Positions 1 to 64,000 of a stretch of 64,000 nt of DNA are shown piece after piece (the stretch's first letter is position 1; the number at the start of each line of letters is the position of its first letter). The DNA is taken from the NCBI GenBank assembly GCA_052327205.1, contig CM126225.1, positions 45,880,001-45,944,000 on the forward strand, written 5' to 3'. The position numbers were made by a program, and so were the translations under genes. Source of the stretch: Somniosus microcephalus (Eukaryota). The notes under the pieces were generated by a model. It saw nothing but the letters and a program-made list of their open reading frames with translations, had not been told where the DNA came from and did not search any database.

Positions 1-3000
1 GGCATACTGGGGGTTGGCATGGAGGAGGTGAACCTTCTCTACCAGGGGAGCCGTTTTGTGGGACCTTACATGCTTCCTCAGCAGGACGGGCCCTGGGGAC
101 GTCAGCCAGTGTGGTAGTGAGTTACCGGATGTGGACCTCCGGGGAAAAACAAACATTCGCTCATGGGGGGTTGCGTTGGTGGCTGTACACAGCAGTGACC
201 GGATGGAGTGGAGCGCATCGGGTAGGACATCCTGCCAACGGGAGGTCGGAAGGCCCCTAGGCTTTAAGGCTAGGAGGGCCGCCTTCCAGACCGTCGCGTT
301 CTCTCTTTCAACCTGTCCGTTCCCCCGGGGGTTGTAGCTGGTGGTCCGGCTTGAGGCAATACCTCTCATGAGCAGGCACTGACGGAGTTCGTCGCTCATG
401 AAGGACGAGCCCCAGTCGCTATGAATATAGCTGGGAAAACCGAACAGAGCAAAGAGGTTGTGCAGGCATTTAATGACCGTAGCGGTGGTCATGTCCGGGC
501 AGGGGATGGCAAAAGGGAAACGGGAGTACTCATCAACTATGTTGAGGAAGTACACATTGCGGTCAGAGGAGGGGAGGGGCCCTTTAAAGTCGATACTCAG
601 GCGCTCAAAAGGGCGGGTGGCCTTGATCAGGTTTGCTCTGTCAGGCCTATAGAAGCGCGGCTTGCACTCTGCACAGACTGGGCAGCTCCTGGTCATGGTC
701 CTGACCTCCTCGATGGAGTAAGGCAGGTTGCGGCCCTTAATGAAATGGAAGAACCTGGTGACCCCCGGGTGGCAGAGGTCGTTGTGGAGGCCCCGTAGTC
801 TATCGATCTGCGCGGTGGCGCATGTGCCTCGCGATAGAGCGTCTGAGGGTTCGTTGAGTTTCCCTGGCCGGTACAAGATGTCGTAATTGTAGGTGGAAAG
901 TTCGATTCTCCACCTCAAAATCTTGTCATTTTTGATTTTACCCCTCTGCTTGTTGTTGAACATGAAAGCAACTGAACGCTGGTCAGTAAGCAGGGTAAAT
1001 CGTTTTCCAGCCAGGTAGTGCCGCCAGTGGCGCACCGCCTCCACAATGGCCTGGGCCTCTTTTTCCACAGAGGAGTGTCTGAGTTCGGAGCCCTGGAGGG
1101 TTCGTGAAAAGAAGGCCACGGGTCTTCCCGCCTGGTTAAGGGTAGCGGCCAGGGCAAAGTCGGATGCATCGCTCTCCACCTGGAAGGGGATGGACTCGTC
1201 TACCGAGTGCATGGTGGCCTTGGCAATGTCATCTTTTATACGGTGAAAGGCTAAGCGGGCCTCCGCCGCCAGGGGGAAGGAAGTGGACTTGATAAGTGGA
1301 CGGGCTTTGTCCGCATAATGAGGGACCCACTGGGCGTAATAGGAAAAGAAGCCCAGGCACCTTTTGAGGGCCTTGAGACAGTGGGGCAGGGGAAGTTCCA
1401 TCAACGGGCGCATCCGGTCAGGGTCAGGACTGATGACTCCGTGTTTCACCACGCAGCCAAGGATAGCGAGGCGGGCTGTGCGGAATATGTACTTTTCCTT
1501 GTTGTACGTGAGGTTTAGGAGTTGGGCCGTGCGGAGGAACTTATCAAGATTGGCGTCATGGTCCTGCAGGTCATGGCTGCAGATGGTCACGTTGTCCAGG
1601 TAGGGAAACGTGGCCTGTAACGCATTCTCATCGACCATCCGGTCCATCTCCCTCTGGAAGACGGAAACACCGTTGGTGACGCCAAAAGGAACCCTGAGGA
1701 AGTGAAAAAGGCGGCCGTTTGCCTCGAAAGCTGTGTACTGGCGGTCCTCAGGGCGGATAGGGATTTGGTGGTATGCTGCCTTGAGGTCAATGGTCGAGAA
1801 AACGCGGTATTGCGCTATCTTATTAACCATGTCGGCTATGCGGGGGAGGGGATATGCGTCCAACTGGGTGTACTTGTTGATAGTCTGGCTGTAGTCGATG
1901 ACTAGGCGCTGCTTGTTGCCAGTCTTAACGACTACCACCTGGGCTCGCCAGGGGCTGGTACTATCCTCAATAATCCCCTCTTTCAGGAGCCGCGTCACCT
2001 CAGATCTTATGAAGGATCTGTCCCCGGTGCTGTATCGCCTGCTCTTTGTGGCGATAGGCTTGCAGTCGCGGGTGAGGTTGGCGAACAGGGGGGGGGGTGT
2101 GATTTTGAGGGTGGAGAGACTACAGGTGGGGCGCGGCGGGCAATTTAAAAACTGCTGGTTGCAGACAGTGAGCGGGGGAAGAGGTCCACCGTATGTCAAG
2201 GTGGCACTCTTAAAGTGACAATGAAAGTCCAACCCCAGTAGAACGGCAGCGCAGAGATGTGGCAGGACGAATAGCTTTACATTTTTATATACGGAGCCCT
2301 TCACCGAGAGGGTCACTACGCAATAGCCGCCGACGTCTGCTGAGTGGGATTTCGAGGCCATGGAGATCCGATGGCGCGTTGGCCGGACCGAGAGGGAATA
2401 GCGCCGTACTGTATCAGGGTGTATGAAGCTCTCCGTGCTCCCGGAATCAAAAAGGCAAGTTGTGGCGCGGCCATTTACCTGGATGTCCATCGTGGACCTG
2501 GCTAGCTGATGGGGTCTGGATTGATCCAGCGTGATGGAGGCCGCTGTGGAGTCGGTAGCGTCGCTGTAGAACCCCGGTGAGGCGGCGGTGGGTGAGTCGG
2601 GGGCCCGTTGGCAGAATGGCGGACAAGATGGCGGCGTCGGAGAGGAAGGACAAAATGGCGGCGCCCATGACGATCCCGATCCCCACGAGGCTGGAGGGAG
2701 GCAAGATGGCCGCTCCCACGAATCGCACGCGGCGCTGCTGGAGGTAGGGGTCTTCTGACTTCTGCAGACGCCAGCGTAGTGTCCCTTCTTACCGCAGGCA
2801 GAGCAGACCGCGTTTTTCGCCGGGCAGCGCGCCCTGGGGTGTTTGGTTTGGCCACAGAAATAACATTTCTGGCTCGGGCGGGACATCGCTGCAGCAGTTG
2901 AGGCCAGGGCCCGTGGCGGCGCCGCGTCCCAAGGTGGCGGCGGCTGTGGCATCCATGAGGCGGCCGCGCGGTCCGGGGAGTAGGCCTCCATGTTCCGGTG

Positions 3001-3513
3001 GGCTACGTCCAACGAGAGGGTGAGTGAAATCGCCTTCTTCAGGTCGAGCTCGCTACTTTCCAGCAGTCGCTGCCGTGTGTGAGTGGACCTGAGGCCCGCC
3101 ACGAGGGCGTCCCGGATGAGCTCCTCCGTATGTTCCGTGGCTGTTACTTGCTTGCATTCGCAGGCTCGGCCGAGTTCCTTCAGCGCCCGTATGTATGCTT
3201 CTGTGGGTTCCCCGGGCTGTTGTTTGCGAGACCCCAGGAGATGTCTTGCGTAAACATAGTTGACCGGGCGTGCGTATTGCTCCTTCAAGATGTCGATAGC
3301 CCCCTGGTAGCTCGTAGCGTCCCGGATAAGGGCAAAAGCTCGGTGGTTTACTTTAGAGTTCAGCACCCTGAGCTTGTCGGCATCGGCGGCGACGGTCTCG
3401 CCGGATGCAGTCAGAAAGGACTCAAAACAGTGCAGCCAGTGCGAGAACTTAGCAGTCGAGTCCGGTTCTTGCGGGTCGAGTTCCAGGCACTTGATCTTAA
3501 GAATCTGCAGCAT
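1..3513 (-). CDS. Gag-Pol polyprotein, single frame, truncated by the window edge
   Basis: ATG at 3513 (MLQILKIKCLELDPQ). Checked in the same frame: protease CLFDSGS ~2450, RT YLDN 1602-1591, integrase HPGVT ~770. Also read: CYFCGQTKHPRARC knuckle ~2860, RNase H DASD ~1165, integrase DFKGP/SDWG/ERE. The ORF track lists no stop-terminated ORF in this frame, consistent with it running off the edge. Confidence 0.88.
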   Translation of the reverse strand, partial: MLQILKIKCLELDPQEPDSTAKFSHWLHCFESFLTASGETVAADADKLRVLNSKVNHRAFALIRDATSYQGAIDILKEQYARPVNYVYARHLLGSRKQQPGEPTEAYIRALKELGRACECKQVTATEHTEELIRDALVAGLRSTHTRQRLLESSELDLKKAISLTLSLDVAHRNMEAYSPDRAAASWMPQPPPPWDAAPPRALASTAAAMSRPSQKCYFCGQTKHPRARCPAKNAVCSACGKKGHYAGVCRSQKTPTSSSAACDSWERPSCLPPASWGSGSSWAPPFCPSSPTPPSCPPFCQRAPDSPTAASPGFYSDATDSTAASITLDQSRPHQLARSTMDIQVNGRATTCLFDSGSTESFIHPDTVRRYSLSVRPTRHRISMASKSHSADVGGYCVVTLSVKGSVYKNVKLFVLPHLCAAVLLGLDFHCHFKSATLTYGGPLPPLTVCNQQFLNCPPRPTCSLSTLKITPPPLFANLTRDCKPIATKSRRYSTGDRSFIRSEVTRLLKEGIIEDSTSPWRAQVVVVKTGNKQRLVIDYSQTINKYTQLDAYPLPRIADMVNKIAQYRVFSTIDLKAAYHQIPIRPEDRQYTAFEANGRLFHFLRVPFGVTNGVSVFQREMDRMVDENALQATFPYLDNVTICSHDLQDHDANLDKFLRTAQLLNLTYNKEKYIFRTARLAILGCVVKHGVISPDPDRMRPLMELPLPHCLKALKRCLGFFSYYAQWVPHYADKARPLIKSTSFPLAAEARLAFHRIKDDIAKATMHSVDESIPFQVESDASDFALAATLNQAGRPVAFFSRTLQGSELRHSSVEKEAQAIVEAVRHWRHYLAGKRFTLLTDQRSVAFMFNNKQRGKIKNDKILRWRIELSTYNYDILYRPGKLNEPSDALSRGTCATAQIDRLRGLHNDLCHPGVTRFFHFIKGRNLPYSIEEVRTMTRSCPVCAECKPRFYRPDRANLIKATRPFERLSIDFKGPLPSSDRNVYFLNIVDEYSRFPFAIPCPDMTTATVIKCLHNLFALFGFPSYIHSDWGSSFMSDELRQCLLMRGIASSRTTSYNPRGNGQVERENATVWKAALLALKPRGLPTSRWQDVLPDALHSIRSLLCTATNATPHERMFVFPRRSTSGNSLPHWLTSPGPVLLRKHVRSHKTAPLVEKVHLLHANPQYA

Positions 3514-3542
3514 CGTTTTTTTTTTTCAGTAGTTAATAAAAT

Positions 3543-3801
3543 TGATGCGCTATCAATTCTAATAAAAGGCTGGGCAGAGTTCAGAACGACAGGCTTTTAT
3601 TAACTACTGAATTGCATTTCAGACAGATCAGGACTATGCCTCTAGTGGACGACCGAATGCCAGGAGCTGCCATGCGGCCGCTCTTATACTCGGTAGCCCA
3701 GGGGCGGAGTCAGCTGAGGCATAGTCAGGCACAACAGTGAAACAAGAGTGAACGACAACAACAACAACAACAACAACAGTGAACTACAGTGGTTTACCAC
3801 A
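3543..3801 (-). repeat. 5' LTR (259 bp)
   Basis: Begins TGTGGTAAACC and ends GCGCATCA; TATAAG at 3688-3683; AATAAA at 3601-3596; internal (GTT)n tract. Confidence 0.85.
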
Positions 3802-3809
3802 TTGGGGCC

Positions 3810-4190
3810 TTAGTAGTCCGAGTGGCCTGGTGGGGTGATTGACCACTTGGTGTGGTACCAAGCCATGCAGAGCTGAAGGCCCCAGGGTTGATCGCTGGTC
3901 TGTGCGGACTTAGCTGTTCTCAGCTGGGGCATTAACCGGCTCCAGCAACTGACCTCAGTACTCCTGAGCGAGGGAGCTCCTGTTCCTGATTGTTAGCCAG
4001 TGACTCTCATTGGGAAAGTGAGCACGTGTGAACACTGAATGAGGACAGGATTGGAATTGTGGCGAGCCACAGCTAAATACCACTCAATATCTAGGCTCAC
4101 ACATGGAGAAAGAGCCCTCAGGTCGGGTATCAGGGCCCGTGGAGCTATACCCCATGATTGAGTCGGCACTTTCAGGTAAGGAGGGGAGAA
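3810..4190 (+). mobile_element. Old interspersed SINE-like repeat; related pieces near 6760-6960, 8640-8760, 21670-21820, 40800-41090, 56230-56370
   Basis: Shared motifs such as cccaggttcga-tc-ggtctgtgc and gctcctgctcctgat recur between copies. Confidence 0.45.
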
Positions 4191-4229
4191 GTTTGGCAAA
4201 ACTATTAGCTGTAGTTTTCACTGCTTTGC

Positions 4230-4560
4230 TAGTTACATGGTTACCGGTCGTTCTGGTATGTTCTCAAATTAGAAAGACAGGCCCCTCGGAATTCCCGTTT
4301 CATTGAATAACCTGATATGCACTGTGTCGCTGATTTAACAAGCTGAGGCGGCTGTAGGATTTGGAGTGTCAGCCTTACACCAATTATTCCCTGCCAGTGT
4401 CAGTGAACGAGAGCACTGTGCTCATCTTATAACCCACCGGGACCTTTCACAGCCCCAGCAGAGCGGCCATGGATATCAGCCAGTCAGCGATGTCACAGGT
4501 CATTTCTCAACTCGTGGCTGCTTTGACCATCACCAAGTCCATCAGAAAAATGAGAGCAGG
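4230..4560 (+). pseudogene. Degraded PIF/Harbinger transposase fragment
   Basis: YSLPVSV...TGTFHSPSRAAMDISQSAMSQVISQLVAAL resembles the HARBI1-family HTH segment (SGSFQ...GISQASMSRCVANVTEAL); frame is broken. Confidence 0.5.
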
Positions 4561-4599
4561 TGCAGCTTGGAGCACTTTTCTTTTAAATAGTTTGGTTGT

Positions 4600-4870
4600 C
4601 AACTGCAATGATTTGCATTTATATAGTGCCTTTAACATAGTTAATATGGCTCTTCGCAGAGGTGTAAACAATCAAAAATGAAGAGTGAGCCAAAGAGATA
4701 TTTGTGAGGCAATGAGGCTTGGTCACAGAGGCAGGATTTAAGAAGGGTCTTGAAGGAGGAGTGGGAGATGAGGAGGCAGAGGGGGGGAATGCTAGAATGT
4801 GGGGCCTAGATGGCAGAAGGTATGGCCACCACTGGTGGGGGCGAAGAGAGATGGTGATGCACAGGAGGTG
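4600..4870 (-). mobile_element. L2 LINE 3' fragment
   Basis: Reverse of the L2-type tail ggcactatataaatgcaa; similar to 12840-13120. Confidence 0.7.
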
Positions 4871-5433
4871 AGATGTTAACGTTGGTGACTTTTTATTTTA
4901 AGGTGCCCATTGTCAGGCTCGAACACTCCCAGGTCAGGTTTCTGATGCTTGGACGCAAAACTCCCTCTACTCTGCCCCAGAACTGGACCTCAGCCCCAAT
5001 CTTCGAGGAGCATCCCCTCCTACACCAGTGCGGCATTATTCAATTCCCCCTCCACCCATCGTCTAGCCTTTCTGCCAAGTTAGTGCCGAGCCAGAGCCAG
5101 AGCCAGTTTTGTGCCCAGTACAGACTGGATTGGGACTGGCCACAACCCTCCTGCCAGAATTTTGGGCAGGGCACAGAAAGGGACAGGGACCCAGACAAAG
5201 CTGGTCCCACGCAAAATTGCACCCCACCTTTTTTCAGAAACCCTACATCAAACAGACAGAGAAAACCTTCATCTCATCAGACGGAGCCAGATTTGAAGCC
5301 AGGTTCCAGAGGTCAAACCACCTGGTTCCCAAGCCGGTCTTTGCTCCTGAAGGGGTTGTCCTGCAGTACAGTAAAATGCATTCTGTACGTCTGCTGGTGC
5401 GTCATTCCAGGTGTGCACAACAGTCGGCAGGTA

Positions 5434-6698
5434 AACATAAGAACATAAGAAGATAAGAATTAGGAGCAGGAGTAGCCCTCCTAGCCTGCTCCACCATTCA
5501 ATAAGATCATGGCTGATCTTCAACCTCAACTCCACTTTCCCGCCCAATCCCCGTATCCCTTGATTCCCCTACAGTCCAAAAATCTATCAATCTCAGCCTT
5601 GAATATACTCAACGACTCAACATCCACAGCCCTTTCAGGTAGAGAATTCCAAAGATTCACAATCCTCTGAGTGAAGAAATTCCTCCTCATCTCAGTCTTA
5701 AATGGCCGACCCCTTATCCTGAGACTATGCCCCCTAGTTCTAGACTCTCCAGCCAGGGGAAACAACCTCTCAGCATTTACCCTGTCAATCCCCCTCAGAA
5801 TCTTATATGATTCAATGAGATCAGCTCTCATTCTTCTAAACTCCAGAGTATAGGCCCAATCTACTCAATCTCTCCTCAAAAGACAACCCTCTCATCCCTG
5901 GGATTGATCTAGTGAACCTTCATTGCACCGTCTCTAAGGCATGTATGTCCTTTCTCAGATAAGGAGACTAAAACTGTGCACAGTACTCCAGGTGTGGTCG
6001 CACCAAAGCCCTATACAATTGTAGTGACTTCCTTACTCTTGTACTCCAATCCCCTTGCAATAAAGACCAACATGCCATTTGCTTTCCCAATTGATGGCTG
6101 TACCTGTACGCTAACTTTCTGTATTTCCTGTACGAGGACACCTAAATCTTTCTGAACACCAACATTTAATCGTTTCTCACCATTAAAAAAATATTTTTTC
6201 TATTCTTCCTACCAAAGTGAATAACCTCACATTTTCTTACATTATACTCCATTTGCCATCTTATTGCCCACTCGTTTAACCTGTCTATATTCCTTTGCAG
6301 GCTCTTTGTGTCCTCCTCACAGCTTACTTTCCCACCTAGCTTTGTATCATCAGCAAACTTGGATACATTGCACTCGGTCCCTTCATCTAAGTCATTAATA
6401 TAGATTGTAAATAGCTGAGGCCCAAGCACTGATCCTTGCAACACCCCACTAGTTACAGCCTGCCATCTGGAAAATGACCCGTTTATCCCTACTCTCTGTT
6501 TTCTGTCCGTTAGCCAATCCTCTATCCATGCTAATATATTACCCCCAACCCCATGAGTTATGTGGCACCTTATCGAATGCCTTTTGGAAATCCAAATGTA
6601 CTACATCCACTGGTTCCCCTTTATCTACCCTGCTAGTTACATCCTCAAAAAACTCTAATAAATTTGTCAAATATGATTTCCCTCTCATAAAACCATTC
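5434..6698 (-). mobile_element. CR1 LINE, 5'-truncated (RT C-terminal half and 3' tail)
   Basis: QGSVLGP, FADDTKL, RRNFFTQRIVNLWNSLP; (ttcttatg)n terminal repeat. Confidence 0.95.
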
Positions 6699-7000
6699 TT
6701 CCTGCGTGAACTGAGACATTGAACATTGACAGCCTATTTTTGACCATTGGGGTGGGGCAAAAGCATCACAGCTGAGCTTAGTCTTGCCCACCCTTGATGT
6801 CTACACATACATACTAACGGTAGGGGTCACTGGATGGTGATAAGGAGCAGGAAGCCTAGCTGGTTTTTTTCCATTTCCAAGTCCAGGGAAACCCAAGGTC
6901 AAAGCTGCTTTTACACTGCAGCCTGGGTCTTGGGGACGGGAACCTAACTGTGCCAACACTCCCACATGTACCAGTAGATAAGGCAACTGTGTGCTTGGCC

Positions 7001-7515
7001 CAGCCTCTGAGTCAGAAAGTCGTGGGTTCAAATCCCACTTCAGGATTTGAGCACTTAATCTAAGCTGCCACTTCAGTGCACTGCTGAGGGAGTGCCACAT
7101 CGTCGGAGGTGCCGTATTTTGGATGAGATGTTAAACCGAGGCACCATCGGCCCTCTCTTGCACTATTCGAAAAAGAGTAGGGAAGTTCTCTTCGGGTGGA
7201 TGTAAGTGATTCCGTGGTACTTTTTTGAAGAACTTCAGGAGTTCTTGGTGTGCTGGCCAGCATTCATCTCCTCAAGCAACATCGCTAAAACAGATTAAAC
7301 GGTCATATGACTTATTGCTGTTTGTGGGATCTTGCTGTACACAAATTGGGTGCCACATTTGCCTACATCACTGCACTGCCAAGATAATCCATTGGCTGTG
7401 AAGGTGCTATGGGACATCCCTGAGGACATGAAAGATAATCCATTGGCTGTGAAGGTGCTATGGGACATCCCTGAGGACATGAAAGATAATCCATTGGCTG
7501 TGAAGGTGCTATGGG
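7001..7515 (+). mobile_element. SacSINE1/DeuSINE-type tRNA-derived SINE with duplicated tail
   Basis: B-box ggttcaaatccc; Deu-like core gtcggaggtgccgt; same family as 9844-10300. Confidence 0.8.
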
Positions 7516-7518
7516 ACA
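7381..7518. repeat. 51-bp tandem repeat, about 2.7 copies
   Basis: Identical units start at 7381, 7432 and 7483. Confidence 0.95.
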
Positions 7519-7886
7519 TAGAAACATAGAAGATAGGAGCAGGAGTAGGCCATTCGGCCCCTTGAGCCTGCTCCGCCATTCAATGCGATCATGGCTGATC
7601 ATCCAAATTCAGTACCCTGTCCCTGCTTTCTCCCCATATCCCTTGATCCCTTTAGCCTTAAGAAATATATCCAACTCCTTCTTGAATATATTTAATGAAT
7701 TGGCCTCTACTGCCTTCTGTGGTAGAGAATTCCACAGGTTCACCACTCTCTGGGTGAAGAAATTCTTCCTCATCTCTGTCCTAAATGGTTTACTTCTTAT
7801 CCTTAGACTGTGACCCCTGGTTCTGGACTCCCCGACCATCGGGAACATCCTTCCTGCATCTAGTCTGTCTAGTCCTGTTAGAATTA
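7516..7886 (-). mobile_element. CR1 LINE 3' fragment
   Basis: GESRTRGHSLRIR..FFTQRVVNLWNSLP; catagaaacataga tail. Confidence 0.95.
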
Positions 7887-8271
7887 ACATCCCTGAGGGC
7901 ATGAAAGGCACGAAAGAAATGGAAGTATTTTATTTTGAGTTGGTCTTGCTGTAGACTGGAGGGACTGTGGGGCTTGTTATTTTATGTGTGCCCAGACTAG
8001 CCATGGCAGTTTGGCCAGTGTGAAGTGCTGACAGCGTGACATTGCGTCATGGTGTAAATGATGAAGCAACCGATGGTGTGCATGGACTGGCGCCAGGTGC
8101 TGTGTCTTGATGCTACAGCCAGTAAATGCACTGCCATTGCCGGAACGACACGTTTACTGGCCCCAGGATCAGGGAATCAGTCAGCTAGGTCCAAGTCTAC
8201 CTTTGTGCTACCACTGGTTTCATGAGAATCGCCCAATGGGAGGTGACAGCTGAAGACCAGTGTAGATAGAA

Positions 8272-8622
8272 ACAAAGAACTTGCATTTATATAGCACCTT
8301 TCACAACCTCAGGATGTCCTAAAGTGCTTTACAATCAATGAAGTATTTTTGAAGTGCAGTCACTGTTGTAATGTAGCGATGTTGGTTGAGGGATAAATAT
8401 TGGCCAAGACCCTTCTTCCAACAGTGTCATGGGATCTTCTACGTCCACCTGAGAGGGCAGATGGGGCCTGGGTTTAATGTCTCATCTGAAAGACGGCACC
8501 TCCGACAGCACTCCCTCAGTACTGCACAGTGCCAGCCTAGATTATGTGCTCTGGAGTGGGGCTTGAACCCACAACCTTCTGACTCAGAGATGAGAGTGCG
8601 ACCCACTGAGCCATGGCTGACA
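8272..8622 (-). mobile_element. SacSINE1-type SINE
   Basis: Reverse complement of the 9844-10300 family. Confidence 0.85.
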
Positions 8623-9007
8623 CCTAAAAAGCAGCTCAACTGTCCACCTCCATCACTGCCCTGACTAAAATTAGCTAACACAGCACTAACCAGGGATGGA
8701 GCCTGAAACCTTCCTAGTCTGTACGGGTCAGTACCGCATCAGATTGAGTATGTACCCACTGACTTTATTCTTTGTAACTAATCTCATTCTGCCTCTGGCA
8801 GGGGAGAGAGGTTCAGATGTGAATCCACAGCTTGTGATTCTAGTGTCAAATCCTCGAATCTGTGTGCAGGAGACGCACAAATAGAGCTCACATAAGTGTG
8901 AGAGAATTCACAATAGTACTTCAAAAAGGAGATTGAAATGTTTAGATTTCAGCCTTAGCAAGAGCTGTGAATATTCTTTTGCCCATTGCAGCCTTAAAGT
9001 ATTGAGA

Positions 9008-9372
9008 AAGTTAGGTGATGGGTAAAGTTAGGGAAGGGTAAAGTTAGGGAGGGGTAAAGTTAGGTGAGGGGTAATGTTAGGTGAGGGTTAAAGTTAGGTG
9101 AGGGGTAACATTAAGTGAGGAGTTACGTTAGGTGAGAGGTAACGTTAAGTGAGGGGTGACGTTAGGTGAGGGGTTACGTTAGGTGAGGGGTTACGTTAGG
9201 TGAGGGGTAACGTTAAGTGAGGGGTGACGTTAGGCGAGGGGTAACGTTAAGTGAGGGGTGACGTTAGGTGAGGGGTTACGTTAGGTGAGGGTGATGTTAG
9301 GTGAGGGGTAACGTTAAGTGAGGGGTGACATTAGGTGAGGGGTAACGTTAAGTGAGGGGTAACGTTAGGTGA
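9008..9372. repeat. G-rich 17-bp minisatellite, about 21 copies
   Basis: Unit t(a/t/g)acgtta(g/a)gtgagggg. Confidence 0.95.
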
Positions 9373-9442
9373 CAATTGGTGCAGGAAACCATAAAGATGA
9401 AAGAAGTAGGAAAGAAAATGAGTTAACTCCGGAAAAAGTTGA

Positions 9443-9559
9443 GGGTAGTTTTAACCTAACCTCGGCACTGTGGAAAGTAAAATCGGCCAGTGTGTAAAAT
9501 GGGCGGCCGATCTGATTGCATCACTTTCCCACTGGGCGCGTTAAGTTAAAATTATCCCC
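9443..9559. mobile_element. Small palindromic MITE-like element
   Basis: Imperfect TIRs gggtagttttaacctaac / gttaagttaaaattatccc. Confidence 0.55.
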
Positions 9560-9810
9560 ACTGGTGGCTTTAAAAGCTTGAAGGTGATACGAAGAAGGAA
9601 GGACTGAGGGGGATAAAGAACTCCGCAGTTCTGAGATAGCAGGAGAGAATGAGCTAGCATGGTGTGTCTTGATCTCAACGCAGTGAAGCTACACGGAGGT
9701 GGCAGAATGTGTAGGATTGTGTGGTGCAATGAAACCCTACGTGGTACGATGAGATAGAGGACAAGAGTGGTGGATGGTTCAGCTGAACAACCAAGTCTAT
9801 GCACAGAAAT
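9560..9810 (-). mobile_element. Old LINE 3' fragment
   Basis: Frameshifted residues resembling a LINE ORF2 C-terminus (LWSSLSPSVLPSSYHLQAFK). Confidence 0.5.
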
Positions 9811-9843
9811 TAAATACTACCACCAGCCAGGGTATTTGTTGTT

Positions 9844-10300
9844 TGTGGCTCAGTGGGTAGCACCCTCGCCTCTGAGTCAGAAGGTTGTGGGTTCAAGTCT
9901 CGCTCCCGAGACTTGAGCACATAAAGCTAGGCTGACACTCCAGTGCAGTGCTGAGGGAGTGCTGCACTGTCGGAGGTGCCGTCTTTCGGATGAGACTTTA
10001 AACCGAGGCCCCGTCTGCTCTCTCAGGTGGATGTAAAAGATCCCATGGCACTATTTCGTAGAAGAGTAGAGAAGTTATCCCCGGTGTCCTGGCCAATATT
10101 TATCCCTCAACCAACATAACAAAAACAGATGATCTGGTCATTATCACATTGCTGTTTGTGGGAGCTTGCTGTGCGCAAATTAGCTGCCGCGTTTCCCACA
10201 TTACAACAGTGACTACACTTCAAAAAAGTACTTAATTGATTGTAAAGCGCTTTGAGACGTCTGGTGGTCGTGAAAGGTGTTATATAAATGCCAGTCTTTC
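9844..10300 (+). mobile_element. Full-length SacSINE1/DeuSINE-type SINE
   Basis: A-box tggctcagtggg, B-box ggttcaagtc, Deu-domain-like core, L2-type tail tatataaatgc. Confidence 0.9.
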
Positions 10301-10501
10301 TTTAAATTTCTCTGCCTTTTCCCCTCTCCTTGCCAGAGGGTGCTGATTCCCACAAGCACCAGTCCCCTTCAGTATCTTGGCATTCTTCATGTGTGAGCCT
10401 AGACATTGTGGATTAAATATTTGTCTTGATAGTAAATGGGCGGTATTGCGTGGGCTGCCTGTGATACTCCCCACTTGATATTCAGTTCCACTGAGGTCAA
10501 A

Positions 10502-10587
10502 GGGGTTAAATATCAGGCAGGGTGTAAAACAGGTGGCTGATTCGATACCGCCCGCTTTGTGTCACGACCAAGACGAATATCAACCCC
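10502..10587. mobile_element. Small palindromic MITE-like element
   Basis: ggggttaaatat ... aatatcaacccc; core shared with 9443-9559 and 44135-44305. Confidence 0.55.
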
Positions 10588-11394
10588 TGTGTGCCAGCTG
10601 GCTTTTGCCCATGGAGAGCTTCACAGCCGACAACGATCCTGTTCCTACTCAAAGGGGATTTTTTTTCAGTAGAAATCACCAGGTAACGATCTGGAGTGGG
10701 AGCCTTGGCTGACCCAGGGTGGGGGGTGCAAGGGTGCGGGGGGCACTGACACTGTTTTGTTGCACGCCAACAGCTTTTATTTTTAAAAATGTAACCGGCA
10801 GCAACAGCGGTCAATCACTGTGCTTGAGAGGTTGCCTGGAGTGCCGTTGGCAGATTGTAAATGCTGCATTTCAGTAGGGCTGTTAGGCAAAGTAAAGCCT
10901 GTGAAAAGCAGAAAGCAGACTTGTTCACAGCCTCCTGTGAGATGTTTCAGCATGTAAATAACTTTACTTAGTAACATGCTACTCCCTGAGGCAGCAAAGC
11001 ATTTTACTGTGTGTTTAAATCTGAATGAGGGGCACTTGGACACCACCGTTCTCTACTTTGTGGGCTTGTGTTAATGTTAGTGTGAAATGTAAACAGGACT
11101 CACTTTGAACACAAAGCCTGACTGAAGTAGGCCCAATTGTTTTCAGATTAAGCGTGTCATCCTCTCACATGTGGTAATGGGCAGATAACAAGAAGGACTC
11201 TGGGTAATGCTGCCAATCCCACAGTAACTCTGAGGTCAGGTGTGCTGATTGCCACCGTTTGCTTTCTGATTTTCTCCCCTCCGTTTTGTACAGGTGCTGA
11301 CTGCAGCTGCATAAACGCCAACCGGCAGTGTTTTACGCTGACAGCGGTGTACCGCTCCCCCCGCCCACATAGTGTCTGCATGTCACGGCATCAT

Positions 11395-11785
11395 AACGGC
11401 ACAGAAGGAGGCCATTCAGCAGATCGAGTCCGCGCCAGCTCTCTGTAGAGCAATCTAGTCATTCCCATTGCCCCGCTCTATCCCCGTAGCCCTGCAAGTT
11501 TATTTCCCTCAAGTGCCTACCCAGTCTCCCCTTGAAAACATGTGTCTCCGCTTCCACCACTTCCGTCGGCAATGAGTTCCAGGTCCTCACTTCCTCCCTG
11601 TATCTCTTTCCCAAAACCTTAAATCTGTGTCCCCTAGTCCTTGTACCATCAACTAGTGGGAACAGCCTTTCCCCGTCTAGCCTATCCAGACCCGTCATAA
11701 TCCTGTACACCTCTATCAAATCACCCCTCAACCTCCTTTGCTCTAATGAAAACAAATCCAGCTTCTCCAACCTGGCCGTGTAGTC
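11395..11785 (-). mobile_element. CR1 LINE 3' fragment
   Basis: LFSLEQRRLRGDLIEVY...TWNSLP. Confidence 0.9.
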
Positions 11786-11788
11786 TAA

Positions 11789-12680
11789 GGGGGAGAAATT
11801 CGGTATCGCCCCGTTTGGGGCGCAATTATCGGCCGGACGCAAAGTTTAGCGCCTGGCACTAATTATCGCGTCCGACTGCAAACTTGGCTTCTATCGACCC
11901 TGGAGGCGATGGGAGTGCTAAATCAGGCGCTACACACCTCTCTTAAGGCGCTAACGCCGAGGAGCGAGGCGCTATCACAGAGCGCTGGCGAAGCTCATGT
12001 GATGTCAGTCAGCAATGGAACACAGACACACTGGCGCCGGCCAGTTCTTAAAGGGGAGGGTCGATCTTGCTCTCCATCCACACCCTGCTCATTGCAGCCT
12101 TGAATCTCGGCCTGGAGAGACCTGTACATCAAATCTGCTGGAAAAAACAATGGAGAGGCCCTGGGAAAGAGCTCAGAGTGCAGCCCCCATAGTCTCTTCT
12201 AAATCAATACAAGGATGGTCAAATCAAAATAAACCTGCAAAGTGCTGCTCAGTACCCAAAACTCCTTCACACAGCGTTGAATCTCTCCAGAAGTCTCTCT
12301 CTCTCTCTCAGAATGCGTGGTTCAAAAATGTCGCCGACAAAAAAAGGCAGGAAGCGGTCACCTTTAAATAGCGCTCCCCCAGTCCCTTCCCAATTGCAAA
12401 ACGTTCCCCTCAACCTGTCATTGCTAGCAGCAGGCGGAAAGGCAGGGGGCGTCACTCAATATTCGGTCCGGGGCACTACCGGGGCATTGCACACTCGACT
12501 GATGTCATGATCTGCGGGTGCAGGAGATTATAGCGGTAGTGTTTAGCGCCACCGCAAAATGTCTGGTCAATTTCGCGAGCGGCGCAAACATCGCCGCGCC
12601 CGGGCGCTAGTTGCTTTGCGCCCCATTAGCGCCCTCTTAGGGTGCTAACGGGAGGCGCAAAGCAACCGAACTTTTCTCCC
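11789..12680. mobile_element. Non-autonomous PIF/Harbinger element
   Basis: TIRs gggagaaattcggt / accgaacttttctccc; TAA target duplication at 11786-11788 and 12681-12683. Confidence 0.8.
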
Positions 12681-12839
12681 TAATGATCTTGCTGAGAAAA
12701 ATCCCCGTGTGGCTTAAACTTCCCCATGGTGTTCAATGGTCACCCCTGGGCAAAGCTCGGATGTGCGGGCAAGGCCATGTGATCAGGTGATTCCCCCTAC
12801 TCATGTGACGCCCAGCCCAATGCATAACTAAACACACTT

Positions 12840-13990
12840 AGCAACAACAACAACTTGTATTTATATAGCGCCTTTAATGTAGTAAAACGTCCTAAGGCGC
12901 TGCACAGGAGTATTTTAAGAAAAAAAATTGACACCGAGCCACATAAGGATAAATTAGGACAGGTGACCAAAAGCTTGGTCAAAGAGGTAGGTTTTAAGGA
13001 GCGTCTTAAAGGAGGAAAGAGAGGTAGCGAGGCGGAGAGGTTTAGGCAGGGAATTCCAGAGCTTAGGGCCTAGGCAACAGAAGGTACGGCCACCAAAGGT
13101 TGAGCGATTATAATCAGGGATGCTCAAGAGGGCAGAAATAGAGGAGTGCAGATATCTCGGGGGTTGTGGGGCTGAAGTAGATTACAGAGATAGGGAGGGG
13201 CGAGACCATGGAGGGATTTGAAAACAAGGATGAGAATTTTGAAATCTAGGTGCTGCTTAACCGGGAGCCAATGTAGGTCAGCGAGCACAGGGGAGATGGG
13301 CGAACGGGACTTGGTGTGAGTTAGGACACGGGCAACCGAGTTTTGGATGACCTCAGGTTTATGTAGGGTGGAATGTGGGAGGCCAGCCAGGAGTGCGTTG
13401 GAATAGTCAAGTCTAGAGGTAACAAAGACATGGATGAGAGTTTCAGCAGCGGATGAAGTGAGGCAAGGACGGAGACGGGCGACGTTACAGAGATGGAAAT
13501 AGCCAGTCTTTGTTCTGCTGTGGATATGTGGTCGGAAACTCATTTCAGGGGCAAATATGACACCAAGGTTGCGAACAGTGTGGTTCAGCCTCACAGATGT
13601 TAGGGAGAGGGATGGAGTCAGTGGCTAGGGAACGGAGTTTGTGGCGGGGACCAAAAACAATGGCTTCGGTCTTCCCAATATTTAAAGAGCATCATGAAGG
13701 AGGAGAGAGAGTTAGAGAGGCGGAGAGGTTTAGGGAGGGAATTCCAGACCTTAGGACCTAGGCAGCTGAAGGCAGGGCTGCTAATGGTGGAGCGATAAAA
13801 ATCAGGGCTACACAAGCAGCCAGAATTGGAGGAGCGCAGAGATCCTGAAGGTTTTTAGGGCTGGAGGAGGTTACAGTCATAGGGAGGTGGCGAGGCCATG
13901 GAGAGATCTGAAAACAATGATGAGAATTTTAAAATTGAGGTGTTGCTGGACTGGGAGCCAAAGTGGGTCAGTGAGTACAGGGGGTGATTC
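12840..13990 (-). mobile_element. L2 LINE 3' fragments (two adjoining copies)
   Basis: VRNLGVIF, SRLDYSNALLAGLP, LHWLPV..FKILIL; (ttg)n tail. Confidence 0.92.
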
Positions 13991-14021
13991 AGTTACAACA
14001 CTGGGTAAATTGGGGATGCTG

Positions 14022-15985
14022 AAACATAGAAACATAGAAGATAGGAGCAGGAGTAGGCCATTCGGCCCTTCGAGCCTGCTCCGCCATTCAATGAGATCAT
14101 GGCTGATCATCCAAATTCAGTGCACTGTCGCTGCCTTCTCCCCATATCCCTTGATCCATTTAGCCTTACGAAATATATCCAACTCTTTCTTGAATATATT
14201 TAATGAACTGGTCTCCACCACCCTCTGTGGCAGAGAATTCCACAGGTTCACCACTCTCTGGGTGAAGAAATTCCTCCTCATTTCAGTCCTAAATGGCCTA
14301 CCCCTTATCCTTAGACTATGACCCCTGGTTCTGGACTCCCCGACCATCGGGAACATCCTTCCAGCATCTAGTCTGTCCAGGCCTGACAGAATTTCATAGG
14401 TTTCGATGAGATCCCCTCTCAATCTTCTAAACTCCAGTGAGTATAAGCCCAATCGACACAATCTCTCCTCATACATCATTCCTGCCATCCCAGGTATCAG
14501 CCTGGTGAATCTTCGCTGCACTCCTTCCATGGCAAGAACGTCCTTCCTCAGATAAGGCGACCAAAACTGCACACAATACTCAAGGTGCGGTCTCACCAAG
14601 GCCCTGTACAACTGTAGCAAGATATCCTTGTTCCTGTACTCGAACCCTCTTGCTACGAAGGCCAACATTCCATTTGCCTTCTTAACCGCCTGCTGCACCT
14701 GCATGCTTACCTTCAGCGACTGGTGCACAATAACACCCAGGTCTCTTTGCACTTCCCCTTCACCCAATCTATTGCCATTCAAATAATAATCTGCCTTCCT
14801 GTTTTTGCCACCAAAGTAGATAACCTCACATTTATCCACATTATAGTGCATTTGCCATGTTTCTGCCCAATCACCTAACCTGTCCAAATCGTACTGGAAT
14901 TTCATGACCTCCTCCTCACAGCATACCCTCCCACCCAGCTTTGTGTCGTTTGCAAATTTGGAGATATTACATCCAATTCCCTCGTCCAGATCATTAAAAT
15001 ATATTGTGAACAGCTGCGGTCCTAGGACCGATCCTTGCGGTACCCCACTAGTCACTGCCTGCCAGTCGGAAAACGACCCGTTTATTCCAACTCTTTGCTT
15101 TCTGTCCACCAACCAGTTCTCTATCCAAGTCAATACCTTGCCCCCAATCCCATGTGCCTTAATTTTGCACGCTAATCTCTTATGCGGGACCTTATCGAAA
15201 GCCTTCTGAAAGTCCAAATACACCACATTCACTGGTTCTCCCTTATCTATTTCACCAGTTACATCCTCAAAAAATTCCAGTAGATTAGTCAAGCATGATT
15301 TACCTTTTGTAAATCCATGTTGACTTTGTCCGATCCTGTCACTGCTTTCCAAGTGCTCTGCTATTACATCTTTTATAATGGACTCTAGCATTTTCCCCAC
15401 TACCGATGTCAGGCTTACCGGTCTATAATTACCCGCTTTTTCTCTGCCACCTTTTTTGAATAGTGGGGTAACATTAGCTACCCTCCAATCCATGGGTACT
15501 GTTCCAGAGTCTATCGAGTTCTGGAAGATGACCAGCAATGCATCTACTATTTCTAGGGCCACTTCCTTAAGTACCCTGGGATGTAGATTATCAGGCCCTG
15601 GGGATTTATCGGCCTTCAGTCCCATCAATTTTCCTAACACCATTTCCCTACAAATACTGATTTCTTTCAGTTCCACCCTTTCATCAGACCCTATGTTCCC
15701 CGGCATTTCTGGGAGGTTATTTGTGTCCTCCTTTGTGAAGATAGAACCAAAATATGTATTTAGTTGGTCTGCCATTTCTTTGTTCCCCATTATAAATTCC
15801 CCCGATTCTGACTGCAAGGGACCTACGCTTGACTTCACCAATCTTTTTCTCTTCACATATCTATAAAAGCTTTTACAGTCAGTTTTTATGTTCCCTGCAA
15901 GCTTACTCTCATATTCTATTTTCCCTTTCTTAATTAATCCCTTTGTCCTCCTTTGTTGAATCCTAAACTGCTCCCAATCCTCAGG
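14022..15985 (-). mobile_element. CR1 LINE, 5'-truncated, open RT frame
   Basis: About 620 aa of uninterrupted ORF2 (KSPGPD, YRPVSLTS, YLDFQKAFD, GVPQGSVLGP, FANDTK); tail repeat at 14022. Confidence 0.97.
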
Positions 15986-16459
15986 ATTATTGCATAGCAA
16001 CATTGGTTGCTTTTTAATGCATTGCGTGTGATGCTCTTCGGAACCATTCAGAGAGACACGATAAGGCGCTGTATAAATGCAAAGTCTTTTTAAAGTTGTT
16101 AATGTGGTAGACACATTATATGCGTGCATCGTTGCGATTAAGAGGACCTCCTGCGCATTCACAGGCACACATTTTGCAAATACTTTACATACAATAACAA
16201 AATGCAAATAATCTGAACAGACCTGCCTTTTAGCGACGATAAGCATAAAAGCAAGACGGTTTGCTCATTTGCATAAGTGGCGTCGTTAGGTGTGAGCCGT
16301 GGCTCAGTGGGTAGCACGCTCGCGCCTGAGTCACAATGTTGTGGGTTCCAGTGCTTTCGCTTTGGGATAAAATCCTAATTATTACTTCGAAATAAAGGCT
16401 GATAGTGGGACCAGCGGTCAGAAATATAAAGTATTAAAAATTAAATTTAAATCACATAT

Positions 16460-17310
16460 AACTATCAGAAAAGACTGAACCCACTGGGCCTATATTCTCT
16501 AGGAAAGAGGAGGCTGAGGGGTGACCTAATAGTGGCCTTTAAAATGATGAAGGGGTTCGATAGGGTAGATGTGGAGACGAGGTTTCCACTCGTGGGGGAA
16601 TCCACAACTAGGGGACACAGATATAAGACAGTCACTAATAAATCCAATAAGAAATTCAGGAGAAACTTCTTCACCCAGAGAGTGGTTAGAATGTGGAACT
16701 CGCTCCTACAGGGAGTGGTTGAGGTGAATAGCATAGATACATTTAAGGGGAAGCTAGATAAATGCATGAGGGCAAAAGGAATAGAAGGAAATGCCGATGG
16801 GATTAGATGAAGTAGAATGGGAGGAGGCTCGTGTGGAGTCGACCAATTGGGCTGAATGGCCTGTTTCTGTGCTGTTAATTTTATGTAAACTAGGCCTGTA
16901 TTCTCTTGAATTCAGAAGAATGAGAGGGGATCTCATTGAAGCATACAAAATTATTACAGGGCTTGATAGGGTGGATGCTGGGAGAATGTTTCCCTTGGCT
17001 GGGGAGTCTAGAACCAGGGGCCACAGCCTCAGGACAAAGGGTAGGCCATTCAGGACTGAGATGAGAAGAAGTTTCTTCACACAGAGGGTGGTGAATCTTT
17101 GGAATTCTCTACCCGAGGGCTGTGGAGGCTCAGTCATTGGGTATATTCAAAACAGAAGTCGATAGATTTCTGACTAGTAAGGGCATCAAGGGATATGGCG
17201 ATAGGGCCGGAGAATGGAGTTGAGGCAGAAGATCAGCCATGATCTCATTGAATGGCGGAGCAGGCTCGAGGGGCCGAATGGTTTACTCCTGCTCCTATTT
17301 CTTATGTAAA
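16460..17310 (+). mobile_element. Two tandem CR1 3' fragments (about 16460-16880 and 16886-17310)
   Basis: RRNFFTQRVV-type motif twice, each with its own 3' UTR hairpin. Confidence 0.9.
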
Positions 17311-17659
17311 AGATACCAGGAGACGCTGCTTCACACAAAGGCTGATAAATGTTTGGAATAATCTTCTAGACAAGGCGGTAAAGACCAAAAACTTTTGATT
17401 TGGTCAAAATGCAATTGGACTCTAAGCTGGGCGAGCCGGGGTACTAAAAGGATGAATTTCAGTTGGCCGAATGTCTACTCATCCTTGGCTTTTCTTATTT
17501 CCAGACTAAGTCTCTGGAACAATAGAAGTCTTGCTGCACCGAGGCTGAGAATCTTTGAGCTACAACAAGGGCTACCCCTGCTGCAGCGGAGCTTTTACAT
17601 CGCGGGTTTTCATAGTTTTATTTCAGTTTAAATGTAATGAAATTTTAAAATGTCTGGTT

Positions 17660-17972
17660 AAGTTCCCTCTGAGAACTCTAGGGTCCTCCAATTCTGGCCT
17701 CCTGTGCAACCCCGAATTCCTTTGCCCCACCTTCAGCCATCTAGGCCCTGAGCTCTGATATTCCCTCCCTAAACCTCTCCACCATTTTTCCCCTCCTTCA
17801 AAAACACCCCTTTCAACCTACCTCTTTGACCAAGCTTTTGGTCATCTGTCCTAATGTCTCCTTCCTTGGCTCAATGTCAATTTCTTTTTGTCTGATTTAT
17901 GCTCCTGTGAAGCACCTTGAGGCATTTTACGATGTTAAAAATGCTATATAAATGCAAGTTGTTGTTGTTGTT
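17660..17972 (+). mobile_element. L2 LINE 3' fragment
   Basis: ctctttgaccaagcttttgg; tail ctatataaatgcaag(ttg)n. Confidence 0.85.
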
Positions 17973-18074
17973 GACTGGAGGAAGTGATGACGTCATAACA
18001 TTTTATCAATCTCACTGCTGTGGGTTCCTCCTGTTTTTTTCCGTTTTTAGGCATGTTTGCCGCAGTTGACTGCA

Positions 18075-18440
18075 TTCTTGGCTCAAAGTCACTGGGTTCA
18101 GGTTCCATTCCATGACATGGGCTTATAATCTAGGCTGACGCCTCACAGCACTGGTGAAGGAGAGCTGCGCTGTCGGAGGTGCTGAGACATGAAACCCAAG
18201 GAAGGCCATTTCCAATGGTTGAGGTGGATGTTAAATATCCCACGGCACTATTCACAGAAGAGCAAGGAGTTTTACAGGCCCCTGAAGTCTCGAGTCACTC
18301 CTCCCATTGCTGCTTGTGGGATCTTCTTGTGTACAAAATGGCTGCCACATTTTTGCCTGCATATGAACGGTCACTGCACTGCAATTTAGTGAAGAAGTGC
18401 ACTGGGATGTTTCTGAGAAATGGGATAAGGTGCTAAGTAA
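18075..18440 (+). mobile_element. Degraded SacSINE1-type SINE
   Basis: taatctaggctgac, gtcggaggtgc. Confidence 0.7.
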
Positions 18441-18527
18441 TTAGATGTATTTCATTCCTCACTGCAGTGAATGAATATCTGATATTATGAATCTCAGATT
18501 TTGTGATACAACAATCGGCCAACATAA

Positions 18528-18985
18528 AAGAAAAAAAGACTTGCATTTCCATAGCGCCTTTCACGGCCTCAGAATGTCCCAAAGCACTTTACAGCCAATG
18601 AAGTACTTTTTGAAGTGTAGTCATTGTTGTAATGCAAGAAAAGCGGCAGCCAATTTGCGCACAGCAAGCTCCCAAAAACAGCAATGTGATAATGACCAGT
18701 GAATCTGTTTTAGTGATGTTGATCTAGGGATAAATATTGGCCAGGACACCGGGGATTACTCCCCTGCTCTTCTTCGAAATAGTGCCCTGGGATCTTTTAC
18801 GTCCACCTGAGAAAGCAGATGGGGGTCTCGGTTTAACGTCTCATCCGAAAGACGGCACCGCCGACAGTGCAGCACTCCCTGGGTACAGCACTGGAGTGTC
18901 AGCCTAGATTTTTGCACTCAAGCCTCTGGAGTGGCACTTGAACACACAACCTCCTTCTGACTACCAACGGAGCCACAGCTGACAC
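18528..18985 (-). mobile_element. SacSINE1-type SINE
   Basis: Near-full reverse complement of 9844-10300. Confidence 0.9.
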
Positions 18986-19896
18986 TCCCTATGATTTCCC
19001 TATGATCAGTGAGTCTGAACTGTCGATCCCTTATCTGCATCCATTCTCATACCCCATTTACTTTACCGCTTTATATGTGATGGTAGATCTGATCTTAACA
19101 GCTAGATGGCACACTAAACAAGGTGCCACCGCAGGTGATGTGTATCGCCCAATAAGTTGGCGTTGACCCAAATTTCCCAAGCCAACATAAACGTGAGCTG
19201 TAGGAGGTAGAAACGGCCTTATTATTTGGCTGAGGTACCCATTCTGTACAAGCTGGCAAAGCACTTTTGATCTGCTGCTGGAGTGAGCCTTTGCCATAGT
19301 GGTAACAGTCCCACTTCTTGAATCAGGTGCAGGGTTCGATCCCTGCTCCAGCAGCCCCAGTGATTGGTGACAGGAGCTTGAGCTCTGAATTCTGGGTTGG
19401 TTTGCAGCAGGATACTTGCATCCACTGAGTGTGGGTGCCCCCCCCTCCCCAATATATGGGTTGTGGGGGCCCATAAAACCCTCCTGCTGTATAGGACTAA
19501 CCACCCTATAGGCTGGTATAAAAATGATAACGGCCATGGAAGGAGTATTCAGGTTGCGACCAGATTGTTAATTAGCTTACGAATTCTCCAAGGGGAGTGC
19601 ATGAAGATATAAAAACAGGTAACAGCTCCTGACAAAGAAGCCAGCTTGTAAACAAGTGTGATGAGTTGTGAAGTTGTTTACCTGCAGATCTGTATGGCAG
19701 AAACTGTCCTGTAATATAATTGAGCTGCAGCAGAGTGTTTTCTGACCTCAACCAGCTCCCTGGGGGACAGACATCAGCTGAAGGAGAGGGTAAATTAGAC
19801 CTTGGTCTCCCCTGAGCACCTCCTCCAGATTGCATTCTCCAGTATGAAACAACGTTACAGATCAGCTGCGCCATTTGATGCCAGGCGGTGGTGTAG

Positions 19897-20205
19897 GTAT
19901 AAGAACATAAGAAATAGGAGTTGGCCCTTCGAGCCTGCTCCATGATTCAGTAAGATCATGGCTGATCTTCCACCTTCCTACTGGATCCCCATATCCCTTG
20001 AGTCCCTTAATATCCAAAAATATATCAATCTCTGTCTTGAATATATTCAACGACTGAGCCTCCACTGCCCTCTGGAGCAGAGAATTCCAAAGATTCACAA
20101 TCCTTTGAGTGAAGAAATTTCTCCTCATCTCAGTCCTAAATGGCCGACCCCTTATCCTGAGACAATGGTCCCTCGTTCTAGACTCCCCAGCCAGTGAAAA
20201 CATCC
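19897..20205 (-). mobile_element. CR1 3' fragment
   Basis: RRNFFTQRIVNLWNSL; cataagaa tail. Confidence 0.9.
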
Positions 20206-20859
20206 TGGTACAGATACTTCCAGTAAAAGGCTCCAATTTTGTGCCTAGTAACTCCCCATATGATGGGCTCCTGATTTCATACAAGACGTTGGTGGGAATT
20301 AACCAGGAAAAGATGGTTTATCTCACCAGAGAGCTCACCAGCTTCCGATGATGTGTTTACATTGTACAGAATCATTTCACAAGAAAACTGTGTGTCTGTA
20401 CGTAACTGCTCCTGGTGCTGTGCAAAATACCCCAGGTCTGTACGTGTCTGCTCTCAGTATTGTTGGGCTGGAGGAGGTTACAGAGATCGGGAGGAGGGAG
20501 CCCATGGAATTATTTCAAACACAAAGAGGAGCATTAACAGCTTTAATTACAGTTTTTGTTTCCTGGCCTTAAACTGGCCGGAGAAACTGTGCAAAGATTG
20601 ACGATGTTTATACATGAAGGGTTCACCCTCTGGCCACCAGCTTTCAGCTGCAGCCTGTGCAGAAGAAGCTCGTACTTCACACCTGCAGAGGCAACTAGCC
20701 CTGTTCCATTTATAGTGCAGCACTGAAGTGGGGACTGCCTGCTAATATTAACTCCCACTGGCACCACCAGCATCTCCAGAAAATTTGGAGCAGGTTCCTT
20801 GTTGTCCTTTCAGAAACAATAAATGGTAATTTGGAAAAGTGTGTGAATCAGTGGAAGGA

Positions 20860-21000
20860 TTTGCAAACCTACCACTTTAACCAAGCTTTTGGTCACCTGT
20901 CTCCCTCTTTGGCTTGGTGTCAAATTTTGTTTTTTAACCCTCCTGTGAATCGTCTTTGGGATGTTAAAGGCACTGTATAAATTCAATTTGTTGTTCTCGA
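20860..21000 (+). mobile_element. L2 3' tail fragment
   Basis: ccaagcttttggtcacctgtc...aaaggcactgtataaa. Confidence 0.7.
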
Positions 21001-21825
21001 ACAGACATGAACGCTCCTTCAATGGCCATAACCATCTTTATACCAACCAGGGTGGTTAGTCCTGTATGGCCAGAGAGTTTTATGTTCCATACGATGAGGA
21101 GTGGGGGAGGTGGGGGGTGGGGGGAGATTTGGTTCACGCACCAGTGTATCCCGCGGGATGTCAACCCGGAATTCAGAGTGGAACGCCGGTCTCCACTCAA
21201 TGGGACCACCTGGAGCAGGGCTTGAACCCTGCACCTTCTGACTCAGAGGCCGGAATGCTAACTACTGAACCAAAGGCTCGGCCCCAGCATATAAATGTTA
21301 AATAACATAAACAAGAAAGAAAATGAGACGGAGGGAAGCTCAATGTTCCCATGGGATCGAGGCAGCAGAAGGTTACCTGTCATCATTATCAGGGGGCTGC
21401 TAACAACCTCTCATGCTGTTAATGGCTATTATCAGGTAGGTGAAAACCACTATTTTTGAAACTTCCTTTCATGTTGCAGATGAAGCAATAAAAATCAACT
21501 GGGCTCAGAAGCAAGACTTGAGAGGACTGGTGTGTAGATAAAATATACATTGTAAAATATACATTGTGCTGTGGCCAGGAATTCCTCCTTCGAAAAAAAG
21601 ATCAAACAAGTGAAACCAGTGCTCCCCTGCTGGCCGAATATGTAACAGAATGGCTCATCATGTAATGTAGAGCCACATAGACGGGCAGTCCCAGGTTCGA
21701 CTCTCAGTCTGTGCAGAGATAATTCATCTCATTACAATTGGATTCAGCACCCCTGGGTTAGGAAAGGAAAATCGGCCATGGCTCCTGCTCCTGATCACTA
21801 GCCAGCTAGAACTCCACATGTGTAG

Positions 21826-22250
21826 GTGTCAGCCGTGGCTCACTGGTAGCGCACTCGCCTGAGTTAGAAAGTTGTGGGTTCAAGTCCCTCTCCAGGAACG
21901 AATGCAATAATCTCAGCTGACACTCCCAATGTAATACCGAGGGAGTGCTGCACTGTTGGAGGTACGCTCTTTCAGGTGAGATGTTAACTCAAAGCCCCGG
22001 CTGCCCTCTTAGGCGGACGTAAGAATCCCATGGCAGTATTCCTGGCCAATATTTATCCCTCAACCACCATAACTAAAACAGGTTCTGGTCATTATCACAT
22101 TGCTGTTTGTGGGACCTTGCTGAGTGCAAATTGGCTGTTGCATTTCATACATTACAACAGTGGCTACACTTCAAAATTACTTAATTGGCTGTAAATCACT
22201 TTGGGACATTCTGAGGTTGCGAAAGGTGCTATATAAATGCAAGTCTTTTT
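21826..22250 (+). mobile_element. SacSINE1-type SINE
   Basis: Head, core and tail as at 9844. Confidence 0.88.
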
Positions 22251-22368
22251 TTAGATGTCATGTCAGGACAGGACAGGATGCAGCAGTCGAATAGCCTACT
22301 GATGATCACTGCCAAGCCTCGCACATGAATAATGACCACTTGGGCAAGGATCTGGAGAGAGGGGGTAT

Positions 22369-23716
22369 TCATAAGAAAGAACATAAGAAATAGGAGCAGG
22401 AGTAGGCCATTCAATAAGATCATGGCTGATCTTCTACCTCATCTCCACTTTCCTGACTATCCCCATATCCCCTTAATATTAAAACATCTATCGATCTCTG
22501 TCTTGAATATACTCAAAGACTGAGCCTCCACAGCCCACCAGGGTAGAGAATTCCAAAGATTCACCACCCTCTGAGTGAAGAAATTTCTCATCTCAGTCCT
22601 AAATGGCCGACCCCTTATTCTGAGACTGTGACCCCTGGTTCTAGACTCCCCAGCCAGGGGAAACATCCTCCCTGCATCTACTCTGTCAAGCCCTGTAAGA
22701 ATTTTGTATGTTTCAATTAGATCACCTCTCGTTCTTCTAAACTCTAGAGAATATAGGCCTAGTCTACTCAATCTCTCCTCATAGGACAATCCCCTCATCC
22801 CAGGAACCAGTCTGGTGAACCTTCGTTGCACTCCCTCTATGGCAAGTATATCCTTCCTTAGGTAAGGAGGCCAAAACTGTACACAATACTCCAGGTGTGG
22901 TCTCACCAGGGCCCTATATAATTGCAGTAAGACGTCTTTATTCTTATACTCAAATCCTCTTGTAATAAAGGCTAACTTACCATTTGGTTTCCTAATTGCT
23001 TGCTGTACCTGCATGTTAATTTTCAGTGATTCGTGTTCAAGGACACCCAGGTCCCTCTGAACGCCAACATTTCCCAATCTCTCACCATTTAAAAAATACT
23101 CTGCTTTTCTATTTTTCCTACCAATGTGGATAACTTCACATTTCTCCACAATATATTCCATTTGCCATGTTCTTGCCCACTCAATTAGCCTGCCTATATC
23201 CCCTTGAAGCCTCCTTACATCCTCCTCACAACTTACATTCCCACCCAGCTTTGTATCATCAGCAAACTTGGATATATTACATTTGGTCCCCTCATCCAAA
23301 TCATTAATGTAGATTGTGAATAGCTGAGGCCCAAGCACTGGTCCTTGCGGTAGCTCACAATTTGCAACCTGCCAACCCGAAAATGACCCGTTTATTCCTA
23401 CTCTCTGTTTTCTGTCCGTTAACCAATCCTCAATCCCTGCTAGTATATTACCCCCAATCCCATGAGCCCTAATTCTGTTTAATAACCTCTTGTGTGGCAC
23501 CTTATCGAAGGCCTTCTGAAAATCTAAATACACCACATCGACTGGTTCCCCCTTATCTATTCTGCTAGTTACCTCAAAAAACGAACAGATTTGTCAAACA
23601 TGATTTCCCTGTCATAAAGCCGTGTTGACTCTGCCCAATCCTATTATTATTTTCTAAGTGTCCTGTTATCACGTCCTTAATAATAGACTCTAGCATTTTC
23701 CCCACTACTGATGTCA
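22369..23716 (-). mobile_element. CR1 LINE, 5'-truncated
   Basis: 359-aa RT frame with YLDFQKAFD and FADDTK. Confidence 0.95.
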
Positions 23717-24654
23717 TGATTCACCAATTGCAAGGCAGCCAACACGCTCAGGAGGAGGGGAGAAAACGAGAGAGAATATAAAACAGCTGAGACTGAACTT
23801 CCCAAATAGGTAAAGGGATCACTGAGGTGGTACTGAGCAATATAACTCAAAAACTACCAGGTTAGATCACCAATCTGTGCTTCTTTTTAGCTGATCTTAT
23901 CTGGGGCACTACAATTAGCCTCCCTGAAGGGGGAGGGAAGTGCAGGAATGAAGAATCAACCAGGTTGCCTCCAGTGATCGCTGCTGGAAAGTACACATGC
24001 AGGCGTTGGATGAGGAGGACAGGATTTGGTTCAGGTGTGATTATCCCCGTGGTTGAATATCCCACTGGCACTTACAGCATACGCAAGTACAACGAACTAA
24101 CTGATGTGCCAGAGGTCTGCTGCAGCCTATGGGAAATGTAGCCCAGCAAGAGTCAGTACAGTACCTACAGGAGAGAACATTGAATAAAAGATACTGGTAC
24201 AGACTATTTTTTTCACCAAATTTTCAAATGAATCATCATTACGGACATGCAGATTAGTGTCAGTCAATGGAATGATTAAACTAGAGGACATTCCCTGTTG
24301 AGGATTCTCCAACTCGAGCAAGTTTTGTACATTTGCCCTTATTTGTGGAATAAATTCAGTATTATCCTCTTCAGACCCCAAATACAGTTAAAACAAATAC
24401 AACTTTATACTCCATACAGGCTCGTTCCATTGTAAAAGTGACAGATTGAGTCAAATTGAGTCACCTGCAAGCACTTCCTATGGCGAGTTGAACCACATCA
24501 TACATACTGTTTTAAATGGTAGCAGGACTGAATGATAACTCCCAAATGCTGCAGAATGCATGTCACTTGTATTGTAAGGGGGGGAGGGGGAATTCAAGAT
24601 GTCAGGGTACATTCCCCTCCTGCTGATGCAGCGCAAAGGCTGTAAATGTTAGAC

Positions 24655-25015
24655 TTGCCTAAGTGGTAGCACTTTGATCTCTTGCGTCAGAAGGTTGTGT
24701 GTTCAAGCCCCACTCCAGAGATTTCAGCGCATAATCTGGCGGATACTTCAATAGCAAAAGATCTTGTGATACTTTCTGAAGAAGAGCAGGGTGGAGGTCT
24801 CCCGGCCAACATTTATCACTCAATCAACATCGCCAAAAACAAATTATTTGGTCATTTATCTTGTTGCTGTGTGGGACATTTATGTGTGAATTGGCTGCTG
24901 CATTTCCTTATCTTAGAACAGGGATGACACTTCAAAAATGGTTCATTGGCTGTGAAGTGCTTTGGAACATCCTGAGGTCACGGCAGGCCCTATATAAATG
25001 CCAGTTCTCTTTCTT
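24655..25015 (+). mobile_element. SacSINE1-type SINE with an internal deletion
   Basis: gtcagaaggttgtgtgttcaagcccc; tail ctatataaatgcc. Confidence 0.8.
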
Positions 25016-25489
25016 TTACTGGCAGCCAGGACAAACAGAAGCAGTGTATACAATATAAATAAACGTTGGCTAGAAGACACCTCTGCCTCCTCTAACTGGT
25101 ATGCACGTACAGTGGCCAATGGGAGGAGTCAAATTCTTCACTCATGACCCAAGTCACTGCTTCCCCCGCAGGCTTTTCATCAAATAGGAAATAAGCTTTC
25201 AACCAGGACCTCCCACTGCAGTCTGTGTAGTGTCCCTGAACCAGCTCCTCTTTCATCTGTTGATTGCTTTTCATACAGGCAGTTGAGAAAGGTTGCATTA
25301 TCACTCACATATCAAGAGTATTAGCTGGAGGGCGACAGTGCTCTGGAAGCTCGTTACCATTTCAGGCGACTTTCTCATTTTTTTCTCCCCCCCACCCCCC
25401 TCCCCCCTCCTTTTTCCATCATTTTCTCCCCTCCGCTCCCGAGGGTATTAACTCCTTGCAGGCACCGGGCACCCTCCGTCCAGTGCTTT

Positions 25490-26080
25490 AGTCACCTCCA
25501 GACTCGACTATTCCAACACTCCCCTGGCCGACCTCCCATCTTCCACCTTCCATAAACTTGAATGGCGGAGCAGGCTCGAAGGCCCGAATGGCCTACTCCT
25601 GCTCCTATCTTCTATGTTTCTATGTATCCTAACTCGCACCAACTCCTGTTCACCAATCGTTATGCTTGCTGACCTACGCTGACTCCCGGTCGGCCAACTC
25701 CTTGATTTTAAAATTCTCATTATGTTCAAATCCCTCCATGGCCTTGCCCCTCCCTATCTCTATAACTTTCTCTAGCCCTACAACCCTCCGAGAACTCTGT
25801 GTTCCTGCAACTCTGGACGCTTATTCAGCTCCCACTCCTTGCGGCCCACCATTGGCGGCTGTGCTTTCAGCCGTCTAAGCCCTAAGCTCTCAAATTCTCT
25901 CCACCTCTCTATGCTGATTTAAGACCCTTCTTAAAACCTACCTCTTTGACCAAGCTTGTAGTCACCTCCCCTCATATTGCCTTTTTGGCTCGCTGTCAAT
26001 TTTTGTCTGATTCCGCTCCTGTGAAGCACCTTGGGACCTTTTCTTACATTAAAGGCGCTATATAAATGCAAGATGTTGTT
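25490..26080 (+). mobile_element. L2 3' fragment carrying a ~65-bp CR1 tail insertion (25560-25626)
   Basis: SRLDYSN motif and L2 tail; insert gaatggcggagcagg...tctatgtttctatg. Confidence 0.85.
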
Positions 26081-26189
26081 ACTTCATCAAATGGAAGATC
26101 TCTGTCACGGCTCACACATGAAGATCTACCATTTGGTGAAGTAACAACATCTTGCATTTATATAGCTTTGGACAAGAAAACAGGAGTTT

Positions 26190-27465
26190 ACTGGTTGTGG
26201 GACAAACTTGGTCGTGTTTGACAAACTTGATTGAATTTTTTGAGGTAACAAGGAGGGTAAATGAGGGTAGTGTGTTTGATGTAGTGTATATGGATTTTAG
26301 CAAGGCTTTTGATAAGGTTCCACATGGCAGACTGGTCACGAAGTTAAAAGCCCATGAGATCCAGGGCAAGTATCAAGTTGGATTCAAAACTGGCTCGGAG
26401 ACAGGAAGCAGAGGGTAATGGTTGATGGGTGTTTTTGTGACTGGAAGGCTGTTCCCAGTGGGGTTCCGCAAGGCTCAGTACTAGGTCCCTTGCTTTTTGT
26501 GGTATATATCAACGATCTTGACTTGAATATAGGGGGTATAATTAAGAAGTTTGCAGATGATACCAAAATCGGCTGTGTGGTTGATACTGAAGAAAGAAGC
26601 TGTAGACTGCAGGAAGATATCAATAAATTTGTCAGGTGGGCAGAACAGTGGCAAATGGAATTAAATCCGGAAAAGTGTGAAGTAATGCATTTGGGGAAGG
26701 CCAACAAGGAAAGGGAATACACATTAAATGGTAGGACAATGAGTAGTGTAGAGGAACAAAGGGACCTTGGAGTGCATGTCCACAGATCCCTGAAGGTAGC
26801 AGGCCAAGTAGATAAGGTGCTTAAGGCGGCATACGGAATGCTTGCCTTTATTAGCCGTGGCATAGAATACAAGAGCAGGGGGGCGGTTATGTTTCAACTG
26901 TATAAAACACTAGTTGTTAGGCCTCAGCTAGAGTACTGCATGCAGTTCTGGTCACCACATTACAGGAAAGATGTGATTGCACTAAGAGGGTACAGAGGAG
27001 ATTTACAAGGATGGTGCTGGGAGTAGAGAATCTTAGCTATGAGGAAAGACTGGATAGGTTTTCCTTGGAACAGAGGAGGCCGAGGGGAGACCTTATTGAG
27101 GTGTATAAAATTATGAGGGGCATAGATAAAGTGAATAGAAATGACCTATTTCCCTTAGCAATGGGGTCAAAAACCAGGGGACACAGATTTAAAGTAATTG
27201 GTGGAAGGTTTAGAGGGGATGAGGGGGGAAATTTCTTCACCCAGAGGGTTGTGGGGGTCTGGAACTCACTGTCTGAAAGGGTGGTAGAGGCAGGAACCCT
27301 AGCCACATTTAAAAAGTACTTGGAAGTGCACTTGGGATGTTCTAACCTGCAGGGCCACGGACCAAGAGCTGGGAAGTGGGATTAGGCTGGATAGCTCTGT
27401 TGGGTGGTGCGGACACGATGGGCCGAAATGGCCTTCTCTGCTGTAACTTTCTATGATTCTATGAT
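26190..27465 (+). mobile_element. CR1 LINE, 5'-truncated, frameshifted
   Basis: SCLTNLIEFFE, YMDFSKAFD, FADDTK; (attctatg)n tail. Confidence 0.95.
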
Positions 27466-28364
27466 CTTGTCCATGTTCATCCAATGGCAGATATGGTTGC
27501 TATGTGTTTTTTTTATAAATTAAGAAATCTAGGTGAAGGATACCAAACAATAGAAGAAAAGGCAAGGTTAATCAGGAAGTAGCGAGTGTGTGCAAGAGCG
27601 ATTATTAGAACATGGGTGAAGTCTTTCATTTACACAATGCCTAAACATGTATGAGAAATGTCCCTCAGTGCTTCATATAAATTACTTTTGAAGTGTGGCC
27701 ACTTGTGATGTAGGCAAACGTTGACAGCTAAATTGCACAAAGATGCCAGTTTAAATTTATATATTTATTAGATTTGGAAACTCGTAGATGAATTAGCTTT
27801 TGGCAAAGTAGGAAGTAATTTTCTTATTTAAGCTAGGGAAGGATTAATACTGGAAGGTACATTCTAAAAAGGTACAGGGATCGGCCAACAATGAAGACCC
27901 ACTTTTAATAGTGTCTTACAAATTCCCACCGGATTCACTAAAGAAATAACTTGCATTTATATAGCTCCTTTCATAACTTCAGAACGTCCCAAAGCGCTTT
28001 ACAGCCAATTAATTACTTTAGAAGTGTAGTCACTGTTGCAATGCAGATAACATGGCAGCTAACTGCCTTTCAGCTGAAGAATGACAACAGGGAATGCCAA
28101 ATGGAGGAAAGAGAGCCAGAGCTTGCCAGTACAGCACCACTCCAATGTAAAAACAGCCTAGCCTAGCCCGCAGTGGTGGCAATACTACTTCAAGGTGCTG
28201 ATCTACCTATTAATGCGTGGTAAGACAGCGAGACATTCAACTTCATACTCACTCCCTTAAATAAGAAAATTACTTCCAGCTCTGCGTTCAGGAGGCAGCC
28301 AAATGTCTTGGTCCAAACATTAACAGGATGTACTTTTTTTTCCCTATCATTTGTTCTTGGGCTG

Positions 28365-28640
28365 CGGCCAACATCAGCAAGGCAGTATTTATTGCCCATC
28401 CCTAGTTACCCCGAGGACATTTAAAGTTAACCGTTCAGTGTGGGGGCAGGATTCCTTCTCTGAAGGATATTCGTGAGCCAGTTGAGTTTTAACTTGGCAG
28501 CTTTCCTGGTCTTTTTTTCTGGTCCTAGCCCCCAAATTAAAAGACTTGTTGAATTTAGTTTCACAACTTGCCATGGTAGAACTTGAACTCAACCTATGGG
28601 TTTCTACTCCATAAGCACTAGGCCACTGTACCATTATTGT
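28365..28640 (-). mobile_element. SINE-like element with a gggatgggcaataaat LINE-derived tail
   Basis: Tail matches the 3' end of the LINE at 45483; degenerate tRNA-like head near 28590-28630. Confidence 0.55.
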
Positions 28641-28677
28641 AAGATTAGCTGCAACTGGCCTTAGAGAGGGTGCAGAG

Positions 28678-29570
28678 ATCATAGAACCATAGAATGATAC
28701 AGCACAGGAGGCCTTTCGGACCATTGTGCCAGTGACAGCTAGTGGATCTATCCAATTAGTCCCACTCCACTGCTCTTTCCCCATAGTCCTGTAAATGTTT
28801 TTCCTTCAAGTATTTATCCAATTCCCTTTTGAAAGTTACTATTGAATTTGCTTCCACCGCCCTTTCAGGCAGTGCATTCCAGATCATAACAACTCGCTGC
28901 ATAAAAAAATATTTCCTCAGGTCGCCTCTGATTCTTTTGCCAACTACCTTATTGTGATCTCTAGTTACCGACCCTTCTGCCACTGGAAACAATTTCTCCT
29001 CATTTACTCTATCTAAACCGTTCATGATTTTGAACACCCCCTACACCTCTATCAAATCTCCTCTTAACTCACTCTGCTCTAAGGAGAGCAACCCCAGCTT
29101 CTCCAGTCTCTGCACGTAACTGAAGTCCCTCATCTCTGGTACCATTCTAGTAAATCTCTTCTGCATCCTCTCGAAGGCCTTGGCATCCTTCTTAAAGTGT
29201 GGTGCCCAGAATTGAACACAATACCCCAGCCGAGGCCTAACCAGTGGTTTATAAAGGTTTAGCATAACTTCCTTGCTTTTGTACTCTATTCCTCTATTAA
29301 TAAAGCCAAGGATCCCATGCTTTAACAACCTGCTTAACTTGACCTGTCACCTTGAAATATTTGTGTACATACACCCCCAGGTCTCTCTGTTCCTGCAACC
29401 CCTATCAAATTGTACCATTTAGTTTATAGTCCTCTCCTCATTCTTCCTACCAAAATGCATCACTTCACACTTCCCTGCATTAAATTTCATCTGCCATGTG
29501 TTTGCCCATTTCACCAGTCTGTCTGTCCTCCTGAAGTCTGTTACTATCCTCCTCATTGTTTACTACATTT
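28678..29570 (-). mobile_element. CR1 3' fragment
   Basis: LVRPRLGYCVQFWAPH; WNALPERAVEA. Confidence 0.92.
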
Positions 29571-29574
29571 ACTA

Positions 29575-30035
29575 GGCTTACTAGAATACCAGGGATGCAG
29601 GACTTCAGTTATGTGGAGAGACTAGGGAAGCTGGGATTGTTCTCCTTAGACCAGAGAAGGTTAAGGGTAGATTTAAGAGGTGTTCAAAATTATGAAAGGG
29701 TTTGATAAGAGTAAATGGAAAAACTGTTTCCACTGGCAGGACAGTCAATAACTAAAGGACAAAGATTTAAGATAATTGGCAAAAGAACCAGAGCGATGAG
29801 GAGAATTTCTTTTACAGTGAGATCTGATGATCTGGAATGCACTGCCTGAAATGGTGGTGGAAGCAGATTCAGTTGTAACTTTCAAAAGGGAACTCTGTAT
29901 ACTTGAAAAGGAAACATTTGCAGGGCTATGGGGAAAGAGCAGGGAGTGGGACGAATTGGATAGCTCTTTCAGACAGCCAGCACAGGCCCGATGGGCTGAA
30001 TGGCCTCTTGCGGTGCTGTGCTGTATGATTCTAAC
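29575..30035 (+). mobile_element. CR1 3' fragment, head-to-head with the preceding copy
   Basis: IWNALPEMVVEADSVVTFKREL and 3' UTR. Confidence 0.88.
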
Positions 30036-30524
30036 GGCACAATATTCTACCCATTCATTAAAAGGCTAGCCAAGGAGAGGCTTGGAAACTTGACCTTTAT
30101 TTTGCTTTTCAAGCTTGACAAAAAATGCAAGTAACATTGCTAAAAATGTAATGTTGGGAATCAGTTAAAGAGTTTTAATAACACTAGCACAGGACCCCTT
30201 CTCAACTTTCTGGGTGGGCACTAAGTGGACAATTTTGACAAGTAAATAGTGTTCTGACCATAACTGTCAGCAGCAGGTTTCAAAAATATTTCCAAATAAA
30301 ACACAAACTTCGACAGTGCCCAGAGGAGTTGTTTGTATTGTCAATAAAATACCTAAGTCACAGAAAATGAGAACACATTAGTTCAACATGTGGGATGGAG
30401 ATTGTCTATCTAATCACTCATATGCTGGCCCAGTCACTGCTATAGGGATTTCTTCGTTCCATTCAACCCCTGTTGTATAGTGACAATTCCTCGCTTTTTC
30501 AAAGCACAAAGCAGATGTTAACTT

Positions 30525-30960
30525 GTCTCGGTGGTAGGACTCTCATCGGAGTCAGATGGTTGTGGGTTCAAGTTCCACTCCCGAGATTTGAGCACCAAAT
30601 CTAGGCTGACACTCAAGTGCAGTAGAGGGAGTGCTGCACAGTCGGAGTGCCGTCTTTTGAATGACATTAAACCAAGGCCCTGTCTGCCCTCTTAGGTAGA
30701 CTTAAAAGATCCTATGGCACTATTCGAAGAGCTGGGGAGTTCTTCAAAGTGTCCTGTCCAATATTTATCCCTCAACCAACATTACTTTAAAAAAACTGGT
30801 CTGGACATTATCTCTGCTGTGGAAGCTTGCTGTGCACAAATTGGCTCCCACATTTTCTACATTACATTGATTACAATTTAAAAGCACTTAATTGGCTTAT
30901 AAAGTACTTTGGGGTGTCCCGAGGTCATGAAAAGCGCAACATAAATGCAAGTTCTTTTTT
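30525..30960 (+). mobile_element. SacSINE1-type SINE
   Basis: Family motifs throughout. Confidence 0.85.
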
Positions 30961-31086
30961 TCTTATACGCCCAAATGGGAATGCTGGGAGGAAGGCAGTT
31001 CAGACGAAAGTGAAGCCATTATTATTCTGACTGGCCAAGAAATTTTGGCAAATGCTTTGTCATCTCTCTAAAGTACTCTGCTCTGA

Positions 31087-31255
31087 GTCCAAAGATGTGC
31101 AGGTTAGGTTGATTGGCTATGATAAAAATTGACCCTTAGTGTTAGGGGGATTAAATACGTGGGGTTACGGGGATCGGGTGGGATATGTGTCGGTGCAGGC
31201 TCGATGGGCCGAAATGGCCTCTATCTGCACTGTGGGGTTTCTGTGACTCTGTGAC
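31087..31255 (+). mobile_element. HE1-type SINE 3' fragment
   Basis: gtccaaagatgtgcaggttagg; near-identical reverse of 33304-33460. Confidence 0.85.
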
Positions 31256-32639
31256 CTCTTCAAGCAATTAAGAACTGAAAGATCTATGCCAATTGAAGCT
31301 AATACTTTTAAATGCCAAACAGACTTGTAGCTGATGACAGAGTAGTCACTTGCATAAAGTGGCCGTTTAATACAAAATGTTAATCATTAATCTTGCACTC
31401 AAACAAAATGCCAAGACTTATTCTTCCTCTCCCTCGATATGTTCTCCTTCTCCTACCCTCCTCGTCCTTAAGGTGGTGACTCTTGGTGAGCAATGTTTGC
31501 ATTGGGTGGCAGCAGTCTTCTGAATACCTCACGCAGATAACGGTCACTCGTGTGAGAACCACGATAGCTAGCATTGGCAGGTTATTCAATTAGTGGGGGG
31601 GGGGGGGGGGGGGAAATGGGCAACAGGGACACCCAAGGGTTGCTGCAGTTTCATCCTGTTATCAGATTTCCCCACACATCCACTCCACTAGGAGTCCCTG
31701 GGCAATGAATAAAACCCTGGCTGATTTTTCTACTACCTAGCCCAGGATTTGAGTTTGGCAATTTCATTTAACGGACTAGTGTTTATACATAGTGAAAAGT
31801 GAAAACTACAACTTAGAGACTTATAAAATGGAATTCAAGATTCAAAGAGTTATATTCACATGTCTATATAAAAATATGAAGGAGCAAATTTAGAAAAGCT
31901 GTAACATTCAGCACTCCCTACTGGGTTATGGGTGGCCAATTACAAAATAAAAATTGCCTGTAATTATCCACCCAGAAAGGCCACTTTTTCCAAGGTACAT
32001 TTTTGCTTACCCCATTCTATAGGTGTCCTGTAAAGAAATCATGGAAGTTGATTATTTTAAAATAACTATCAGAGGGATCATTTCCCTGATATCACATTCA
32101 AAAAGGAAAACTCACTAAAAAAGGGTTAACCAGAATGAATTGCCCAAATTCCACTATAAAAGCCACTTCATTTAACAGAAAACCTGATGGATCATAGAAA
32201 GCCTGGCAATGAAAAAAGGATGTCTAGAGATGCGTATCTCAGCTATGCTACAATCCAGCTTGAGGTTGGTAACGGAGATGCAGCATTAGTATACAGATTA
32301 TGGAAAAGGATAAAACTCAATTATGGTAGCTATAGGCTACAAGTACACTAACTATAAGCAACAAATTAGCTGAATAAATCAGGTTGCTGTTTCCTCTTCC
32401 CTAGCCCAGGGGTGTGAAGGTCAATATCCTTGTTGGAAAGTAAGTTTGTGGATGACAGAAGATGGGACCTCCACATCTAAAAGCATGCCGACATTTACTC
32501 ATTCATTGACCGGCCACTGGGGAGGGACCCATGGAACTGTACCCCAAGCAGGAGCTGGTGCTGTCTGATGAAGCCAATGAAGGTGGCAGACTCAAAAGCT
32601 GAACAGGATAAGCTACAGGAGAATTTCATTATATAGCAT

Positions 32640-35600
32640 ATTACATAGTATTTGCAGCACAGAAACAGGCCCTTCGGCCCAACAGGTCCATGCCAGTGTT
32701 TATGCTCCACAGGAGCATCCTCTCACCCTTCTTCATCTAACCCCATCAATATATCCTTCTATTCCTTTCTCCCTCATGTTTTTATCTAGCCTCCCCTTAA
32801 ATACATAAACTTTTCATTGTGGTAGCTAGTTCCACATTCTAACCACTCTGTGGGTAGAGGTTTCTCCTGAATTCCCTATTGGATTTAATTAGTAGAATCA
32901 TAGAAATTTACAGCACAGCTTAAAGCTATTTGCACCATCGTGCCTATGCTGGCTCTTTGAAAGAGCTGTCTAAATTTAGTCCCACACCCCAGCTTTCTCC
33001 CCATAACCCTGCACATTAGTCCTCTCCAAGTATATGTTCAATTGCCTTTTGAAAGCTCCTCTGGAATCTGATTTCACACTTTCAGGTAGTGCGTTCCAGA
33101 TCTTAAGCCTGTGTGTGAAGAAATTTCTCATTTCCCCTCTAGTTCTTTTGCCAATTATTTTAAATCTATGACCTCTGGATACTAACCCACTTGCAGAGGA
33201 AATAGTTTCTCCATACTTGCTCTATCAAAATTCCTCAATTTTGAATAGCTCTATTAGGTCTCCCCTTAACCACCTCTGCTCGAAGGAAAACAATCACAGC
33301 TTCACAGAATCTACAGTGCAGATAGAGGCCATTTCGGCCCATCGAGCCTGCACCGACACATATCCCACCCTATCCCCGTAACCCCACGTATTTAATCCCC
33401 TAACACTAAGGGTCAATTTATCATAGCCAAATCAACCTAACCTGCACATCTTTAGACTGTGGGAGGAAACCGGAGCACCCGGAGGAAACCCACGCAGACA
33501 CAGGGAGAATGTGCAAACTCCACACAGACAGTCGCCCAAGGCCAGATTTGAACCCGGGTCCCTGGTGCTGTGAGGCAACAGTGCTAACCACTATGCCACC
33601 GTGCCCCCCCGTGCTTCTCCAATCTCTCCACCTAACAACTACCTCATCCTGGTAAACCTCCTTTGTACCCTCTCCAGGGCCTTAACATCCTTCCTAAAGT
33701 GTGATGCTCAAAATTGTACACAATACTCCAGCTGAGGCCTAGCCAGTGATTAATGAAGTTCTAGCATCTCTTTGCTTTTATATTCGATTTCTCTATTTAT
33801 AAATCCAAGTAACCCATATGCTTTTTTTTTTTAAACCATCTGATCAACTTGCTATGCCACCTTTAAGGATGTGTATGTGCACACCAAGGTCTCTGCTCAT
33901 CCACTTTTCAAAATTGTGCCATTTATAGTATACTGCCTTTCTAGATTAGTTCTCCCAAAGTGCATCACTTCACACTTCTCCACATTGAACTCCATCTGCT
34001 ATGCTTCTGCCCATTTCACCATCCTGAAGCCTATAACTATCTTCATCACTATCTACTAGTCACATTTCATATCTGCAAACTTAATGCTGCTCCCTATACC
34101 CAGAGTCGAGGTAGTTTATAAAAATTGCAAATAATGGACCCAACTCTGACCCTTGGGGAACCCCACTGCAAACCACCTACTAGTCTGAAAAATATTCATC
34201 CACCACCAACCTTGGCTTTGTGTGGCTGAGCTAATTTCGTATTCCGCTTAATTCCATGGGCTTCCATCTTCTTAATAAGCCTCCTGTTTGGCACTTTGTC
34301 AAATGCCTTCCGAAAGTCCATATAGAAACATAGAAGATAGGAGGAGTAGGCCATTCGGCCCTGCTCCGCCATTCAATGAGATCATGGCTGATCATCCAAA
34401 CTCAGTACCTGTCCCTTCTACCTATATCCCCTTAGCCTTAAGAAATATATCTAACTCCTTCTTGAATATATTTAATGAATTGGCCTCAACTGCCTTCTGT
34501 GGTAGAGAATTCCACAGGTTCACCACTCTCTGGGTGAAGAAATTCTTCATCTGTCCTAAATGGCTTACCCCTTATCTTTAGACTGTGACCCCTGGTTCTG
34601 GACTCCCCGGCCATCGAGAACCTCCTTCCTGCATCAAGTCTGTCTAGTCATGTTAGAATTTTATAAGTTTCAATGAGATCCCCTCATTCTTCTAAACTCC
34701 AGCGAGTAAAAGCCCAATCGACCCAATCTCTCCTCATACGTCATTCCTGCCATCCCAGGTATCAGTCTGGTGAAACTTCACTGCACTCCCTCCATGGCAA
34801 AAACATCCCTCCTCAGATAAGGCGACCAAAACTGCACACAATACTCAAGGTGTGGTCTCACCAAGGCCCTGTACAACTGCAGCAAGACATCCTTATTCCT
34901 GTACTCGAATCCTCTCACTACGAATGCCAACATACCATTTGCCTTCTTAACCGCCTGCTGGACCTGCATGCTTACCTTCAGCGACTGGTGCACAAGGACA
35001 TCCAGATCGCGTTGCACTTCCCCTTCTCCCAATCTATTGCCATTCAGATAATAATCTGCCTTCCATTTTTTGCCACCAAAGTGGATAACCTCACATTTAT
35101 CCACATTATACTGCATCTGCCATACATCTGACCAATCACCCAACCTGTCCGAATCATACTGGAGTTTCTCGGCATCCTCCTCAGCACACACACCCACCCA
35201 GCTTTGTCTCGTCTGCAAATATATAGATCTATACTGCACGATCTTGATTGAATTCTTTGATGAGGTCAAAGATTGATCAAGCTAGTCAGACACTATTTGC
35301 CTTTAACAAATGATTGCTCACCTTGACCCATACCTTTCCAAATGAAAGCTTATTTTGTCCCCGCTAATGGTTTCCAATAACATCCCCGTCCACCGATGTT
35401 AGGTTGACTGGCCAGTTGTTTCCTGGTTTATCCCTCTCCCCTTTCTTGAATAGTGGTATAACATTAGCAACGCTCCAGTCCTCCGGCAATACTCCTGTAC
35501 CCAATGAGGATTGAAAGATTGTGACCAATGTCTCAGCTATTTCTACCTTTGCTTCTTTCAGCAACCTAGGCTGCATTCCATCTGGACCAGGTGACTTACC

Positions 35601-35830
35601 ACCTTTCAGTAATGCTAATCTTATTAGGCGGTCGCTATTACTATCCTGTTCATAATGTTCCTCAGCTCTTTTAGTATAACCTTCACATCATTTGCTTCCT
35701 TTGTGAAGACAGATGCAAACTACTCATTTAATACTTTCACAATGCCCTCTGCCACTACATGAAGATTTCAAGTTCTTAATTCGCCCAACTTTTTCCCTAG
35801 GTAACCGCTTACATGTTTATAAAATGTTTT
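32640..35830 (-). mobile_element. Nested CR1 fragments (older copies plus a younger insert at about 34322-35210)
   Basis: CR1 tails at 32640, 32895 and 34322; RT motifs; KAFDKVP target interrupted at 34320. Confidence 0.9.
33304..33610 (-). mobile_element. Full-length HE1-type V-SINE
   Basis: tRNA head ggcacggtggcatagtggttagcact, B-box ggttcaaatc, V-domain gtgtgggtttcc...ccggtttcctcccacag-like core, CR1-type tail. Confidence 0.92.
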
Positions 35831-35859
35831 ATGGTTCAATTGAAGCTATCCCAACAATG

Positions 35860-36480
35860 CTCGGTGATAGTGAGGTAACCCTGCCATTTTTTAATTATTG
35901 GTGTGGACTGTACTTCGAATATGGTGTACAATTCTGGTCACCGCAAAACGATATTGCAGCTATTGAAAGGATACAGAAGAAAGCAAATAGAATTATTGAG
36001 GGATGGAGGGACTGAATTATGGCATATTCTCACTGGAAAAAGAGAAGGTAGAGGGGATATGATTGCTGTTTTTAGGATTTTAAAGAAACTAGATAATGTC
36101 AACCATGACAAGCTATTTCACCTTATCCAAAACAGTAGAACAAGACACAACCTGCGCTTGAAGGGGGTTAAATTCAAAATAAATCTACGGAAAAAATATT
36201 TCAAGTGGTAAATCTATGGCACAGGTTATAAGCAGTTAGTATTAATTCATTGAAAAGCAAATTAGATAAATTTCTTTCAGAAAATAACATTTTCAGAGGA
36301 ACGACAGACTTTGGACCGATGGTTCCCAAAGCTCTTCACTGGGGTTTTCCTCGCCTCATGTCTGTTGTAGACTAATTGAGAGATTGATTGCTGCGATTAG
36401 TCAACAACTCCATTATCGTTGTATTATGTGACTACGAGGATGGTGCAAGGCAAATTAGATGGACCTCAGTCTTTTTGTTT
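35860..36480 (+). mobile_element. Old CR1 3' fragment
   Basis: EYGVQFWSP, RGDMIAVFRIL, RTRHNLRL. Confidence 0.8.
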
Positions 36481-36794
36481 ATGTTCTGTCAGGAGGGGAG
36501 AAAAGAGGTAACACAGTAAAGCCTTATATTACTTCAGTGACATTGGTTCTCTATTTCCCCGCTTTCCACATATGTAGAAAATATTGAGGTTAGCTTAAGT
36601 TTGGAGAGACTAAGCATAGTGACTACACATTGGGAGACACAGCACACACAAATATAGTGTTCAATATAACTCAGGTGATTGTAAGCGTGTGCCTAGATAT
36701 ACTCACCATCAGCACAAACAAGATCTCCAATCAACCAACTAGCATACAAACCTTAATTTTTTTTTTTTTTTTTTTTTAAAAATCGGTCATATTC

Positions 36795-39700
36795 CAGGGC
36801 AGAGATAATGATTATTTTATTCAAAATGTGAAGTGGTGATGTGACATGATACACTATTCATTCTGTAGTTCCTACGGTCAAACGTACATTTCAAGTCATT
36901 TCAGTGAATCCATGAACAATTTACCAATTGTGAGCTTAATGCCAATTACATATATTCAGTAGTAAATAAACAAAAGTTAAAAAAAGGTCAACACATTGAT
37001 AATTACATTATTTTGCAAAATGATTCTGGTTTGCATCTCTTGGTGCAGAGCGGGCTTACAATCCAGAGACAGACTTGCCCCGTAGGTCAAGGAATGTAGC
37101 CACACACTGCTTGGCTGAGAGCTTTTTTTCTTTTTGCTTGCCATATTTCATTGTGCCAGACTTCCATTTTGGACAGCATCTTCCAAGGAGCCACAAACCT
37201 TTACACACTCAAGAAACTACCTTCTTGCAGTGTTTCACAACTAATTATGCCTTCAGTTAGCAACACTGATAGTTGCTCATCAGCCATCCTAATTTCATGT
37301 CTTACCTATCTGAACTGTGCTTTCTTGACTATAATGTGTGTCTGCGCAGGATTTCAACATTGCCAATTTGCTATGCCATCTATATAACATGCTTCCAAGT
37401 ATCAAGCTTCCAGTTACCCAACAATTCAAGGTGAACTAAATTAAATGCAAGAGAACAAAGTAGGTTGGAAATCAGAAGTAAACTGCTGAATATGCATGGC
37501 ACGTTGATCAACTAGATTGCACCCAAAACGTTAACCTTTCAGAATAGGAGCTGATGTTCTTGAATTATTAACCCAGCTTGCTCTGAACCACATCAAATTT
37601 CTCATCATCACTCAACTCTGCATCTCGATCAAAAGCTGGTTTATGGACCAGCATCAGGTAGTCCTGTTTTTTTGTAAAGAGGAAATGCTATAGTTCTTGA
37701 TGTGGTTTCCAATGAAAATACAAAGTCCTTTAAAAACTGCTATTTGATTAGCATTGGCTTCTATCCAGACTGCCATCATCTCCTGTTCTAATCACTTCCT
37801 CAAAAAGTTTAGCAAGACAGTTTTTGCTGCATGACTATCATGTACGATTGGGACCACAGCCACATATTTAGTGAAAACTAATGCAAGTATTAAGTAGTCA
37901 GCCATATCTTTCTCATACCTAACCCGCAAATTCAACATATCTGAAAAAAATCCTTGCCATCCCTACTACAATTGTTCACTATATTTTTTTCTAATATTGG
38001 TTTGTTATCTTTGGCTGCTTTTCATACTTGTTCCGACTCTCGACAATTGCTTCTTTCACACTTAGTGAGCTTTTTTAAAAAAAGATAAATTTCCCTACGA
38101 ACCTCCCTGTTCAGCCATTTAGGCTTCACTTGGAACACTCCTTTATTATCCTAGGACATGTATCAGCATATATTCAATATAAACTTGTTTTTCTGCACTT
38201 TTTTTTTTTTTTTTTTTAAATCCCCCATCTCCCTTCCATGGCCCATTCAAGCCCCCTCTACCATTTCCTACAATTCAAATCAGAAATCTCAGAACATGAA
38301 AGGATGGTTAGTGTGGATGCAAACAATTCACACTGGGGCAGGGAGACGGTGCATTTATGAGTGTTCAAAAGTAGAATACGCATTATTTTGCATCCAGCCT
38401 TGCTGTAGATGCCCAGAGTTCACACTGTAGGTACTAAGCACCCAAAATGCTCCATTCCTCAGCATTTTGTCAAGTACAAAACTCTTACCCAATTCTCTCA
38501 TCGCACCCCCACCCCCCAAATAAAATTGCAATGCTATGTTAAGGTCAAACAGAGACCCAACTAAAACAATGAAAATTTAGATGTTACTTTAGTTGTGGAA
38601 TTCAAGATCACCATATTACTTTAAACAATATTAGTTAGAATGGACCTTTTTCATTTTGAAAAGTCTGGATTTAACCCACCCCAAAACAGCATTGCAATTT
38701 AAATAACTGAACAAACCACCCTGGCATCAATCAAAACATGCAGGGAAGGGAAGGGGAATGAACCTTTATTGCTAGCAGAAATATTTGCAAACAAGTTCTC
38801 TTCACCCCCCCCTGCTTCAAACACACCCCACAAAAACCGACAGGAATTCAGTATTACACAGGCACCCCAACACGCAGGTATGTAACATGGCCATTTATTC
38901 TAATAGAGATATCTTTAATATAGTGCATTTCAAGACAGGTTTTCAAAGATGGTTAAAAAACAAGCTGATCTTTTCAGATTAGAAATCACATTTGCACACC
39001 TTTTGATGTTGGCCTTCGTGCGTAGAGAAATTTTTTTTTTTTTTTTTTTTTTTTTCAAACAAAGCTTCACATTTCCACCATTGCCTTCAAGTGTAATGTC
39101 TGTCCCAGTAAAATATATTCTTACATTACATAAAATTGTTTTCTTAAACTTGTTAACTAGTGTAAATAGAATCAGATAATTCCCAACTGGCATCTCTCCC
39201 TCCATATTGCTGCAGTTAATAAGATTGCAGTCCGCATCTTAAGGTCAACTTGCAAGAGTGTATTAACTATATTCAGTTTTTGTCTGAAGACACCTGTATT
39301 CAACTGGTCATTAATATACAATGAATTTGAAATGCATGCTACTGGTCTGTAAAGTATAAATAATCTGACTAAACCTCTAAATAATCCAACAGCCTGTTGA
39401 AAAGTTTTCAAATTTCTTTTTTTGGTAGAAATGTCAGACTATTGGGGAAATTTCCTGGAAGACAGGTGTGCAATTTTAAATTCCCACCACCCTAAAGTTT
39501 AACTCCCAATATGTATTAATGAAGATCCAGGGTGCTTTTAAAGCCACTTGCAGGAATAGACAGAGCACTATTTTTGGGGGCTTGGCTCTTGGTGTTTACA
39601 ACAATATTTTTTTTTAGATATTTGTTATTTTATGCATTTTACCCTTCCCCCCGCCCCTGTAGTAAATACATACAAGTGTCGTTCAAAACCTTTACAAAAC

Positions 39701-40438
39701 AGGAATGGGAGCAGCTGCCTCAGTGACCTCTACACATTTTTTTTTTCATTTTTTTTTAATTGCAGGATTTACGTTTCTACAACTCACCTGCACATGGGCA
39801 TAAATAATTTCTCTTTGGGTCCTTTGCAGAGTCAAAAAAAACACAACCAGGACTCCGAACAAGTGAATTATTTCCCTGCAGAATACATTGATTTTCACCT
39901 TTTGCCATCCCCACCAAGTTTTTAGTGCATGCAGTGCAATGCAAGCACAAGTTAAAACCAGCCTGCACCACTCTGGCTCAGAACAAAAAGTTAGATGAGA
40001 TTGCAAAGCAAGGTTTGCAATCCTGCTCTCAATTTCCATAACAAGATTTGCTGATCAGGCACATTCCCCCTACCTCACCCACCCCCCCAACCACTGGCCA
40101 CCCCCTGCACCTCGTTATAAAAGGGGCCATAAAAAAGCATTTCTTGGTCCTAATTTTTGGACAGCTAGCGATTACATAATGTAAATTGATTTTTTTTTAA
40201 GCCTGCAAGTGTTGCTGGCAACTATTTCAAAACTAGAGCCATTCATTTGTATTAGTAAAATACTTCCATAGTTCTCCATAATACCAGTTCAGATAAGTAG
40301 TGTCCCTAACCCTTCTCTGTATTATAAAAAGGCACAAGGTGAGGAAACTGCTCCCACTCAACACCAAACTCTCGGACACACACACAGGCACACAGCAGCA
40401 GCACAGCTTCATGTGGAGGCATTCGGGAAGTGGATGGA
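36795..40438 (-). other. Probable long 3' UTR of the ARF gene
   Basis: No recognisable TE, AT-rich, follows the stop codon; AATAAA at 38770-38765 and 36821-36816. Confidence 0.6.
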
Positions 40439-40600
40439 TCACTTCCGTTTTTGAAGTTGACCAGACAGCCAATCGAGACCTTCATAGAGGCCACTGCCAG
40501 CGGTAGCACATGTTGCTTGGATGTACCAAGTTCTGCTGTAGTTTTGATGTAGGCCCAGTTTATCTGTGATTTCTGCAGCAATCATTGCATTTGGCAAATC
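40439..40600 (-). CDS. ARF1-like: ADP-ribosylation factor (class I), last coding exon
   Basis: ttacag| [53 protein letters not shown]; 162 nt as in ARF1/3. Confidence 0.97.
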
Positions 40601-41265
40601 CTGTAAGGAGAAAAAATAATTTTGAATGAAACAGGATCGGGATTGCTTTCTAGTACAACAGCAAGATGATTATTTACTTTGTCTGAATTCAAATCACCTC
40701 AAGATGGTCCAATAGCACACGGCTCTAGTGTCTGATTTTCTGCACTCATCTCGTAGCCTCTCCTCCACCTCTCTCTGGGGCAGAGTCCCACAAGTACTGG
40801 GGGGCCTTTTGGTATCTCTTCCAAGTGCCCGTACTTCCTGTGAGCCTCGCCAGCAGCTGTCAGACTACATAACCACTGAGGGCATCACAAGTGAGCTTGT
40901 TCCCGTCAGTCACGTGTGCAATTTACAGGAGTCACTGGATAGTTATCAAGAGTGGGAACCGTGGCCAGTTTATTCTCCTGACTCCCACCTCCCCCAAAGC
41001 CAGGAAAGCAGAGGCCAATTGTGGAACCCCCCAAATGCTGTCTGGCTGAGATCAACTAGCTAAGCAGACTGGGAACCAGAACTGGGACCTTGTGGCAAAG
41101 ATGAAAGTGAAACACTATTGTCTTTACCTGCTAGTTCTACTGCTCAGTTAGCTTTTCGAACAGTACTTCGTGAGTTAAGCAGTTCAGTATGCTGATTCCA
41201 AGACAAATGAAATATAAAAAAAGTCTTCTGTAGTCCACAGTTCAGTTAGGATTAGGGTTACTGAA

Positions 41266-41482
41266 TATCCTGGCCAATATTTATCCCTCAACCAACACAA
41301 CAAAAACAGATTATCTGGTCATTATCACATTGCGGTTTGTGGGACCTTGCTGTGTGCAAATTGGCTGCCGCATTTCCCACATTACAACAGTGACTCCACT
41401 TGAAAAGTACTTCATTGGTTGAAAGGTGCTTTGAGACGACCAGTGGTCGTGAAAGGCGCTATATAAATGCAAGTCGTCTTCT
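41266..41482 (+). mobile_element. SacSINE1-type SINE 3' half
   Basis: tcctggccaatatttatccc...ggcgctatataaatgcaag. Confidence 0.88.
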
Positions 41483-42007
41483 TTTAGGAGTAAGGCAAAG
41501 AGGGGGGGGGGGGGGGGGGGGGGGGAGGAGGAAAAGAGATGAGGTGGGTAACAAAAGTCAGGCTAATTTTAACCCATTCTGAAAATAAACGAGTCTAGAA
41601 ATGCAACTCCTGGTAATTGCAGCAATATTTATACAGCCTTGATATGGACAAGGAATTCCAATCAATCCACATCAAGACAAAAGCAAGAGTTTCAGCCTAT
41701 ATTTTCCATCTACATATAAAGCATCATTAATGCACAATCAGCAATCACCCTCAATACAATGGGTCAAAGTAAATTGTATATATTTTTAACGGCATCGAGA
41801 GAAAAACCACAGATGAGAAAAGGCCGTTCAGTCCAATGAACATTTTATGGCCTATTTTTCCCTAGCTCAATTTTTTTCTTCTCCCCTCCCAAAGCTTACA
41901 ATTATGGGCAGGCACAGTTCCACACATGCCGACAACCCTCAAATAGCCTAAGTGGTCACACTTTGCACGCAAACCTAGTCAGCAAATATAGACAAGCCAT
42001 TCTATTG

Positions 42008-43510
42008 AGCGTCAGCTGTGGCTCAGTTGGCAGAACTCTTGCCTGAGTCAGCAGGTTGTGGGTTCAAGTCCCACTAGAGACTTGGGGCACATAATCTAGG
42101 AAGACACTTCTGCAGTACTATTGGAGTGTTACACCGTGGGAGTCACCATCTTTAGGATGATAGGTTAACCTGAGGCCCTGTCTCCCCCCTCAGGTGGATG
42201 TAAAAGATTCCACAGCACTATTCGAAAAACTGCAGGGGAGTTCTTTCCAGTTTCCTGGCCAATATTTATCCCTCAACCAATATCACTATAACATTCCTTT
42301 TTCCTCAACCGAGGATTCCCCTCTACTGTGGTTGACACGGCCCTCGACCATGTCCATTCTATCTCCCGCACTTCAGCCCTCACCCCTGCCCCTCCCGGAA
42401 CCACGATAGGGTTCCCCTTGTCCTCACCTTTCACCCCACCAGCCTCCACATTCAACGGATCATCCTCCGCCATTTCCGCAACCTCCAGAGTGATCCCACC
42501 ACCAAACGTATCTTCCCCTCACCTCCCCTTTCAGCATTCCGTAGGGACCGCTCCCTCCGAGACACCCTAGTCCACTCCTCTACCACCCCCAGCACCCCTT
42601 CACCTTCCCGTGCTAGCGCAGGAGATGCAACACATGCCCTTATACCCAACCCCTTCCCACTGTCCAGGGCCCCAAACACCCCTTCCAGGTGAAACAGCGA
42701 TTTACTTTTACTTCTTGCGATTTAGTATACTGTATTCGCTGCTCAAAATGTGGTCTCCTCTACACTGGGGAGACCAAACGCAGATTGGGTGATCGCTTTG
42801 CGGAACACCTCCGTTCAGTCTGTAAGGGGGACCCCGAGCTCACCGCCCCATTCCCACTCAGACCTCACCGTCCTCGGCCTCTTCCATTGTTCCACGGAAG
42901 CTCAGTGTAAGCTCGAGGAACAGCACCTCATCTTTCAATTAGGCACTCTACAGCCCTCTGGATTCAACAGAGTTCAACAATTTCAGATCATAACTGCGGC
43001 CCATCACATATATATTTTGTTCCTTTTTTTTTTTTTAATCCAGTTTTTTCTTCCCTCCCTTCAGCTGTCCTTCATTCTACCAGCGCAATTCACACCCCAT
43101 TTGAGCCATACTTTGTTCCTTAACCTGTCCCATTACCACCTCCTCTTGCCTTGAATATCTCAATGTGCCTCAATGTCTCCCAATCTCTCCTGCTTTCTAT
43201 CCTATCACTGACCTTCCCTTTTGTTCTTTCATCCCCTCCCTTTTCCCAGCCCCTAAACCTGCTTTCCATTTCCGACAAAAGGTCATTGAACTGAAACGTT
43301 AACTGTTTCTCTCTCCACCGATGCTGCCTGGCCTGAGTTTTTCCAGCGTTTCCTGTTATTTCCACTAACATTATCTGGGACCTTGCTGTGCGCAAATTGG
43401 CTGCCGTGTTTCCTATAACGTTAAATACACTTCAAAAATACTTCATTGTTTGTAAAGTGCTTAGAGTCATCCTGAAGTCATGAAAAGGTGCTATATAAAT
43501 GTCTCTTTTC
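42008..43510 (+). mobile_element. SacSINE1-type SINE split by a Penelope insertion (42008-42295 and 43366-43510)
   Basis: Head and core to the left, tail to the right. Confidence 0.8.
42296..43365 (+). mobile_element. Penelope-like element 3' fragment (GIY-YIG endonuclease)
   Basis: LVYCIRCSKCGLLYTGETKRRLGDRFAEHLRSV; flanking duplication taacatt at 42289-42295 and 43366-43372. Confidence 0.92.
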
Positions 43511-43871
43511 TTTAAGAGACATTATAGTCAAGTCCAATCTTGTTCTGCCAAACATACACTTTCTAGCAGGGATCATGGACAACAATCAAATGGGAAACCT
43601 GGATTTCTTTCCTCTTTTCGTAGTTCAAGGGCAATGAAGCCAAATATCAAGCCCATTTGTTCAGCCGAGCCTACCATTTAACTGTCAACTTAGATTGTGC
43701 AAATCAAACTGTTTACAAAAGCATAATGGTATGGGCCGTTAGTAAAACAGTCAAATTGAATAGCTATGGTGGAAGAGTTTAACTGAGTGAAAGCTCTGGC
43801 ACAGGCTCGATGGGCCGAATGGCCTCCTTCTGTGCTGTAAGCATTCTATGATTCTATGTGCCTCGACTTAC

Positions 43872-43996
43872 CTGCTTATTTGCAAAGACTAATAACACAG
43901 CGTCTCTCAGCTCGTCTTCCGTTAACATCCGATTCAATTCTTCCCTTGCTTCGTTGATGCGCTCTCGGTCATTGCTGTCGACCACGAATATTAAGC
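43872..43996 (-). CDS. ARF1-like: ADP-ribosylation factor, coding exon 3
   Basis: aag|[42 protein letters not shown]|gtaagt; 125 nt. Confidence 0.97.
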
Positions 43997-44134
43997 CTTT
44001 AAGAAAACATGTTGATATTTCATAATGCATCAACTGTGTACCCAATGACAGGAACAGTAAACCTTTGACTTCAGGGTCAGTTATAAATCACTCAGAGCAC
44101 ATGCATTTATTAGATAAATATTTGAAAAATAAGA

Positions 44135-44620
44135 GGCGTGAAATAGGTTGTCAGCAGTAGCACTGAACAGGATATAGCACTTTACACCCCACTCGATTTT
44201 CATTTCCATAGACGTCAATGTAAAAGAATATCAGGTAGGGTGTAAAACAGGCTGCCGATTTGCTATCGCCCATTTTGTGCTACCGCTGAATACCAATTTC
44301 ACCCAAGAATTTTAAAGGCAGCATTCAGAAAGGGACAAAATGGATAGCTCTTTCAGAGACCAGCACAAGTGTGATGGTCAAATGGCCCTCTTCTGCATTA
44401 TGATTCTATATGACTGTACCTTCTGCGTTAAAACATTAAGTACAGTCACAAAATGTGTGCAACTCTCAGCACCAGTGAAATATAATGTTTAACCTAACCT
44501 GCCTGGCGGGATTGGGGTGGGATTGAGTCAGACGCCTGCTTTAGACCCTGCCCGATTTTACTTTCAATTGGCTTCAATGTAGAGTAAAATCAGACAGGGT
44601 GCAAAATGAACTAGGACTCA
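44135..44620. mobile_element. Two small palindromic MITE-like elements with a CR1 tail fragment between them
   Basis: gtgaaatagg...aatttcaccc; internal inverted repeats around gggtgtaaaa. Confidence 0.5.
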
Positions 44621-44827
44621 AACCAAGCATGGGACTGTCCTCACAAAATAGTACCTCAAGAAACAACAGAGCTTAGGTTACTCCACAATATGCAATACCC
44701 AATTTTAGCTGAAAAGGAGACAGCTGGAGCTGCCCGAAGGTTATCTAATTTAAAAGCAGCAGTGCCAATTGAAGATACAAACTTAGCTGCATCATACAAT
44801 TGACCCAACTCAAAATGGAGATAATTT

Positions 44828-44995
44828 TGACAATCCTCTTCTGTAAAGGCGTCAGCCTAGGCTCAGTGGTAGCACTTCACCCAAGTCAGAAGGTTGTGGG
44901 TTCAGCCCCATTCCAGAGGCTTGAGCTCAGACTCACTGCAAGAGGTGCCATTTTTCAGATTAAGACATTATACTCAGGTGGACATAAAAGATCTC
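44828..44995 (+). mobile_element. SacSINE1-type SINE 5' fragment
   Basis: ggctcagtggtagcac..gtcagaaggttgtgggttca. Confidence 0.75.
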
Positions 44996-45188
44996 ACCTC
45001 ACCTTATTTTCTTTGCACATGGAATGCTGCACTATAGGACTGTGTGCCTAAGGGTCTGGACTAGTATATGGCTGTTGAAATGGAGTAAATGACAACCCTC
45101 AAGCATAACTTCCTGGTTGGGAAATATGTTCTATAAATACCAATACAAAAGAGCACCTTGAATAGCAAAGAACTTAACTTTATTCCTA

Positions 45189-47820
<2,632 letters not shown>

Positions 47821-48349
47821 ACACTCAGAGTTAAACGTTTAATTGTCTTTAGCTTTGAAAACAGCTAAAGTAGGATGCAGACCATCTTAGCTATGCTGTT
47901 GGGAGAGGAACCAAGTAGACAGAATGACAAATTAGAGAGTCACCAAGGATCATAGTGTGTGCGATTTTAAACAAAGTATTTCAAGTTCAGAGGAACCATC
48001 ATGTTCACTGACATTACAAAGCATTCGTTTCACTTAGTAGCTGGCCAAGAACTGCAAACTAATTTTGACTATACAAGCATAGTCAAATGACAAGACAAAC
48101 AAGCATTTGGTTTCGATACCAGCAACTGCCTCCAAGCTGTACCAACATAGAATTAAGCTCTTGAAGCACCAATTCTACATTTTCTGGACACAGAGCAAGT
48201 TTGAGAGCATATTTTGTCAAGAGCCCAGTTTGAAATCGTTTAACTTCAACAGTATTTGGTTTATGAAAATTTAATTTGTACAATTTTTTACCCCAAAAAA
48301 CATTATTCTCATCATACTCCTGTTCAAACTGCATGAGAAACTGATCCGA

Positions 48350-48599
48350 GAAAGATACTGAAATTTGGTGGAATCTTCGATTTTAGCTACTAACCCAAGG
48401 TTATTGGTACAGGCAACTAGGGGGTTAGGAGATTGGGTTTGAGGCTCGGGGTCAGGGGGAAGAGAGGGTGACAGAGGACTGGGACTTGGATGAGAAAAGG
48501 CAAATAGGGGCTAAGGGGGTCAGGGACTGGGAAACAGGGGTCAGGGATAGGGCCATGGGAGACAAGGGAATGGGGATTGGGTGGGAAGAGGGAAACTGT

Positions 48600-48630
<31 letters not shown>

Positions 48631-49405
48631 CGGGTGTCAGGAGGATTGGGGCTTCGGCCATGGGGAGAGAGAACTGGGGAATAGGGTTGGATGGGGGCAG
48701 GGCCCAACAATTCCTGCAGAGCTGGGAGCAGCAGCAATACGGTGAGTAGGAGTGCTACCGAGAGAGCAGCCAGTAAAGGGGTGAGTGAAACCTGGGGACC
48801 TGACTGGGGGTAAATAGCAAAGATTGTTTCCACTGGTGGGTGAGTGGGGAACAAGGGCTCGAAGACGGAGGATTCTCACTGCGTGCGAGGAGTTGCATAT
48901 CCTGATGTTACATCGTAAGCTCCAATACATGGAGAAGCAAGATGCAGGAGGGCCGAGTACGAGCCGGCAGCAGTCCACAGTAGCGCTGTGGAGCTGGGAG
49001 AATCATTCCTGCTCCTCCACGCTCCAGTGAGGAAGCAAAAACACTTTCCCTAGCACCTCTTCAGCGACATCCAGCAGTCTCTATAAGGACCACTGTAGAA
49101 CTGGCAAAACTAGTTGGAAATTGCATGGTGTATGCTCCACCTAGTTTTTACACATTTTGCAGAAGGGCACTGCACCTTCTTTGCATTTTAAAATTGACCG
49201 AACGCTGTTTCAGACAGCTGTCCCCAGGTACGCCCAAAAAGAGTGAGCACCAATATGGTGGGAGCCATGTCACTGGTGCAAATTAGGAGCAGGACCTCCT
49301 GTCCAGAAATTGGTATTGAGTGTGTCTGTTTTACACCCAAAAAACAGGCAAAATTCATACCAATTTCTACCCGGTGTCCAAATAACTTTTGCTGAATATG
49401 GCCCA
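48350..49405. mobile_element. Probable non-autonomous DNA element with a G-rich interior and poly-G at 48600-48630
   Basis: gggtagaaattgg-type end near 49370, similar in style to other Harbinger-like MITE ends here; boundaries uncertain. Confidence 0.4.
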
Positions 49406-49582
49406 TGCCAAGTGCTAGGGTATCAGATCAGGCCCACCACATAAATGGAGTTCGACACCCCTTCACATCGATAAGTTAGATTCTCCATTTTGTGTGTTTA
49501 TTTCCTTAGCATCAGACAGGACTTGCATTACCCTCCACAAAACATCTCTTGCCTCAGGAGTTGTTACAAGCTTTATTATTCA

Positions 49583-49765
<183 letters not shown>

Positions 49766-50421
49766 CTAATCCTTCCTAAAAAAAAAAGAAAAAGCAGCTT
49801 AATTTTGTACTACAATAAAGGAGAGTATTTCATTCCCTCGAAGGTGCGTGGCCTGCTCCACCAAGATGCACCCAACCGTGCCTCATCCTCGAAGACATTT
49901 GCCGTTTTGGTTAGCATACACCAATGTTAGTGACATTATAACAATAGATAAATACACAGCAGGACCAATTTGTTTCTAATTTTTCAATAAATGGGGAGGG
50001 TATCAAAAGTACTATTTATTTGGAGATAAAATTGCATGAACAAAATCGACATGTCCAAAATCTTTATTGGTTGTCATTGCCACTAGTCAGCATTAAAATA
50101 CTTGGATTTGCAGGTGAATACAGTAAAGGATCCTGTGAACACAAATCGTCAAACACTAGGTATTATAGTCAACCTTTAATGTAGAAAATTGTACTGTTGG
50201 ATGCATAACCTAAATGCTGCCACAAACCCTGCCATTTACACAAATATGCTGTCAACTGCAATAATTGACCATTACACAAATCTGGAGCAGCTTAGCTGGT
50301 CCGAAACACTTAGACTTATTGGCAAGTTTAACAATAAGCAGATAAGACTAGTATGCTGAATAAAATGCCATATACATTAGTACAGAGGACATCTAGCTAT
50401 ATAGCACTCTGATTTCTACTA

Positions 50422-50748
50422 CAGGTTGAACCCCGGTAATCCGGCACCCAACGGTCCAGCAACTTCAGTGGTCCGGCACGAAGAAAGTCCTGCTGTCACA
50501 TTCGCTCCCTGGGATGGGGCCGGCTCGGGTCCTGGGACCGCCGCATCAGGATCAGCGCCTGGACCACGCAGCATCACCAACGGCTCGGTGGAGCCCGAGC
50601 AGCGGCACAGGGAGGGCAGCAGCAGGAAGAGGAGGAGCAGGTGGTGGCGGTGTTTGCGGTGACTTTCGACACTTTCAGTGGTTCGGAATTTTCAATGGTC
50701 TGGCACCGGCCTGGTCCCGAGAGTGCCGGATTACCGGGGTCCAGCCTG
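50422..50748. mobile_element. Tc1/mariner (Tigger-like) MITE
   Basis: 26-bp imperfect TIRs caggttgaaccccggtaatccggcac; TA duplication on both sides. Confidence 0.88.
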
Positions 50749-50849
50749 TACATGTAGTTTTATTGTAAAAATGCTCATCTTGTTTCTAATCTCACTTGAG
50801 GTATTCACAGCAAAATAATATTCTCATGCATTTACTAGTGCCAGATTAC

Positions 50850-51550
50850 AGGTCAGCATTTCAAAGTTTGCAGATGACACGAAACTCGGAAATGTAGTAA
50901 ACAATGAGGGGGATAGCAACAGGCTTCAGGAGGACGTAGACTGGTGAAATGGGCAGACAAATGGCAGATAACATTTAACGCCGAGAAGTGTGAAATGATT
51001 CATTTTGGTTGGAAGAATGAGTAGAGGCAATTTGAAAGGGGTTTCAGGAAGAGAGAGACCTGGGGGTGTGTGTACACAAGTCTTTGAAGGTGGCAGGACA
51101 AGTTGAGATGGCTGTTAAAAAAAGGTATAGAGCAAACTTGGTTTTATAAATAGAGGCAGAAAGTACAAAAGGAAGCGATGCTAAATGTTTATAAAACACT
51201 GGGTAGGCCCCAGCTGGAGTATCATGGCCAATTCTGGGCACCACACTTTAGGAAGGACGTCAAGGCCTCAGAGAGGGTGAAGGAGAGATTTACTGCAATG
51301 GCATCAGAGATGAAAGACTTTAGTTACATGGAGACTAAAGAAACTGGGATTGCTCTCTTCGGAGCAGAGAAGGAGATTTGATAGAGGCGTGTAAAATCAT
51401 GAAGGGTTTTGATAGAGTAAATAAGGAGAAACTGTTTCCAGTGGCAGAAGGGTTGGTAACCAGAGGACACAGATGTAAGGTAACTGGCAAAAGTATCAGA
51501 GGCAAAAGGAGGAAACTTTTTTTTTTTTTTAAATAAACGCAGCAAGTTCT
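50850..51550 (+). mobile_element. CR1 fragment
   Basis: SKFADDTKL, QFWAPHFRKDV. Confidence 0.9.
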
Positions 51551-52262
51551 TATGTGCTATTATCCTGACTATCCCTTAATGGCCCTATTCCCATTCCAAC
51601 CTTCCTTTTTTTTTTAAATTGATGTGCCTTTAAAATATTTTACTATTTTGTTTTATGTTCCTTGATGATAACTTAATTTCATAGTTCCTCTTTGCCTCCC
51701 TAATTGATTTTTTGACTTCTCTCCTAATCTTTTCGTATTCTCTCTCATCATGCACTCCCCTGCTGTCTATGTACTTAATGTATGCCTCTTTCCTTACCCT
51801 CAATTGTTCCCATATGGCTTTTTTCACCCATGGAATCTCATTATTGTTTAGTTTGTTCTTTCCTTTTAACAGAATATATTTTTCCTGCACTCTGTTGAAC
51901 ACTGTTTTAAATGTTTCCCATTGCTGCTCTGCATTGTTGTTTTCCAATATTGTTGCCCTATTTCCACCCCAAGTTCAATTCTCAGCCTCTCAAAATCAAC
52001 TTTTCTCCAATCTAGTAACCGGGTTTTCGTCATACTAATGCCCTTCTCAATTATCATCTTAAAGCATATTATATTATAGTCACTACTGTCTATATGTTCA
52101 CCTACCTTTACTTCTCTGCTCTGGTTCATTCCCCATTACTAGATCCAATAGCAAATCCTCCCTTACACAATAGCAAAAGGCTTTTTACATATTGAATTAG
52201 AAAGTAGTCCTGTACACATTGTAGGAACTGCATTCCCTTATCCCCTCTTCTGTCCAATTAAT

Positions 52263-53012
52263 GGGCCGGGTATTCCAATCCCTACGGGTGGGTACGCATT
52301 GTATACCCACCTGTAGGGACATAGGAAATGCGCAGTGCATGCCTGAAGCCGGCATGTGCTGGAAACCTGCATTTCCTATCCGTCAAGAAAGCTCTCGACA
52401 GATCCGCCGGCTGCCCAGGAGAAGGGCCGCTGCGGGCGGATAGTTCCGCTTTTTGGAGACCGTCCACCTGCAGAAAACACTTACAATTCTTGTGCCTGGT
52501 AAAAGCAAGCATAAGGCCTGCTTTCACCAGGATAAGAGTTGAAAAAAGTAAAAGTTGTTTAATTTCCACTGATTTATCATTTAAAAATACTTTTAAAAAA
52601 GTTTTTGTAGCCCCGTAAGAAACCTAATTATTTTTTTCAAAAATTTAAAGTTTTGTTTAAAAGAGCTAATTTATTAGACAAGTCATTTAAAAAATGTGAT
52701 TTAAAAAAAAATTTTATTTAAAGTTTTATGTACTATGTTTTGGGGTGATCGCCATTCATATATTTGACAGGTCTTCCTGTCAAGTGTATGAAGGGAGATT
52801 CCCTTCTTTGATTGGCTCCCCATGACCCATGTGATCTCAGGGACGCTGCAAACTACCTGCACCTCTGGGATACGAGGGCCCTGCGCACCGGTAGTTTGGA
52901 GAAGCCCAGAAGCGGAACTGTGCGCGTCCCGGGAGCCCTCATGTAAGGGCGCAGATTTTTCCAGATCGCAGGTCTCCGCCCGCGGGAGGCATGCGATCGG
53001 AATATCAGGGCC
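52263..53012. mobile_element. Non-autonomous Harbinger-like element
   Basis: TIRs gggccgggtattcc / ggaatatcagggcc; 3-bp AAT duplication. Confidence 0.82.
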
Positions 53013-53140
53013 AATATTGGGGTAGTTGGAATCCCCCATGATTATTATGCTATGTTTTTTACTCATTTCCCTAATTTGTCTGCATAGTTCTTCCTCCAAT
53101 TCTCTTCCACTATTAGGTAGTCTGTAGACTACGCCTATTA

Positions 53141-53449
53141 CAGGAAACTGTGTGTTATCCGGAGGCTAACTGTCTGGAATGCTCGAGCCACCGGCAAAAA
53201 TCAGGTGCCGTTTTCGTGGTGTTTTTTTTCTCGTTGCTTTTTTCCTCAACAGTCAAGCTCTGCAAGGTCTGCTGAAGCTGTTGCTAAGCTACAGAGACGC
53301 TTGGACTGTTTAGAAGCAACAGGGTTTGTTGACAGATACGGAGCTCAGAAGCTTCCGTATCTTTCAACATTAGCGCGGGAGTGTCCGGCAGTTTTGAGGG
53401 AACGGCAACAGCTCGGTCCCGTCGGTGCCGGATAGCACAAAGTTTCCTG
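53141..53449. mobile_element. Tc1/mariner (Tigger-like) MITE
   Basis: TIRs caggaaactgtgtgttatccgg / ccggatagcacaaagtttcctg; TA duplication. Confidence 0.88.
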
Positions 53450-53532
53450 TAGTGAGATTGATCCTTTATTATCTTTTATATCTATCCATATGTATTCTAT
53501 TCAATAGTAGCTTTTAAAAGGGAATTGGATAA

Positions 53533-54200
53533 ATACGATGGAGGGTGTACTCAGTGTGAAGACGGGACTTGAGGACAAGTAGCTTTTGCCCCTCGTGCTG
53601 GTTCTCTCACCATCTGTCGCAGGCCCAGACTGACAGTCATGTCCTTCAGGACTCGGCCAGCTCGGTCAGTAGTGGTGCTATCGAGCCACTCTTGGTGATG
53701 GACATTGAAGTCCCCCACCCAGAGTACATTTTGTGCCCTTGCTACTCTCAGTGCTTCTTCCAAGTGGTGTTCAACATGGAGGAGTACTGATTCATCAGCT
53801 GAGGGAGGGCGCTAGGTGGTAATCAGCAGGAGGTTTCCTTGCCCATGCTTGACCTGATGCCATGAGACTTCATGGGGTCCGGAGTCAATGTTGAGGACTC
53901 CAAGGGCCACTCCTTCCCGACTGTATACCACTGTGCCGCCACCCCTGGTGGGTCTGTCCTGCCAGTGGGACAGGACATAGCCAGGGATGGTGATGGAGGA
54001 GTTTGGCACATTGGTTGAAAGGTATGATTGAGTGTATGACTATGTCAAGCTGTTGCTTGACTAGTCTGTGGGACAGCTGTCCCAATTTTGGCACAAGTCC
54101 CCAGATGTTGGCGAGGAGGACTTTGCTGGGCTGGGTGTGCCGTTGCCATGTCCACAACCGGTGCCGAGGTTGATGCTGGGTGGTCCATCCGGTTGGTTTC
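53533..54200 (-). mobile_element. LINE fragment, APE endonuclease domain (same family as 45483-47820)
   Basis: LLANIWGL, DRPTRGGGTVVY, VGDFNVHHQEWL. Confidence 0.88.
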
Positions 54201-55194
54201 TTATTATATAGGTACTGTTAACAAGTTAAAACACAACCTACAAATTGGAGCCCAATATTTTTGCAAGTAAAACTGCAGTTCACATTTTCCCATTATTTAA
54301 TTTATTTTTTATTTCTTTAAATGGCTTAAAATCTCCACATCAAATTTATGAAGGTAATCTTAAAGAATACACTATTGCATAAGTGTTCAAACTCAGTTTC
54401 CTGGATTTTAGCAGATCAGAGATAAAATCAGATTTCTCAACTATTCTTCATTGTTCACTGAACTAGTATGCATTTGTTGCTACGTATATAGCAGTTGACC
54501 TCTTCTGTAATTAGTAAGTTGGGACAGCAAACTCCCAGGGCCGAGTCAACATTTGTAAATTTGAAAACTATTGCATTATTGACCTATATTTATTATTCCT
54601 TGGCCAACGGAGACAATTTCTCCAAGAATGATCTGCAATGACACTACAGAGGTAATAGGGAATAGAACATTTTAATTACAACAGCACTCCAAGTCGAACA
54701 TATTTCCACAGTATTAACGAGTTACATTTTCTTGGTTGAGGTTCTTTATGATTCAATGTTGAGACTTTGGTTACATTCCCTTCAAGTCAAGCTGTTGGTT
54801 GGATGGGGCTCAAATTACAATAAATTAAAATTGGAACTCAAGCCCAAGGGATAGTTCCACACACTCAAAATTCAATGTCACCAATGGAACTATATTACAA
54901 AAAAATAACCAGACACTACTACACTATCACCTCTGAAAATAAAGAATAAATTCAGCATGAACAGAAACTCAATCAGGAGTCTCACAAACTCACTGCCTCT
55001 CCATTACACAGAGGGTGAATTTACACTAGTTTAGCATTGGTACGAAGCAATTTCAGCTTTGCACCAACAATAAACTTGTTGTATAAATCAGGTGCTAATG
55101 CCGGAAGAGACTCTGAAGTGAAACAGACTGAGACTTTTGCTTCACACCAGTCAGTTTGGGACTCTACTTCTGATTAGGCTGCATTTATAACTAC

Positions 55195-55900
55195 AGGAAC
55201 AACAACAACTTGCATTTATATAGCATCATTAATGTAGGAAAGCATTGCATGGTGCACCACAGGAGCAAAAATGTTGACACCGAGCCAAAGGAGATATTAC
55301 AGTGGGTGATTGCAAGTTTGGTCGAAGAGGTAGGTTTTAATGAATGTCTGAAACGAGAAGAGGAAGGTGGCAAGATCGAGAGAAAATCCCAAAGCTTAGG
55401 GCCTTGATGACTGAAAGCATGACCGCCAATGGTGGTGCGAAAGGAGTGGGGGCTGCACAAGAGGTCAAAGTTGGAGGAACGCAGAGATCTCGAAGGGCTT
55501 TACAGATGTAGGTTACAGAAACAGGCAGGGGCGAGGCAATGGAGGGATTTGAAAAGGATGAGAATTTTAAAACTGATGCGCTAGTGGTCCAGGAGCCAAT
55601 GCAAGTCAGCGAGCACAGGGGTGATGGGTGAGCAAGACTTGGTGCAGATTAGGATATGAACAGCAGATGAATTCAAGTTTATGGAGGGTGGAAGATGGAA
55701 GGCTGCATCCAACAAAAGCATGATGAGAGTTTCAGCAGCAGATAAGCGGAGGCAGAGATTGACGATGCTATGGAGATGGAAGTAGGCGGTCTAGGTGATG
55801 GAGAGGATGTGTGGTTGGAAGCTCATCTCAGGCTTAAAATGGGATGTCAAGCTTGCCAACAGTTTGGTTCAGCCTAAGACAGCGGCAAGAGGAGGGGTGG
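55195..55900 (-). mobile_element. L2 3' fragment
   Basis: Homologous to 12840-13620. Confidence 0.85.
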
Positions 55901-56364
55901 AATAGTGTGACGATAAACTGCTTTCCACTAATGCTACAACTGTAATGTAAATGAAACCAGGAAATAAATTTACAGCTGCAAGATTAATGGTTTCACATTT
56001 TTTGGGGCTCATTTGCACTAACTTTACTGCAACATATGAAAATTTCTATTAGTCAGAAATATTCAACTTGTGTAAAATGCTGGAGGAACACATCTGCTAC
56101 TTCATTCAAGTGGCCAGTATTCATATGTAAATGTTCAGGCTATTCAACCAGTCAAGGCCTCGCTACAAAGCTCCATGCTACCACCATCCACACACACACG
56201 CACCAAAGCACAGCAAAAAAGTGTGGGGTGGGGGAGAAAGAGAGAGGGGTGTCACTGGATAGTCATCAGGAGCTGGAACCTTGTATTTGCCCCTTCCTAT
56301 CCAATGACTGTCCAAGCTGATTAGCCTACCTCAATCATCAAACTTGAAACCTTGCTTGTCTATA

Positions 56365-57115
56365 TGGATAGCAAACTGGCTAAGTAACAGAAAACATAAG
56401 GTTAAAAGATAGGTACTCAGACTGGCAGGTGGGAAGTGGCATTCCACAGGGATCAGTTCTGGAACCACTGTTGTTCACAATTTACATAAATGATTTTTAC
56501 TCCAGAATCAGAAGTACAATTTCAAAATTTGTGGATGCCACCAAATTGGGTATAGTTAACACTGAGGAAGACCGTGACAAAATACAAGAAAACATTAGCA
56601 AACATGCAGAATGGGTGCATAAATGGCAAATGAATTTCAATATAGTTGCACAAAGTGGTACATTTTGGTAGGAGGAACAAGGAGGACGCCTACTCCTTGG
56701 AAAATAAGAGTCTAAATGAGGTAGAGGCACAAAGGGATATAGGGGTACAGATTCACAAATTAAAAGTAGGTTAACAAAGCCATAAAAAGTGCAAAGCACT
56801 GGGGTTCATTTCTAGGAACAGAAATCAAAACCAGAGAAGTTACATTAAAATGATATAGAACCTTGGTTAGACCACACTTAAAAAAAGTACTGCGTACAGT
56901 TTTGGTCTCCATATTACAAGAATATAGAAGCACTGGAGAAGGTGCTAAAAAAAAATTCCCAAGGATGATACCAAAATTGAAAGGGTACAAATTTATCAGG
57001 AAAGATTGAATCGGCTGGGGCTCTTCTCCGAGAGGTGCTCCGATAGAAGTCTTCAAATTATTATTTAAAAAAAGGAGTTTGATAGGTTAGACGTCGAGAA
57101 GATGTTTTCACTGAG
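56365..57115 (+). mobile_element. Old CR1 fragment
   Basis: GIPQGSVLEPLLFTIYIND, SKFVDATKL. Confidence 0.85.
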
Positions 57116-57139
57116 AAGAGAGATTTCTGGTACCATGTT

Positions 57140-57620
57140 GAGAGGCCGGGTCGGGTTCCGAGGCGGCTCTGTCGCAGCCAGCCTGGGGTCTGGGGCCTCC
57201 CCCGGTAGGATGGCGCGGACAAGGCCTGGCCGACAGCGACGCCGCTCGCATCTATATAGATAGCCCCTTTAAGGTAGTAAAACATCCAAAAAAGGCATTT
57301 TTTAAAACACAAAGTTTGCCCTCAGAGGCCGGGGCATTTACCTGGAAGCCGCTCGCCCCCTTTCTCTCAGACACTGACTCTCGGTCGCTCCTGCCGTGCT
57401 AAATGGCCGCCCGCTCCGCACCCACGGCCGCCCTTACGTACGTGCGCGTGCTTACGTGCGCGCCGCCGCTGATCGACAGCCCGAGTAACCAATCAGCGCC
57501 CCGCGCTGGGGCCTCCAGCGTGGCGTTTGGGGCGTTTCCCTCCCCCTATACCAATCGCTTTGTTCATACGTGTTGCAACAGAGAGTGGACTTCCTGGATC
57601 CACCCTTGTCTAAAGGAAGG
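57140..57620 (-). promoter_or_regulatory. CpG-island promoter of the ARF gene
   Basis: CpG-dense; YY1-like aaatggccgc 57401-57410; CCAAT at 57489 and 57551; ACGT/GCGC cluster 57434-57465; ETS-like acttcc 57589. Confidence 0.75.
57342..57405 (-). other. ARF1-like: Non-coding exon 1 of the ARF gene (TSS approximate)
   Basis: Donor CAG|GTAAATG at 57342/57341 inside the CpG island; class I ARFs have a non-coding first exon. Confidence 0.7.
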
Positions 57621-57736
57621 AAGGAAAGAAGGCGCTTGCTTAATCTGGTTGAATTGTCTCTCTTGCGCAATAGTCACTAACTTTTGAAATATTTTTCTCC
57701 TCAATTTGTTTGACTGCACTTTGGGGAACTCCAATC

Positions 57737-57833
57737 ACACCAAACTTGGACCAGTTTCAAGTAGACCAACCCTAAAACATAGTGGAATAGTATACCATAT
57801 ATAATAAATAACCTCACTTTACACAATGCTTAT
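57737..57833. repeat. 97-bp direct repeat, left copy (partner 59870-59966)
   Basis: acaccaaacttggacc...acacaatgcttat; about 6 substitutions between the copies. Confidence 0.95.
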
Positions 57834-58500
57834 ATCCTCTTCTGCCATCCAGACACGCCTTGGTGCACCATCTTGCTGTCCGGCGGAGGAGGGGGTCCCC
57901 AATGGAGGGCTCTCTACGCGGAAGTCCTCCCTTTATCTATTGAGGACCTGGCCTGGAGGGTGTTGCACGGAGCAGCCGCATGCAATATGGTTTTAAATAG
58001 GTTCACGGACTCCCAGGCCGCCTGCCTTTTCTGCGGCCTGGAGGAGTCCGTGTTTCATGTTTACTTAGAATTTGAGAGGTTGCAGCCCCTCTTTCATTAC
58101 TTGAAGGGGCTGCTCCTCGATTTTTGGCTGCACTTCAGTCCCACGCTCTTGATCTATGGTCACCCGGTGCGGAGGGGAGTGGGCAGGTTGGAGGACCTCC
58201 TCGTGGGACTGCTCCTGGGCCTGGCCAAGAAAGCCATTAATTGGTCCAGGCAGTGGGCGGTCAAGGGGGTCGTTCAGCCAGATTGCCTGCCTCTCTTCCG
58301 CGGCCATGTTCGCGCCCGGGTGGCCCTGGAGATGGAGCACGCGGTGTCCGCCGGCACGCTTGAGTATTTCCGCGACCGGTGGGCGCCGCGGGGATTGGAG
58401 TGCATCATCAACCCAGCCAACACAATTTTAATTTGATTTGTTTAAGTTTCATTTAAAGTTTTATTAGTTACAGTTAAATTTGTTAAAAGTTCAAAAGAGT
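57834..58500 (+). mobile_element. Tx1-clade non-LTR retrotransposon 3' fragment, copy 1
   Basis: PDTPW, DLAWRVLHGA, CLFCGLEESVFHVY zinc-binding motif, LLLGLAKKAI, FRDRWAP; ends aaaagagt. Confidence 0.88.
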
Positions 58501-58513
58501 ACACAATGCTCAT

Positions 58514-59183
58514 ATCCTCGTCTGCCATCCAGACACGCCTTGGTGCACCATCTTGCTGTCCGGCGGAGGAGGGGGTCCCCAATGGAGGGCTCTCTACGCG
58601 GGAGTCCTCCCTTTATCTATTGAGGACCTGGCCTGGAGGGTGTTGCACAGAGCAGCCCCATGCAATATGGTTTTAAATAGGTTCACGGACTCCCAGGCCG
58701 CCTGCCTTTTCTGTGGCCTGGAGGAGTCCGTGTTTCATGTTTATATGGAGTGTGAGAGGTTGCAGCCACTCTTTCACTGCTTGAAGGGGCTGCTCCTCGA
58801 TTTTTGGCTGCACTTCAGTCCCACGCTCTTGATCTACGGTCACCTGGTGCGGAGGGGAGCGGGCAGGTTGGAGGACCTCCTTGTAGGCCTGCTCCTGGGC
58901 CTGGCTAAAAAAGCCATCAATTGGTCCAGGCAGCGGGCGGTCGAGGGGGTCGTTCAGCCAGATTGCCTGCCTCTCTTCCGCGGCCATGTTCGCGCCCGGG
59001 TGGCCCTGGAGATGGAGCACGCGGTGTCCGCCGGCACGCTTGAGTACTTCCGCGACCGGTGGGCGCCGCGGGGACTGGAGTGCGTCATCGATTCGGATAA
59101 CATAATTTTAATTTGATTTGTTAAGGTTCATTTAAAATTTGATTAATTTACAGACAATTTGTTTTTAGTCCAATCAGAAGAGT
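58514..59183 (+). mobile_element. Tx1-clade 3' fragment, copy 2
   Basis: As copy 1; preceded by the spacer acacaatgctcat. Confidence 0.88.
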
Positions 59184-59196
59184 ACACAATGCTCAT

Positions 59197-59869
59197 ATCC
59201 TCGTCTGCCATCCAGACACGCCTTGGTGCACCATCTTGCTGTCCGGCGGAGGAGGGGGTCCCCAATGGAGGGCTCTCTACGCGGGAGTCCTCCCTTTATC
59301 TGTTGAGGACCTGGCTTGGAGGGTGTTGCACAGAGCAGCCCCATGCAATTTGGTTTTAAATAGATTCACGGACTACCAGGCCGCCTGCCTTTTCTGTGGC
59401 CTGGAGGAGTCCGTGTTTCATGTTTACATGGAGTGTGAGAGGTTGCAGCCCCTCTTTCACTGCTTGAAGGGGCTGCTCCTCGATTTTTGGCTGCACTTCA
59501 GTCCCACGCTCTTGATCTATGGTCACCCGGTGCGGAGGGGAGCGGGCAGGTTGGAGGACCTCCTCGTAGGACTGCAGCTGGGCCTGGCCAAGAAAGCCAT
59601 TAATTGGTCCAGGCAGCGGGCGCTCGAGGGGGTCGTTCGGCCCGACTGCCTGCCTCTATTCCACGGCCACGTTCGCGCCCAGGTGGCCCTGGAGATGGAG
59701 CACGCGGTGTCTGCCGGCACGCTCGAGGCCTTCCGCGACCGGTGGACGCCGCGGGGACTGGAGTGCATTATCACCACCGGGCACCAAATTTTAATTTAAG
59801 TTGTTAAGTTTCATTTAATGTTTTTTTTTAAGTTACAGTTTATTTGTTTATGGTCCATACCAAAAGAGT
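59197..59869 (+). mobile_element. Tx1-clade 3' fragment, copy 3
   Basis: As copy 1; preceded by the same spacer. Confidence 0.88.
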
Positions 59870-59966
59870 ACACCAAACTTGGACCAGTTTCAAATAGAGC
59901 AACCCTAAAACATAATGGAATAATATACCATATATAATAAATAACCCCACTTTACACAATGCTCAT
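59870..59966. repeat. 97-bp direct repeat, right copy
   Basis: Matches 57737-57833. Confidence 0.95.
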
Positions 59967-60003
59967 GGAAGCAGAGGGAAGGGAACAAATAACATGTTTG
60001 AGA

Positions 60004-61220
60004 GCGTCACCCTTGGCTCAGTGGTAGCATTCTTGCTTCTGAGTCAGAGGGCCTTCAACCCCAGTCTAGACTAGAGACTTGAGCACATCATCAAGGCTGA
60101 CACTTCAGTGCACTATTGAGGGAGTGCTGCACTGTCAGAAGTGCCATTTTTCAGGTGAGATGTTAAACTGAGGGTCCATCTGCCCTCTCAGGTGGATTTA
60201 AAACAATCCTATGGCACTATTTGAAGAAGAGCAGGTGAGTTCTCTCCAGTGTCCTGGTGAACATTTACCCCCCAACCAACATCACCAAAACACATCATGG
60301 CCCTGAATTTCCAATTGGAGGCTTCCTGCGGGCGGATGCCTCCAATCAGAATAAAATCTACGAACTTGCCTGCTGGTTCCATAGATCCCAAGGCTTGCGA
60401 TCCTGGGCTTCTCCTCTTCGAAATGCGTAGAGGCCCAGGTATCCCAGGGGTGCATGCGGTTCGCAAGACTTTCCTGGGATCACGTGGGCCAGGCGAACCA
60501 ATCAAAGAAGGGAATCCCCATCACACTTTTGACAGTTCCGTATGCACAGAACTGTCAAAAGTATGAATGGGGATCACAGTTAAAAACACACTAAAACATT
60601 AAATAATTTTTTTATTACCTATTTAAAATTAATTAAAATGCCATTTAATTAAATATTTTAAACAAAAATTTAATTTTTGGAAATTTAAAAAAAATGTTTT
60701 TATGAAGCTAAAAATAAACTTACCTTTTTTAAGGGTATTTTTAATTTATAAATTAGTGATCAAATTTTATTTTTTTTAATTCTAATGCTGGTAAAAGCAG
60801 GCCTTACGCAGGCATTAGACTTGACAGGCTTTCAGTGGGCGGAAGCTGTGCAAAAAGCGCAACTCTCCGCCCGCGGAGGCACTTTTCTTGGGCATGTGGA
60901 TGATCTGTCGAGAATTCTTGACAGACCGCAAGTGTCAGGTATCAGCACATGCGCTTCACCTGCCTGAAACCGGCACTTGCGTGGCCCCTGCGGGTGCGTG
61001 CGCACCTCGTACCCACCCGTGGGGGTCGAAAAATACGGCTCATTATCTGGACATTTATCTTATTTCTGTTTGTGGGACCTTGCTGTGCGCATATTGGCTG
61101 CCACATTTCCCTGCACTATTACAATGATTGCACTTCAAAAAAAAAGTATTTAATTGGCTGTGAAGTTTTTTGGGATGTCATGAGGTCGTGCAAGGCGCTA
61201 TATAAATGCAAGTTCCTTTT
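60004..61220 (+). mobile_element. SacSINE1-type SINE split by a MITE (60004-60298 and 61042-61220)
   Basis: SINE sequence resumes at attatctgg after the insert. Confidence 0.85.
60299..61041. mobile_element. Non-autonomous Harbinger-like element, same family as 52263-53012, opposite orientation
   Basis: ggccctgaatttcc start; shared blocks acgggtgggtacg and tctcgacagatc. Confidence 0.8.
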
Positions 61221-61719
61221 TTGGGGGTTTTTTCAGTTTATCTGAGAATGTAAGATAATTTTTATGTACAAGAAATATCAGACTTAATTTTTTTCCAGTA
61301 TAAAACCTATGGCTTACGATACCCTCCATATACCAAGAATAACCTGAGTCATCCAATGGGGGAGCACTGACCCTTAAGACTTTGTTGTCATGGTTATTTA
61401 CACTCATGTACACTCCATGACTGAAGATCACATTGAATAGAGGGAATCTATGACAGGCTTAATCTATATTGTGAGAGACTTTATAAGATCTTCCAGAGGA
61501 TTTTGTAGAGTCTCTTTGATGTGGGGTTATATAGAGTATGTGCATAAATACATACCAATGTCCTGACCGGTGGCAATTCTAACATCTATTTACTGCAATG
61601 CAGTCAGTGGCAAGCAAGTTATTAAACAATATTTATATTTGGTTTACAAATTACACCATAGATTTTGAATGCCAGTAATATAATTTTAGTAACAGATTAA
61701 ATTAATTCCAGTAATACTA

Positions 61720-61890
61720 CTGGAGTGCAAGTCCACAGATCCCTGAAGGTAGCAGGACAGGTGGATAAGGTGGTTAAGAAGGCATATGGGATACTTGCCT
61801 TATTAGAATATAAGAGCGTGGAGGTTATGCTTGAACTGTATAAAATGCTAGTTAGGCCTCAACTAGAGTACTGCGTGCAGTTCTGGTCAC
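61720..61890 (+). mobile_element. CR1 ORF2 fragment
   Basis: VHRSLKVAGQVDKVVKKAYG...LEYCVQFWSP. Confidence 0.9.
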
Positions 61891-62720
61891 CACTGGCGGC
61901 AGCAGCGAGAGCGGCCCTGGGTGGAGACGGAGCGCGGAGACCGAGGAATTAAAGAGCGGGGAGCAAGAGCAGCCCAGTCACACCAGCGGCAGCAGTGAGA
62001 GCGGCCCTGGGTGGAGACTGAGCGTGGAGACCGAGGAGTTAAAGAGCGCGGAGCGAGAGTGGCCCAGACACACCGGCGGCAGCAGTGAGAGCGGCCCTGG
62101 GTGGAGACGGAGCGCGGAGACCGAGGAGTTAAAGAGCGGGGAGTGAGAGCAGCCCAAACACACCGGCGGCAGCTGTGAGAGCGGCCCTGGGTGGAGACAG
62201 AGCGCGGAGACCGAGGAGTTAAAGAGCGGGGAGAGAGAGCGGCCCAGACACACCGGCGGCAGCAGTGAGAGCGGCCTTGGGTGGAGACTGAGCGCGGAGA
62301 GCGAGGAGTTAAAGAGCGGGGAGCGAGAGCGGCCCAGACACACCGGCGGCAGCAGTGAGAGCGGCCCTGGGTGGAGATGAAGCGCGGAGACCGAGGAGTT
62401 AAGGAGCGGGGAGCGAGAGCGGCCCAGACACACCGGCGGCAGCAGTGAGAGCGGCCCTGGGTGGAGACTGAGCGCGGAGATCGAGGAGTTAAAGAACGGG
62501 GAGCAAGAGCGGCCCAGACACACCGGCGGCAGCAGTGAGAGTGGCCCTGGGTGGAGACTGAGCGCGGAGAGCGAGGAGTTAAAGAGCGGGGAGTGAGAGC
62601 GGCCCAGACACACCGGCGGCAGCAGTGAGAGTGGCCCTGGGTGGAGACTGAGCGCGGAGAGCGAGGAGTTAAAGAGCGGGGAGTGAGAGCGGCCCAGACA
62701 CACCAGCGGCAGCAGTGAGA
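61891..62720 (+). repeat. 90-bp tandem monomers (9 full plus 20 bp) in a CR1 5' region
   Basis: Units start at 61891, 61981 ... 62611, 62701. Confidence 0.97.
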
Positions 62721-62952
62721 AGTAAAAAGTAATTGAAATGTGACGTCACCAGAAAGCAGGTAAGTGATTGGTTGGTGAGTATTTCTCTTGCTTTTTTCCA
62801 AACTTAATTTTTGTGGTTTAAAGTTTCTATGGTCTCTGTTGTGTAGCGGGGAGTGGTAGTAAAGAAGGGCTCTTGAATATATCATTTAATTGTAGTGTAA
62901 TTAGTGGTATTGATTTGATTTAATTTAATTTGAATTAATTAAAGGGTAATTC

Positions 62953-63902
62953 ATGGCAAGACAGCTCGGCCCCGTGGCATGCTCTTCCTGCACTATGTGG
63001 GAAATCAGGGACACTTCCTGTGTCCCTGTCGATCATGTGTGCGGGAAGTGTATCCAGCTGCAGCTACTGACAGACCGCATTGTGGCGCTGGAGCTGCGAA
63101 TGGATACATACAAAGCATTCGCGATGCTGAGGATATCGTGGATAGCACGTTTAGGGAGTTGGTCACACCACAGGTAAAGGCTGCACAGGCAGGAAGGAAA
63201 TGGGTGACCACCAGGCAGAGTAGTAGGCACAGGCAGGTAGTGCAGGGGTCCCCTGTGGCCATCCCCCTTTCAAACAGTTATACCACTTTGGATATTGTTG
63301 AGGGAGATGGCTTATCGGGGGAAGGCAGCAGCAGCCAACTTCCTGGCACCATGGGTGGTCCTGCTGCACAGGACGGGAGGAAAAAGAGCGGGAGAGCTAT
63401 AGTGACAGGGGATTCTATTGTAAGGGGAATAGATAGGTGTTTCTGCGGCCGCAAACGAGACTCCAGGATGGTATGTTGCCTCCCTGGTGCAAGGTTCAAG
63501 GATGTCTCGGGGCGGCTGCAGGGCATTCTGGAGGGGGAGGGTGAACAGCCAGTTGTCGTGGTGCATATAGGTACCAATGATATAGGTAAAAAACAGGATG
63601 AGGTACTAAAAGCTGAATATAGGGAGTTAGGAGGTAAATTAAAAAATAGGACCTCAAGGGTAGTAATCTCAGGATTGCTACCAGTACCACGTGCGAGTCA
63701 GAGTAGAAATAGAAGGATATTTCAGATGAATACATGGCTAGAGGAATGGTGCAAGGGGGAGGGATTCAAATTTCTGGGACATTGGAACCGGTTCTGGGGG
63801 AGGTGGAACAAGTACAAACTGGACGGTTTACACCTGGGCGGGACCAGAACCGATGTCCTAGGGGGAGTGTTTGCTACTGCTGTTGGGGAGGGTTTAAACT
63901 AA
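62953..63902 (+). pseudogene. CR1 ORF1 (Cys zinc finger, coiled coil, SGNH/GDSL esterase-like) with one frameshift near 63105
   Basis: CSSC...CGKC; GDSIVRG, CLPGA, VHIGTND, DGLHL; the 62953 frame joins the 62979 frame at QSIRDAE. Confidence 0.88.
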
Positions 63903-64000
63903 AATGGCAGGGGGTTGGGAACGTGTGCAAGGAGACAGCGGAAAGGGAAGCAAGGATAGAAACAAAAGACAGGAAAGAGAAAAGCAAAAGTGGAAGGCAG

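Follow-up and report, generated by a model that had tools for sequence, protein, structure and literature searches.

The window, a stretch of 64,000 nucleotides from the genome of Somniosus microcephalus, carries at positions 57737-59966 three 5'-truncated copies of a Tx1-like LINE, which lie on the plus strand in the order X-E1-t-E2-t-E3-X. The left X (57737-57833) is a 97-bp duplication of unique host DNA, which starts at an ACAC target and ends 13 nt past a second target, TTT/ACAC. The last 13 bases of X are t, which at 57821-57833 is found in its native context (ttt/acac), is the best-matching target of the array and has one mismatch to the inner copies of t. E1 (667 bp, 57834-58500) consists of the C-terminus of ORF2, with a weak match to zf-RVT, and of 3' UTR. 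It is followed by a 13-bp t spacer (58501-58513), by E2 (670 bp, 58514-59183), by the second inner copy of t, also 13 bp (59184-59196), and by E3 (673 bp, 59197-59869). E3 is the most diverged unit and was probably the first resident. E2, which lies between both spacers, is probably the youngest and would have been inserted between the two others. The right X (59870-59966) passes directly into unique flanking DNA. The two copies of X differ at 6 of 97 bases, and X is otherwise unique, with 2 matches in the whole genome. Tandem Repeats Finder misses this array, whose period exceeds 500 bp.

A preliminary description of the window, made from its sequence, had proposed this architecture of 667-673 bp units, and the coordinates re-derived here agree with it, apart from the one mismatch to t in the left X. 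It had also reported a common start base followed by about 90 nearly identical nucleotides. The three units do begin at one base, which corresponds to position 6482 in a natural copy of 7153 bp; a single difference separates E1 from E2 over the first 88 nt, and E2 and E3 are identical over 105 nt. The 3' ends diverge as it had claimed, with the C-termini INPANTILI, IDSDNIILI and ITTGHQILI and with 75-79% identity among the last 120 nt of the siblings. Every 3' end is aagagt joined to ACAC, a pattern with 3 matches in the window against 0.08 expected. The description had asked whether the 5' breakpoint occurs elsewhere: the junction pattern is found twice in the genome, both times at this locus, and 0 of 223 other units start within 8 nt of it. 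Contigs from short reads back the outer junctions, the inner junctions and the unit count being outside contig coverage. With runs of small word share set aside, the joint between the left X and the 5' end of a unit is present in three of four independent short-read runs (organisms F, G and A), and a contig of run X19 that spans the tail of E3, X and the right flank has 0 differences.

The units correspond to the final ~670 nt of a 7.15-kb LINE, a length taken from a natural copy, in a genome of 6.4 Gb. Natural long copies encode an ORF1 with a zinc knuckle (PF00098) and an ORF2 with an endonuclease (PF03372) and a reverse transcriptase (PF00078), and the C-terminal zinc motif of ORF2 matches PF13966 only below its cut-off. 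ORF2 is 53% identical to the Xenopus Tx1 149-kDa protein over 98% of 781 amino acids (870 bits, E 3e-256), which makes Tx1 closer than human L1 (218 bits). Xenopus Tx1 is the best named relative, and further named matches of ORF2 come from sturgeon, turtle and cartilaginous fishes. The domain set, the similarity of ORF2, for which one named Tx1 protein was compared, and the target preference all fit the Tx1 clade, and the LINE is best described from its sequence as Tx1-like. In 72 single copies, a sample that was partly selected for ACAC, the target consensus is C-N-T-T/A-C-A-C, with T at -1 in 68 copies and A-C-A-C in 72, 71, 71 and 69 copies. A sister family, whose copies end in aagagg and have a spacer starting with GAC, is present as an array of four units with a common 5' point on the minus strand of locus L212 (1576-2512, oriented), so that stacking at the same junction is not confined to one family.

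The duplication at the target is 13 bp in 31 of the 72 single copies and 12-15 bp in 56 of them. The 13-bp t, which has the modal length, is therefore the ordinary duplication of the family, and the 97-bp X is the exception. X may derive from two endonuclease sites used together or, alternatively, from an insertion that was completed on an allele with a resident at t. Two single copies (L048 and L189) have duplications of 39-59 bp that end ~12-14 nt past a second, ACCC-type site and resemble X.

Neighbouring units have tails from different donors. Over the last 110 nt, 60 of 63 neighbour pairs show at least 10 base differences, and the median of 25 compares with 24 for unrelated copies. When 59 pairs were tiled in steps of 60 nt (the sister family, full-length copies and one pair with an atypical end were left out), a dispersed copy was closer than the neighbour in 224 of the 245 tiles from the third onward, and the neighbour was closer in 4. 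Direct alignment gives the same result in the window, as the preliminary description had anticipated: over its last 400 nt, E2 has 97.5% identity to a dispersed copy and 87-90.5% to its siblings, and the last 120 nt of E1 are 93% identical to a dispersed copy against 78-79% to the siblings. The tail of E1 as a whole has 93-95% identity to a dispersed subfamily, and the best dispersed match of E3 has 90-92.5%. E2 was also said to resemble E3 in its 5' half and E1 in its 3' half, and this is true on comparison; the likeness of E2 and E1 at the 3' side is due to their origin from subfamilies younger than that of E3 and not to exchange between them. Likeness of neighbours over the whole length that exceeds the likeness to dispersed copies, which is the signature of a TE-derived satellite or of tandem duplication, was found in only 3 of 63 pairs. 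The same 3 of 63 are near-identical by the by-locus unit table, and locus L174 holds a two-unit repeat, so plain duplication happens too.

Arrays of this kind are common in the genome. Other tandem matches, each with its own shared start point, were already present in the first genome search. One young tail class was searched for with an exact pattern, which found 64 3' ends at 61 loci, and all of these were examined: 23 ends are within same-junction arrays (19 with such a neighbour on the right, and 4 as the last unit) and 41 are single. Reading by eye adds two broken arrays, which brings arrays to 22 of the 61 loci. Besides the window there are ~30 unrelated array loci in the 1.13 Mb examined, where arrays reach 7 units and each has its own 5' point. 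This DNA contains 233 units, with 63 same-junction neighbour pairs. Distinct 5' truncations between neighbours, as expected from independent double insertion, are not the pattern: 12 pairs are listed as different, about half of them being parsing splits, which leaves ~6 real exceptions. The chance of hitting the duplication of an existing copy is ~0.2-4% by a rough model without hot sites, and varies with the motif and with the copy number (6,500-30,000). Some arrays are cut by locus edges or by later insertions, and in at least 9 of 17 arrays the sample was found through a young tail. Exceptions with a different 5' point are seen at L184 (last unit), L205, L197, L035 and L216; in L184 the odd unit is the rightmost one and has a young tail, as expected for an insertion without a downstream resident. 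Near-identical loci on C22/C23 and C35/C17 (L066, L067, L070, L071 and L076; L096-L098, L102, L103 and L106-L112) are copies carried in amplified segments.

Neighbours share their 5' junction and often a little more. The ratio of observed to expected mismatches between them is 0.28 over the first 25 nt and 1.07 over the last 100 nt. Where the right unit has a rare allele, the left unit has it too in 19 of 45 cases at 1-50 nt, 15 of 106 at 51-150 nt, 4 of 109 at 151-300 nt and 3 of 173 beyond 300 nt, counted on a unit table that merges units with identical tails and flanks. In units of at least 450 nt this sharing is 27/68, 2/43, 1/92 and 4/85 by quarter, so that the copied tract is short and does not scale with unit length. 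In the window, 12 alleles with a frequency of at most 0.10 (five at zero) are common to E1-E3 within 143 nt and none later, the first ~143 nt of E1 thus having the haplotype of the locus, and E2 and E3 have three further rare alleles in common, up to unit position 266. Judged by these alleles, the tract derived from the resident would usually be shorter than ~60 nt, and in the window ~143 and 266 nt. E3 has five alleles at positions 106-179 that are absent from E2, inside the tract that E2 supposedly copied. Many short units have only the junction itself in common with their neighbours. In the first 60-nt tile of the 59 pairs the neighbour is closer in 17, a tie is found in 8 and a dispersed copy is closer in 34, and in those 34 pairs the junction is therefore the one sign of templating. 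Extra bases at the junction recur through arrays, and the units of L199 share a 12-nt deletion. Near the 5' end, singletons have 1.13 rare alleles per 100 nt against 0.67 elsewhere (p=0.048) and array units 1.36 against 0.62; the excess in singletons leaves room for replacement of a tail without growth of an array.

The preliminary description had also proposed polarised growth, which is found as a tendency across arrays. The apparent age of a tail was read from its identity to dispersed copies, a low identity meaning an old-looking tail. Of 33 arrays, 25 have their oldest-looking tail at the right end, 6 have it at the left end (three of these being ties) and 2 have it at an inner position. 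Single steps agree with this polarity in 40 cases against 11, with 9 ties. Among the 15 arrays with at least three units, the youngest-looking tail leads in 9 and lies inside in 6, and no array ends with it. The window departs from strict polarity, as its middle unit E2 looks youngest, and the likely order of insertion, read from tail identities, is E3, then E1, then E2 between them. The native left t has TT before ACAC and the inner copies have GT, which would explain the leftward bias. Growth would be mostly leftward, with the leftmost t keeping the best target context, and an inner t would be used sometimes, as by E2.

These arrays probably arise when target-primed insertion recurs at the duplication that adjoins a resident copy, the new cDNA being joined through pairing with the first bases of the resident. 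In this mechanism, a bottom-strand nick made by the endonuclease at ACAC would prime reverse transcription of the RNA of a new donor, and the cDNA would reach or pass the point at which the resident is truncated. The end of the top strand, which extends slightly into the resident, would pair in register with the cDNA, and surplus cDNA would be trimmed. Alternatively, the cDNA may invade the resident and copy through its junction. The product would be t, the first bases of the resident and the body of the new donor, placed upstream of an intact resident. Both forms of joining predict the same sequence, and the short tracts slightly favour annealing of the top strand over invasion. Repeated target-primed insertion by different donors, with completion on the resident copy, had been proposed from the window, and it is supported here with a refinement: the part copied from the resident is usually short and most of each unit is new donor. 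Units are separated by one duplication and growth is on the 5' side, as in R1 arrays, and a short tract is copied from DNA adjoining the site, as in templated insertions. Loci L039 and L065 have duplications of 503 bp and 213 bp that start at an upstream ACAC, end at the junction of the resident and keep the resident; priming further upstream with the resident retained would produce them. The right copy of the 97-bp X has no resident after it, so that the pairing mechanism needs an extra assumption for X.

The length of the units bears on how truncation occurs. Array units are not shorter than singles (p=0.48) and match the resident in length even at 600-1200 nt, with nearly the entire unit derived from the new donor, and a model in which only cDNAs that are long enough are captured fits poorly (P ~0.001-0.003, assuming that old residents had the length spread of today's singles). 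Together these two results hint that 5' truncation is set at joining and not by the polymerase falling off.

Other routes to the same arrangement were considered. Units could have been duplicated first, by slippage or unequal exchange at the 13-bp repeats, and the upstream unit overwritten later by cDNAs primed at an inner t. Such an order would account for the 3 of 63 near-identical pairs and the two-unit repeat in L174, agrees with the mild excess of rare alleles at the 5' ends of singletons, and is helped by the use of an inner t as target for E2. It would, however, require overwriting that reached nearly to the junction in ~95% of duplicates. Old tails mostly persist in the rightmost units (25 of 33), even though a t follows these as well. 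In the window, exchange between the two X copies of 97 bp would yield X spacers and not t, and the duplications in L039 and L065 start at an upstream ACAC. We regard this order of events as unlikely. A jump at the RNA level, in which the reverse transcriptase switches from the donor RNA to a read-through transcript of the locus spanning flank, t and resident, is quite unlikely. Each of the ~30 unrelated loci would need a timely sense transcript, with a switch close to the junction every time, although the same mosaic and junction are expected from it and full-length copies do sit behind a likely promoter of a target repeat.

Independent insertions at a hot site, ending at the same base through microhomology between target and element, draw on the re-use of a duplication as target in R1 and SINEU-3 and on the many short units that lack a templated tract. 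Of 30 arrays, 24 were scored for microhomology at the junction: it does not exceed 1 nt in 21 of them, which is no higher than in singles, and the three large values belong to arrays in which parsing missed the true last unit. The extra junction bases, the 12-nt deletion of L199 and the rare alleles common to units are also against this reading, which is very unlikely. Local decay after tandem duplication, for which the AT-rich and variable 3' UTR may be quoted, a defined short non-autonomous element and misassembly are together extremely improbable. Decay is contradicted by tails that are up to 98% identical to dispersed subfamilies, a defined element by the 5' start of the window array, which is unique to the locus, and misassembly by the outer junctions in independent contigs and by the recurrence of the pattern at ~30 other loci. 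These are the three outcomes that the preliminary description had named as refuting it.

Insertion with pairing to the resident combines steps that are partly known. The arrays of R1 arise by insertion into the 5' duplication of a resident, with one duplication between copies, and its 5' junctions are made precise when the cDNA anneals to the DNA of the target (Stage and Eickbush 2009, PMC2718515). R1 arrays differ from those of the shark in lying in rDNA and in annealing through upstream 28S sequence carried on the RNA, according to the available text of that article. SINEU-3 also forms tandems around a duplication (Kojima 2015, PMC4494074), its defined length being unlike the shark units. 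Copying of an arbitrary truncation point of the resident is seen in the shark arrays and is not described for R1 or SINEU-3 in the accessible parts of these two articles (PMC2718515, PMC4494074). In Drosophila, LINE dimers mostly have distinct truncations, as in 6 of 10 jockey dimers, which is evidence for independent insertion (McGurk and Barbash, 10.1101/158386). Such double-insertion dimers are, like the shark arrays, tandem non-LTR copies with a duplication at the junction made by transposition, whereas the shark arrays share the truncation in 63 pairs against ~6 real exceptions (10.1101/158386, available text). L1 occasionally copies short nearby templates, and these events are rare, 22 in one study, and use non-L1 templates (10.1101/2024.08.27.596794); the shark arrays, in contrast, are the outcome in ~30% of one young tail class and are repeated at one site.

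The Tx1 clade, with Xenopus Tx1L, crocodilian Tx1-9_AMi and Tx1-Mar, is like the shark LINE in its APE endonuclease, reverse transcriptase, zinc motif and sequence-specific target. Tx1-9_AMi targets Harbinger transposons (Kojima 2015, PMC4494074), and the shark LINE likewise prefers a site inside a Harbinger-like repeat. Its target is a short dispersed motif, unlike those of the Tx1 families described in the main text of PMC4494074. Arrays of truncated copies with a shared junction are not reported for Tx1 families in that main text, the supplements of which could show similar tandems. A literature search in which subscription journals were poorly covered, and which left Repbase reports outside, found no report of routine same-junction arrays with different tails, and the available text of PMC11702581 and PMC3868326 has nothing specific to them. 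Chimeras of L1 with endogenous copies are reportedly the subject of Gilbert et al. 2005. Tandem insertion into a duplication (R1, SINEU-3) and rare templated L1 insertions are thus known steps, and a routine, junction-fixing version was absent from the literature covered by this search. Polarised addition that leaves an ordered record is also found in CRISPR arrays and in the telomeric HeT-A/TART stacks, which are analogies only, as they have no machinery in common with the shark arrays and there is no sign of host function in the latter.

The 5' truncation of most LINE copies has long called for an explanation, and same-junction arrays offer a simple assay of truncation at joining. The arrays also give the internal order of subfamily activity without a clock, as a rough age-ordered record, and they represent a route to tandem transposable element arrays without unequal exchange. 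They call for caution, as LINE copies can be mosaic near their 5' ends, and a precise 5' junction set by downstream homology is of interest for gene insertion based on retrotransposons. The chances are about even for a broader proposal, by which homology-guided 5' joining is the normal route of this Tx1 lineage. The lineage would be attracted to its own residents at least ~8-fold above chance, would reverse transcribe far beyond its truncations and would have its truncation set at joining. Thousands of loci would then be ordered recorders of subfamilies, and full-length copies would be parked behind a Harbinger-like promoter by the same means.

Full-length copies at C2 and C6b lie 99 bp upstream of a stretch that matches their own first ~64 nt. 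The host repeat at these sites is abundant (~4039 candidates in the genome), has a Myb/SANT ORF with PF13873 above its cut-off and is Harbinger-like. The match suggests that the 5' end of the LINE may have been captured from this repeat, with borrowing of its promoter. Pairing to the downstream 64-nt match would explain why full-length copies are found 99 bp upstream of it in the Harbinger-like repeat, and suggests that the same pairing could be the normal route of full-length insertion. The Myb/SANT repeat is a preferred target also at L042:6948-7850, C6b, C12, L168 and L173. A second target repeat, LTR-like by eye, has its TT/ACCC site downstream of a TATA-like box and carries full-length copies of one tail subfamily; it is found at L114:559-1160 and 8312-8393 and in L040, L044, L047 and L049. 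Tandem full-length copies are located at G000 C12:54271646-54286330 and C6:110936980-110957199. One such tandem pair is 99% identical with a 184-bp spacer and another is 87% identical with a 99-bp spacer, and the C12 array is preceded by a very short tail fragment.

Other repeats are present in the window. A 90-bp tandem repeat of 9.2 copies (61891-62720) lies inside a 332-aa minus-strand frame without a Pfam match, and the adjoining 319-aa frame (62943-63902) has an SGNH/GDSL domain, which we take to be typical of CR1-type ORF1. One repeat occurs twice in opposite orientation, at 52393-53013 and 60298-60913, with the copies ~75-85% alike. Other fragments of reverse transcriptase (PF00078) are found at 14117-16264, 22457-23593 and 26358-27026.
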